Source: Chthonomonadales bacterium
GTDB lineage: Bacteria; Armatimonadota; Chthonomonadetes; Chthonomonadales; CAJBBX01
Assembly: GCA_037443035.1 (NCBI GenBank)
Contig: JBBIPC010000009.1
Location: 81,984-124,297, forward strand
Direction: 5' to 3'
DNA length: 42,314 nt
The notes beneath the pieces were generated by a model. That model ran no database searches, was not told where the DNA came from, and saw only the letters and a program-made list of their open reading frames with translations. The translations under genes were made by a program, and so were the position numbers. Below are positions 1 to 42,314 of this stretch, piece by piece (the stretch's first letter is position 1; the number at the start of each line of letters is the position of its first letter).

Positions 1-227
1 CGCGCATCCAGGAAGCCTACGTCCGCAAGGTCGTGGATACTGTGGGTGGCTTCTACAACGTGCTCTACGAGATCGGCAACGAGACGCACCCTTCCTCGAC
101 CGAGTGGCAGTACCACATGATCCGCTTCATCCACGAATACGAGAATGGTTCCAAGCAGACGCTGCGAGCGCCGTTCAGCGGACCGGCGGTGGTCCATCTG
201 CGCAAGCAAGGTGGCGCGACCCAATGA
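1..227 (+). CDS. 3' end of a DUF6298/GH5-like TIM-barrel protein, apparently internally deleted (partial, runs off window start)
   Basis: Frame open from position 3: RIQEAYVRKVVDTVGGFYNVLYEIGNE...; the NVLYxxxNE motif resembles NVLYCMDNE in 29708-31135. Its TGA overlaps the next ATG (ATGA 224-227). Confidence 0.55.
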   Translation, partial: RIQEAYVRKVVDTVGGFYNVLYEIGNETHPSSTEWQYHMIRFIHEYENGSKQTLRAPFSGPAVVHLRKQGGATQ

Positions 228-1168
228 GGAACCTGACGGCTATCGCGGCGGCAGCCGCCGCCATGGCGTGCGCCCCCAATGGCCAGGCTCCGGATCGCCT
301 GCCCGAGGGCAGCGGCTTGGCGGCCCGGAAAGGGCACGTCACTTCGGCGCTCTTTGCCGACGACTTCGAGACAGTAACCGGCGACCGGCTGACCGACGGC
401 ATCCGCAGCGACACCGACGATGCGAGCCGCTGGAACCACCGATGGGACCACGCTTGGGGCTCGTGCAAGGTCGAGCGGGACCCGAAGTTCGTTCGTTCGG
501 GCAGACAGAGCGTGGCGATGGCCCTTCCCGGCGCAGGCAGCGTGGGCCTCACCAAGTACCTGGGCAGGGGCTACGACCGGCTCTTCCTCCGTTACTACAT
601 CCGCTATGCAGCCGACTTCCCCGGCGCCCACCACGTCGGCGGCGCTATCGAAGCTCGCGCGCCCGGCGTTCCCCACGCGAACCCGGGCGTGCCCGCCAAC
701 GGCTCAAACAAGATCACCGTGCTGCTCGATCACTGGAGCTTCGAGCCGGGCATGAAGCCGCCTGGACCCATGGTCGCCTATGTCTATCACATGGACCAGC
801 AGCATCAATGGGGCGAGCAGTTCTACCCCTCCGGAAAGATACAGCCACAGGAGAACGAGCGCCGCAAGCTCTTCGGCCCCCACTTCACGCCGCGCCCCGA
901 CTTCACGCCCGAGCTCGACCGATGGTACTGCTGCGAACTCATGGTGGACGCCGGCAAGGCCGGCACGCGCGGCGGGCGCGTCGCGTTCTGGGTAGACGGG
1001 AAGCTCAGGGCCGACTTCCCCAACCTCCGCTTCCGCACAACGCCTGACCTTCTCCTGAACCGAGTGGATCTCAGCCTCTACGAAAGCCGAAACAACGGAC
1101 CACGGCGCGTCTGGTTCGACGATGTGATCGTCGCGACCGAGTACATCGGGCCGGATGCCGGCCGGTGA
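224..1168 (+). CDS. Putative lipoprotein, polysaccharide-lyase-like (ConA/jelly-roll) domain
   Basis: ATG at 224 coupled to the upstream stop. Lipoprotein-like signal MRNLTAIAAAAAAMA-C; motifs LFLRYYIRY, WYCCELMV, FWVDG, WFDDVIVATEYIGP typical of PL14-like jelly-roll proteins. Confidence 0.6.
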   Translation: MRNLTAIAAAAAAMACAPNGQAPDRLPEGSGLAARKGHVTSALFADDFETVTGDRLTDGIRSDTDDASRWNHRWDHAWGSCKVERDPKFVRSGRQSVAMALPGAGSVGLTKYLGRGYDRLFLRYYIRYAADFPGAHHVGGAIEARAPGVPHANPGVPANGSNKITVLLDHWSFEPGMKPPGPMVAYVYHMDQQHQWGEQFYPSGKIQPQENERRKLFGPHFTPRPDFTPELDRWYCCELMVDAGKAGTRGGRVAFWVDGKLRADFPNLRFRTTPDLLLNRVDLSLYESRNNGPRRVWFDDVIVATEYIGPDAGR

Positions 1169-1443
1169 GCGGCGATGGTCCAGAGGATCAGTCTGCGAGT
1201 GGCCCTGCCGAGAGCGCATCCAACTCATGCGGATGCTTCCACGTTGGCCTGCCGCTACTCGTCACGCTCGCCGGCGCGATCATCGGCGAGCGCATGGGCG
1301 CGGATCACGGATGGGTGTGGACCGTTGTCGGAACACTCGCCCGCGCCGTAGCAGGCGCGCGGCTATCCGTCGTCGCGGTTACCGTCCTGGCGTGGATCGT
1401 TCTACGGATCGTCGCGCCGATGCCAGCACCTCCTGCACCTTGA
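1165..1443 (+). CDS. Small hypothetical membrane protein
   Basis: GTGA coupling to the upstream stop and two to three hydrophobic segments, but overlaps the convergent gene by 65 bp. Confidence 0.3.
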   Translation: MSGDGPEDQSASGPAESASNSCGCFHVGLPLLVTLAGAIIGERMGADHGWVWTVVGTLARAVAGARLSVVAVTVLAWIVLRIVAPMPAPPAP

Positions 1444-2476
1444 CCGGCTTGCCGGTGCGGCTGCTCTCGATGCCCGCGAACACAAGCGCGACGGACTGCA
1501 GATTGCCCTCGACGTTGGTTTCCATGGGCTCGCCGCCCTCGCGCCAGCGCACGAACAGCTCCGTCAGCCAGGCGTTGGCCCACTTCGGCTGTTCGATGGG
1601 CGCTACTGTTTGTCCTTCGCCCTCCCGGACCGAGGTCCAGGTTCGTGACGGGTCATAGGGGAACCGTTCGACGCGCCTGCGGTCCATGATGAGCGTGGCC
1701 AGCTCGCACTCGGCCCGCACGTACTCTTGCTGCCATGGATTCAGGCCTACGGCGTTGGTCTTGGCGCCCTCGTAAGTCGCTCGGACGCCGTTCGGGAAGG
1801 TCATGGTCACGAGCGCCTGGGAGTCGCCCGCGAACTCGCCCCACTCGGGGTTCCATGTCTGCGCGTAGATGGTGTCGCACGGCGCTCCTGCCAGATCGGC
1901 CAGGATGTCGAGGTGATGCACGGCGCCCTCGACCATGAGAGCGTCGGGCATCTCGTGGCGGAACTTGCCCCAGCTTGCGAACCTGCGGCAGTCGCAGGTG
2001 AACCGTCCCACAAGGTAATCGAGCCTCCCGGAGCTGGGATCGCGCAGCTCGCGCCGCAGCGTGGTCTTGTCCTGATCGAAACGGTGGCTCATGGTCACGC
2101 CCATCTTGCGCCCTGCCGCGCGGACCTTTGCCGCGATCCGGCAGGATGCCTCGAGCGTGTCGGCGATGGGCTTCTCGGAGAGGATGTCCATGTCGTGCTC
2201 GACGGCCAGGTTGACGATCTCCTCATGTCGGTCGGGAGTCGTCACAATGATGGCGAAGTCGGCGCGCACACGGTCGAAGGCGAGCACCGGATCGGTGAAC
2301 AGCCTGTCGTCGCTGAGTCCCAGCGTATCGCGCGCAACGGGCAGCCGGTCGGGGTTCACGTCCACGGCAGCCACGACCTCGACCAGTCCGTCGGCAATGT
2401 TGGGCGGCAAACAGGAGCGGCACCACGCTTCGCCCATGGCCCCGATCCCGACAAGAATGGCTCGATGCGGACGCAT
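1379..2476 (-). CDS. Gfo/Idh/MocA family oxidoreductase
   Basis: Rossmann GIGAMG, EKPIA motif, GAVHHLD catalytic region; GGAGGTGA RBS upstream. Confidence 0.9.
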   Translation of the reverse strand: MRPHRAILVGIGAMGEAWCRSCLPPNIADGLVEVVAAVDVNPDRLPVARDTLGLSDDRLFTDPVLAFDRVRADFAIIVTTPDRHEEIVNLAVEHDMDILSEKPIADTLEASCRIAAKVRAAGRKMGVTMSHRFDQDKTTLRRELRDPSSGRLDYLVGRFTCDCRRFASWGKFRHEMPDALMVEGAVHHLDILADLAGAPCDTIYAQTWNPEWGEFAGDSQALVTMTFPNGVRATYEGAKTNAVGLNPWQQEYVRAECELATLIMDRRRVERFPYDPSRTWTSVREGEGQTVAPIEQPKWANAWLTELFVRWREGGEPMETNVEGNLQSVALVFAGIESSRTGKPVKVQEVLASARRSVERSTPGR

Positions 2477-2528
2477 TGCGTCACCTCCTACGATTGGGGC
2501 GACCGTTCAATCGCCCACCCCTTCAGCC

Positions 2529-3863
2529 TCAGTAGAACAGAAACACCCACCAATTCTTCATCGGCCTCCCGCCGTCGTCTTTGGCACGATTGCGGTAGCC
2601 AGGCATGTTCTGTCGCCAGTACACGAGCCATTTCCCCATACAATCTGGCGCCAGCCGTGCATACCGATCGAGCACAGCAGCCGACCATGGCTTAGCCACG
2701 TCCTTCCCGTCAGGACCGCTCCCTATTCTCCAGTCCTCGATCGTGGAGAGAACGGGTTGGCGATTGTCCTGGTCGTAATGCCGGCGGGCGTTGGGTGGGA
2801 AGTGTACGTTGCCTCCAGCGGCAACGTAGTTTTCTATGCGCCAGGTTCTCTCCCCGTCAGTCGCGACGGCCGTGTGGTCATCCGGGTAAGAGATTCCCTT
2901 GCCCTCACCCCACAGCGGGTAGAAGGAGTTCATGGTCAGCCCATATCTCTGGTCGAGGTCGAAGCCAGCGAACTCGTAGAAGTACTTCGTGAAGTACGGA
3001 ATGGCTTTGCTGTGCGCCATACCCTCCAGGGAGTGTCCCAGGTTCTCCATGCCGCACCCGATGCCCCTGTCGTGATTCAGGCAGTTGATGCGAAGGGATC
3101 TCCCTGTCCACTTCTGATCCGGATCACCGCCATTTCCCGCCTGCACGTAGCGACCCGGGAGCCTGTGGAAGGCTTCGTCGTAGACGGGCTTCAGCTCTAC
3201 GCACTCGAGGCAGCGGAATACGCCGTCGGCAGCAGCCGTGAACCACACCTCGTGCACATATCCTCTGTCCACGAGTTCGTCCAGTCTAAGGAAACGCTGG
3301 CGGTTCCTGGGGTCACGCACCCCGATGTATGCGGCGAACTGCTCGGAGAAGAAGGCGCCGTAATCGCAGTTCATGTCCGGAGCAGGTACGTTGGCTTTCA
3401 CTGGCACCCGCTTGCTATTCCCCTTCGACGCCCCGGCATCTCGCAAGTCCACGTATCGCCAAACGGTGTACTCCAAGAAGGGCGGAGCTGACGGATCCGC
3501 GTATCCATGGTAGCGGCTGCTCTCTCGCAACGCTGCAATGAGGTCGCGAGCCAGCCGCATGGGCTTCTCGGGTGCGACCTGATTGGAGAAGTTGATGACC
3601 AGCAGCCGGGGGCGCATGAGCCTGATCCGATCGTGGTTGCGGACAATCCAGGCGTCGGAGTTGGCGTGGGAGAAGGCGTTCGGCCAGACGGTCGGGTCGC
3701 GAGGATCACGCAGTGGCAGCGGGGTGCCGTCTGGGCGGCAGCCTGAGGGCGCATCTCTGGGCACTGCCTGCCGCGAACTAGCCGTCGTTACCGCACCTCC
3801 CACGAGGAGGCATAGCGAGAGCCCCACGCCGGTTGCCAGGATCCTACGACGCATCGTTGTCAT
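2529..3863 (-). CDS. Secreted hypothetical protein (possible metal-dependent hydrolase)
   Basis: 444 aa ORF with signal peptide (MTTMRRRILATGVGLSLCLLVGG) and purine-rich RBS; HEVWF, ENLGHSLE, GNVHFPPN and C-terminal WWVFLFY segments. Confidence 0.7.
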   Translation of the reverse strand: MTTMRRRILATGVGLSLCLLVGGAVTTASSRQAVPRDAPSGCRPDGTPLPLRDPRDPTVWPNAFSHANSDAWIVRNHDRIRLMRPRLLVINFSNQVAPEKPMRLARDLIAALRESSRYHGYADPSAPPFLEYTVWRYVDLRDAGASKGNSKRVPVKANVPAPDMNCDYGAFFSEQFAAYIGVRDPRNRQRFLRLDELVDRGYVHEVWFTAAADGVFRCLECVELKPVYDEAFHRLPGRYVQAGNGGDPDQKWTGRSLRINCLNHDRGIGCGMENLGHSLEGMAHSKAIPYFTKYFYEFAGFDLDQRYGLTMNSFYPLWGEGKGISYPDDHTAVATDGERTWRIENYVAAGGNVHFPPNARRHYDQDNRQPVLSTIEDWRIGSGPDGKDVAKPWSAAVLDRYARLAPDCMGKWLVYWRQNMPGYRNRAKDDGGRPMKNWWVFLFY

Positions 3864-3934
3864 TTCCTACCCCCTCTCCTCGACCTTGCCCCCTGAGCAT
3901 ACCTGACCACGCCCCGGCCAGCCGGCGCTTACAT

Positions 3935-3948
3935 CGAAACGCGTTTCG
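3935..3948. promoter_or_regulatory. Perfect 14-bp palindrome in a divergent promoter region (candidate operator)
   Basis: CGAAACGCGTTTCG, between -10-like TATGCT (minus, 3896-3901) and TACAAT (plus, 3973-3978). Confidence 0.35.
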
Positions 3949-3983
3949 TGGCGGACCTTACTCCCCGATGGGTACAATGGGCC

Positions 3984-5663
3984 ATGAACTCCGAAAGCAC
4001 TCCCACTTCCTGCCCACTTCAGATCATCCCGCTAGGTGGTGCGTCGGAAATCGGCAAGAACATGATCGTCCTGGGTTACGGGGACGACATGGTGGTGATC
4101 GATGCGGGCGTAACGTTCCCGTCCTATGACCATCCTGGCGTAGACCTGATTCTTCCGGACATGGGCTACCTGGCGGAGAACGCCTCGGCCCTCAGAGCTG
4201 TTCTGCTCACCCACGGTCATGAAGATCACATCGGTGCGTTGCCGTTTCTCCTTCGGCGTGTTCGAGTACCCATCTACGGCACGCGGCTAACGCTTGGACT
4301 GGTGCGGGCGAAGCTGGAAGAGCATGGGCTTCTGCCCAGCGCTGACCTACGCGAGTACGAGCCTGGCCAGCGGGTGGCGTTCGGCGAGCTTTCCGTCGAG
4401 CCCATCCGCGTCACCCATTCCATACCCGACACTGTGAGCCTGGCGTTTCACACGCCGCTGGGAGTTGTCCTTCACACAGGCGACTTCAAGATAGATCAGA
4501 CGCCCGTAGACGGTAGGGGTTTCGATGCCGGGCGGTTCGCGCAACTCGGCGATGAAGGTGTCCTGCTCCTGATCTCGGATAGTGTCAACGCCGAGGAGGA
4601 TGGCTGGTCCCCCAGCGAAAAAGCCGTGGGACGAACCCTCGAACAGCAGCTCGCACGCGCTCCCGGGCGCGTTCTGTTCACCACCTTCGCCTCCAATATC
4701 CATCGTATCCAGCAGGTGTTCGATGCTGCGGCGCAGTTCGGGAGGAAGGTGATCGTCACGGGCCGCTCTATGCAGCGGAATGTTAGAGTCGCACGGGAGT
4801 TGGAGTACCTGCGCTACCCTGAGAGCGTTGTCGCTTCGGTAGACGACCTGGAATCGCTGGCTCCCGATGAGGTGGTCATCGTGACCACGGGCAGTCAAGG
4901 CGAGCCTCTTTCGACGCTCACTCAGATCGCGAAGGAGCGGCACCGAATCCGGATCCAAGAAGGGGATACGGTCATTCTGTCTTCGACGCCCATTCCCGGC
5001 AACGAGGAGGACGTCTGGCGCACCGTCAACCGGTTAATCCGGCTGGGCGCCCGGGTTGTCTACGACCTGATAACTCCCGTGCACGCCTCGGGGCATGCGT
5101 GCCGGGGCGAGCTCCGGCTCATGCTCAGTCTCACGCGCCCACTCTACGTCGTACCGTTCCACGGCGAGCCGCGGATGATGCAGGCTTACACGGATATGGC
5201 TATGGAGATGGGAATCGCCAGGGAGGCGGTCATCTGGCTCGAGAACGGCGACAGGTTGGGCTTCGACGGTCTGAGCCCCTGCAAGTTGGACCCAATCCCA
5301 TCCGTCGGGTCCGTATTCGTGGACGCCCTGTCCGACGCGAGTGTGAGCGATATCATCTTGCGTGACCGCAAACACTTAGCGACTGGCGGCACCGTGGTTG
5401 TCACGCTCGCCCGCGACCAGACCACCGGCGAGATACTGAGCGGACCCGACTTCGTGGCGCGAGGGTTCGTCGAGCTGGAGTACGCGGATGAAGTGTTCGA
5501 AGAGGCCGCTGCTCTCGTCCGGCAGGCGCTGGAGGACCATTCCTCGGGCGATGACATCGAACGGGACGATCCTCACATCGTCGTGCGCGATGTTGTGGCG
5601 CGGTTTCTGCGCCGGAAGACAGGCGGCAAACCCGTTATCGTGCCCGTGATAGCTGAAGTATGA
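3984..5663 (+). CDS. rnj: Ribonuclease J
   Basis: PLGGASEIGKNM, THGHEDHIG (MBL motif), HTGDFKIDQTP, TGSQGEP, HASGHA, PFHGE. Start uncertain (3948 GTG or 3984 ATG; the latter lies 5 nt after TACAAT, possibly leaderless). Confidence 0.95.
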   Translation: MNSESTPTSCPLQIIPLGGASEIGKNMIVLGYGDDMVVIDAGVTFPSYDHPGVDLILPDMGYLAENASALRAVLLTHGHEDHIGALPFLLRRVRVPIYGTRLTLGLVRAKLEEHGLLPSADLREYEPGQRVAFGELSVEPIRVTHSIPDTVSLAFHTPLGVVLHTGDFKIDQTPVDGRGFDAGRFAQLGDEGVLLLISDSVNAEEDGWSPSEKAVGRTLEQQLARAPGRVLFTTFASNIHRIQQVFDAAAQFGRKVIVTGRSMQRNVRVARELEYLRYPESVVASVDDLESLAPDEVVIVTTGSQGEPLSTLTQIAKERHRIRIQEGDTVILSSTPIPGNEEDVWRTVNRLIRLGARVVYDLITPVHASGHACRGELRLMLSLTRPLYVVPFHGEPRMMQAYTDMAMEMGIAREAVIWLENGDRLGFDGLSPCKLDPIPSVGSVFVDALSDASVSDIILRDRKHLATGGTVVVTLARDQTTGEILSGPDFVARGFVELEYADEVFEEAAALVRQALEDHSSGDDIERDDPHIVVRDVVARFLRRKTGGKPVIVPVIAEV

Positions 5664-5690
5664 ACGCTCTACAATGAGAGGACCCGATAC

Positions 5691-8087
5691 GTGTCTCTTT
5701 CCTTCACGTTGGCCCTGGCAGCCCACGCCGTCCTATCAGTAATCTCAGGAGGTTCCCCCATGGAAAGGCTGACGCCTGTCCCCTTCACGAGTGTCACCAT
5801 CCGCGACAGCTTCTGGTCACCGCGGCGCGAGATGAACCGTAAGGTCTCCATCCCACATAGCCTCGACATGCTGGAGAAGGCTGGCAACCTTCGCAACTTC
5901 GACCGTGCAGCCCGAGGCGAACGGCAGGGGTACGAAGGTCCCGTCTTCATGGACTCGGACGCGTACAAGGCCATCGAGGCAGCGGCCTACTCCCTGGCGC
6001 AGCATTCAGACCCGCAACTGGAACAAAGGCTGGATGGGATCATCGCTCGCATCGCGGCGGCCCAGCTACCCGACGGGTACCTGAACACGTGGTACCAAGT
6101 CAACGCGCCAGACCAGCGGTTCACCAACCTCCGCGACAATCACGAGATCTACTGCGCGGGTCATCTTTTCGAGGCTGCCGTGGCCCACTATGCCGCCACC
6201 CACAAGCGGACGCTCCTCGACGTGGCGTGCAAGTTCGCAGACCTTCTGGATCGGACCTTCGGAGATGGTAAAGGCAAGCGGGTTGGGTACTGCGGTCATC
6301 CGGAAGCGGAACTAGCGCTCGTGAAGCTCTGGAGAGCCACGGGCGAACGAAGGTACTTCGAGTTGGCCCGACACATGGTGGAGATGCGCGGCAGCAAGAT
6401 CTTCGCACGCGAGCACCACGTTCCTCTGGACCGTTACGATGGCACGTACTGGCAGGATGACCTGCCGATTCGCGAACACCGTGAAATCAAGGGGCATGCG
6501 GTTCGTGCCGCCTATCTCATGGCGGGGGTCACCGATATCGTATCGGAGACTGGCGACAGCGGCCTGCAGAAGATGCTCAGCCGCGTCTGGCGAAACACCA
6601 CCGAGAAACGCATGTACATAACGGGCGGCATCGGCCCATCTGCCAGCAACGAGGGCTTCACAACTGACTACGACCTTCCCAACCTGACTGCCTATCAGGA
6701 GACATGTGCCTCCATCGCGCTCATGCTCTGGAACCACCGCATGGCCCTCCTCTACGGCGATGCAAGGTACATGGACGTCCTGGAGCGTGCGCTCTACAAT
6801 GGCATGCTCGCCGGCGTCTCGCTGGACGGGAAGCGTTACTTCTACGTGAATCCGGTGGAGAGCCTCGGCAACCACCACCGTCAGGAGTGGTTCGGCTGCG
6901 CCTGCTGTCCTCCCAACGTGACGCGCACGCTTGCAGCTCTGGGCGGCTACGCCTATGCGACATCGGCTGACACGATCTGGGTGAACCTGTACATTGGCGG
7001 CAGTGTCCGAACGCAAGTGGCAGGCAGTCCGGTAGCCCTCGATGTCCGGACGGACTATCCGTGGGATGGGAAAGTCCAGATTACCGTAACGTTGACCGAT
7101 AAGCGGGCCAGGAGTAAGGAGTTCGGGCTGCGCCTGCGCATTCCGGGATGGTGCCAACAGGCGACGTTCGCTGTCAACGGTCGCAAAGGAACGAAGTTGG
7201 ACACGGACAGGGGCTATCTTGTCCTGCGCCGACGCTGGCAGACCGGCGATTCGGTGGAGCTGAGCCTGGACATGCCCGTCGTTCGCATGGAGGCTCATCC
7301 TGCCGTGAAAGAGGATTTGGGGCATGTCGCGCTTCAGCGCGGCCCCATCGTCTACTGCATCGAGCAGGCTGACCAGAAGGCACGTGTGACGGACATCGCC
7401 TTGCCGATGACTAGCAGCATCACGATCGAGAAGAAGCCGAAACTGCTCGGCGGTGTCGTGGTGCTGAAGACGGAAGGTGTTGTTTCGGACACGTCACCAT
7501 GGGGACACGCCCTCTATCGCCCAGTGGCCCAGCCGCAGACGGTGAAACTGACGGCCATCCCCTACTACGCATGGGACAACCGCGAGCCAGGCCCCATGCG
7601 CGTGTGGCTGCCCGTGGTACCGCAACCTGCCCCCGCAGGTGGGCTGGAGATGAGCGCCCAGGTAGCCGTCTCTTTCGCCAATAGCAACTCCCAGCCCGAA
7701 GGAATCCACGATGGCATCGAGCCCAGACGCTCCAGCGACCATCCGTCCATGCTCTGCCATTGGTGGCCGCATGCAGGGACGACGGAATGGGCCCAGTACA
7801 CCTGGAGGAAACCGGTCACAGTCGCCGGTTGTCGCGTGTACTGGTTCGATGACACGGGCACGGGGGCATGTCGGCTACCGGCGCAGTGGCATGTGGAGTA
7901 CCTCGACGGTGCAGAGTGGAAGCCTGTTGTAGCCCGAGGCGAGTACCCTGTGCGCCTGGATGGCTGGTGCGAGATCGGGTTCGAGCCGGTGACCACCACG
8001 GCGCTCCGTCTGGTCGTGCAGCTCCAAGAGGGCTGGGCTGCCGGCGTGCAAGAATGGCAGGTGATAGCATCCGACGATGACGAGTGA
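5691..8087 (+). CDS. GH127 beta-L-arabinofuranosidase-like protein with C-terminal F5/8 (discoidin-like) domain
   Basis: HEIYCAGHLFEAAVA, GHAVRA, NEGF, ETCASIA, CACCPPN (HypBA1-type Glu/Cys catalytic and Zn residues); hydrophobic N-terminus; C-terminal EWAQYTW...VYWFDD...TTALRL module. Confidence 0.9.
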   Translation: MSLSFTLALAAHAVLSVISGGSPMERLTPVPFTSVTIRDSFWSPRREMNRKVSIPHSLDMLEKAGNLRNFDRAARGERQGYEGPVFMDSDAYKAIEAAAYSLAQHSDPQLEQRLDGIIARIAAAQLPDGYLNTWYQVNAPDQRFTNLRDNHEIYCAGHLFEAAVAHYAATHKRTLLDVACKFADLLDRTFGDGKGKRVGYCGHPEAELALVKLWRATGERRYFELARHMVEMRGSKIFAREHHVPLDRYDGTYWQDDLPIREHREIKGHAVRAAYLMAGVTDIVSETGDSGLQKMLSRVWRNTTEKRMYITGGIGPSASNEGFTTDYDLPNLTAYQETCASIALMLWNHRMALLYGDARYMDVLERALYNGMLAGVSLDGKRYFYVNPVESLGNHHRQEWFGCACCPPNVTRTLAALGGYAYATSADTIWVNLYIGGSVRTQVAGSPVALDVRTDYPWDGKVQITVTLTDKRARSKEFGLRLRIPGWCQQATFAVNGRKGTKLDTDRGYLVLRRRWQTGDSVELSLDMPVVRMEAHPAVKEDLGHVALQRGPIVYCIEQADQKARVTDIALPMTSSITIEKKPKLLGGVVVLKTEGVVSDTSPWGHALYRPVAQPQTVKLTAIPYYAWDNREPGPMRVWLPVVPQPAPAGGLEMSAQVAVSFANSNSQPEGIHDGIEPRRSSDHPSMLCHWWPHAGTTEWAQYTWRKPVTVAGCRVYWFDDTGTGACRLPAQWHVEYLDGAEWKPVVARGEYPVRLDGWCEIGFEPVTTTALRLVVQLQEGWAAGVQEWQVIASDDDE

Positions 8088-8826
8088 CACGCCGGTGCGA
8101 TCCGGACCAGACCTTCGAGGTAGCCGAGCGATCGTTACGGGCGGGGGCAGAGGCATCGGTCGAGCCATCGCCCTGGCGCTGGCCAGGTGCGGTGCCGATG
8201 TGGCCATCGCTGCGCGCACGACGGCTGAACTGGAGGAGACAGCGGATCAGGTACGCGCCCTGGACAGGCGTTGCTGCGTCATACCGGCGGATGTAACCCT
8301 GCCCGAGGACTGCCGACGGATCGTCGAGACGGCGGTCCGAGAGCTGGGCGGTCTGGAGATCCTCGTGAACAACGCAGGTGCGGCCACTTTCAAGCCCGTA
8401 TGGGAGTACACCGACGAGGATCTGGACTTCCACTACGCCGTGAACTTCCGGAGTATGTACCTCTGCAGTCGAGAGGCGCTCGCGCACATGCTGCGCCGAC
8501 GCCGCGGAAGCATCATCAACATTGCGTCCAGTTCTGGCAAGAAGCCCTATGCTCGTCAGGGCCCATACTGTGCCATGAAGGCCGCTGTCATTTCCCTCTC
8601 GAAGGTGATGGCACTAGAGCTTCGGGACTATGGCATTCGAGTGCATGCGGTGTGCCCGGGGGCTGTGGATACCCGCATGGCGGACGTCGTTCACCCAGAG
8701 CGCCATAGAGATGGGTGGATTCAGGCCGAGGACGTGGCCGATGCGGTCGTGAATCTCATCGCCCTTCCGCCACACCTTTCGGTAGATGAGCTCGTCATCC
8801 GCCGCTACCTGGCAGACCCGATGTAA
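8077..8826 (+). CDS. SDR family NAD(P)-dependent oxidoreductase
   Basis: TGGGRGIG, NNAG, YCAMK (YxxxK), CPGAVDT. Confidence 0.92.
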   Translation: MTSDTPVRSGPDLRGSRAIVTGGGRGIGRAIALALARCGADVAIAARTTAELEETADQVRALDRRCCVIPADVTLPEDCRRIVETAVRELGGLEILVNNAGAATFKPVWEYTDEDLDFHYAVNFRSMYLCSREALAHMLRRRRGSIINIASSSGKKPYARQGPYCAMKAAVISLSKVMALELRDYGIRVHAVCPGAVDTRMADVVHPERHRDGWIQAEDVADAVVNLIALPPHLSVDELVIRRYLADPM

Positions 8827-8879
8827 CGATAGGGTGCAATGCGCCCGGGAGCCAACAGACCGACGCAAGGAGAACCCAA

Positions 8880-11800
8880 ATGTGCATAGGAGGAAGTCCA
8901 GGCATCCTGGCAGTCATGATACTCTCGGTACTCGCGATAGCACCCGCACGGAGCGCCGATCTCTACGTCGCACACACGGGCAACGATTCGTGGTCGGGCC
9001 GACGCGCTGCACCCAATCGTTCGCGGAAGGATGGCCCTTTCCGCACTATAGAGCGATCCCTTGTGGCTGCACGTCGGCTGCTGCAGGAGGGCCCAGTCAC
9101 GATCTGGCTCCGCGGGGGCGTCTACGAGCTACGGGAGAGCGTGTCGCTGTCTGTCGCCGACTCCGGCTCTCCCGGTCATGAGCTGGCCGTCCGAGCGTAT
9201 CGTGGGGAGCACCCCATTCTTCGCGGAGGTGTTGCCATCCAGAAATGGGGTCCTGTGACCGATGCCGCAGTCCTCGACCGCCTCACCCCGGAGGCACGCA
9301 ATCACGTTGTATGCGCCGATCTCAAAGCCCTCGGCATCACCAACTACGGGAAGCTCACGCCTCGGGGATTTGGCCGGCCCGTCACACCAGCAGCTCTGGA
9401 GCTATTCTTCCGCGACAGGCCCATGACACTGGCACGGTGGCCGAACGAGGATTGGGCCCATATCAAGGCGACACCTGCTGGACAGCAGGGAGGCACGTTC
9501 ACCTTCGAAGGCGGTCAGCCGGAGCGCTGGAAAGATCCCTCCGACGTGTGGGTGCATGGGTATTGGACCTACGACTGGGCGGACACCTACGAGAAGGTCG
9601 CGAAGCTAGACCCCACGACTCGGACGGTGACGACGGAACCGCCACACGGCGTCTACGGCTATTCGCCTGGGAAGCGGTTCTACTTCCTCAACGTCCTCGA
9701 AGAGCTGGACCACCCCGGAGAATGGTATCTCGATCGAGCGACGGGCAAGCTTTACTTCTGGCCCCCTTCCTTCGTCCGGCCAGGCGATGCCGTGGTCTCG
9801 CTGCTAGACCAGCCTCTCCTGCGTATCACGGACGTTCGGTACCTCACCGTCTCTGACATCACGTTCGAATGTTCGAGAGCATCCGCCATCGAGATGACGG
9901 GCGGCGAACAGAACCTCATCACCCACTGCGAGTTCCGGAACCTCGGTACCAGCGCAGTCTCCATCGTCGGAGGTCGCCGGCACACGATCGCCGACTGCCA
10001 TATCCACGATGTCGGTGAAGGCGGCATCCACGTGGACGGCGGCGACAGGAAGACGCTGACACCGGCGCAACACCGGGTCTTGCGGAACCACATCCACGAT
10101 TACAGCCGGTGGTGTTTCACCTACCGTCCGGCTATCGGACTCAATGGCGTCGGTAACATCGTGGCGAACAACGCCATCCACGATGCACCGCACAATGCCA
10201 TTCTCGTTGGCGGCAACGACCACCTCATCGAGCTGAACGATATCTCTCGCGTGTGCCTGCAGACAGGCGATGCCGGCGCCATCTACATGGGCCGCAACAT
10301 GACCATGCGGGGAACGGTGATCCGCTGGAACTACTTCCATGACGTGACGCGGACCATTGGTGGTAACGAGGGGTTCGTGGATGTCATGTCGGTCTACCTG
10401 GATGACTGCTTCTGCGGCACCACCGTGTTCGGGAACGTGTTTGTGCGAGCAGGACGGGCTGCCATGATCGGAGGCGGTCGCGACAACCGCATCGAGAACA
10501 ACATCTTCGTGGATTGCCGGCCGGCCGTGCATGTCGACTCCCGGGGTATCGGCTGGGCGAAGTTCTGGTTCGATGGACGCGATCCCTTCATCATGAACGG
10601 ACTCAGGGAGGTCAACTTCGACAAGCCGCCTTACTCCGAGCGTTATCCCCAACTGGTCAATCTTCTCGACGACCAGCCTGGTCTCGCGAAAGGCAACGTC
10701 ATTGCACGCAACGTCTCGCTCGGCGGCAAATGGATCGAGTTGTTCGACGGCCTCGGCGAGAAGATCGTGCAGATGGACCGGAACTTCACGAGCGGCGACC
10801 CGGGATTCGTCGACGCGGCGGCGCTCGACTTCCGGCTGAAGCCGGATTCACCCCTCAAGGCACTCGGCTTCGAACCTATCCCGCTGGAGCGGATAGGGCT
10901 GCCCGAGGCCGTACCCACTCCATGGGCGCCAGTGCCCCCCATGCCAACGCTGCCTCCGAAGCCCGCAGCCCCAGCATCGCGGATGAGAATCTGGCAGTCG
11001 CTGCGCTTTGGCATGTTCGTTCACTGGGGGATCTACTCCGTCGGAGGCGTCGAGGCATCCTGGCCCTTATTCCAAGGGCAGTTCCGTCGCGAAGTGTACG
11101 AAGGCTGGGCGCAGCAGTTCCGACCCGCGTCCTTCGACGCTCGCCAGCTCGTCCGGTTGGCCAAGCGCGCCGGAATGAAGTACCTCGTCATCACCACCAA
11201 GCACCACGACGGCTTCGCCATGTTCGGCACCCGCCTGAGCGACTACTCGATCATGCATGGACCACTCAAGAGAGATCTGGTTGGTGAGGTGGTTCGAGCT
11301 TGTCGTGCGGAAGGGCTCAAGGTCGGCTTCTACTTCTCCCTTTGCGACTGGCACGACGCGCGATATCCTTCCTGGCCCATAGCGGGCGCATGGCCCTTCG
11401 GTCCGATCCGACCGGATCCAGAAAGGTGGGCCCAGTTTGTCACTTTCTTGCACGGCCAAGTGAAAGAGCTGCTCACGAACTACGGCCCCGTGGACATCCT
11501 CTGGTTCGATGGTGGCTGGGAGCACACGCCGGACGAGTGGCAGGCGGATGCACTGATGGACACGATTCGTAAGCTACAGCCTGGAATCATCGTCAACGAC
11601 CGACTCCCTGGCCACGGCGACTATGCCACGCCCGAGCAGACGATCCCCCAGGGGGGTCTGCGGCGGCCGTGGGAGACGTGCATGACCATCAACAACACGT
11701 GGGGCTACAACCCCAGTGACAAGGCTTTCAAGTCCGCCCGCGACCTGATTCGCAACCTGTGCCGGATCGCCGGTGGAGGTGGCAACTTCCTGCTCAACGT

Positions 11801-12596
11801 CGGGCCTCGACCGGACGGTTCCATCCAACCGGAGTTCGTGGAGCGCCTGCAGGCAATCGGCGATTGGCTCCGTATCCACGGTGAGGCGATCTACGGCACG
11901 CAAGCCGGTCCCGCTGACCTCTACCCATCCGGATCTGTCACGCGCAAGGGCGGCACCCTCTACATCCATGTCTTCGAGCGCCCCGCGGGACCGATCCTGC
12001 TGAATCGGTCGCTCATGGAGATCGCCTCCGCACGGCTCCTGAGCGACGGCAAACCCGTGAAATACCAGCGAACAGACGACGGTATAGCCCTGCTCCTCGA
12101 ACCCGGCCGCTTCGATCCGAATGTCACAGTTATAGCCCTGGAAGTGCCAGCGCTCGCTGCTCTGGGCGCTCCTTCGCGACCAGACGCCCAAGGTGTGTTC
12201 GTGCTCCGGGCTGCTGATGCGGACGTCCACGGTGCGCAGTTGACCTACCAGCCCCAGTACGATGACCTCGGCGCGTGGATGACACCATGGGACTGGGCGG
12301 AGTGGACCATCCATGTGCCCGAGACGGGAGAGTACGAGGTGGTGCTTTCAGCGGGCGTTCCGCCATCTCAGGAAGGGAGCGTCATAGAGCTGAGGATCGG
12401 TCAACAAGCAGTACGCGCCGTCACCAAGCCGACCACTGGTTGGACAGACTATAGGCCGCTTCGCATGGGCAGGATAGCTCTTCAATCAGGAACGAGCCCC
12501 GTCGTGCTGCGCTGTCTTCGACTCGCCGGGCAGGCTGTGCTGAACCTCCGCGAGATCCGAATCCTCCCTGCGAAAGCAACGACGTCAGAACCATAA
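8880..12596 (+). CDS. Secreted multidomain glycosidase: right-handed beta-helix (GH141-like) + GH29 alpha-L-fucosidase + C-terminal CBM-like domain
   Basis: AAGGAG RBS and signal peptide. N-terminal YVAHTGNDSWSG/GPFRTIER plus parallel beta-helix repeats (GAIYMG, VYLDD); Pro-rich linker; GH29 motifs FGMFVHWGIYS, KHHDGF, WFDGGW, WETCMTINNTWGY, LLNVGP; C-terminal jelly-roll (DWAEWTI...TGWTDY). Confidence 0.88.
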   Translation: MCIGGSPGILAVMILSVLAIAPARSADLYVAHTGNDSWSGRRAAPNRSRKDGPFRTIERSLVAARRLLQEGPVTIWLRGGVYELRESVSLSVADSGSPGHELAVRAYRGEHPILRGGVAIQKWGPVTDAAVLDRLTPEARNHVVCADLKALGITNYGKLTPRGFGRPVTPAALELFFRDRPMTLARWPNEDWAHIKATPAGQQGGTFTFEGGQPERWKDPSDVWVHGYWTYDWADTYEKVAKLDPTTRTVTTEPPHGVYGYSPGKRFYFLNVLEELDHPGEWYLDRATGKLYFWPPSFVRPGDAVVSLLDQPLLRITDVRYLTVSDITFECSRASAIEMTGGEQNLITHCEFRNLGTSAVSIVGGRRHTIADCHIHDVGEGGIHVDGGDRKTLTPAQHRVLRNHIHDYSRWCFTYRPAIGLNGVGNIVANNAIHDAPHNAILVGGNDHLIELNDISRVCLQTGDAGAIYMGRNMTMRGTVIRWNYFHDVTRTIGGNEGFVDVMSVYLDDCFCGTTVFGNVFVRAGRAAMIGGGRDNRIENNIFVDCRPAVHVDSRGIGWAKFWFDGRDPFIMNGLREVNFDKPPYSERYPQLVNLLDDQPGLAKGNVIARNVSLGGKWIELFDGLGEKIVQMDRNFTSGDPGFVDAAALDFRLKPDSPLKALGFEPIPLERIGLPEAVPTPWAPVPPMPTLPPKPAAPASRMRIWQSLRFGMFVHWGIYSVGGVEASWPLFQGQFRREVYEGWAQQFRPASFDARQLVRLAKRAGMKYLVITTKHHDGFAMFGTRLSDYSIMHGPLKRDLVGEVVRACRAEGLKVGFYFSLCDWHDARYPSWPIAGAWPFGPIRPDPERWAQFVTFLHGQVKELLTNYGPVDILWFDGGWEHTPDEWQADALMDTIRKLQPGIIVNDRLPGHGDYATPEQTIPQGGLRRPWETCMTINNTWGYNPSDKAFKSARDLIRNLCRIAGGGGNFLLNVGPRPDGSIQPEFVERLQAIGDWLRIHGEAIYGTQAGPADLYPSGSVTRKGGTLYIHVFERPAGPILLNRSLMEIASARLLSDGKPVKYQRTDDGIALLLEPGRFDPNVTVIALEVPALAALGAPSRPDAQGVFVLRAADADVHGAQLTYQPQYDDLGAWMTPWDWAEWTIHVPETGEYEVVLSAGVPPSQEGSVIELRIGQQAVRAVTKPTTGWTDYRPLRMGRIALQSGTSPVVLRCLRLAGQAVLNLREIRILPAKATTSEP

Positions 12597-12610
12597 CTCT
12601 CACCAACCGC

Positions 12611-12660
12611 AGGCTGATGGTGCCTTTGCGATGCGTCCCACCACACAGCCTCATTGTGTT
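12611..12660 (+). terminator. Possible intrinsic terminator/hairpin
   Basis: AGGCTG-a-TGGTG ... CACCA-ca-CAGCCT stem followed by a weak T-rich run, right after the stop at 12596. Confidence 0.3.
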
Positions 12661-12661
12661 T

Positions 12662-12677
12662 AGTAAATCGCTTTACT
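12662..12677. promoter_or_regulatory. LacI-family-like operator next to a putative promoter
   Basis: AGTAAA-TCGC-TTTACT palindrome with central CG; -10-like TATACT at 12698-12703. Confidence 0.5.
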
Positions 12678-12744
12678 TTTGCAGTCCGCACGGGGTATAT
12701 ACTGGTGCGAACGAACACGGGGGGAGCACGTAAGCGAACTACAC

Positions 12745-14796
12745 ATGACTGGAATAGGCACGGCACTGTACATCGGATTGCCTGCGTCCCTGCGCAGGCG
12801 TTTTCTTGCCATCGCTCTTCCAGTCCTGCTTTCGGCGGCGGTGCCCCAGGGAGCATGGGCCGTGTCACAGGGAAGCGATTACTCCCGAAGGCGCATCCAG
12901 GCGGTCAGGGCACCCAGTCCGCCTACCATAGACGGGGATCTTTCCGATCCGGTATGGGCCGCTGCTCCCGTCGCGAACACGTTCATTGACCGAGACCGAA
13001 CGGAGCCTGCGCCAGACCAGACCGTTGCGCACGTCCTCTACGACGACAACGCCATCTACGTCAGCTTCTACTGCTACGACTCCCAACCGAACGAGATCGT
13101 GGCCCGGGAGACTGTACGGGACAGCAAGTATGAGCGGCATGACGACAGCGAGGACAATGTGGAGTTCGTGCTGGACCCGTTTCGAACGTATCGCTGGAGC
13201 GATCGGGCGCGGTTTTCCGTCAACCCACTAGGCACCCCCTCGGCACGCATCAGCGGCGGACGTGCCAACAAAGCGGAATGGAGGGGCGATTGGTCCGGAG
13301 CTGCCCGTCGGGTGCGGGACGGCTGGACTGCTGAAATGGCCATACCATGGGCTATCCTCAATTATCCCCGTTCCCGCGGTCCAGTGACCATGGGCATCAA
13401 CTTCATGCGCTGGCAGGAGCGAACCCGTATCCGCTCGCGCTGGAGTGACGAGGGACCGACGGGACGCGAGGAGCTCGAGGGTCTGTGGGTGGATGTTCAG
13501 CCACCTGCAGACGGCTTCCGCCCCCGCGTATCTGTTCTTCCGTACACCCTGGGCGGGTTCCGGCGAGGCGATCTTATTGGCCGAGCCGGTCTCGACATGC
13601 GTTACCCGGCAACGACCGAACTGACGGTGGTGGCGACGGTCAATCCCGACTTCGGTACCATCGAAGGTGCGGTTCAGGGAATCCAGTTCTCTCGTTCGGA
13701 ACGGTTCGTGCCAGAGAAGAGGCCTTTCTTTCTCGAAGGACGCGACTACATCGGCGCCGGCAACGAGTACACCTTCGGTCCGTTCTTCTATCCCAACCGC
13801 ATCGGCATGTTCGACGTAGGCGCCAAAGTGTATGGCAAGATCACTCCCAGAGATACCATCGGTATGCTCGGCACAGCAGACTTTGGCAATCGGAGCGATT
13901 TCGTCCTGAACGTGCGCCATGACCTGGACGCCACCGCGACCATGGGCGTTTTCCTCTCGCAGTTGAGTAGCCGTGACGACAACAACACCGTGGCTCTCGT
14001 CTCCCAGAGATGGGAGCGTGGCAAGCTGTCGCTCTCTCACCAGTGGGCCACGGCATCGGGTCTGGAGACTGCTGGCACGGCACAGCAGATCGGACTGAGC
14101 TGGGAAGATCGTAACCTCTTCAGCTCGCTGCAACTATTGCGCGTGTCGCCGAGATTTCGCGTCGCCGACGGCTTGATCTGGTTCACGGACTTCAAGGGTG
14201 TCCACCTGTACAACACTCACGGAGGGCAGTGGCGTCACGGACCGCTGCGCGCATTTCATCTCGAGCTAGGCGGTCTCATGGACTGGTACACGGATGGCCG
14301 CCCGTTCCGGGCAGGGGCGAACTTGGGGTTCGGTGTCGAAACCCGGAGCGACTGGGGTCTGTCGCTTGGCTTCGATTACCAGCGGTTCGACGGACAGATG
14401 GATCGCACCATGAACGTCGGCCTGATCTGCGGAGCGTCCAACAGATTCCGGCAGTGGGGCATTCGCCTGACAACCGGTGTTGCTGGCGATCGCCCGTACA
14501 CGTTTCTCGGCCCCGGCTTCAGTGTTCGGGTCCTGGGCAAGACCGACATCGTCTACAGCGGAGCGCTGGTCACCCTGGATGGTTCCACACAGCAGCACAT
14601 CGTCACGCTCGGCTATGAGCTTACGCCCACGAGATCGTTTGGCGGCCGCTTAGTGGTCAGCGATGGGACGATGAACTGGTACGTGTCGTACCGACAGTCG
14701 GGTGAAAAGGGCACCGAGACGTTCGTCATGTTCGGCGATCCCAACGCTGAGCGCTTCGTGGAAACGCTGCAAGTCAAGTTCGTCTTCGCGCTGTAG
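12745..14796 (+). CDS. CBM9-like sugar-binding + DUF5916 (putative outer-membrane beta-barrel) protein
   Basis: PTIDGDLSDPVW, LYDDNAIYV, WTAEMAIPW (CBM9-like); TVNPDFGTIE, PEKRPFFLEG (DUF5916); beta-strand-rich C-terminus ending FVFAL. Start uncertain (12679 TTG or 12745 ATG). Confidence 0.8.
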   Translation: MTGIGTALYIGLPASLRRRFLAIALPVLLSAAVPQGAWAVSQGSDYSRRRIQAVRAPSPPTIDGDLSDPVWAAAPVANTFIDRDRTEPAPDQTVAHVLYDDNAIYVSFYCYDSQPNEIVARETVRDSKYERHDDSEDNVEFVLDPFRTYRWSDRARFSVNPLGTPSARISGGRANKAEWRGDWSGAARRVRDGWTAEMAIPWAILNYPRSRGPVTMGINFMRWQERTRIRSRWSDEGPTGREELEGLWVDVQPPADGFRPRVSVLPYTLGGFRRGDLIGRAGLDMRYPATTELTVVATVNPDFGTIEGAVQGIQFSRSERFVPEKRPFFLEGRDYIGAGNEYTFGPFFYPNRIGMFDVGAKVYGKITPRDTIGMLGTADFGNRSDFVLNVRHDLDATATMGVFLSQLSSRDDNNTVALVSQRWERGKLSLSHQWATASGLETAGTAQQIGLSWEDRNLFSSLQLLRVSPRFRVADGLIWFTDFKGVHLYNTHGGQWRHGPLRAFHLELGGLMDWYTDGRPFRAGANLGFGVETRSDWGLSLGFDYQRFDGQMDRTMNVGLICGASNRFRQWGIRLTTGVAGDRPYTFLGPGFSVRVLGKTDIVYSGALVTLDGSTQQHIVTLGYELTPTRSFGGRLVVSDGTMNWYVSYRQSGEKGTETFVMFGDPNAERFVETLQVKFVFAL

Positions 14797-14811
14797 ATAG
14801 GCAGGAGGTGG

Positions 14812-15954
14812 CTACGGCCGCTTGACCCACTCCTCTTCGAGGATCGCGTGACGGATGACGGTCCGCTCGTCGGATGTGAACACTACATGGATCTTCCCAT
14901 CTCGGGTCTGGATGGCGTACGGATAGGCGAAGTCGCCCTCTCCTTCCACGAGGTTGCGCCGACATGGCCACGTCCGATCGTTGTCGGTGCTCAAGGCAAC
15001 CGTGAGCGGCGTTCGCTCGTTCATGCTGTCGTTGTAGATCAGCAGCAGGTGACCATTCCGCAATCGCAGGAAGTCCACCGCGGCATTGGGATTGGGGAAT
15101 GCCGAATCCTCGCCTTCGCTCCATGATTTGCCACCGTCGCGGGATTCGGATCGGACGATGTACCCATCCGTTACGGGCTCGTAACCGCCTCCGCGACGAC
15201 AGTACGCCACCAGCCAGCCAGGTTCCAGCTCGGCAACCGCCGGCTGGATGTTGCCTTTGGGCGACCGTATGATCCCGCTGGGCACCCATTGCCGTGCCTT
15301 CGTATCCCAGCGCAGGAAGCGCGATGTGCTATCCGCCCCGACGCGCTCCGTGTCATGCCCAGTCTCATGATAGACGGGCAGCAAGTACTCGCCACTCGCT
15401 AGGACGATGGGCCGCCCGCGCACCATCATGCCCTCCACATCGCTGACAACGAAGCTGTCCGACCACGTACGTGCCCCGTCGCGGGAGACTTTGCCCTGAA
15501 TCCGCGAAGTAGACCACGTATCGCCCCAGCGAACGACGTAGAACAGCCACACAAGGCCATCAGGCGCTTGCCAGACGACGGCATTCCCCAAAGAACGGAA
15601 CGGATCGTGGGCGATTCGAACAGGTCTCGACCAACGCGACGATCCCTTCTTCAGCCGCGCTCCGAATACGCCGGTGTCAACAGCGTACTCCCCCTCGCCA
15701 CCATAGTAGACCAGGTACAGGTCACCGTTGGCCAACTCGGTAATGGAAGCAGGGTGCTTATACGGTCCCGTGCGGATCTCCGGCCCGAACACGCGCTGCA
15801 CGACGCAGCGGCTCTTCGCCTGCGGTGGCGCACCACTACCATACGAACTAAGGAGAAGGGCACCCAGCATGACGACCTCCAGACCGAGCAGGACAGCCCG
15901 GGTCCTTGCATTCCTCGCGTGTACGGTGTCGCGCGGCACTCGACATTCCTCCAC
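14812..15954 (-). CDS. BNR/Asp-box repeat sialidase-like (exo-alpha-sialidase family) protein
   Basis: Asp-boxes SRDGARTW, SRDGGKSW, STDNDRTW; HPASITEL, PNPNAA, RTPL, AYP motifs of BNR_2 propellers; signal peptide. Confidence 0.85.
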   Translation of the reverse strand: MEECRVPRDTVHARNARTRAVLLGLEVVMLGALLLSSYGSGAPPQAKSRCVVQRVFGPEIRTGPYKHPASITELANGDLYLVYYGGEGEYAVDTGVFGARLKKGSSRWSRPVRIAHDPFRSLGNAVVWQAPDGLVWLFYVVRWGDTWSTSRIQGKVSRDGARTWSDSFVVSDVEGMMVRGRPIVLASGEYLLPVYHETGHDTERVGADSTSRFLRWDTKARQWVPSGIIRSPKGNIQPAVAELEPGWLVAYCRRGGGYEPVTDGYIVRSESRDGGKSWSEGEDSAFPNPNAAVDFLRLRNGHLLLIYNDSMNERTPLTVALSTDNDRTWPCRRNLVEGEGDFAYPYAIQTRDGKIHVVFTSDERTVIRHAILEEEWVKRP

Positions 15955-15961
15955 TGAAACC

Positions 15962-18289
15962 TCAGTACAGCGTCAACGTCGCCTCGCCATATCCTGCCTC
16001 GACCCATGCATCGCCAGCGAATGCGCACCGCACGGTGTGAGCGCCGGGGTTCAGCCCGGTCGTATCGAAGACATAGCGAGCCACGCCAGGGTCGAGCGTT
16101 CCACTGCCTGTGACGACATCCGCGATCGAGGTACCGTCCACACTGAAGGTAACCGTCTTGCCCTCTTGTTTGGCGTAGTCGTACAGCCGACGGAAATATG
16201 CGTAGAGTCGAACTGAAGCACCCGCTGCCGCTAATTTCGGCATGACCCAGATGTACGGTGGCGCCTTCTGAACGGTAAGGGTGGCAGTCTTGCTGATGGC
16301 TGCATAGCCTGCGTTTCCTGGCCACTCCGATAGGATCGTCCGTAGCCCTGCGCCTGTTCCATCGGGGACGTCGTAATAGGGATAGCTCGCATACCCCTGG
16401 GTATTGGTGGGACGCGATATGACGAACGTACCATCCACATAGAAGTTCACCATTCGGTTATACAATGGTGCGTTGTCACTACGCAGCAGCCGGGCCTTCA
16501 ACTCCGTACGTCCGGCAATCCGGGCGGTACGATCGAACGTTGCCATCTTCGTCCCCCACCGCTGGCATGTCAGCGTGGCGTTGGCCCAGGAACCGTTGTA
16601 GGCCGAGTCGCCGGCGAACTCGACGGTGATCGTCCGCGAGGCAGGACCGTCTGGGATCGTCCAGAGCAGACTGGAATCTCCACCGCTGTCCGTGGTCGCG
16701 CTTCCCACCACAGTGCCGTCTACGCTGAACGTAATCGTCTTGCCTGCCAGTAGGGCATTGTCGGTGGTCCGCTTCAGGTCGTATTGCCGGAACAGAACGT
16801 TCTCGGTGATCGTGCCGGTGCGGTTGATCGTGAAGAGGGTCGTGTTGGCTCTCAGTATCTCGATCGTAACGGTGGCAGGCGCGCTGTCCGTCTTTCCGTC
16901 GTTCACCTTGAACGTGAAACTGTCCGAACCGTTGTGGGAATCGTCGCTGGTATAGGTGACATTCGGTGGTGTCCCCGAGAGACTGCCGTGCGCGGGCATG
17001 GTGACGATATGAAACGTGAGCGGGTCGCCGTCCGCGTCCGATCCTGTAAGGGTGATCTCCTTTGGTACGGCCGTCGTCGTCGTCACCCACTGGTCGTCCG
17101 CTACGGGCGGGTTGTTCACGACGACATCGCCGATGACCGCCACGCAGTGCGAGTAACCGCCGTCCACCGCAACGACGCTCGTGAGCGTCACGACTTGGAC
17201 GGGCGTCCAGCGATCTATGTAGGTTCCGTCGCCGAGCTGCCCTTGATCGTTCCAGCCCCAGGACCATGCTGTGCCATCCGCCTTCACGGCATGTCCATGG
17301 TAATCGCCACAAGAGATGCCCACAGCACCGGACAGGCCCGAGACGGGTACAGGACTCAGCGAGTCCGTATTGGTGCCGTTGCCGAGCTCCCCATGGTAGT
17401 TGTAGCCCCAGCCGTAGACAGTCCCGTCCGCTTTCAGGGCCAGGCTCCACCAGTAGCCAGCCGAAACTGCGGTAATACCAGTCAGGCCAGGGACCTGCTT
17501 CGGCGTGTAGCTCGACGTGGTCGTGCCGTCGCCGAGCTGACCCTTGTGGTTGTGGCCCCATGCCCATACTGTGCCATCCTGTCGTACCGCCAGGCTATGG
17601 TCGAAACCAGCGGCAATGGCAACGACCTCGGTAAGTCCGACGACCTGCACGGGCGTCAGACGATGCGTCGTGGTTCCGTCTCCCAGGCGTCCGTAGTTAT
17701 TGCGGCCCCAAGCCCAGACAGTACCATCGGATCGTATGGCCAGGCTGTGCTGGTCTCCTGCCGCGATTTTCACCACACCGTCGAGATAGCCCACGTCGTT
17801 GGGGCCGTGAACTTGGACCGGCGAGTACCTATCTTCGATCGTATTGTCGCCCAGTTGGCCCCAGTTCTCGCCCCATCCCCACACTGTGCCATCCGAGCGA
17901 AGGGCAAGATTGTGACGGTGCCCCGACGCAATAGCCGTGATATTGTTCAGGCCCGGAACCTGAATTGGCACCCATGACGGCAGAGCTGTGCCGTTGCCGA
18001 GCTGGCCCCATGTGTTGTCGCCCCACGTCCACACGGTGCCATTCGACAGCAGGGCGATGCTGTGCAGATCGCCAGCCTCCGCAACAACTGCTGTCGTGAT
18101 GCCTGTGACCTGGACCGGCTCTGGGTTGTTGACGTACATCTCGCCGCCAGTGCCGTTGCCCAACTCGCCCTCGTAGTTGTAGCCCCAGGCCCATACCGTG
18201 CCGCTCTGGCCTATCGCAGCAGTTGGCACCACGCCCGCGAGCAGGCAGGAAAGGGTCACCATGCGTATTGCTCTGGCTATCTGTCTCAT
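15962..18289 (-). CDS. Secreted RCC1-repeat beta-propeller protein with Ig-like (Big_9-like) domain and C-terminal Ig-like repeats
   Basis: About seven repeats of HSLAxxxDGTVWAWGxNxxGQLGDGT; NNPPVADD...DADGDPLTF...GSDSFTFKVNDG; three FxVDGT repeats. ATG at 18289 with GGAGG RBS and signal peptide. Confidence 0.9.
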   Translation of the reverse strand: MRQIARAIRMVTLSCLLAGVVPTAAIGQSGTVWAWGYNYEGELGNGTGGEMYVNNPEPVQVTGITTAVVAEAGDLHSIALLSNGTVWTWGDNTWGQLGNGTALPSWVPIQVPGLNNITAIASGHRHNLALRSDGTVWGWGENWGQLGDNTIEDRYSPVQVHGPNDVGYLDGVVKIAAGDQHSLAIRSDGTVWAWGRNNYGRLGDGTTTHRLTPVQVVGLTEVVAIAAGFDHSLAVRQDGTVWAWGHNHKGQLGDGTTTSSYTPKQVPGLTGITAVSAGYWWSLALKADGTVYGWGYNYHGELGNGTNTDSLSPVPVSGLSGAVGISCGDYHGHAVKADGTAWSWGWNDQGQLGDGTYIDRWTPVQVVTLTSVVAVDGGYSHCVAVIGDVVVNNPPVADDQWVTTTTAVPKEITLTGSDADGDPLTFHIVTMPAHGSLSGTPPNVTYTSDDSHNGSDSFTFKVNDGKTDSAPATVTIEILRANTTLFTINRTGTITENVLFRQYDLKRTTDNALLAGKTITFSVDGTVVGSATTDSGGDSSLLWTIPDGPASRTITVEFAGDSAYNGSWANATLTCQRWGTKMATFDRTARIAGRTELKARLLRSDNAPLYNRMVNFYVDGTFVISRPTNTQGYASYPYYDVPDGTGAGLRTILSEWPGNAGYAAISKTATLTVQKAPPYIWVMPKLAAAGASVRLYAYFRRLYDYAKQEGKTVTFSVDGTSIADVVTGSGTLDPGVARYVFDTTGLNPGAHTVRCAFAGDAWVEAGYGEATLTLY

Positions 18290-18485
18290 CTGCCTTCCTC
18301 CGAGGATGGGACGTGCCCTCGAGTCGAGGCGACCAGAACACCATCCAGATCGCTGGTTCCGCAGGTTCTTGTCATGATTAGAGATTACGCGCCTATCGTG
18401 CCTGAATCCTCCCATCATGAAACCTGCAGGATGCATGGTCATGCGCTCCGTATCAGATAGCCATGCTCTGTTTCGGAGGTTCGCC

Positions 18486-21400
18486 ATGGGCATTGCCGTT
18501 ACCATAGCGTTCTTTGCAGCGGTCGCCATTCCTGTCTCGGGAGGACAAACTGTGAGCTACGCACTCGACCATATTCCCCCCTCGTACAATCTTGTCGCCT
18601 ATGACGACTGTGGCAGACCCGCACGCCAGCCCCATATCCGTGCCGAGGGCGTGCATACCTACTCGCCGACCCACGTACAGGCTGACGATCGAATCCGGTC
18701 CGTGGCGTGGGGATGGCGGGAGGTCCAGGCCGTGTACGAGAATCTGAGCCCCGCACTCAGCTATGTGGTAGCGGTGACGTACGCAAACGAGCCATTCAAC
18801 AACCGCGTTCAGAGCCTGTACGCCGGCGATATCCAGCTCCATGGGCCGCGCCCATTGCCGAGGGGTGGATTCGAGCGGCTCGTGTATCGTGTTCCCCAGG
18901 AGGCTATACACAACGGGCGCCTGGTTCTTTCGTTTCGACTGGAAGGACAGGTGAATGTCGTCGTCTCCGCTGTGGAGCTCTGGGCACCGTTGCCCTCTCC
19001 TGAGGTGCTCCACATTGCGGACGTTTCTGCATTGTGGAAGGACCTGGAAGGTCAGGTCCTCGACCTGCGGTGGGATCCTGTGGCGGATGCCAAGGTTCAA
19101 CTGCTCGCGAAGCCCTCCGCACAACCATTCGCGGAGGTGTACACGGACGCGGAGGGCCGCTTTCGTGTTCCCAGGGCTGCATTAGGGCGGAACGTTACTG
19201 GCGGCGGGCTTACGCTGCTGGCGAGGAAAGCCAACCTGGAAGCCAGAGCGACTTTGGCCAAAGAGGACCTGGATTTCGAGCCTGTACGCTATCGGCCGCA
19301 ACCGGCGGCAGTACAAGGCATACGCCGCCCCGTGCTATCGCTCGACGGCACCTGGCGCATGCGTGCCGATGATCCCCAGACCGCTCGTGCTTCGAATCTG
19401 GACGCGCCGGAGTGGCGGCCATTCCGTGTTCCGGGACAGTGGCTTCAGCAGGGACTCGACGTGCCCATGGACCGACCAGTCTCGGTGGCAAGGGTGTTCG
19501 ATGTACCGGCGAGCTGGCATGGACGCCGCATCATCTTGCGTTTCGACTCCGTCCATGCCGGAACGAAGTACTACCTCAACGGTCAACTGCTTGGCTACAG
19601 CGAGAACCTCTTCACGCCGGTGGAGTGGGATGTTTCGCATGCGGTACGGGTCGGCGAGAAGAACCGCCTCGATATGGAGATGGTTGTGGACACGCCTTCG
19701 GAGCGGCTCTCCTATGCATCTGGCTACGCGTTCCACAACGTCGGTGGCATTGACCGTTCGGTACGGCTTTTCGTGCTTCCGCAGACGTACCTCCGCGCCC
19801 TCCGGCTCGATGCAGGGCTCGACTCGGACTACCGCAATGGTCGGCTACGTGTTCGAGGGGACGTCCGAGGCGTGGCGAGTGGCAGCGTTTGCCTGGAAGT
19901 ACGACTGACCGATGCGGGTGGCGGCTTGCTGGCCAGCAAGCGCGCACAGGTACCCACGGGGTCTGCCGACGCTGACCATCGAGCCGTCCTCGAGATGACC
20001 GTCGAGGTGCCCCGTGTCCACCCATGGAGCGCAGAGAAGCCTGTCCTTTACACCGCAAACGTGGACCTGCGCGACGGCAAGGCCGTGCTGGAACGACTCG
20101 TTTATCCGGTAGGCTTCCGCACGGTGGAGATACGGGGATCCCAACTGCTTGTCAACGGGCGGCCCGTGAAGCTGGCTGGAGCATGCCGCCACGAGACCGA
20201 TCCTCTGACAGGCCGTGCTGCCACTGTGCGACATGCTAGAGAGGACGTCCGCCTGATGAAGGAGGCGAACCTCAACTACATCCGCACCGCGCATTATCCA
20301 CCGACCCAGGAGCTTCTGGACGAGGCCGACCGGCAGGGCATGTACGTGGAGGTCGAGGCCCCTTTCTGCTGGGTGGGTGAAGAGGACTACACACATCTCC
20401 GTCAGGTGCTTACCCCCACGTCGGCAATGGTGGATTACCATCATCGCCATCCCAGCGTCATCGTCTGGTCTCTCGCCAACGAGTCCTCCTTCAACCCGTG
20501 CTTCGAGGTCTCCAATCGTCTGGTGAAGGACCTCGACCCTTCCCGACCAACCACGTTCAACAACCCGGACCCCAAGCGCATCTGCGATATCGCCAATGTC
20601 CACTATCCGCCCATGCCTTTCGACGCCTATGCCGCGGACGATCCGCGGCCGCTGTTCCTTGGCGAGTACTTCTTCCCTCTGTGTCATGAGCAGACGGATG
20701 TGCGCAGGAACCCGGGCCTCCGTGAACTATGGGGTGCTGGCCACAGCGACCCGGAGTCGGAGTACGCCAAGTCGTGCGCGGCGGAGTTCGGCCAGCCCTA
20801 CATGCAGCCCGGAGAACCGCCTGGCGCTTGGACCCACATCGTTCGATCCGATCGCGTCATCGGCGGCGCCATCTGGGCTGCCTTCGATGAGCCCTTCTAT
20901 CTGCCCAACGGTAAGCGCGCTGGATACGCGTGGGTACATGGTTTCTGGGGTCTCCTGGACGGATGGCGTCGCCCCAAGCCAGAGTGGTGGCTCGCACGGA
21001 ACATCTTCAGCCCAGTCTGGTTCCCTGTACGTCGGATACCATTCGCTGCGGGCACCAAGAGCATCACCCTACCGTTGGAGAACCGCTACGCATTCACGGA
21101 CCTCTCGGAACTCCGGTTCCGCTGGGTGGTCGGCAATGCTCATGGTGAAGCACGGACCGCCGTACCGCCGGGCGGCACCGGTGCGATTACGATTCCTGTC
21201 CCAGCTGGTGCCCAGCCGGGCGACATGGTAGTGGTGGAAGCCCAACGAGACCAACGTTCGATCGTCACGTATACCGGCTGGCTGGACGGTCCACGTTTCC
21301 CGGCTCCACCTGAACCTAGCTCCGGCGCTCCAGAGGTCCGCCGTGATGGCAACCTGCTGCGTATCGCCGGAGATACTTTCTCACTGGTCGTGAATACGGT

Positions 21401-22133
21401 GACAGGAGAGTGCAGTAGTGGGTCTTCCGGTGGTCTGCTGCGTCTACCCAGCCCACATCTAACCCGTTTCGACTTCGGCGACCTCTGGGGCGCCCAGCCG
21501 CCGTTCGCTGTCGTGCCGGACGCGGCGTCTCGGCGCATCGAGGCGGTAGAGACGGTGGCAGACCGACATCACGTCATTCTCCGCATCACGGATGCGTTCG
21601 CTGACTACGCCGGCGTTACGACGATCCGCCTGGACCGGAAAGGTGTCGCGACTCTCGACTACGACTATGCCTATACCGGCGCGGATTTCTATGCGCGGGA
21701 GATCGGGATTCGCGTTCCCTTCGAGGGGACGAGGTGGAAGCTACGTTGGAATCGTTGGTCCGAGTGGGGCAGTCCCCCTGACGATACGATCATGCGGGTG
21801 CGGGGCGAGGCAAGGCCCTATCGCGGCAATCGAGCCTCCCGCATCCCTGAATCGGTTCCGCCGAAGTGGCCGTGGATGGCGGATGAGACGGAAGAGGGCA
21901 CGGCGGACTTTCGCGGTGTCAAGTTGAATGTCCTCGAGGCGTCTCTACTCTCGAGGACGGGCGCCGGGCTCACTCTCTACGCCAAGGCCGACGCGCACAT
22001 CCGGGCCGCCGTGGAGGGAGGCAACGTAATGCTGTACCTGTTGAACCGCTGCGCCATCGGTCCCCGTCTAGTACGGCACGGCGACCGCCTCAGCGGCAGG
22101 TTCACGGTACGCTTGGAGGGAGGCAAGCCCTAG
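18486..22133 (+). CDS. Secreted GH2 glycoside hydrolase (beta-galactosidase-like) with extra N-terminal domains
   Basis: GGAGG RBS before ATG 18486 and signal peptide; LRFDSV, GFRTVEI, GACRHE, IRTAHYP, WSLANE (acid/base), LGEY (nucleophile), GGAIWAAFD. Confidence 0.88.
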   Translation: MGIAVTIAFFAAVAIPVSGGQTVSYALDHIPPSYNLVAYDDCGRPARQPHIRAEGVHTYSPTHVQADDRIRSVAWGWREVQAVYENLSPALSYVVAVTYANEPFNNRVQSLYAGDIQLHGPRPLPRGGFERLVYRVPQEAIHNGRLVLSFRLEGQVNVVVSAVELWAPLPSPEVLHIADVSALWKDLEGQVLDLRWDPVADAKVQLLAKPSAQPFAEVYTDAEGRFRVPRAALGRNVTGGGLTLLARKANLEARATLAKEDLDFEPVRYRPQPAAVQGIRRPVLSLDGTWRMRADDPQTARASNLDAPEWRPFRVPGQWLQQGLDVPMDRPVSVARVFDVPASWHGRRIILRFDSVHAGTKYYLNGQLLGYSENLFTPVEWDVSHAVRVGEKNRLDMEMVVDTPSERLSYASGYAFHNVGGIDRSVRLFVLPQTYLRALRLDAGLDSDYRNGRLRVRGDVRGVASGSVCLEVRLTDAGGGLLASKRAQVPTGSADADHRAVLEMTVEVPRVHPWSAEKPVLYTANVDLRDGKAVLERLVYPVGFRTVEIRGSQLLVNGRPVKLAGACRHETDPLTGRAATVRHAREDVRLMKEANLNYIRTAHYPPTQELLDEADRQGMYVEVEAPFCWVGEEDYTHLRQVLTPTSAMVDYHHRHPSVIVWSLANESSFNPCFEVSNRLVKDLDPSRPTTFNNPDPKRICDIANVHYPPMPFDAYAADDPRPLFLGEYFFPLCHEQTDVRRNPGLRELWGAGHSDPESEYAKSCAAEFGQPYMQPGEPPGAWTHIVRSDRVIGGAIWAAFDEPFYLPNGKRAGYAWVHGFWGLLDGWRRPKPEWWLARNIFSPVWFPVRRIPFAAGTKSITLPLENRYAFTDLSELRFRWVVGNAHGEARTAVPPGGTGAITIPVPAGAQPGDMVVVEAQRDQRSIVTYTGWLDGPRFPAPPEPSSGAPEVRRDGNLLRIAGDTFSLVVNTVTGECSSGSSGGLLRLPSPHLTRFDFGDLWGAQPPFAVVPDAASRRIEAVETVADRHHVILRITDAFADYAGVTTIRLDRKGVATLDYDYAYTGADFYAREIGIRVPFEGTRWKLRWNRWSEWGSPPDDTIMRVRGEARPYRGNRASRIPESVPPKWPWMADETEEGTADFRGVKLNVLEASLLSRTGAGLTLYAKADAHIRAAVEGGNVMLYLLNRCAIGPRLVRHGDRLSGRFTVRLEGGKP

Positions 22134-22138
22134 GGATT

Positions 22139-23113
22139 CTACAACCAGCGAATCCTTCGCAGATAGGCTGCAAGCGCCCCGCCAACCACAACCATGAGGC
22201 CGAGCGTCCCGAAATATCCATACCGCCACTCCAACTCCGGCATGTAGCGGAAGTTCATGCCGTAGATGCCGGCGATCAGTGCCAGGGTCATGAGGATGGC
22301 GGAGATGCTCGTCAGGGTTTTCATGACCTGATTGAGGCGATTGCTGATCTGAGCGAGCTGGGCCTCCAGGGCACCGGTGAGTATGTCACGATGGAGGTCT
22401 ACCTGCTCCACGAGCCGTAGCGTGTGGTCGTAGACGTCCTGCAGGTACACGCGCGTCGCTGCGGGTACGAGGTCCAAGTCCGTTCGCAAGAGGCTGTTGG
22501 CCAGATCCCGCATGGGCGCAAGGGTCTGGCGAAGCCGCAGCAGACGATGCTTCAGGGTGAGTGCAGGACCCATGTCGAGCGTTCCGTCCGGATCGAATGC
22601 GGTGTCCTCGATCCTGTCAATCTCCTCATCCAGAGCATCCATGACGGGGAAGTAGCCGTCCACGACCGTATCGAAGAGCACGTAGAAGAGAAACGCAGGC
22701 TCCTCGGGGATGCGTCCGGGCCGCTGTTCCCAGCGGGTCCTCGTCTCAGCTACCGCCGGGCAGTCTTTGCGATGGATCGTCACCAGGTACCGCGGACCCA
22801 GGAATACGTCTATCTCCTGCGCGGCCGTCTCTTCGCCAGCTAAGTCCGATGCCTCGGCGGTATGGGCCCGCATCGTGACGAACAGGTAGCCGTCGTACTC
22901 GTCCATCTTCGCCCGCTGGTTCTGCTTCCGAGCGTCCTCCATGGCCAGAGGATGGAAGCTGAACTGCGATTCGAGGAGGCGCCAGTCCTCTTCGGTGGGA
23001 TCCGTGACATCCACCCATAACAACTCCGGTCCGTTGCGCAACGTCTCGGCAATACGTTCTGGCGGGAGGTCCCGGTGGACAGCACCTGCGCGGCATAGAT
23101 CGACGTGGATCAT
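22139..23113 (-). CDS. corA: CorA family Mg2+/Co2+ transporter
   Basis: FHPLAMED, QRAKMD, YLQDVYDH, YGMNF signature plus MPEL, two C-terminal TM helices. Confidence 0.95.
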   Translation of the reverse strand: MIHVDLCRAGAVHRDLPPERIAETLRNGPELLWVDVTDPTEEDWRLLESQFSFHPLAMEDARKQNQRAKMDEYDGYLFVTMRAHTAEASDLAGEETAAQEIDVFLGPRYLVTIHRKDCPAVAETRTRWEQRPGRIPEEPAFLFYVLFDTVVDGYFPVMDALDEEIDRIEDTAFDPDGTLDMGPALTLKHRLLRLRQTLAPMRDLANSLLRTDLDLVPAATRVYLQDVYDHTLRLVEQVDLHRDILTGALEAQLAQISNRLNQVMKTLTSISAILMTLALIAGIYGMNFRYMPELEWRYGYFGTLGLMVVVGGALAAYLRRIRWL

Positions 23114-23120
23114 GGGGATA

Positions 23121-24218
23121 TCACCTCACCGCAAGTTCTTTCGACAGGTTCAGGTAGCGCTCGATGCCTTCTGGCGTCACGTTCCACGGGATGTGGTTGC
23201 CAATGCACATGAAGTAGCCACCGGTCATTCTCGCTGTCTCCACCATGCTTCGAACCATGGCTTCGATCTCGTCGGGATCGTTACGGGTGAGAACGCGATT
23301 GTCCCCTTCCCCTGCCAGCGTGACGTTCTCGTGTTTCCGTGCGATGGCTTTGAAATCGGTGTACGGTTCCGTTACGATGCCTCTGGCGCCGCACGCGAGC
23401 ACGTCGTCGGCATAAGCATCCATGTTCCCGTCCGACATGAAGATAACGTGCTTGCCCGCGTCTCGCAGAATGCTCCAGAACTCCTCGTACCGCGGAAAGA
23501 TGTATTTGCACATCCATTTGGGCGAGCACACGGGCCCGCGCGTGTTCACGATGTCGTCATGGCAGATGACGAAGTTCACGGGCAGCCGCGCGAACGTGCG
23601 GAAGACGCGGCGGTTGATCTCGGCGAACTCGTCCATCACTCGCTCGAATCGATGATCGAGGCAACACTGGAGGAATAAGTCCCACCCGAACGTGAGCAAC
23701 GGCCACATGAACATGGTGTTGTAGAAACCTACGGAAGACGTGGACCCCTCAGGCGCTCGATCGCCCCACTCGGCGGGATAGTGGCGTCGGTATTCGCGAT
23801 ACAACCGCTCCTCGTCTGAGTAGTCACGAGACTCCACGACAGGAACGTTCGTGAAGTCGGCATGTTCCAGCGGTGAGAAAGCGAGGACCTCGTCGGGCGT
23901 AGCGAAGTTCTTTCCCCAGTCCCAGTGCCAGCTCTCCGAGTCGCCCCACCTGATGGAATGCCTCCCCTGCTCATCCACCATGCTACTCGCATTGTCGAGA
24001 TCCAGGCGTGGACGCGGTCTCGGATCGTCCGTCTCCGGCACTGGCAGGTTCAGCTCCGGATAGAGCTCCCGCAGGCGTAAACGGCAGAGACGAGGGTGTT
24101 CGTAGTAGTCTATGCCCGTCAGGTAGGTCTCCGCGTCCGGACACGACCAGTGCTCCCAGTGGGGTATGCGGTGTGGCCCGAGACCCAGGAAGGCCATGTA
24201 CTGGTCGGAGTACTCCAT
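23121..24218 (-). CDS. Uroporphyrinogen decarboxylase / MtaA-CmuA-like TIM-barrel protein
   Basis: ICHDDI, YIFPRY, FMSDGN, GGYFMCIGNHIP, typical URO-D/methyltransferase fold C-terminus; ATG 24218 with GGAGG RBS. Confidence 0.75.
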   Translation of the reverse strand: MEYSDQYMAFLGLGPHRIPHWEHWSCPDAETYLTGIDYYEHPRLCRLRLRELYPELNLPVPETDDPRPRPRLDLDNASSMVDEQGRHSIRWGDSESWHWDWGKNFATPDEVLAFSPLEHADFTNVPVVESRDYSDEERLYREYRRHYPAEWGDRAPEGSTSSVGFYNTMFMWPLLTFGWDLFLQCCLDHRFERVMDEFAEINRRVFRTFARLPVNFVICHDDIVNTRGPVCSPKWMCKYIFPRYEEFWSILRDAGKHVIFMSDGNMDAYADDVLACGARGIVTEPYTDFKAIARKHENVTLAGEGDNRVLTRNDPDEIEAMVRSMVETARMTGGYFMCIGNHIPWNVTPEGIERYLNLSKELAVR

Positions 24219-24359
24219 GCCTGCACCTCCCGCGGAATGTCCGCCGAAAAGCTCGCTCGGCAACGCGCCGAGCTACCAGCATTATGCTTCAAGATCGTTC
24301 GGGACGCGTCTAGGCATCGCGATGATGCATAGTCCGTCGCAGAGTCCTGGCACGCAGAG

Positions 24360-26330
24360 TCACCACATATGATGCAGGTAGGGCGAGACATTCCGCAGGC
24401 CGAGAACGGTGGCGGCAAGCCCCCAGAACGTGACTGCGCATGCATCGCCGATGACAAGGCCCACGAAAAACGGCATGGCCTTCCAGTAGGCGCGCAGCCC
24501 TCCGTAGCGGATGAGAAGCGTCTTCACAACCCAGACAACGAGGAAGATGGCCCAAATGTACTCCATGGCGTAGGAGACTGCCAGAACATAGCCCAGAGGG
24601 TGAAGAGGGAAGCCCAGGAACGCATTGCGGAGGGCAGCCACGCTCAGCGCAACAAGAAACGAAACGCCTGCCGCAGTCAACGCCGGCGCCTGCGGGTTCT
24701 GCGGCGCGTCCACCCACGATGCGGCCCGATTCCACGCCTCGTGGGCCACCCCGATCTGCCAACCTAGCACTTTGGCCGTACCGCCTCCGTAGGTGTAGTA
24801 CACTTGGAGGGTGGTGATCAGCCCCACGACGACGCCTATGACTGTGGCGACGCCAAGTATGGGACCCGTGCTCGATAGCCCCACGCCGGTAAGTCGGGCG
24901 AACCGCATCGTCTCCACTTGATGCCCCATGGGATGCTGACGATAGCACCGATTGAACCAGAAGAAGTGCGTCAACACCGTCTTGTCAGCCATGGACAGCG
25001 TACGCGCGCCAGCGAACGTTACGATGGCGCTCTCAGGATTGAAGAAGTAGAACTCGAGCAGTGGTGCTCCGACCTGCGCGTAGATCCGGGTCATGACCAC
25101 GGTGGCCAGTAGATAGATGGAGTAGAAGACGATGGCCACCCACGGTGTCATCCCTGCCACGATGGCAAAGACCACTAGTAGCGGCGCGCTCAGCAGCAGG
25201 CCCAGGAGAGCCATGCGATAGCTCATGACCTCGTTCGAGTCGTCTGGTTCCCGCGACCGACCCAGCGCACGACGCATCACCCGCAACAGATAGCGGAGTG
25301 AACCCCTCAGAAGCACAATGAGCGCCGCTGCGAAGGCGCCGTAGGTGATCTCGCGGATGTAGGGAAACGCTCCCCCACCTGCTCCCCATCCGTAGACCAC
25401 CCATTGCATCTCGAAGAGCTTGCGCAGCAGATAGAAGCACCAGCAACTGAAGAGGAGGTCGGCAGGCATGAGGAATGCCAGTCCGATGCCCATGGGCTGC
25501 CAGCTCAAGTAGAGTGGCTGGAGCGCATTCCATGGGGGAGTTGGCATGAGCCGTACCAGGTTGAAGACATTGAGTTGTACTCCAGGTACAGAGGGGTAGA
25601 GGCCATGAATCACATTCAGCGACTCTACACAAAACGGGATGGTCACGCCCAGCAGGAGCGCTCTGCTTCGAAACAGCGAGCGGACGTCGCCTTCCTGCGC
25701 CATGAGCAGGGGTACTTGGAGGATGGGGAAGGTCAACCTTTCTTCGTCCACCCAGCGACGGCGCATGATGACGTTCATACAGAGCATCGTCCATGCGATG
25801 ACGATGAGGAGTCCGCTCCACACGGCCACGGGTACCAGCCAGGCTCGCCAGACTTGCGGCGCAAAGAAGCTCGACTGGCCTGCGAAGAACGCCTTGACCA
25901 CAGCGGGATCCGACGGGGCCAACCAGCTCGGGATGTACGAGAAGAAGCGGCTCCACCGGTTGGCCTCGTTGGCATAGTGGAATGGCAGCATGAGAATGGG
26001 CGGTAGGTTCTGCGTAAGATCGAAGCCAGCCATGACGCTGGAGACCGTGATCAACGTGAAAAACGCCATCAGTTCGGACGACCGCAGACGCCAAGCCGGA
26101 CGAAATCGAGTTGCCACGCTGTTGTAGACCAGCAAGAGCAGCAGAATGGCCACCGCGCTCGATACCAAGGACGCCGCGGAGACCGAGGTACCCAGGTGCC
26201 CCCAGACCGTCTCTTCGTGGACGAGCCAGATGGTGTGAAGGACCGCCAGAGCGACGCCTACCGCCAGGGCTGGCAGTCGGATGGGACGATGCGCTATGTC
26301 CGCGTCAGACGTCATGGGCATCGTTGCCAC
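24360..26330 (-). CDS. Multi-pass membrane protein, DUF6785/DUF6784-like (putative peptide transporter)
   Basis: 656 aa, many TM helices; RRRWVDEERLTFPILQVPL, PADLLFSCW, FPLHPLGY, IRYGG, PFFVGLVIGD motifs. Start uncertain. Confidence 0.75.
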   Translation of the reverse strand: MATMPMTSDADIAHRPIRLPALAVGVALAVLHTIWLVHEETVWGHLGTSVSAASLVSSAVAILLLLLVYNSVATRFRPAWRLRSSELMAFFTLITVSSVMAGFDLTQNLPPILMLPFHYANEANRWSRFFSYIPSWLAPSDPAVVKAFFAGQSSFFAPQVWRAWLVPVAVWSGLLIVIAWTMLCMNVIMRRRWVDEERLTFPILQVPLLMAQEGDVRSLFRSRALLLGVTIPFCVESLNVIHGLYPSVPGVQLNVFNLVRLMPTPPWNALQPLYLSWQPMGIGLAFLMPADLLFSCWCFYLLRKLFEMQWVVYGWGAGGGAFPYIREITYGAFAAALIVLLRGSLRYLLRVMRRALGRSREPDDSNEVMSYRMALLGLLLSAPLLVVFAIVAGMTPWVAIVFYSIYLLATVVMTRIYAQVGAPLLEFYFFNPESAIVTFAGARTLSMADKTVLTHFFWFNRCYRQHPMGHQVETMRFARLTGVGLSSTGPILGVATVIGVVVGLITTLQVYYTYGGGTAKVLGWQIGVAHEAWNRAASWVDAPQNPQAPALTAAGVSFLVALSVAALRNAFLGFPLHPLGYVLAVSYAMEYIWAIFLVVWVVKTLLIRYGGLRAYWKAMPFFVGLVIGDACAVTFWGLAATVLGLRNVSPYLHHMW

Positions 26331-26421
26331 GGTCGTGTCGTGCCGTCGTGCGCTGCTTCCTCGAAGGGCGTGGTGGGTGCCACCTGCTCGAGTCGAGACA
26401 GCGCTTCAGCAAGTCGAAGAG

Positions 26422-26461
26422 AGTGTACCCTTGTCTCGCAGGCGCCAAATCCGAGTACACT
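26422..26461. promoter_or_regulatory. Divergent promoter pair (DUF6785 gene / ubiquitin-like operon)
   Basis: Inverted repeat AGTGTAC (26422-26428) ... GTACACT (26455-26461) gives a TACACT -10 hexamer on each strand; no SD before ATG 26472. Confidence 0.35.
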
Positions 26462-26471
26462 TGTCCCATCC

Positions 26472-26828
26472 ATGTCCGATCTGCCGCAGCTCGACCGATT
26501 TGTCCGTGACGCAACACGTTTCGCCCTGCGAGCGTACCGGCAGGCGCGCCAGTGGCTGGAGCAGACGCTCACAGATGCGGGAGTGCTCGAGCCAAAGTCG
26601 CCGGCCATCTTGTGGGTGGATCGTTCGCCTGGCGTCGTAGCCGGCAAGCATGGCCGTGCCGGACGTGTGGATCCCGTGACGGGTGTGACGATCGAGACTG
26701 GCGATCGCGTGTGCGTCTGCTCCAGTTGCGATTCGACCTTCCTTGCCTCGACGTGGGAGGAAATACAACGCAGCGGCTCCTCGGCGTGTCCCATCTGTCA
26801 CGCACGCAGGAGCATCCACCCACTCTAG
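26472..26828 (+). CDS. Degenerate prokaryotic RING finger (Prok-RING-like) protein, candidate E3
   Basis: DPVTGVTIETGDRVCVCSSCDSTFLASTWEEIQRSGSSACPIC follows Prok-RING spacing (CPxC..GD..VxCxxC..xHxxCW...C); CSSC and CPIC are kept, the other ligand positions are D/T/L/T. First gene of the E1-Ubl-E2-JAB cluster. Confidence 0.6.
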   Translation: MSDLPQLDRFVRDATRFALRAYRQARQWLEQTLTDAGVLEPKSPAILWVDRSPGVVAGKHGRAGRVDPVTGVTIETGDRVCVCSSCDSTFLASTWEEIQRSGSSACPICHARRSIHPL

Positions 26829-26887
26829 CTTGCCAGCATCGGCGGACTGCGCGCGAGTATCACGAGAGGGAGTACAGCACAATCGTC

Positions 26888-28048
26888 ATGGAAACATCGT
26901 GGATGCCGCTGCAGCCAGACCGCTATGCCCGGCATCGCCTTATCGAGTGGTGGGATCAGGAAGCGCTAGCGCGGGCAGCCGTCATGGTCGTTGGATGTGG
27001 CGCGCTCGGCAGCGAGGTTGTGCGTTTGCTGGCACTGGTCGGGGTCGGGCGTGTTCTGGCCGTGGATCCCGATCGGATCGAACTGCACAATCTCACGCGT
27101 GGAGTGTTCTTCCGCGCCGGGGATGTGGGCCGATACAAGGCCGTCGTCACGGCGCGCCGAGCAGCTGCACTGAATCCCGATATGGCAATCGAGCCCATCG
27201 TGGGACGTTTGGAGACCCACGTTGGTCTCGGGCTCCTCCGCGAGATGTCAGTGCTCGCCTGCTGTGTGGACAGTATCGGCGCACGCGTGGCCGCCAACAG
27301 CATGTGCTATCGTGCTGGCGTGCCCTGGGTCAACGGCGGCATCTCGCCCACGGCAGGCGAGGTCACTGCCTTTGGCGCATCCAGTCCGCCCTGCTATGGC
27401 TGTACCGTGTCGGACGAAATGTGGGAACGAGAACAGCTCGTCCATACGTGCAGAGGATTTCGTGCCGCGGGCGGGGGACCGCCGGCAGCCACGACCGCAA
27501 CGGTCGCCTCTGTCATTGCCGCATTCCAGGTGCAGCAGATTCTCACCAGGCTCAGCCCTCACCACTCGGCGCCCATTTGCCTGGGCGACGGGCAGAAGGT
27601 CTATATCTCGCTGAGCCCGCCGGCCTTCATGGTGAGTACCATCGTGCCGTCGCCTACTTGCGGCTTCCATGAGGTCTGGACACCCGACACGGTGCTGTCG
27701 GAAGGTCCAGATGAACTCACCGTTCAGGACCTGCTGGGCGCCTGCGGCTGCCCTGGCGGCAGCTTGGAGCTCGAGCGCGAGATACTCCTGCACGTACGCT
27801 ACCCGTGTTGTGACCGACGAAGACACATGGGTAGACCGTTGTGGAGCTACACCGAAGAGGTCCTCCAATGCCCGACATGCGGCAGCGAGTCCGGAGAGGC
27901 TGTTACGCTCTCGTCCGTCCGTGGAGGGACGAAGTACAGCCACAGACCCCTCGCGAATCTGGGTGTGCCGAAACGAGATATACTGGCCATCCGTCCTTCA
28001 GATAAGGAATGCGTCCGCTACGTGGAGATCGGCCCGCGGACCATGTGA
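26888..28048 (+). CDS. E1-like ubiquitin-activating enzyme (ThiF family) with extended Cys-rich C-terminus
   Basis: DRYARH, VGCGALGSE (nucleotide binding), DPDRIELHNLTRG, CVDS...R, CYGC Zn pair, putative catalytic Cys in HTC (27449-27451), CGFH, then CC/CPTC Zn ribbon and LANLGVP tail. Start 26888 or 26903. Confidence 0.88.
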   Translation: METSWMPLQPDRYARHRLIEWWDQEALARAAVMVVGCGALGSEVVRLLALVGVGRVLAVDPDRIELHNLTRGVFFRAGDVGRYKAVVTARRAAALNPDMAIEPIVGRLETHVGLGLLREMSVLACCVDSIGARVAANSMCYRAGVPWVNGGISPTAGEVTAFGASSPPCYGCTVSDEMWEREQLVHTCRGFRAAGGGPPAATTATVASVIAAFQVQQILTRLSPHHSAPICLGDGQKVYISLSPPAFMVSTIVPSPTCGFHEVWTPDTVLSEGPDELTVQDLLGACGCPGGSLELEREILLHVRYPCCDRRRHMGRPLWSYTEEVLQCPTCGSESGEAVTLSSVRGGTKYSHRPLANLGVPKRDILAIRPSDKECVRYVEIGPRTM

Positions 28049-28121
28049 GGCTTATCACCCTGCCGACAACGAGAAGGCCATGCGGATTCTCACCCCGAAT
28101 ACTGGCCGAGGAGGTGCACCG

Positions 28122-28391
28122 ATGATGGAAAAGAACACAGTCAGTATCACGGTGGAGACGGTGGACCAGACACGCCGCGCTGACGTGAGTTTGTCACCCC
28201 ATACGAACGTTGGCGAAATCGTGCGATTGGGCAAGCAGAACTGGAAGCTGCCAGAGACGGATTACGCCCTCGTGAATGTTCGTACGGGCCAGCAGCTCTC
28301 GCCCAGCGGCACTCTCGCTCAGCAAGGCGTTCAGGAAGGAGATCGCCTGGTCTTGCAGCCCCTGTTCCATGCCGGAGCCGGCGTCCAGTGA
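28122..28391 (+). CDS. Ubiquitin-like beta-grasp protein (YukD/EsaB-like Ubl)
   Basis: Strong RBS GAGGAGGT; 89 aa with beta-grasp pattern ...LSPSGTLAQQGVQEGDRLVLQP and C-terminus FHAG-AGVQ; stop overlaps the E2 GTG start. Confidence 0.85.
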   Translation: MMEKNTVSITVETVDQTRRADVSLSPHTNVGEIVRLGKQNWKLPETDYALVNVRTGQQLSPSGTLAQQGVQEGDRLVLQPLFHAGAGVQ

Positions 28392-28915
28392 ATCGGATCA
28401 GGAACCAGCGTCTGTCCGCGGATCATCAGAAGCTCCTTGCGCTGGTGGCGTCCAACGGTGACCGGCTGGCGATCCAGTCCATTCAGGGCACCCCGCCGGA
28501 TCGTTACGAAGTCACGATCCGGTGCAAGAGCGTCGTTGCCTTTCGTAGCGGACGCCCCGTCTACGGCGAGAACCACATGGTTCGCATCTCTCTGCCGCCT
28601 GGATACCCCCTACAAGATCGCCCACGGGCCACCCTCCTGAGTCCGATTGCCCACCCCCACATCTTCTCCAACCGAGACGTGTGCATCGGATCCCGGGGTT
28701 CGGTGACCGAGTTCCTGGACGCCTTCGTCCGGCGGCTCTATGACATCCTCCGGTACGATCCTAGGTACCTCGACCCGAGGAGTCCAGCCAACCTCCCCGC
28801 CATGGAATGGGCGCAACTCAACAGGCATCTCTTCCCCCTCGATCCATGGGAGCTCCGTGCGCCAGGCATTGGCAAGCCGGAACCGCCACCCATCGTCTGG
28901 ATCAACCGCCAGTAG
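28388..28915 (+). CDS. UBC-fold E2 ubiquitin-conjugating enzyme
   Basis: RLSADHQKL N-terminal helix, LPPGYP, PIAHPHIFSNRDVCIG (HPN-like motif plus catalytic Cys at 28682-28684), SPANLPAMEW (UBC PAN motif). Confidence 0.9.
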   Translation: MNRIRNQRLSADHQKLLALVASNGDRLAIQSIQGTPPDRYEVTIRCKSVVAFRSGRPVYGENHMVRISLPPGYPLQDRPRATLLSPIAHPHIFSNRDVCIGSRGSVTEFLDAFVRRLYDILRYDPRYLDPRSPANLPAMEWAQLNRHLFPLDPWELRAPGIGKPEPPPIVWINRQ

Positions 28916-28930
28916 ATCAGGACTGCCTGC

Positions 28931-29656
28931 ATGGCCACGAGACGGACAACCAGCGTCGAGTTCGTTCGGTCATTGCTGAGCGACCAGGACTGCCGCGGTG
29001 GATTCGTGGTGGGCCTTGCCATTGGCGTACTCCTCGGCTTCCATCTGGTGCGCAAGCCCCGCCGGGAGGAGCCGCCCGTCGAGTGGACTGAAGGTCCGCC
29101 ACCCCAGCAGGAGCCACCCTCCAGACCGCCAATCGAGTGGACCGAGCGTTCCGACGTCATCAGCCTGACCCCAGGTCTGTCCATACCCCCTGGCTCGTAC
29201 CTCTGGCGAAGCTCCATGCTCGTCGCCATCACGCCAGAAGCGCAGGAGACTATGGACCGATATGCGAGCGGCGACACGCGAACCGAGCGCATGGGGTATC
29301 TCGTCGGCCGAGTCGGTTACACACAGATAGGATCGGAGCTTCTGACGATCGTGGAGCAGGCCGTACCCCTACCATCCTCGTACGCTACCGCCACCCATGT
29401 TGCCATCACCAGCGAGTCGCTGCCGGTACTCGCGGCTGCGGTACGGGAGTTCCCTCCAGGCGTGGCTGCGGTTGGCTGGTTCCACACCCACCCTGGGCTA
29501 GGCGTATTCCTGTCCGGCACAGATCATCATACGCAGCGTACATGTTTCCCGCATGATTGGCAAGTTGCCGTCGTTCTCGACCCTGTGGACCGTGCCATGG
29601 GGGTGTTCACGGGACCCAGTGGCGTCAGGGCGAAGCTGGTGGCCGTGCCGAGATGA
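28931..29656 (+). CDS. JAB/MPN+ (JAMM) metallo-isopeptidase with N-terminal hydrophobic helix
   Basis: ERMGYLVG (catalytic Glu) and GWFHTHPGLGVFLSGTD (HxH-x7-S-x2-D, Rpn11/CSN5-like), VVLDP; N-terminal GGFVVGLAIGVLLGFHLV. Confidence 0.9.
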   Translation: MATRRTTSVEFVRSLLSDQDCRGGFVVGLAIGVLLGFHLVRKPRREEPPVEWTEGPPPQQEPPSRPPIEWTERSDVISLTPGLSIPPGSYLWRSSMLVAITPEAQETMDRYASGDTRTERMGYLVGRVGYTQIGSELLTIVEQAVPLPSSYATATHVAITSESLPVLAAAVREFPPGVAAVGWFHTHPGLGVFLSGTDHHTQRTCFPHDWQVAVVLDPVDRAMGVFTGPSGVRAKLVAVPR

Positions 29657-29707
29657 GCCGTACCTGCCGAGCGCACCGGTTCGGGAGTGACGCTAAGGAG
29701 GAGAACC

Positions 29708-31135
29708 ATGAGCCAACATCGTCTCGCGGTTGCTTCGCTGCTCGTCCTCGGAGCGAGCGCCGCATTGCCGTACGGTAGCACGACGCAGACCGACGTCCAG
29801 AGGATTCCCCCTGTGGGCCGCCCGTCGGATCGGATCCGTCCGTACACCGGCAACCCGCGCTACTGGCAGTACAAAGGCAAACCCGTGTTGTTGCTCGGAG
29901 GCAGCAAGGACGACAACCTTTTCCAGATACCGGACCTGCGGCAGCATATCGACGAGATGAAGTTGGTCGGCGCGAACTACATTCGGAACACCATGAGCGA
30001 CCGTCCGGACTTCGGCTTCGAGGTGTACCCGTTCCTGAAGCGCCCCGACGGCAAGTACGATCTGGAGCGATGGAACCCAGAGTACTGGCGGCGGTTCTCC
30101 GAGATGTTGAAGCTAACCTACGATCGGGATATCGTGGTGCAGATCGAGGTCTGGGACCGATTCGACTATGCCCAACAGCGATGGCCGATCCACCCCTACA
30201 ACCCTGCCAACAATGTCAACTACACCTACGAGCAGTCCGGATTCGCCCCGCAATACCCGGACCATCCGGGAGCCAATCGCCAGCCCTTCTTCTTCACGAC
30301 GCCTGTCCAGCGCAACAACCAGGTGGTATTCCGGTACCAACAGCGCTTCGTTGATGAGATGCTGCGGAGGTCGCTCCCCTATCCCAACGTGCTCTACTGT
30401 ATGGACAACGAGACCTCCGGAGACGAGAAGTGGAGCCGCTTCTGGGCGGAGTACATCCGGGCCGCCGGCAGGAAGGCTGGCGTCGAGGTGCAGGTGACGG
30501 AAATGTGGGACGATTGGAACATCACTTCGGACGTCCATCGCCGCACCCTGGACCATCCCGAGTTGTACACGTTCGTGGACGTTTCCCAAAACAATCATAA
30601 CAAAGGCCAGACGCACTGGGACCGCTTCCAGTGGGCCCGTGAGCACATCGCCGCAAAGCCCAGACCGATCAATACGGTGAAAACGTACGGGGCGGACAGC
30701 GGGCGTTTCGGCACAACTGCCGATGGACTGGAGCGCTGGTGGAGGCACCTCATAGGCGGAGCAGCAGCCGTTCGCTTCCACAGACCCGATTCAGGGCTTG
30801 GCCTGTCTCGTCCGGCGAAGGCGTCCATCCAAGCCGGTCGCCTGCTGGCAGCTCGGATGAACTTGTGGGAGGCAGAACCGACGAACGGTATTCTACGTGA
30901 CCGCAGCGAAGATGAGGCTTACGCGACAGTCAAGGCCGGAGCTGCCTGCGCGGTCTATTTCCCGCGAGCCGGTCAAGTGAAGCTGGACCTCTCGAGCTGG
31001 CGCGGGAAGTACCGCCTCGAATGGATAGACGTCACCAAGGGAACGCTCCACACTGTCAGTATCGTGACGGCGAATACTGAGCTTCCCCTCCGCACTCCTG
31101 GCGACGGAATGTGGTTGGCGGTCGTTCGCCGTTGA
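29708..31135 (+). CDS. Secreted DUF6298/GH5-like TIM-barrel protein with C-terminal collagen-binding-like beta domain
   Basis: AAGGAGGAG RBS and signal peptide; [34 protein letters not shown] tail. Confidence 0.7.
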
Positions 31136-31168
31136 CGATCTCGATTGCAGGTCCCATCCGTCGAAGCG

Positions 31169-31207
31169 AAAAGAAGGTCCCGGATAACGTCGAGGCCGTC
31201 CGGGACC
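31169..31207 (-). terminator. Rho-independent terminator
   Basis: Perfect 9-bp stem GGTCCCGGA/TCCGGGACC followed on the minus strand by TTCTTTT. Confidence 0.75.
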
Positions 31208-31300
31208 CGGTAGGAGGATACAGGCGTCTTGCCAACCCTGATGTGTCGCCGGCCCATGCGACACTCCGCCCGTGAGACGTCTCGAAGGGCATTCAGGTTG
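31169..31300 (-). ncRNA. Candidate small RNA (three-way junction + anti-SD segment + terminator)
   Basis: Minus strand: -10 TACAAT (31306-31311); closing stem CAACCTGA/TCAGGGTTG enclosing two hairpins; single-stranded CCTCCT (31212-31217); terminator 31169-31207. Confidence 0.55.
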
Positions 31301-31459
31301 TCTCCATTGTACGGAAACAATGTTCAGAGAACGTTCAATGCACGCTCGCTCGCTTGTCATCTTTCCAGGAAGGCGCGGCATCGCTGGCGAAGATAGAGAC
31401 CGGACGCGGCCATGCGCTCCACAGATGTCGCCTCGGATCGGTGAAAAAGAAGGCATTCC

Positions 31460-32680
31460 ATGACGGATCGTGATATCCTCCGCTGCCTAGCCTCCAGATG
31501 GATGGAGCTGGCAACCCAGCCGGTGATGGCCGAGCGCATACGGCTGTGGACCGCGCTCAAGGACCTGCGCGCCGAGCGACCCATGGTCCTCTTCGAGACA
31601 TGGTCGCTCCTAGGCTACGTGTTAGATGAGGAGCTCCAGTGCGAGAATCCGGCCAACCGCTGGATGGAATGGCACATGCGGTCCATCATCCGACATGCCG
31701 AGGAGGTTGGCGACGATATCGTCGTCGAACCCATCTGGCGCGTAGGATGGCACATCGAGGGTACAGACTACGGCGTGCCGCTCACCGCGAGGCATGCCGA
31801 GGACGTCCTCGGGGATCATGTGGCGTATCACTACGATCATCCCATTCGTACCACAGAAGACATCGGTAGGCTGAGACCCCGAACATGGACGGTGGACCGA
31901 GAAGCCACCTACCGCGAAGTCGAGCGCCTCGACGGTCTGTTCGGCGACATTCTGCCTGTACGCCTCCACGGCACGACGGCGCTGCATGCCGGCCTCACGG
32001 GAGACCTCTTCCGCCTCATCGGCAACGACAACCTCATGACCTGGGTCGTGGACCATCCCGACGTCATTCACGGGATCATGGAATACCTCCGCGATGATCG
32101 CCTGACTTATTACCGGTGGCTGGAGAGCGAGAACCTGCTGGGACTGAACAACGACTCCACGCTCGTGGGGTCCGGTAGTCCAGGGTACACAACCGCTCTA
32201 CCGCAACCGGACTACGACGGTCGTGTCCGCCTGAAGGACGTCTGGGTCTGGATGGAATCCCAGGAATGCGCAGGTATCTCGCCGCGCATGTTCGCCGAGA
32301 TGTTTCTTCCGTACATGGCCGAGGTGGCCGCGCTATTCGGGCTGGTGTACTACGGCTGCTGCGAAGCTGTCCATGACCGCTGGGACGCTATCATTCAGGC
32401 CATGCCGCATGTCCGGGCTGTGTCGGTGTCACCGTGGTGCCACATGGAGGAGATTGCAGCGAAGCTCGGGCGCGCCGTCGTCTTCAGCCGGAAACCCCGG
32501 CCCGCGCCGATCAGTGGTGACGAGCCGGACTGGGACGCCTTGCGGCAAGATGCCGAAGCGACGCTCGAAGCTGCGCGCGGATGCAACCTGGAGATCATCT
32601 ACCGAGACGTCTACCGCATCGGAAACGACCGGAGCCGGTTGCGGCGCTGGACAGACATGGCCCGGAGCCTCATGGACTAA
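31460..32680 (+). CDS. URO-D/methyltransferase-like TIM-barrel hypothetical protein
   Basis: 406 aa; ESQE, ISPRMFAEMFLPY, YYGCCE, VSVSPW, SRKP motifs. Confidence 0.7.
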   Translation: MTDRDILRCLASRWMELATQPVMAERIRLWTALKDLRAERPMVLFETWSLLGYVLDEELQCENPANRWMEWHMRSIIRHAEEVGDDIVVEPIWRVGWHIEGTDYGVPLTARHAEDVLGDHVAYHYDHPIRTTEDIGRLRPRTWTVDREATYREVERLDGLFGDILPVRLHGTTALHAGLTGDLFRLIGNDNLMTWVVDHPDVIHGIMEYLRDDRLTYYRWLESENLLGLNNDSTLVGSGSPGYTTALPQPDYDGRVRLKDVWVWMESQECAGISPRMFAEMFLPYMAEVAALFGLVYYGCCEAVHDRWDAIIQAMPHVRAVSVSPWCHMEEIAAKLGRAVVFSRKPRPAPISGDEPDWDALRQDAEATLEAARGCNLEIIYRDVYRIGNDRSRLRRWTDMARSLMD

Positions 32681-32707
32681 CGGAAGCGCCCGCACCCGCG
32701 GAATGTA

Positions 32708-32767
32708 TCCGACCTGTCCGACCTGTCCGACCTGTCCGACCTGTCTGACCTGTCCGACCTGTCTGAC
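32708..32767. repeat. 9-bp tandem repeat (TCCGACCTG) x6 plus a partial copy
   Basis: Units at 32708, 32717, 32726, 32735, 32744 (TCTGACCTG variant), 32753, and partial TCTGAC at 32762; lies between convergent genes. Confidence 0.95.
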
Positions 32768-32793
32768 TACTACAACCCTACTCAGTCACGGTC

Positions 32794-34503
32794 TCACGTC
32801 GCGCCGTCTTCCGCCTCCAGCGCCGCACGCTTGGCTCCGAGATCTGCAAGAGCGGCGCTGACAGCAGATTCCCCCTCGGCCTGGAGCGCTCTGGCTCGCT
32901 CCATACCCCGCTGGGCCGCCTCGAGCACCTCCTTGAGGACGTAACGGATCTCGCTCTCGAGCGCCATACGGCTGTCCTGCAGTCTCTGTTTGACGCTGTT
33001 CTCGACCCGAATCGCGTTGACTTCCAGCAAGCGCCGCAGAAAGGCGGCGGCGTCCCGCTGGATGGCCCCCATGGTGAGAGATACGGGGAGGATGGCCTCG
33101 ATAAACCACTGCAGGAGCGGTACGAGACCCGCCGGTGACGCCACATTGTGGAAATCGGCGAACGTGAACCGTCTCCCGCGGCGTGTTGCGGCGTCGCCGC
33201 CGACTTGCTCCGGCAGCGGAACCGAGGTCCAGTTCTCCGAGCTTCGGAGCCGCTGGAGGAGATCGTTCACCATGTCCGTGAAACGCTCCGTCACGTGTCG
33301 GTAGGCTTCGGCAGCTACTCTCTCGCTCTGGCCGAGCCATGGAGTCACCCGTTGTCGAGCGGTCCGCTGGGCTTCGCCGAAGGCATAGGCGCGCAGCGCC
33401 GGCCCGAACCGAATACGGCTGTCACGCACCGTCTGGATCAGTTCCTTCTCGGCCTGGGGAATGGCCTGCTGGAGGAACTCGGTACGCCGTCGAGCGAACT
33501 GACTGCCGAGACGCTGCAGTTCGGCATCGAAGAGAGGTCCGATCTCCCACAGTGCCCGGGAAGCTTCCTCCTGAGCGTCCTTGAGCAGTGTCAGGCGCCT
33601 GGCGGTCTCTTCGAGTGGACGCCGCAGGGCTGCCTCTTCCTCAGCCAGTATGTTGCGCAATCGGGCCGCGAGGCGATGCAATCCCCTGTGAATCGCCGAC
33701 TCCACGAGCACTTCGCCCGACTCCTCCGCCAGAGTGCGCAAGTGCTCCATGAGCGCGGACCAGTCCCGCGTGGCCTGGCCAGTGGTTAGACGCTCCAATG
33801 CGCTGACGCGGAATACTCTTTCCACGGGTCTCCCGAGTTTCTGCGAGAGAACCCGTTCGGCAAATGCCGCTGCTTCTTCGCACTCTTCGTCCGAGACCCG
33901 ATCGGCCTTATTCATCACGAAGACGAAGGTCTCGACTTGGCGCGCGATCTCCAGAATGAGCGCGGTTTCTTCGCCGGATATGGGCGGGTCTGCTCCGAAG
34001 ACGGCTAGCGCAGCGTCAATGTGAGGCACGAACTCGCGAGTGGCCTCACTGTTGGCCTCGAACACCGACCCGAGACCCGGAGTGTCTACGAAACACAGTC
34101 CCGATGCTAGGAGCGGGCTCGGCAAGAAGACCTCCACGGCGAGAACGCCTTTCGCATTCCCTGGGTTGCGCTCCTCCGAGACGTAATCCGGCAGGTCTTC
34201 CCGGGCAATCTCTAGCCACGGCATCCCGGATTGACGCAGGCGAATCATTGCGCGGTCGCCATGACGCAGAATGGTCACGACAGACGTCACGGGAACGGTC
34301 CCCGTCGGAAGGATCCTATCGCCGACAAGGGCGTTGAGCAGCGTGGACTTCCCACGTTTGAACTGCCCGACACAGGCCACGTAGAATCTGCCCTCAGCCG
34401 CGCGCTGGGCAAGGGAGTGCGCTTCGTCGGCAACCCCCGCGGCCCCGATCTCGTGCGCTAGACGTTCAAGGTGCTGCAGGCGACTTAGCGCATCCGCGCT
34501 CAT
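32794..34503 (-). CDS. Bacterial dynamin-like GTPase
   Basis: G1 GQFKRGKST, G2 PVTS, G3 DTPG, G4 NKAD; long helical C-terminal stalk with a hydrophobic segment (GLVPLLQWFIEAILPV). Confidence 0.88.
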   Translation of the reverse strand: MSADALSRLQHLERLAHEIGAAGVADEAHSLAQRAAEGRFYVACVGQFKRGKSTLLNALVGDRILPTGTVPVTSVVTILRHGDRAMIRLRQSGMPWLEIAREDLPDYVSEERNPGNAKGVLAVEVFLPSPLLASGLCFVDTPGLGSVFEANSEATREFVPHIDAALAVFGADPPISGEETALILEIARQVETFVFVMNKADRVSDEECEEAAAFAERVLSQKLGRPVERVFRVSALERLTTGQATRDWSALMEHLRTLAEESGEVLVESAIHRGLHRLAARLRNILAEEEAALRRPLEETARRLTLLKDAQEEASRALWEIGPLFDAELQRLGSQFARRRTEFLQQAIPQAEKELIQTVRDSRIRFGPALRAYAFGEAQRTARQRVTPWLGQSERVAAEAYRHVTERFTDMVNDLLQRLRSSENWTSVPLPEQVGGDAATRRGRRFTFADFHNVASPAGLVPLLQWFIEAILPVSLTMGAIQRDAAAFLRRLLEVNAIRVENSVKQRLQDSRMALESEIRYVLKEVLEAAQRGMERARALQAEGESAVSAALADLGAKRAALEAEDGAT

Positions 34504-34958
34504 TCCCCAGCACTCCCACCTTTCTTCGGTGCTGCACGATAGCCGTCCAGAAGGCGGCGAATCGCATGGGTTTCCTGACGCATGGCGTCCGCGAGTGCAG
34601 CCATGCGCTCCCGGTCCGGAGACGTGATGGGGCCGTATTGCTGGACCATGCGGTCGGGATGGAGATCATCCACGATCTCTTCCTCGAGACTACGCAGGAG
34701 CACCGATAACCAGAAGAGCGTGGCGCTCCGGCCGTCGGCACGTTCCTGTTCCGCCAAGCGGTCGGGGCACTCGCACCACACGGCGTCTCGAAGCAGGCTC
34801 ACGAGGCGGGCGAGGTGCACCTCCACTTGCTGCCATTCGTCATGGTCCAGCGGCGTCAGCGCCGCCCCGCTGACGGGACTTCGACCGTCCCTGCCCGCAC
34901 GCTCCATACGGCTGGCCATTTCCTGGACAGCGTTCAGCGCTGCAAACAGGTGGTTCAC
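34500..34958 (-). CDS. Hypothetical helical protein translationally coupled to the dynamin-like gene
   Basis: GTG at 34958 with GGAAGGA RBS, 152 aa; ATGA overlap with the dynamin start. Confidence 0.65.
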   Translation of the reverse strand: MNHLFAALNAVQEMASRMERAGRDGRSPVSGAALTPLDHDEWQQVEVHLARLVSLLRDAVWCECPDRLAEQERADGRSATLFWLSVLLRSLEEEIVDDLHPDRMVQQYGPITSPDRERMAALADAMRQETHAIRRLLDGYRAAPKKGGSAGE

Positions 34959-34969
34959 ATGTCCTTCCG

Positions 34970-35692
34970 TCACCTTGCATGCCCCCCATTGCGGCGGTAG
35001 GTGATGCGTCCTCCGAACTTGAGCAGGGCTCGGATCCACGCATCGCTCTCACGGCCCATGGGTTCGTGTCGGTACCTAGCGTCGGACTTGCGCACGAACT
35101 CGGCCAGCTCTGCCCAGAGTCGCATCAGTGCCGTGCGCTCGTGCTCCACGAGGAATAGGCGCGTCTCGCCGGATGTCCGTTCCAGCACCGCCATCAGATG
35201 CCGAAGGCAGAGACCTGCAGTAGCTTCGAACGCGGCGCGTAACTCCATATCGCGTAGTGCCTCCGCCATGGCGCCGGCGTAGAGATCCATATCCTCGTCT
35301 TCTGCAACACAGAGCGGACACGTTCCCTGGCTAAGGTCCGCCGACGAGCCCGATGAAGTCGAGAGTCTCCGCAACGCCTCTCCGGTCACGTCTTGGTACA
35401 TGATCGAGACCGCCAGCGGGTTACCCCGTCGCAAAACAGCCTCGGCATGTCTGGCGCAGAATCCCAGTGAGGCCCGGAGTTGTGCTCTGAATTCTGGGTC
35501 ATTCACACCCTCACGGAACAGGTAAGCCAAGCGCCGCACACTTGCCTCGGTCTGCAAGCGGCACAGTGGACATCCCTCCAGTGCGATGGCCTCCCGCAGC
35601 TCATGATAGAGTGTGTGACGGGGGACACTCGGTCGGCTACTTCGCGACGCAGCCTGCCCATGTAGAGGGCCGGCAACAGCGATGGACCGCAT
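34970..35692 (-). CDS. DUF6062-like protein (duplicated CPxC ... GxCxxH Zn-binding module)
   Basis: GCPLC...VNDPEFR...GFCARH and CPLC...GLCLRH, FVRKSDARY. Start uncertain (35692 or 35791). Confidence 0.75.
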   Translation of the reverse strand: MRSIAVAGPLHGQAASRSSRPSVPRHTLYHELREAIALEGCPLCRLQTEASVRRLAYLFREGVNDPEFRAQLRASLGFCARHAEAVLRRGNPLAVSIMYQDVTGEALRRLSTSSGSSADLSQGTCPLCVAEDEDMDLYAGAMAEALRDMELRAAFEATAGLCLRHLMAVLERTSGETRLFLVEHERTALMRLWAELAEFVRKSDARYRHEPMGRESDAWIRALLKFGGRITYRRNGGHAR

Positions 35693-35794
35693 GTTGAACC
35701 GATGCTGTATCCACCGGAGACACGCTGCCGTCGTGTCCCGGAGGTTCGGATGCGCTAGCCTTTCGATCCGTGCCTTCACGTTCGCTAACATGGC

Positions 35795-35838
35795 AACAAG
35801 AAACCCCCGCCGGCGCGGTATTCGCGCTCGTCGGGGGT
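35795..35838 (-). terminator. Intrinsic terminator in the riboswitch leader
   Basis: Minus strand ACCCCCGACGAGCGCG-AATAC-CGCGCCGGCGGGGGT followed by TTCTTGTT. Confidence 0.65.
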
Positions 35839-35878
35839 GCTGTCTTGGTTCTGGCTCCCTCGTGATGCACGAACACCA

Positions 35879-35946
35879 CAAGGAGCCATCAGCTCACGTG
35901 GAGCGGTTCAGACGGCCTGGCCGTCTCGGCGGTCTCCATCGCCTAT
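35879..35946 (-). ncRNA. Fluoride riboswitch (crcB motif)
   Basis: Minus strand ATAGGCGATGGAGACCGCC-[hairpin]-GAACCGCTCCACGTGAGCTGATGGCTCCT: P1 GGCG/CGCC, pseudoknot GGAG/CTCC, GCTC/GAGC stem, conserved GCTGATG; matches the known crcB consensus. Confidence 0.88.
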
Positions 35947-35954
35947 TCGGGGGG

Positions 35955-35960
35955 AGTATA
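35955..35960 (-). promoter_or_regulatory. -10 element for the riboswitch-led transcript
   Basis: TATACT on the minus strand, 8 nt upstream of the aptamer 5' end. Confidence 0.55.
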
Positions 35961-36017
35961 CCCCACCGCCACGCCTAGTGACATGGCGACACTGCTAAGA
36001 AACGAGGCGACGAGTGC

Positions 36018-37751
36018 CTATTCCTTCGCTCCGCCACTCTCTGCGGAAGCGGAGGCAGGAGTCTGCTGGAACTGCTGGGAAAACGCATCGAGAGCTTTCC
36101 GTAAAGTGGCGTCGGTGTCTTCAGAGAGCTCCTTGGTCTTACGGATCGTTTCCGCGATCTCCGGATAGTGCTGCGCCAGGTAGGCATGCATCTCTCGCTC
36201 GAAACGCTGCACGTCCTCGACCGGTATCGGATCTAGGTAGCCGTTGCTTCCTGCGAAGATGGAGATCACCTGATTCTCGACCGGCATGGGTTGGTACTGG
36301 GGCTGGCACAGGAGCTGGACCATCCGCATACCTCGGTGCAACTGCGCCTGCGTGGCCTTGTCGAGGTCCGATGCGAACTGCGCGAACGCCTGGACTTCTC
36401 GATACTGGGCAAGTTCCAGGCGAAGCCTTCCTGCAACGCTACGGAGCGCCTTTACCTGGGCGGCACCGCCCACGCGGGACACCGACGTTCCCACATTGAT
36501 GGCAGGTCGAACTCCGGAGAAGAACAGATCGCTCTCCAGGAAGATCTGGCCATCGGTAATGGAGATGACGTTCGTCGGGATGTAGGCGGAAATGTCGCCT
36601 GCTTGGGTCTCGATGATGGGCAGTGCGGTCAAGCTGCCGCCGGTCTTCGGCACCTTCCGGATCTCCAGATTGGCAGCATCCGGCATGGCAGCGAGTTCTT
36701 TCTCGGCTTCCCGGCGTCCTCTCGGCCCCAGATAGGTCTTTCCGTTCGACCCCTCCGCAGTGTCTGCCGGCGCCATCTTCGGCACTATGATCCAGTCCTC
36801 CCGTATCTTCGCTGCGCGCTCCAAGAGCCGACTGTGGAGGTAGAAAACGTCTCCGGGGAACGCCTCTCTTCCAGGTGGACGCCGGAGAAGCAGGGAAAGC
36901 TGGCGATACGCGACGGCATGTTTCGAGAGGTCGTCGTAGACACAAAGGGCGTGCAGCCCCTGATCACGGAAAAACTCGCCGATGGTGACGCCGCTGTAGG
37001 GTGCCAGGTAGAGCATCGGCGCAGGGTCCGATGCCGTCGCACTGACGACGACGGTGTAATCCATGGCACCGTGCTGTTCGAGGGTCCGTACCACGTTGGC
37101 GACTGTGGACTGTTTCTGACCAATGGCGACGTAGACACAGATGACGCCCATGCCCTTCTGATTGATGATGGTATCCACAGCAACCGCCGTCTTACCTGTG
37201 CCGCGATCGCCAATGATCAGCTCACGCTGACCACGTCCGATGGGAACCATGGAGTCGATGGCCTTGAGGCCGGTCTGTAGCGGTTCCGATACAGGCTGGC
37301 GCTCGATGACGCCCGGCGCCCGTGCTTCGATATAGCGGCGCTCTTCGGCAACGATGGGGCCCTTCCCATCGATCGGGTCGCCCACGGCGTTCACCACGCG
37401 CCCCACCATGGCCGGCCCCACAGGAATGGAAACGACGTTGCCGGTACGGCGCACCGTCGTCCCTTCGCGGATGCCCATATCTGGCCCCAGAATGACGGCG
37501 CCCACGTTATCCTCGTCGAGGTTGAGGGCGATCGCACGGATGATGTGCCCGTCCGTGTCCGTTATGGGGTTGCCGCGTTCGTCGAGGAACTCCAGCATCT
37601 CCTGAACCATGCAGTCCTGCAGGCCGTAGATGCGCGCGATGCCATCGCCCACCTGCAACACAGTACCGACGCCGATCTCCTCGACCTTGCGCTCGAACGC
37701 CTGAAGCTCCTGCTCCAGGATAGATGTTATCTCTTCCGGTCTGATTGCCAC
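36018..37751 (-). CDS. atpA: F0F1 ATP synthase subunit alpha
   Basis: AIRPEEI N-terminus (GTG 37751), [15 protein letters not shown] Walker [36 protein letters not shown]. Confidence 0.97.
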
Positions 37752-37800
37752 CAGTCTATACCCCTTGCTTCCTCCGGGATGGCATGGACGCCGATGCCCT

Positions 37801-38379
37801 TCACCCGCCTCCACTACCCTGTTCGGCCATGGCAGACTCCAGTAACATGGTTTCTCGCATGGCTTCCAGCGCCCCACGCACACTGCCGTCCCAGACGGTG
37901 TCCCCCACTCGGACCGCAATCCCGCCGAGCATCGCCGGCTCCACCCGCACATGCAGGAGAACCGGACGGTTCAGCCGTTGCCGTATTGCCTCCTCCAACC
38001 GAACCAGCTGGGCATCGCTGAGTGGCGCAGCGGAGGTGACGAACGCACGCGCCACACCTGCGGCCTCATCTGCACCACGTGTGTACTCCTCGTAGATCGC
38101 TGGCAGGATGTCGGTACGCCGCTTGGCGATGAGCAGGTCCATGAAGCGTCGCGTAATTTCGTCCGCGCCCGTAAGCGCTCTCTCGACCATGCGCCGCTTC
38201 TCTGCCGACGGCACGAGCGGACTATCCATCACGCGGTGGAACGCCGGACTGTCGCGACGCGCCGTGATGAGTGCCTCCATGTCATGCCGAACAGCTTCGA
38301 CCCGATCCATCCGCTCAGCGGTGTGAAGCAGGGCCAGTGCATAGCGGCGTGCTATTCTGGCAGATCCTAGCGTGGTCAT
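37801..38379 (-). CDS. atpH: ATP synthase subunit delta
   Basis: [33 protein letters not shown]; operon position. Confidence 0.93.
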
Positions 38380-38903
38380 CGGGCTTCCCCGAACTCCCTG
38401 ACGAAGGCATCCAGGAGACTAGCCTGCCTACTTTCCGTCAGCGTCCGCGCCGCGGCGTATGAGGCGGCCTCGATGACATCCTCCGCGAACTCGATGCGGA
38501 GGTGGGCCATGGCCCGTTCCCAATCGCGGCGTGCTTCCGATCGTGCATGTGCGATGATGGCCTCCGCGTGCTGGCGTGCTTCCGATTCGATGTGCGAACG
38601 CAACTCGGCAGCACTGGCCACTGCCTCATCGAGACGTCGCTGGGTCTCTTCGGCGATGTGATCCAGCTTGTCCCGGTAGTCATCCCGTATCGCCTCGGCG
38701 TCGGCTAGAGCCTGTCGCACCTGGTCCAGGGAGTCCGCTACGGTTGTGGTCCGTTCCTCGAGCTTCGCTCGGATGGCCGGGACAATCAACTTCACGACCA
38801 AAGCCGCAAGGGCCAGAAAACCAGCAGTACGCACAACGATCCACTGGAAGTCGGATATGTCCGCGGGATGCTCGAGAAGCCAAGGAACCACGTACGGATC
38901 CAT
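38376..38903 (-). CDS. atpF: ATP synthase F0 subunit b
   Basis: N-terminal TM helix followed by a long Ala/Glu-rich coiled coil; lies immediately upstream of atpH. Confidence 0.8.
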   Translation of the reverse strand: MDPYVVPWLLEHPADISDFQWIVVRTAGFLALAALVVKLIVPAIRAKLEERTTTVADSLDQVRQALADAEAIRDDYRDKLDHIAEETQRRLDEAVASAAELRSHIESEARQHAEAIIAHARSEARRDWERAMAHLRIEFAEDVIEAASYAAARTLTESRQASLLDAFVREFGEAR

Positions 38904-38905
38904 AC

Positions 38906-39412
38906 TCAGTTCCTCGCATCCCGGACGCGAATGTACTCGCGGATCAGTTGGCGCTGGTTCTCGTCCGGGGGTTCGCCCTGAGCCTTGCCGAGGGCCTCCA
39001 TAGCCGCACGCTCCAGGCGTTCCTCCGCAGCCGCTCTTCCAGCCAGTCGGTCGGCCTCGGTTCTCTCCTGTCCTTCGCGTGCAATTCGCTCTGCTTCCGC
39101 CCGCGCTTCAGCGATGACAGCTTCGCGCGCCCGCTGTGCGGCCTGGAGCGTTGCTTGGATGCGTGACCGTGCGTCAGCTTCGATGGCTGCCACGCGTTCT
39201 TCGTACTCGGCTCGGAGACGCTCCATCTCTGCCCGCGTGGTCTCGACGGTTCCGTAGGCGTCCTTGATCCGCTTGTTCCTCTGGTCCAGATGGCGCATGA
39301 TGGGCTTCCAGAAGATGCGATCCATGAGGAAGAGGAGAATCAGGAACGCACCTGCATTGAGCAGGAGCACGCGGAAGTCAATGGCCAGACTCTCGCGGAT
39401 CGTGTCGAGCAT
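38906..39412 (-). CDS. atpF: ATP synthase F0 subunit b/b' (second copy)
   Basis: FLILLFLMDRIFWKPIMRHLDQR signature plus coiled coil; follows atpE. Confidence 0.85.
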   Translation of the reverse strand: MLDTIRESLAIDFRVLLLNAGAFLILLFLMDRIFWKPIMRHLDQRNKRIKDAYGTVETTRAEMERLRAEYEERVAAIEADARSRIQATLQAAQRAREAVIAEARAEAERIAREGQERTEADRLAGRAAAEERLERAAMEALGKAQGEPPDENQRQLIREYIRVRDARN

Positions 39413-39437
39413 GGGCTGGATTAGGCGAAGCCTGCTC

Positions 39438-39719
39438 CTACTTGATGGCGGCGCTCTTCAGCGCCTCGACGACCGCATTCGGATCGGCGGGGAGCTGCGC
39501 CTTGAGCATGAACAGGAACACGAAGGTGAAGATGACCAGCGACTCGATAAAGGCGAGGCCAAGGATCATGGCCGTCTGGATACGTCCAATCGCCTCCGGT
39601 TGCCGGGCCATACCTTCGAGAGCCGACGCCGCTGCCCTGCCCTGGGCGGTTGCACCGCCCAGCACGGCGATGGGTAGCCCTAACCCGACGGCAAGGGCCA
39701 GCATGGCGAAGTAGATCAT
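39438..39719 (-). CDS. atpE: ATP synthase F0 subunit c
   Basis: Two TM helices, ARQPE loop, ion-binding Glu in FIESL; AAGGAGG RBS. Confidence 0.95.
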   Translation of the reverse strand: MIYFAMLALAVGLGLPIAVLGGATAQGRAAASALEGMARQPEAIGRIQTAMILGLAFIESLVIFTFVFLFMLKAQLPADPNAVVEALKSAAIK

Positions 39720-39770
39720 CGTGTGAGCCTCCTTAGGCGGTGAATCTGTTGGCGGGACAGCGTGCTTGCG

Positions 39771-40562
39771 CTAGGATGATGCATGGGCCGCCTCCTCGCC
39801 GGAGTGTTCCTCGTGATGCGACTGCAGAGACAGATAGATACATGTGAGAAGCGTGAAAACGAGGGCCTGAACGAAGGTGGTGAGTAACGCTAGAACGAGT
39901 ACAGGGAACTGTACTGGTATGAACGGCAACTTCGGCAGAATCGCAACCCCTAATGTCGCCAGCACGACGATGACTGTGTCCTCACCAAAGATATTGCCGA
40001 AAAGACGCATCGCGAGAGTGAACGGCTTCACCATCTCGCTGATGATCTCGATGGGAAACAGGAGGATGCCCGCTGCAGGGATCGGTCCCCAGAAGTGCGC
40101 CAGGTAGCCCTTCAGTCCTCGCTCTCGAATGCCCACGTACTGGACGTAGAAGAAGACTACGAGGCCCAGCGCGAGCGTAGTGCTGAGGTTCGCTGTCGGA
40201 GAATGAAAGACGGGCAGAAGCCCCCAGAGGTTGCTGACGTAGATGAACAGGAAGAGCGTACCCACCAAGGGAACGTACTTCTCGCCGCCTGGTCCGATGA
40301 CCCCCCGGGTGAAGCCGATGAACGCTTCGACGATAGCTTCGCCAAGGTTCTGCATGCCGCGAGGGATGTCCGTCAGCTTCCGCGATGCCCAGATCCCGAA
40401 CGCGAGAATCACCAGAACCACCAAGATCGCATTGCTGAACAGAAGCCACGGGCTCGGAATGTCACCGAGCTTGTAGGGATGGTGGCCACCATGCCCCTGC
40501 GCCGCATGGGCGCCCACGGGAACCAATTCGTGACCTGTTTCGCTATGTTTCCCCTCGGGCAC
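39771..40562 (-). CDS. atpB: ATP synthase F0 subunit a
   Basis: PRGMQNLGE, SPTANL, KPFTLAMRLFGNI (essential Arg), QALVFTLLT. Confidence 0.95.
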   Translation of the reverse strand: MPEGKHSETGHELVPVGAHAAQGHGGHHPYKLGDIPSPWLLFSNAILVVLVILAFGIWASRKLTDIPRGMQNLGEAIVEAFIGFTRGVIGPGGEKYVPLVGTLFLFIYVSNLWGLLPVFHSPTANLSTTLALGLVVFFYVQYVGIRERGLKGYLAHFWGPIPAAGILLFPIEIISEMVKPFTLAMRLFGNIFGEDTVIVVLATLGVAILPKLPFIPVQFPVLVLALLTTFVQALVFTLLTCIYLSLQSHHEEHSGEEAAHASS

Positions 40563-40610
40563 GAAGCCCCTCCCTATCCTCTTGGTGATCCTGAGATGGG
40601 TCGCTGCGGA

Positions 40611-41039
40611 CTATTTCCTGGTATCCGGCGCGCCCGAAGTCGCGACCCTCGCACCTGGTTTCTCGTTCGCCGTCGTCGGGCCCACAAGCATGCGACCCAG
40701 GGTCTTCAGCACGATAACGGCTGGCACGAGCCCGACTCCGGCAAAGACTGCAAGGCCCTCGATCGCTGGAGCGGACAGAGCCAGATACAGTACGACCCCG
40801 AAAACCGGCAGCTTCGCCAACAAGGCGAAACCCAACAGCCACACGCGCGGGCGTTCAGGCGATACCAACCTCGGGACCAACCACACTAGACTCAACAGGC
40901 TGAACAAGCTCAGCGCACTGCCCACCGCGAGTCCAGCGGCGATATCGGGCCTTCCGCCGACTGTGAACAAGAACACGAACAAAGCCGCCAGCCAAGACCC
41001 AGTACGAACTACACGTCGCGGCAGATCCCGTTCGTCCAT
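40611..41039 (-). CDS. atpI: ATP synthase subunit I-like membrane protein
   Basis: Four hydrophobic helices; position upstream of atpB. Confidence 0.65.
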   Translation of the reverse strand: MDERDLPRRVVRTGSWLAALFVFLFTVGGRPDIAAGLAVGSALSLFSLLSLVWLVPRLVSPERPRVWLLGFALLAKLPVFGVVLYLALSAPAIEGLAVFAGVGLVPAVIVLKTLGRMLVGPTTANEKPGARVATSGAPDTRK

Positions 41040-41042
41040 TGT

Positions 41043-41390
41043 TTACTTGCCCAGTCGCGACGCCATACCGAGCATATTCCGCACACCGACGATGAGCCCG
41101 AGTATCGCCCCACCTAACGTGAAACCGTACGCCTGGCCGCCAAGCCGGCTGTCGAGCCACGCGCCTATCAATGTTAGCACAAGGACCGGCGTAATCAGCG
41201 CGATGGGCAGGCTATAGGCAACACCCATCTGCCGATAATCCTCGACGTTCGGCGACGTCACGGGCCGCTGTACTTGCGGCAGCTGCACCTTAACTTCGGG
41301 TGGCTCGGGAAGCGTAATGCCGGGATGCTCGCATGCTTCGGCATTCGTATCGGACGTGCGGTCCTGAGGCTCGTCCTTGGAGCTACGCAT
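41043..41390 (-). CDS. AtpZ/AtpI family protein
   Basis: LIGAWLDSRLG...GAILGLIVG pattern typical of AtpZ; start uncertain (41390). Confidence 0.7.
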   Translation of the reverse strand: MRSSKDEPQDRTSDTNAEACEHPGITLPEPPEVKVQLPQVQRPVTSPNVEDYRQMGVAYSLPIALITPVLVLTLIGAWLDSRLGGQAYGFTLGGAILGLIVGVRNMLGMASRLGK

Positions 41391-41421
41391 ACCTATCCCA
41401 GGAACATGGCACCTAAGAGCG

Positions 41422-42314
41422 CTAGCTATCGAGAGCGAATCGCTTGTGCAGTATCTGAACTGCACGATCCACCTCGGTCTCCGGAATGAGGCATGATACG
41501 GACATGACCGAATCCGCGACCTGGTGCACCGGAATGCCCGCGGCGTGGAGCGTCTCGAAGATGGTCGCCAGGACGCCTGGGATCAGCCGGTGTCCTCCAG
41601 CCACCACCGATACCATCGTCACGTTCTCGTAGACCGACCCTGGGATGTCCACGACGTCTATGAACTGCTCCACCTTGCGCAGGAGCGGGCGCTGTGCACG
41701 GTAGGCCAGATCCGGCTTGTCGCCGAACTGGAATCTAAAGATATAGAAGGTGCTCGCCGGCTGAGCGTTCGGATTGCTGCCCACAGGGACCACCATGCCG
41801 TCGAGCAGGTCCCTGGCGACAACGTACATATCCCTCGTCACGGCGAAGGACATGGTGGTGGGGCTGAAGGAAGTGAGGAAAATGCTCACGCCAGCCTCGG
41901 CCATGAGCCTGTAGACTTCCTGCTCGATGATAGGCTTGTGGACCTCGTTCGGTATCTCTAGATGGAAGAAGACGCCTCGGCCAGAATGGGCAACGCCCGT
42001 GACGCGGCGTCGGACCTCCTCCGACGCCTCATGCTCGGGGATGATTCGCGTACCCCTGGCATCGGAAAAGGTTGACTTGACCCACAGCTCGATACCGTGA
42101 TCCATGGCGATTTCGGCGGCGCGCGGATGAACCACCTTAGCACCCAGGTGCGTGATCTCGGCCAGCTCCGCGTAGGTACACACGTCCAGCGTACGTGCGT
42201 GCGGAACCATATCAGGGTCGGCGGTCTTGACGCCGTCCACGTCTGTGTAGATCTCGACCCGAGCAGCCTTCAGGGCGGCGCCCAGGGCTGCTGCAGTGGT
42301 GTCGCTGCCGCCTC
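41422..42314 (-). CDS. Aspartate kinase (partial, 5' end outside window)
   Basis: GSDTTAAALGAAL, EIYTDVDGVKTADP, GAKVVHPRA, C-terminal ACT-like domains ending LHKRF. Confidence 0.92.
   Translation of the reverse strand, partial: GGSDTTAAALGAALKAARVEIYTDVDGVKTADPDMVPHARTLDVCTYAELAEITHLGAKVVHPRAAEIAMDHGIELWVKSTFSDARGTRIIPEHEASEEVRRRVTGVAHSGRGVFFHLEIPNEVHKPIIEQEVYRLMAEAGVSIFLTSFSPTTMSFAVTRDMYVVARDLLDGMVVPVGSNPNAQPASTFYIFRFQFGDKPDLAYRAQRPLLRKVEQFIDVVDIPGSVYENVTMVSVVAGGHRLIPGVLATIFETLHAAGIPVHQVADSVMSVSCLIPETEVDRAVQILHKRFALDS

Follow-up and report, generated by a model that had tools for sequence, protein, structure and literature searches.

A compact five-gene variant of the predicted bacterial E1-E2-RING-JAB ('tri-ligase') operons in Armatimonadota, with a putative single-zinc RING E3

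Prokaryotic 'tri-ligase' operons, which combine an E1, an E2, a Prok-RING E3, a JAB peptidase, and a YukD-like ubiquitin-like protein (Ubl), were predicted in 2011 by Burroughs, Iyer and Aravind (Mol Biosyst; via PMC7159879, PMC10557695, and PMC3417536). The archaeal operon of Caldiarchaeum subterraneum for ubiquitin, E1, E2, a small stand-alone RING, and Rpn11 also has five parts, including an E1 with a C-terminal Ubl-fold domain and a precursor Ubl that is cut by an Rpn11-like JAMM protease (PMC5654768, PMC6043591). BilABCD has separate E1, E2, Ubl, and JAB proteins, cysteine chemistry, and a Ubl with a conserved single Gly and a variable tail (PMC10557695). Bub and type II CBASS (Cap2/Cap3) carry E1, E2, Ubl, or JAB modules within one operon (PMC11601596).

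In the present study, we analyzed a stretch of 42,314 nt (the window) from a Chthonomonadales bacterium (Armatimonadota; GCA_037443035.1, contig JBBIPC010000009.1, 81,984-124,297, forward), whose order also contains Chthonomonadaceae. At 26472..29656, we found five adjacent open reading frames, all on the + strand, in the order RING-like protein, E1, Ubl, E2, and JAB. The features are as follows.

26472..26828, + strand: RING-like protein of 118 aa, putative E3, with its RING domain at about residues 64-115 (alignments, AlphaFold2, fold search)
26607..26621, + strand: hydrophobic-x-Trp-x-acidic motif, residues 46-50 of the RING protein, ahead of the RING domain
26888..28048, + strand: E1, 386 aa; ThiF-type adenylation domain and C-terminal UFD-like domain (Pfam, alignment, model)
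28122..28391, + strand: YukD-type ubiquitin-like protein, 89 aa precursor; Pfam YukD above cut-off
28388..28915, + strand: E2 of the UBC family, 175 aa; GTG start; profile match to eukaryotic E2s
28892-28906, + strand: like motif in the E2 tail, by similarity to the RING-protein motif
28931..29656, + strand: Rpn11-like JAB/JAMM peptidase, 241 aa; E119, H185, H187, S195, D198

The intergenic gaps are, in order, 59, 73, -4, and 15 nt, the stop of the Ubl gene and the GTG start of the E2 gene overlapping at GTGA. A GGAGG ribosome site lies upstream of the Ubl gene; at the start of the RING-like gene, the least certain coordinate of the operon, such a site was sought and none was clear, and a scan of the operon for promoters and terminators gave nothing above chance. 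Pfam detected ThiF (E=1.5e-45), YukD (E=1.2e-7), and JAB (E=9.7e-7), with UQ_con on the E2 below the cut-off (E=0.011) and only sub-threshold zinc-finger matches on the RING-like protein. The gene order is shared with 10 of the 15 related genomes with a full-length E1 orthologue (8 intact on a single contig and 2 interrupted by contig ends) and is also present on one metagenome contig; thus, the arrangement is beyond chance, and the five co-directional, closely spaced genes first noticed from the letters alone are confirmed by coordinates, gaps, and recurrence. In the remaining 5 genomes, the genes are dispersed yet retained, and in genus g32 the system is split over three separate loci and still kept. 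The RING-like gene is present in 15/15 of these genomes, including three where it has been relocated from E1 and E2. A real E2, E1, or JAB orthologue was found in 0/20 and 0/23 genomes of the host's own family and in 15/32 of the sister family. In scans of genome contigs, a single-protein query gave no matches and an alignment as query did. We do not count the next gene (29708-31135) as a sixth member, since another gene occupies that position in the metagenome orthologue, and a transglutaminase/alpha-E cluster was also dropped, two of its three genes having no match in G000.

Like the tri-ligase operons, the window locus has the same five components, with a RING homologous to Prok-RING_1 and a YukD-type Ubl, and is unlinked to metabolic genes; canonical Prok-RING_1 occurs in larger relatives from the same phylum. 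It is a conserved five-gene operon with a prokaryotic-RING homologue, catalytic cysteines, an intact JAMM motif, and no sulfur or cofactor link, and is thus a compact variant of the predicted tri-ligase operons. In contrast to these, it has five genes only, without FHA-like, trypsin, or membrane-RING partners, its RING is single and soluble with one zinc site, and it shows signs of vertical descent as well as dispersal. The sequence-only reading had considered the system undescribed. This does not hold, since operons of Ubl, E1, E2, RING, and JAB have been predicted by comparative genomics (PMC7159879, PMC10557695) and the archaeal counterpart has been reconstituted (PMC5654768). The compact form itself may already be listed in Burroughs 2011/2012 or their supplements.

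The archaeal tag is a true ubiquitin-like protein with Gly-Gly and its RING is a two-zinc RING-H2 (PMC5654768), whereas the window has a YukD-type tag with a single Gly, a one-site RING derived from C4HC3, and an E2 with His-Pro-His. Unlike Bil, as defined in PMC10557695, the window locus has an E1 of one adenylation domain plus a UFD-like domain, and a RING. Bub (6E/DUF6527) uses Tyr/Ser oxyesters, fusions, and the serine protease BubE, and type II CBASS has an E1-E2 fusion, a CD-NTase, and an effector (PMC11601596); the window, in contrast to Bub, has invariant cysteines and five separate genes. No DUF6527 match was found among the five genes and two flanking genes; PADLOC E1-E2 models matched only the adenylation core, and no CD-NTase was found among the flanking genes. 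The locus is therefore none of Bil, Bub, or CBASS. A check with DefenseFinder/PADLOC had been suggested for naming the system; in PADLOC, the RING, Ubl, and E2 had no matching model.

The adenylation domain of the E1 has a Gly-rich loop (36-41), R71, K84, and D128, and a zinc site (C169/C172/C258/H261). The putative catalytic Cys188 (codon 27449), invariant in 15/15 E1 orthologues, is on a flexible loop; the model (pLDDT 83) falls below 50 at 183-200. The model can be aligned over residues 8-383 to UBA3, SAE2, and UBA1, and to MoeB/ThiF only up to about 262; the roughly 120 residues beyond the adenylation domain, modelled as a UFD-like domain at about 265-383 that contains a zinc-ribbon insert, align with UFDs, a part that ThiF/MoeB lack. 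Atlas leads for the E1 (E2_bind 0.81, UAE_UbL 0.78) are weak. In the E2, we found His-Pro-His (89-91), the putative catalytic Cys99 (codon 28682), and a loop-4 Pro-x-x-Tyr-Pro (70-74). Cys99 is invariant in 11/11 orthologues and present in at least 90% of 57 homologues, the profile matches eukaryotic E2s (best UBE2L3, E=1.4e-4, catalytic Cys aligned), and PF00179 was found in 26/28 homologues. All five JAMM residues are invariant in 10/10 JABs, and the best solved relatives are the archaeal Rpn11-like 6FJU (E=1.3e-19), which is the Caldiarchaeum Rpn11, followed by eukaryotic Rpn11 and CSN5. These results bear out what had been read from the letters: a ThiF/E1 with a putative catalytic Cys (Pfam ThiF match), a UBC-fold E2 with HPH..C, a JAMM protease, and both Cys codons.

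Judged from its sequence, the Ubl is a precursor, a feature absent from the sequence-only reading. Its mature end is predicted at Gly85, a single Gly preceded by Ala, with a tail of four residues behind it. Gly85 is invariant in 11/11 orthologues, and a Gly is in register in all 30 distinct Ubl C-termini, of which 15 terminate right at it; the closest orthologue keeps the Gly and has a different tail of two residues. The Ubl profile found no convincing relative by sequence among solved structures. In five genomes (G034, G039, G041, G043, and G049) where the Ubl already ends at Gly, a JAB with the motif is retained, which argues for deconjugation and thus for real conjugates. The flagged stop that suggested a broken JAB in G049 is merely the gene end.

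The RING-like protein retains zinc site 2 (C83, C86, C106, and C109, plus the conserved W95, from alignments). Zinc site 1 is gone, its C, C, H, and C having been replaced by D67, T70, L91, and T94; it is missing in 55/55 homologues, and in the window the first Cys is also lost. W95 and the loop 1 Pro are conserved in the homologues. A review mentions bacterial RINGs in which just the ligand pairs of the hairpin and the C-terminus remain (PMC11354881). No transmembrane segment was found by hydropathy, and no substrate-binding domain is evident, unlike in larger operons. Comparison with a canonical Prok-RING_1 member by hhalign gave E=7e-6. The AlphaFold2 model (pLDDT 85; its input alignment took in 16 canonical RINGs) matches RING1B (Z 7.1, rmsd 4.6, 61 aligned), a U-box (Z 6.7, rmsd 3.4, 61 aligned), and RING-H2 (Z 6.5, rmsd 2.8, 54 aligned), middling scores with all Z below 8 and a Foldseek E of 0.002 at best; among the best 50 rows of a wide fold search, RING or U-box proteins occur almost throughout. 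An Atlas link to PF14446 (0.84) is weak. PF14446, the canonical C4HC3 family, did not match the window RING and matched 1/12 relatives at E=0.008; four of the eight ligands are absent. By sequence, the RING profile had no convincing solved relative, C2H2 repeats dominating the matches. On the model and fold searches, the protein is predicted with confidence to have a RING/U-box fold homologous to prokaryotic RINGs; the RING call thus stands for the fold, with the refinement, absent from the sequence-only reading, that only one zinc site of the canonical two is kept. An orphan Prok-RING_1 gene (G000 C1:357131-357901) was rejected as a second E3, as it occurs in 16/23 family genomes without a detected cascade.

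From the genes, order, conserved residues, predicted folds, and distribution observed, we infer chemical steps, an E3 role, targets, and a biological role. Cleavage by the JAB would remove the four-residue tail and expose Gly85, as conservation and the archaeal and Bil precedents suggest. Gly85 would next be adenylated by the E1, a probable homodimer, which would accept the Ubl on Cys188 and recruit the E2 through the UFD-like domain of the E1, so that the Ubl would be handed to Cys99. By binding the E2 once it is charged, the RING would favor Ubl transfer onto lysines of partner proteins, and the JAB would also take the tag off. We consider protein conjugation by the system likely, from conserved residues and models, and an E3 function of the RING probable. 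For the E1-E2-E3-deubiquitinase cascade proposed from the letters, the conserved catalytic residues, UBC match, RING/U-box fold, and lack of a consistent sulfur or cofactor link are in its favor, whereas the E3 activity stays predicted. Counted against a RING E3 are the lack of an evident substrate-binding domain and the absence from the window E2 of a Trp (position 104) that relatives have after the catalytic Cys; the loop beside that position binds RINGs in other E2s (PMC5654768). On the whole, we lean toward a self-contained Ubl conjugation cascade with the single-zinc RING as E3 adaptor, its tag being a reversible cellular modification and not a mobile antiphage weapon.

A cellular role, to which we give about an even chance, is slightly favored over defence, which is possible but less probable. 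In the defensive version, the same chemistry would conjugate the Ubl to phage proteins or a host sensor upon infection, as in Bil. Characterised bacterial E1/E2/JAB systems are defensive and uncharacterised families are predicted to be so (PMC10557695); the patchy distribution and a relative on a cyanobacterial plasmid fit a mobile conflict system, and 3 kb downstream of the operon there is a dynamin-family gene that partially matches LeoA. However, the flanks of the operon and its relatives are mostly metabolic or housekeeping genes, the loci are stable within genera, and no PADLOC model matched RING, Ubl, or E2. The cellular role is favored because E1s cluster by genus in the tree (the window's E1 is a long branch of uncertain placement), the genes are kept after dispersal, a 55%-identical orthologue adjoins the same DUF6785 gene as the window operon, base composition is that of the genome, the viral contigs searched yielded no relatives, and 8/118 flanking proteins match PADLOC, only one of them near full-length and directly beside a system gene (a raw count without background control). 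Conjugation by E1, E2, Ubl, and JAB without an E3, the half-RING having lost E2 activation and serving as a scaffold, regulator, or substrate, agrees with the loss of zinc site 1 and of the window's first Cys, with Bil, which functions without an E3 (PMC10557695), and with the orphan Prok-RING_1 genes, which show that RING domains can occur independently. We regard this as unlikely, since the degenerate RING is retained in 15/15 cascade genomes with W95 and the loop 1 Pro conserved. Furthermore, U-box E3s are active without zinc and SP-RING E3s with one.

Delivery of tagged proteins to the host proteasome, alongside pupylation, seems quite improbable. The host genome encodes Dop, PafA, 20S subunits, and an ARC-type ATPase, the JAB is Rpn11-like, a Leu/Phe-tRNA protein transferase follows E1 in two relatives, and Pup-ligase-coupled related systems have been published (PMC7159879) and were also seen in G025. 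Co-occurrence is uninformative, however, because Pup ligases are present in 60/61 relatives, operon or not, and no proteasome gene flanks the compact operons. Bacterial ARC is not known to carry a Ubl receptor. A ThiS/ThiF- or MoaD/MoeB-type pathway, serving as sulfur carrier or in cofactor synthesis, can hardly be expected: the E1 core scores best against ThiF/MoeB in NCBIfam and structures, and in relative L031 sulfate-activation-like genes are located a few kb away (by eye), but all NCBIfam scores are far under the cut-off (best 119 bits against 275), and sulfur transfer has no use for an E2, a RING, or a UFD-like domain. The 41 nearest neighbours scanned in relatives include no recurrent cofactor gene, L031 being the one locus with sulfate-activation-like genes; the consistent link that would have told against conjugation was thus not found. 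In Chthonomonadales, a domesticated housekeeping modification might have converged on SUMO-pathway logic, with a single-zinc RING E3 and a short SIM-like strand, present in the E2 tail, in the E3, and in the deconjugase, that would dock on the tag or on one common partner. SP-RING and SUMO-interacting motifs (SIM) are the parallels. We consider this doubtful; if true, it would rank as the first RING-dependent cascade in bacteria, and also the first whose role is regulatory instead of defensive.

The strand in question is the Trp motif listed above, which also has like copies around W52 and W70 in the JAB linker. A motif matrix, trained on 29 E2 tails of relatives and scored against shuffles in a single run, gave p=0.005 for the RING-protein site and p<=0.05 for 9/10 JAB N-terminal regions, and matched only 4/54 RING N-terminal regions; by sequence, a shared docking strand in E2, RING, and JAB is possible.

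Among the papers open to our search, we found no tested bacterial RING E3 cascade. Most known versions are long membrane-bound operons; with five small genes and one soluble RING, the window version is about the simplest place to test a full bacterial E1-E2-E3 cascade. With it, one can ask if one zinc suffices for a RING to activate an E2 and if bacterial tags regulate the cell rather than combat phage, and such answers bear on the origin of the eukaryotic ubiquitin system.

At the N-terminal end of the JAB, residues 23-41 are hydrophobic (hydropathy 1.8 over 19 residues) and, from the sequence, possibly form a membrane anchor. A stretch of at least 1.8 occurs in 3/10 JABs, and the metagenome orthologue has a comparable one.

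The window carries a real and complete operon of five head-to-tail open reading frames (26472-29656, + strand), with the following Pfam assignments.

26472-26828, + strand: RING-like protein, weak zinc-finger matches only
26888-28048, + strand: E1, ThiF (E=1.5e-45)
28122-28391, + strand: Ubl, YukD (E=1.2e-7)
28388-28915, + strand: E2, sub-threshold UQ_con match (E=0.011)
28931-29656, + strand: JAB (E=9.7e-7)

The complete RING-E1-Ubl-E2-JAB operon proposed in the sequence-only reading was borne out by the reading frames, by Pfam and by the repetition of this order in relatives. No named system was obtained for it from NCBIfam models or from PADLOC, with which the same reading had proposed a comparison; the PADLOC models of CBASS E1-E2 matched the window E1 only in the adenylation core, and its scores for the NCBIfam ThiF/MoeB models were far below the cut-off. 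The base composition of the operon (GC 0.60-0.64) is the same as that of the genome (0.618). A DUF6785 membrane gene borders the operon, whose transcription points away from it. The five-gene set recurs next to this DUF6785 gene on a metagenome contig, where the E2 is 55% identical to that of the window.

In the literature, bacterial operons with Ubl, E1, E2, RING and DUB genes are described as predicted and uncharacterized (PMC11601596, PMC11601603, PMC7159879, PMC1779556, PMC5654768, PMC10557695, PMC6043591, PMC3417536, PMC11354881). According to the same sources, Bil and Bub have no E3, whereas the window operon has a RING-like putative E3. Within the searchable literature, which leaves out most subscription journals, we found neither experimental work on RING cascades in bacteria nor a study of this operon in Armatimonadota. 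The earlier suggestion of an undescribed system was not borne out, since the kind is already predicted in print: the operon is a compact, one-zinc-RING form of a predicted, experimentally uncharacterized kind. It is a good experimental entry point to the predicted bacterial RING cascades rather than a new category.

Full-length E1 orthologues were detected in 15 of 60 relatives; these 15 belong to a single sister family, and none was detected in the 23 genomes of the window genome's own family. Across 401 genomes of the phylum, the E2 profile matched 63 (15/32 in the sister family, 0/20 in the own family). With the JAB profile, the 23 own-family genomes yielded no more than two marginal matches. 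Ten of the 15 E1-bearing genomes keep the order RING-E1-Ubl-E2-JAB (eight whole, two cut by contig ends). Two have the operon split into RING-E1 and E2-JAB, with the Ubl detected in one of them, and three, of genus g32, have a lone E1, Ubl-E2, and RING and JAB head to head at three places surrounded by unrelated genes. In the E1 comparison, the sequences group by genus, compact and large operons form separate groups, and the window E1, on a long branch, falls next to an E1 from a cyanobacterium. The missing cascade in the own family and the related cassette on a Crinalium plasmid argue against purely vertical descent. In this cyanobacterial cassette (L140:6242-13317, NC_019754) and in another on a Laspinema contig (L056), also cyanobacterial, an E1, small ORFs, an E2 and a JAB precede a gene for a type IV coupling protein; additional Cys-rich ORFs in the latter may be degenerate RINGs.

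The large Armatimonadota operons (L087:7007-17476 in genome G192, L088-L097, L101, L105, L106) have two E2s, several JABs, a trypsin-like protease, an FHA-like protein and canonical RING proteins, as many as five, that contain membrane segments. Downstream of more distant RING-E1-E2-Ubl-JAB cassettes (L103 on G025 C18, G045 C582, G054 C335) lie an ARC-like ATPase gene and additional genes of the Pup ligase family; these loci match the Pup-coupled systems of PMC7159879.

Cys188 and the adenylation residues of the E1 are invariant (15/15). In the E1 model (pLDDT 83, low confidence in the loop bearing Cys188), the structural match to MoeB and ThiF ends at residue 262 (Z 31.1, rmsd 1.9, 231 aligned). 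The match to UBA3, SAE2 and UBA1 extends as far as residue 383 (e.g. 9DQB_B, Z 27.7, rmsd 4.2, 313 aligned) and so covers their C-terminal E2-binding domain. Weak leads in the Atlas point the same way. The C-terminal part, modelled within the whole E1, is read as a putative UFD-like domain. The identification of the E2 as a UBC-family enzyme also stood: its profile pulls out eukaryotic E2s, with the His-Pro and catalytic Cys aligned, and Cys99 is invariant (11/11).

Gly85 of the Ubl is invariant among orthologues, and a Gly lies in the same register in all 30 distinct Ubl C-termini; the protein stops there in 5 of 18 compact-operon ends and 10 of 12 large-operon ends. On this pattern, the window Ubl is probably made as a precursor with four residues beyond Gly85, as are BilA and archaeal ubiquitin (PMC10557695, PMC6043591). 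The JAB, nearest to a Caldiarchaeum Rpn11-like protein and eukaryotic Rpn11, has the complete JAMM residue set (10/10), and its retention in genomes whose Ubl requires no trimming suggests that it also takes off the tag.

Of the zinc ligands in the canonical C4HC3 RINGs of the phylum's larger operons, the RING-like protein retains numbers 3, 4, 7 and 8, together with the Trp; numbers 1, 2, 5 and 6 are lost. A profile search over 1.84 billion representatives gave 150 matches among those listed, of which 95 short zinc-finger repeat matches were dropped. The 55 retained all have the four site-2 cysteines, with ligand 1 Cys (54/55), ligand 2 Thr (55/55), ligand 5 Ser (54/55) and ligand 6 Gly (54/55); since the profile was made from degenerate forms, the share of these among all RINGs is not readable from the 55. 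The alignment shows the putative one-zinc RINGs to be a stable subfamily, and a review mentions bacterial RINGs retaining only these two ligand pairs (PMC11354881). In both fold searches, the matches of the model (pLDDT 85; 72 aligned sequences, 16 canonical) were RING-type proteins throughout, such as RING1B, U-box, RING-H2 and RNF4, with modest scores (best Foldseek E 0.002, best Z 7.1), and the fold assignment is based on this consistency rather than on any single score. Many relatives have a SWIM-like finger before the half-RING (L028:7472-8245, L030-L034, L119:1450-2181), possibly a substrate-binding module, and the closest orthologue has an added zinc ribbon; the window protein has neither. 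The window genome also encodes a 256-aa protein (G000 C1:357131-357901, L107) that stands alone and combines a canonical Prok-RING_1 domain with additional pairs of Cys. It was matched in 16 of 23 own-family genomes, where the E1/E2/JAB cascade was not found, and has no known E2.

A hydrophobic-x-Trp-x-acidic stretch occurs in the tail of the E2, in the linker of the JAB and ahead of the RING domain. Scored against shuffles with a matrix trained on 29 E2 tails of relatives, 9 of 10 JABs, which are kin and not independent, were positive at the aligned site, as was the window RING-like protein (both p<=0.05); just 4 of 54 RING regions overall were positive, with Phe at the aligned site there. 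By eye, an acidic-hydrophobic stretch also ends E1, E2, JAB and partners in large operons. One might guess at a common docking site.

The operon probably carries out Ubl conjugation. The JAB would mature the Ubl precursor, and the E1 would activate it on Cys188 and pass it to E2 Cys99 by way of the UFD-like domain. The one-zinc RING, which we consider a reasonably probable E3, would promote attachment to lysines of target proteins. The JAB, perhaps held at the membrane by an anchor, may reverse the tagging.

For the operon's role, we give a cellular function about an even chance, and defence is a rather doubtful alternative. Eight of 118 flanking proteins match PADLOC, mainly through generic domains and with no background comparison set, and the single near full-length match adjoins a lone E1; the genes around the operon loci mostly have metabolic or housekeeping functions. 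F-type ATP synthase genes (alpha, delta, b and a subunits by eye; 36018-41039, - strand) mark the window region as core chromosome. A Pup-proteasome cluster (ARC-type ATPase, Dop, 20S beta and alpha, PafA) lies elsewhere in the genome (G000 C20:50727-57457), and the system is present in 60 of 61 relatives.

At 32794-35881 (- strand), the window also has a dynamin-family gene, matched by Pfam Dynamin_N and in part by LeoA, and upstream of it two co-directional ORFs without a family match. At five loci (L021, L025, L030, L031, L039), a transglutaminase gene lies directly upstream of the RING gene, preceded at L021 and L031 by genes named by eye as ATP-grasp-like and alpha-E-like; this cluster is apparently absent from the window genome. 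In genus g25, the gene immediately after the E1 encodes the N-end-rule enzyme Leu/Phe-tRNA protein transferase (L022:2761-3369, L024:7778-8404).

Follow-up and report, generated by a model that had tools for sequence, protein, structure and literature searches.

Fluc and CLC-F were recognized as fluoride exporters through their riboswitch context. What, then, does a dynamin-like GTPase do behind a fluoride riboswitch, in an operon that encodes neither exporter? Such an operon lies on the minus strand of the window, that is, the whole 42,314-nt stretch of DNA analyzed here, where a switch leader precedes genes for a DUF6062 protein, a 157-aa helical protein (ORF2), and a 569-aa dynamin-like GTPase.

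Results

Organization of the operon

The features of the unit, all on the minus strand, are as follows.

35955..35984 (-), sigma70-like promoter (-35 at 35984-35979, -10 at 35960-35955)
35873..35952 (-), fluoride riboswitch aptamer RF01734 (core 35943-35881; inserted hairpin 35926-35910; A.G mismatch in the pseudoknot)
35852..35888 (-), hairpin H1 of the predicted fluoride-free state (folding, about -25 kcal/mol)
35814..35880 (-), predicted 14-bp antiterminator helix (35880-35867 paired with 35827-35814, -22 kcal/mol)
35795..35838 (-), intrinsic-terminator-like hairpin with an imperfect U tract (G+C hairpin 35838-35803; U-rich tract 35803-35795)
34970..35791 (-), DUF6062 gene, 273 aa from ATG 35791, PF19538 match
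34500..34973 (-), ORF2, 157 aa, all-helical, without Pfam match, start taken from homologues
32794..34503 (-), dynamin-like GTPase, 569 aa, PF00350 match

The three genes are joined by 4-nt stop/start overlaps and all frames are intact, which confirmed the tight linkage described in the initial annotation. A profile search of the unit's genes likewise agreed that it holds no Fluc/CrcB or CLC-F, the exporters by which a canonical fluoride-resistance operon is recognized. The DUF6062 gene most likely starts at ATG 35791 or 35692, with a core from about 35632; we discarded a 303-aa frame opening at a TTG within the leader, since it would run through the switch. The start of ORF2 is most likely GTG 34973, since homologues start there. 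We considered, and rejected, a functional link with the ATP synthase operon upstream: a genome of the same genus, which lacks the dynamin operon, has a different cassette after atpA, and atpA and atpD were unlinked in the relatives checked.

Aptamer, promoter, and terminator

The RF01734 covariance model matched over its full length with 35.2 bits (gathering score, 34; E = 3.2e-6), the sole Rfam match within the window. The aptamer proposed in the initial annotation was therefore recovered above the threshold, by only 1.2 bits. The P1, P3, and pseudoknot pairs are present, and 96.6% of cells were paired across 21 sequences. The aptamer is not quite canonical, as had been stated, because a 17-nt hairpin is inserted between P1 and P3 and the second-last pseudoknot pair is an A.G mismatch. 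The original crcB motif figure (PMC2864571) already shows a variable element where this insert lies. Purine.G occurs at the pseudoknot pair in 15 of 46 parseable rows (the pattern parsed 46 of 128), Fluc-leading aptamers included, and the same aptamer subtype leads Fluc at two related loci, L006 and L105. Fluoride is predicted to turn the operon on.

The promoter, with a predicted transcription start at about 35948, lies 11 nt before the aptamer. It has 9 of 12 matches, and the match is weak alone because the scan gave two such sites against 1.0 expected by chance. The proposed promoter is supported by its position relative to the aptamer and by -10-like hexamers ahead of 56 of 117 related aptamers, compared with 87 of 1160 control stretches. 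A terminator had also been claimed, and a hairpin with a U-rich tract is indeed present, resembling the one-step terminator of relatives such as L158; the tract is imperfect, however, and a terminator pattern scan of the window did not call the hairpin. Overlap of the terminator with the aptamer 3' end is common, not universal, in RF01734. Here the two share no sequence, and the U-tailed hairpin begins about 42 nt downstream.

Folding suggested how the aptamer might nevertheless reach the terminator. In the predicted fold, H1 captures the aptamer strand that forms the 3' side of the pseudoknot, hides the antiterminator strand, and is followed by no U tract; the 14-bp helix is predicted to form only with the aptamer folded. 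Without fluoride, H1 would take the aptamer 3' strand and the terminator would form. With fluoride, the aptamer would hold, and the freed strand 35880-35867 could pair into the inner stem of the terminator before the terminator 3' arm is made, so that polymerase would read through. The energy of this helix was matched by 2 of 2000 and 6 of 2000 shuffles, for a helix chosen post hoc in one genome only, and its G.U pairs are functional only in the transcribed strand. Even with a locked aptamer, equilibrium favors the full terminator as soon as the terminator 3' arm has been released; read-through would therefore need a kinetic trap. The relay design was found in this genome only, the 14 folded family leaders being mostly one-step, and we found no description of a relay-type fluoride switch in the literature.

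A preprint on central-antiterminator or "tug-of-war" riboswitches (bioRxiv 10.64898/2026.06.17.733018) describes a terminator that likewise shares no aptamer sequence, with a spacer of under 5 nt instead of about 42 nt, and reports that joining the fluoride aptamer to a strong terminator across a long spacer gave an "always OFF" outcome. The route predicted in the window differs in being a double relay, anti-antiterminator plus antiterminator, that would restore ON logic. Because its terminator lies off the aptamer and is predicted to be reached through the 14-bp relay helix, this copy could be stuck off; we consider it probable that it switches properly.

The encoded proteins

The GTPase matched Dynamin_N (PF00350) with 83.7 bits (cut-off, 27), and G1-G4 are intact, the P-loop, Thr, DTPG, and NKxD residues being invariant in 53 sequences. 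Its best PDB sequence matches, covering the GTPase part only, were 6j72, 5owv, and 2j68 (IniA, Cj-DLP2, and BDLP1; E about 1e-15 to 1e-13). The NCBIfam models DynA (60.6 bits of 1600), CrfC (25.6 of 1146), and LeoA (17.9 of 325) stayed far below their cut-offs. The protein shares Dynamin_N G1-G4 with Mycobacterium tuberculosis IniA, Campylobacter jejuni DLP1/DLP2, Nostoc BDLP1, and Bacillus subtilis DynA, and a long helical C-terminal part with a hydrophobic tip may be a further common trait; judged from sequence, the tip near residues 455-490 is moderately hydrophobic without a clear transmembrane helix. Unlike those dynamins, it is single in its genome, where it is the sole Dynamin_N match, and stands under a fluoride switch. 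A partner dynamin is needed by most characterized bacterial dynamins (PMC6104087), and 25 of 80 related loci carry another full dynamin; this usual second gene is absent here. Dynamin_N matches at E 1e-8 were lacking in 103 of the 121 host-phylum genomes. For a protein that is single in its genome and missing from most genomes of the phylum, a dedicated role in stress is more plausible than that of a back-up copy of a housekeeping enzyme. A plasmid search with the dynamin gave no match at E 1e-30. A defense role found no support, since PADLOC returned generic LeoA/LeoBC dynamin hits only.

The DUF6062 protein matched PF19538 with 74 bits (cut-off, 27). It consists of two internal repeats, each CxxC...CxxH, whose halves align with an hhalign probability of 97.8; the only invariant columns in 40 sequences are six Cys and two His in two Cys3-His sets, and two metal ions, likely zinc, are predicted to be bound. 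A confident structure model (pLDDT 94.5, pTM 0.86) gave no Foldseek match at E 0.001, and the best fold match elsewhere had Z 5.0 and rmsd 3.1 over 54 residues. No confirmed relative emerged from a metagenome scan, the nearest Atlas clusters were all DUF6062, and a literature search returned no published function. To the Pfam description of DUF6062, the present analysis adds the two Cys3-His sites, the fluoride switch, and fusions to the dynamin clade, seen in two proteins. DUF6062 stands in a fluoride-switch context in 18 of 28 host-phylum genomes, and nine other DUF6062 loci have no switch.

ORF2 stands alone but is homologous to the N-terminal domain that a second dynamin, of 700 aa, carries in related operons (hhalign probability 95.3, E = 2e-8; control against DUF6062, 0.4), and its domain thus occurs fused to dynamin elsewhere. 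The additional N-terminal domain of that second dynamin recalls Cj-DLP1; however, no sequence or fold match of ORF2 to the Cj-DLP1 assembly domain was detected with a model of pTM 0.54, whose fold matches were generic helical hairpins (best Z 8.2, rmsd 2.7, 68 residues). A word-index protein search with ORF2 matched itself alone, and its Atlas leads were all below 0.9. We infer that ORF2 is a left-over docking domain of a lost second dynamin. A complex prediction of dynamin, DUF6062, and ORF2 scored 0.00 for ORF2 as partner, with three chains, unlike the calibration.

DUF6062 and ORF2 are not obligate dynamin partners, because 13 of the 18 genomes with switch-led DUF6062 lack a switch-led dynamin; homologues of both often stand behind switches in genomes without the clade dynamin. 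The "Zn-binding partner" of the initial annotation is therefore half supported, by the Cys3-His sets and the fusions and not by the wider gene context. DUF6062 would instead be a two-metal helical accessory of the wider fluoride regulon, not of the dynamin alone.

Recurrence of the switch-dynamin association

The same dynamin family occurs behind fluoride switches in at least six bacterial phyla and in several gene orders, and the switch-following clade spans several subclades that are 26-60% identical. Among the 80 nearest GTDB dynamin loci, mostly from Acidobacteriota and including kin that are not independent, a switch precedes the dynamin on the same strand in 65, and either a switch or Fluc lies no more than 6 kb away in 75; 21 aptamers of this set are the seeds of model R1. 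Neighboring genes were Fluc (52), its usual neighbor DUF190 (60), enolase (20), antiporter (17), Usp (15), and pyrophosphatase (11); apart from DUF190, these are known fluoride-regulon genes (PMC5533749, PMC11139923).

An even sample of 141 Acidobacteriota genomes, with switches scored by Rfam alone, gave the same picture: 25 of 28 clade matches were switch-led, compared with 0 of 13 weaker dynamin matches. Two of the three switchless clade dynamins lie at contig ends and one in a Fluc operon. The switch is within 250 nt for 12 of the 28, the dynamin often being the first gene, and 22 of the 46 switch-bearing genomes put a clade dynamin behind a switch. In the host phylum (121 genomes), 7 of 31 Dynamin_N matches were switch-led. 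A quick tree (SH-aLRT 90) groups these seven with the DUF6062 fusions in a single clade, outside which lie the 18 other host-phylum dynamins of the tree. The fluoride-stress module suggested at the outset is thus strongly supported by controlled gene context across phyla, and the proposed survey showed that clade dynamins and DUF6062 do often follow this riboswitch. We regard regulation of the dynamin clade by fluoride as very likely at the family level.

Exporters in the host genome and elsewhere

The host genome (100% complete, 61 contigs) has no Fluc, and its single CLC is truncated, without the N-terminal signature region. Its second fluoride switch leads a CPA2 antiporter, and a switch-led CPA2 is also present in 13 of the 18 genomes with switch-led DUF6062. 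The implied idea that the operon stands in for a missing exporter is not supported, given this CPA2 and the frequency of Fluc beside related dynamins; the dynamin serves as an accessory and does not replace an exporter. In the host-phylum sample, the clade dynamin was found in 2 of 65 Fluc genomes. Two genomes, G044 and G101 (93% and 87% complete), have a switch-led dynamin with no Fluc, CLC, or this CPA2 found. Separately, neither Fluc nor CLC was found in 13 of 19 genomes with a switch-led CPA2.

Discussion

Our preferred reading, to which we give a probability of about 0.5, is a fluoride-induced operon whose dynamin would bind the inner membrane and remodel or seal it, alongside the cell's transporters and not in their place, limiting the HF and proton leak caused by fluoride. 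Taken up as HF, fluoride makes the cytoplasm acidic and reduces the proton-motive force (PMC11139923), and DynA has been proposed to repair membrane pores (PMC6104087). Membrane remodeling is a reasonable role to infer from family membership and the intact GTPase motifs, and membrane action would follow the precedent of DynA, IniA, and Cj-DLP1/2. Membrane protection in particular has about even odds; the evidence does not tell sealing apart from other roles at the membrane.

The dynamin and its accessories might instead cluster, insert, turn over, or energize Fluc or CPA2, as IniA is tied to an efflux pump by a reference title in PMC6104087. The abundance of Fluc and DUF190 beside the dynamins and of switch-led CPA2 in DUF6062 genomes would suit such support; we think it unlikely, because the dynamin frequently comes first after a switch of its own, G044 and G101 have no transporter found for it to serve, and so few Fluc genomes of the phylum carry it. 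Similarly doubtful is a bolder view in which CPA2 fluoride export, the dynamin clade, DUF6062, and the ORF2 domain form a third defense independent of Fluc and CLC, with a relay switch and a membrane-remodeling dynamin possibly triggered by GDP-metal-fluoride. GDP with AlFx or MgFx is a transition-state mimic for GTPases. The GTPase could be inhibited by metal-fluoride and overexpressed to keep its ordinary function, as inhibition explains the presence of enolase and pyrophosphatase in these operons (PMC11139923), and the mimic was applied to Cj-DLP1/2 (PMC6104087). AlF4 density was absent in the Cj-DLP1/2 crystals, however; moreover, the clade occurs almost exclusively behind switches, with no constitutive copy in the host genome, and is missing from most genomes, that of the same genus included, which leaves compensation with little probability.

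The family link could also be real and this copy decaying, an insertion having uncoupled the aptamer from the terminator so that the operon is off or leaky. The distant terminator that wins at equilibrium, the low aptamer score, the reduced form of the operon relative to longer relatives such as L007, and the same-genus genome without it all fit; three intact, coupled frames, a dynamin 57-62% identical to its relatives, a relay helix beyond most shuffles with strand-specific G.U pairs, and the shared aptamer subtype ahead of Fluc make decay rather improbable. That the genes merely fell behind a stray switch, unrelated to fluoride, might be read from the patchy distribution and the switchless DUF6062 loci. 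Recurrence in so many phyla, gene orders, and divergent subclades, often in first position, with none of the other dynamins switch-led (0 of 13 and 0 of 24), largely refutes hitch-hiking, which we consider barely credible.

Relatives of the operon share Fluc, enolase, pyrophosphatase, Usp, and Na+/H+ antiporter genes with the known fluoride regulon. The Enterobacter cloacae FRM operon ppaC-uspA-eno-gpmA-crcB-orf5249 (PMC5533749) has the same aptamer class; the window unit differs in having no exporter or fluoride-inhibited housekeeping enzyme and a terminator off the aptamer. Within the literature covered, no paper linking the fluoride riboswitch and dynamin was found. The word "dynamin" is absent from the main texts of PMC5533749, PMC11139923, PMC11777429, PMC7266159, and PMC2864571, and from the supplements of PMC2864571 that were searched, which perhaps do not fully cover the crcB downstream-gene table.

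With the same dynamin family behind switches across phyla, the clade therefore likely represents an undescribed membrane-protecting arm of the fluoride response. A review names additional mechanisms of fluoride tolerance among the unmet needs in the engineering of defluorinating microbes (PMC11139923, Box 1). The frequent lack of Fluc and CLC in switch-led CPA2 genomes makes the question of a third exporter directly testable, and the switch context is a first functional handle on DUF6062. For bacterial dynamins, a family with poorly understood physiological triggers, NaF would provide a defined and cheap inducing signal.

Riboswitch and operon organization

The initial annotation had described a promoter, a fluoride aptamer and three tightly linked genes, and all of these elements were recovered. 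The fluoride riboswitch RF01734 was the sole Rfam match found by Infernal across the whole window, and a sigma70-like promoter, weak by itself but supported in relatives (56/117 versus 87/1160), lies immediately 5' of it. The genes 3' of the aptamer encode DUF6062, a protein without a Pfam match (ORF2) and a Dynamin_N GTPase, with 4-nt overlaps between genes. The features of the region and of its predicted leader folds are as follows.

26552-29656, plus strand: consecutive genes for ThiF (E1-like), YukD-type ubiquitin-like and JAB protease proteins
31460-32680, plus strand: convergent 406-aa gene, no Pfam or NCBIfam match; same-genus homologue 68% identical
35838-35803, minus strand: terminator hairpin with an imperfect U tract (predicted fold)
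35880-35867 with 35827-35814 (inside the terminator), minus strand: 14-bp helix (predicted with the aptamer held folded)
35888-35852, minus strand: hairpin H1, occupying the aptamer 3' strand without ligand (predicted fold)
35873-35952, minus strand: RF01734 aptamer (Infernal, 35.2 bits; cut-off 34)
36018-41465, minus strand: ATP synthase operon, last gene atpA (atpG and atpD-atpC on contig C13)

The low aptamer score is due to a hairpin insertion separating P1 and P3, which the crcB motif figure already permits (PMC2864571 supplement), and to one A.G mismatch in the pseudoknot. A purine.G at this pair was seen in 15 of the 46 aptamers parseable by pattern (128 in the set), all from the host phylum, probably Armatimonadota. 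Because it recurs to this extent and two such aptamers (loci L006 and L105) directly precede Fluc, a known fluoride exporter, the subtype is likely functional.

A functional tie to the ATP synthase operon was considered and rejected: the adjacency is incidental, since a same-genus genome carries a different cassette after atpA (by eye from translations, genes for a LacI-like regulator and a prepilin-type protein; L178, G279:C68). Neither fluoride switch nor dynamin was detected in that genome (96% complete). The relatives checked likewise have atpA and atpD unlinked, and atpA carries an internal insertion in each of the five. A 9-bp unit is repeated six times in tandem in the gap that separates the dynamin stop from the convergent gene (32708-32761); the genome has six arrays of this type, and a similar one lies 3' of the L105 switch. 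The ThiF/YukD/JAB genes resemble a bacterial ubiquitin-like conjugation cluster.

Recurrence of the riboswitch-dynamin association

Relatives of the window dynamin were found at 282 GTDB loci, and of the best 80 (6 kb fetched), 65 had a same-strand upstream switch, calls being matches of at least 28 bits (95/105 rows) with 21 aptamers serving as model seeds. The switch-led dynamins belong to Armatimonadota, Acidobacteriota, Gemmatimonadota, Methylomirabilota, Myxococcota and Candidatus Binatota. Since this set is biased, genomes were also sampled evenly (141 Acidobacteriota genomes, Rfam scoring alone, with the unpublished genome G148 entering only the tallies). This sample supported the association: 25/28 dynamin matches above 150 bits were switch-led (22/25 genomes), 12 within 250 nt, versus 0/13 at 60 to 82 bits. 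The three misses comprise G235, starting at a contig edge; G177, in a Fluc operon broken by a contig end; and G183, genuinely switch-less. Across 121 host-phylum genomes, 7/31 Dynamin_N matches were switch-led. In a quick tree built from 61 GTPase domains (drawn from the window, 25 of the 80 loci, 18 host-phylum loci and two fusions), every switch-led dynamin fell in one 43-row clade (SH-aLRT 90), which includes seven rows labelled switch-less, several from cut loci; 18 other phylum dynamins lay outside, with long branches among them. We judge the association to be real.

Operon neighbours at the 80 loci (L006-L085) include DUF190 (60), AAA/STAND ATPase (37), zinc-ribbon/HEAT protein (12), metallophosphoesterase (8), cyclopropane synthase (7), a lipid-modifying enzyme that would fit a membrane-permeability theme, and a cytidylate-kinase-like protein (3). 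In L029, L034, L035, L067 and L079, a third dynamin subclade and a HEAT protein lie on the opposite strand, with a second switch (divergent or convergent) ahead in several.

The riboswitch class and the dynamin family are each known, and their link is the apparently new part. We found no literature match for it, including by term searches of the main texts of PMC5533749, PMC11139923, PMC11777429, PMC7266159 and PMC2864571; the tables of Baker 2012 may name the domain.

Proteins of the operon

The nearest relatives of the window dynamin are 57 to 62% identical, most labelled Chthonomonadales, which makes an Armatimonadota host likely. The dynamin's G1-G4 residues are invariant across 53 sequences. 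Its GTPase part matches IniA, Cj-DLP2 and BDLP1, and its scores against DynA, CrfC and LeoA were far under all three cut-offs. The tip is moderately hydrophobic, and no clear transmembrane helix was found in the protein. ORF2 and the N-terminal domain of a second dynamin, 700 aa long and present in 25 of the best 80 of 282 loci, are homologous (hhalign 95.3%, E 2e-8). This is reminiscent of Cj-DLP1, whose N-terminal domain serves assembly (PMC6104087); no fold match between ORF2 and that domain was found.

DUF6062, confidently predicted to be all-helical, has a two-fold repeat whose two CxxC...CxxH sets are the only invariant residues, and is fused to the C-terminus of clade dynamins in P0009 and P0010. 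It lies behind a switch in 18/28 host-phylum genomes possessing it, 13 of these 18 having a switch-led CPA2-family antiporter and only five a switch-led dynamin, which disfavours an obligate DUF6062-dynamin complex. Nine more DUF6062 loci had no switch within approximately 5 kb, and one was at a contig edge. In four of the nine (L107, L108, L109 and L113), DUF6062 directly follows a gene whose product has a hydrophobic N-terminus and gave no above-cut-off Pfam match.

Fluoride exporters

No Fluc match was found in the window genome (100% complete, 61 contigs). Its sole CLC gene (L003:1507-2538, contig C21) matches only from model position 97, lacks the N-terminal signature/selectivity region and appears internally deleted. 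The genome has a second fluoride switch, which leads an antiporter:

L005:131-1504 (G000:C8): fluoride riboswitch (45.3 bits) ahead of a CPA2-family antiporter

All 19 host-phylum CPA2 homologues were switch-led. Fluc was missing in 15/19 CPA2 genomes versus present in 61/102 others (121 genomes), and 13/19 had neither Fluc nor CLC, although kin are not independent and seven of the 19 form one family. Switch-led CPA2 is therefore a candidate third fluoride exporter; Na+/H+ antiporters are known fluoride-switch targets, interpreted as serving pH homeostasis (PMC11139923). The dynamin is not an exporter replacement, because Fluc is usually alongside: among the best 80 of 282 loci, a switch was found anywhere in 69, Fluc in 52 and neither in five.

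Predicted switching

Folding of leader transcripts of increasing length predicted three helices. Without ligand, H1, which has no U tract, would capture the aptamer 3' strand and allow the terminator hairpin to form. With the aptamer folded, the 14-bp helix would form before polymerase releases the terminator 3' arm. This duplex was chosen post hoc, its pairing being equalled by 2/2000 and 6/2000 shuffles. Once the arm is released, the terminator is again the stabler predicted fold, so the ON state would need a kinetic trap. Most of 14 family leaders folded had the usual one-step terminator, which the window terminator resembles; this relay, modelled in one genome, thus looks derived. Central antiterminators are described as reversing switch logic (preprint 10.64898/2026.06.17.733018).

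Proposed role

The switch may be dead in the window copy: the fluoride aptamer, when combined with a strong terminator across a long spacer, is reported to be always off (10.64898/2026.06.17.733018). Against this stand the probable function of the purine.G subtype and the predicted relay. If the operon is induced, the dynamin could be a helper of transporters, with Fluc often nearby, or its induction could compensate for metal-fluoride inhibition.

We favour fluoride-induced membrane protection, in which induction and all later steps are inferred. HF entry acidifies the cytoplasm and reduces the proton-motive force (PMC11139923), and inner-membrane lesion repair has been proposed for DynA-type proteins (PMC6104087). 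Fluoride would induce the operon, and the dynamin may then protect the membrane under HF-driven acidification and loss of proton-motive force.
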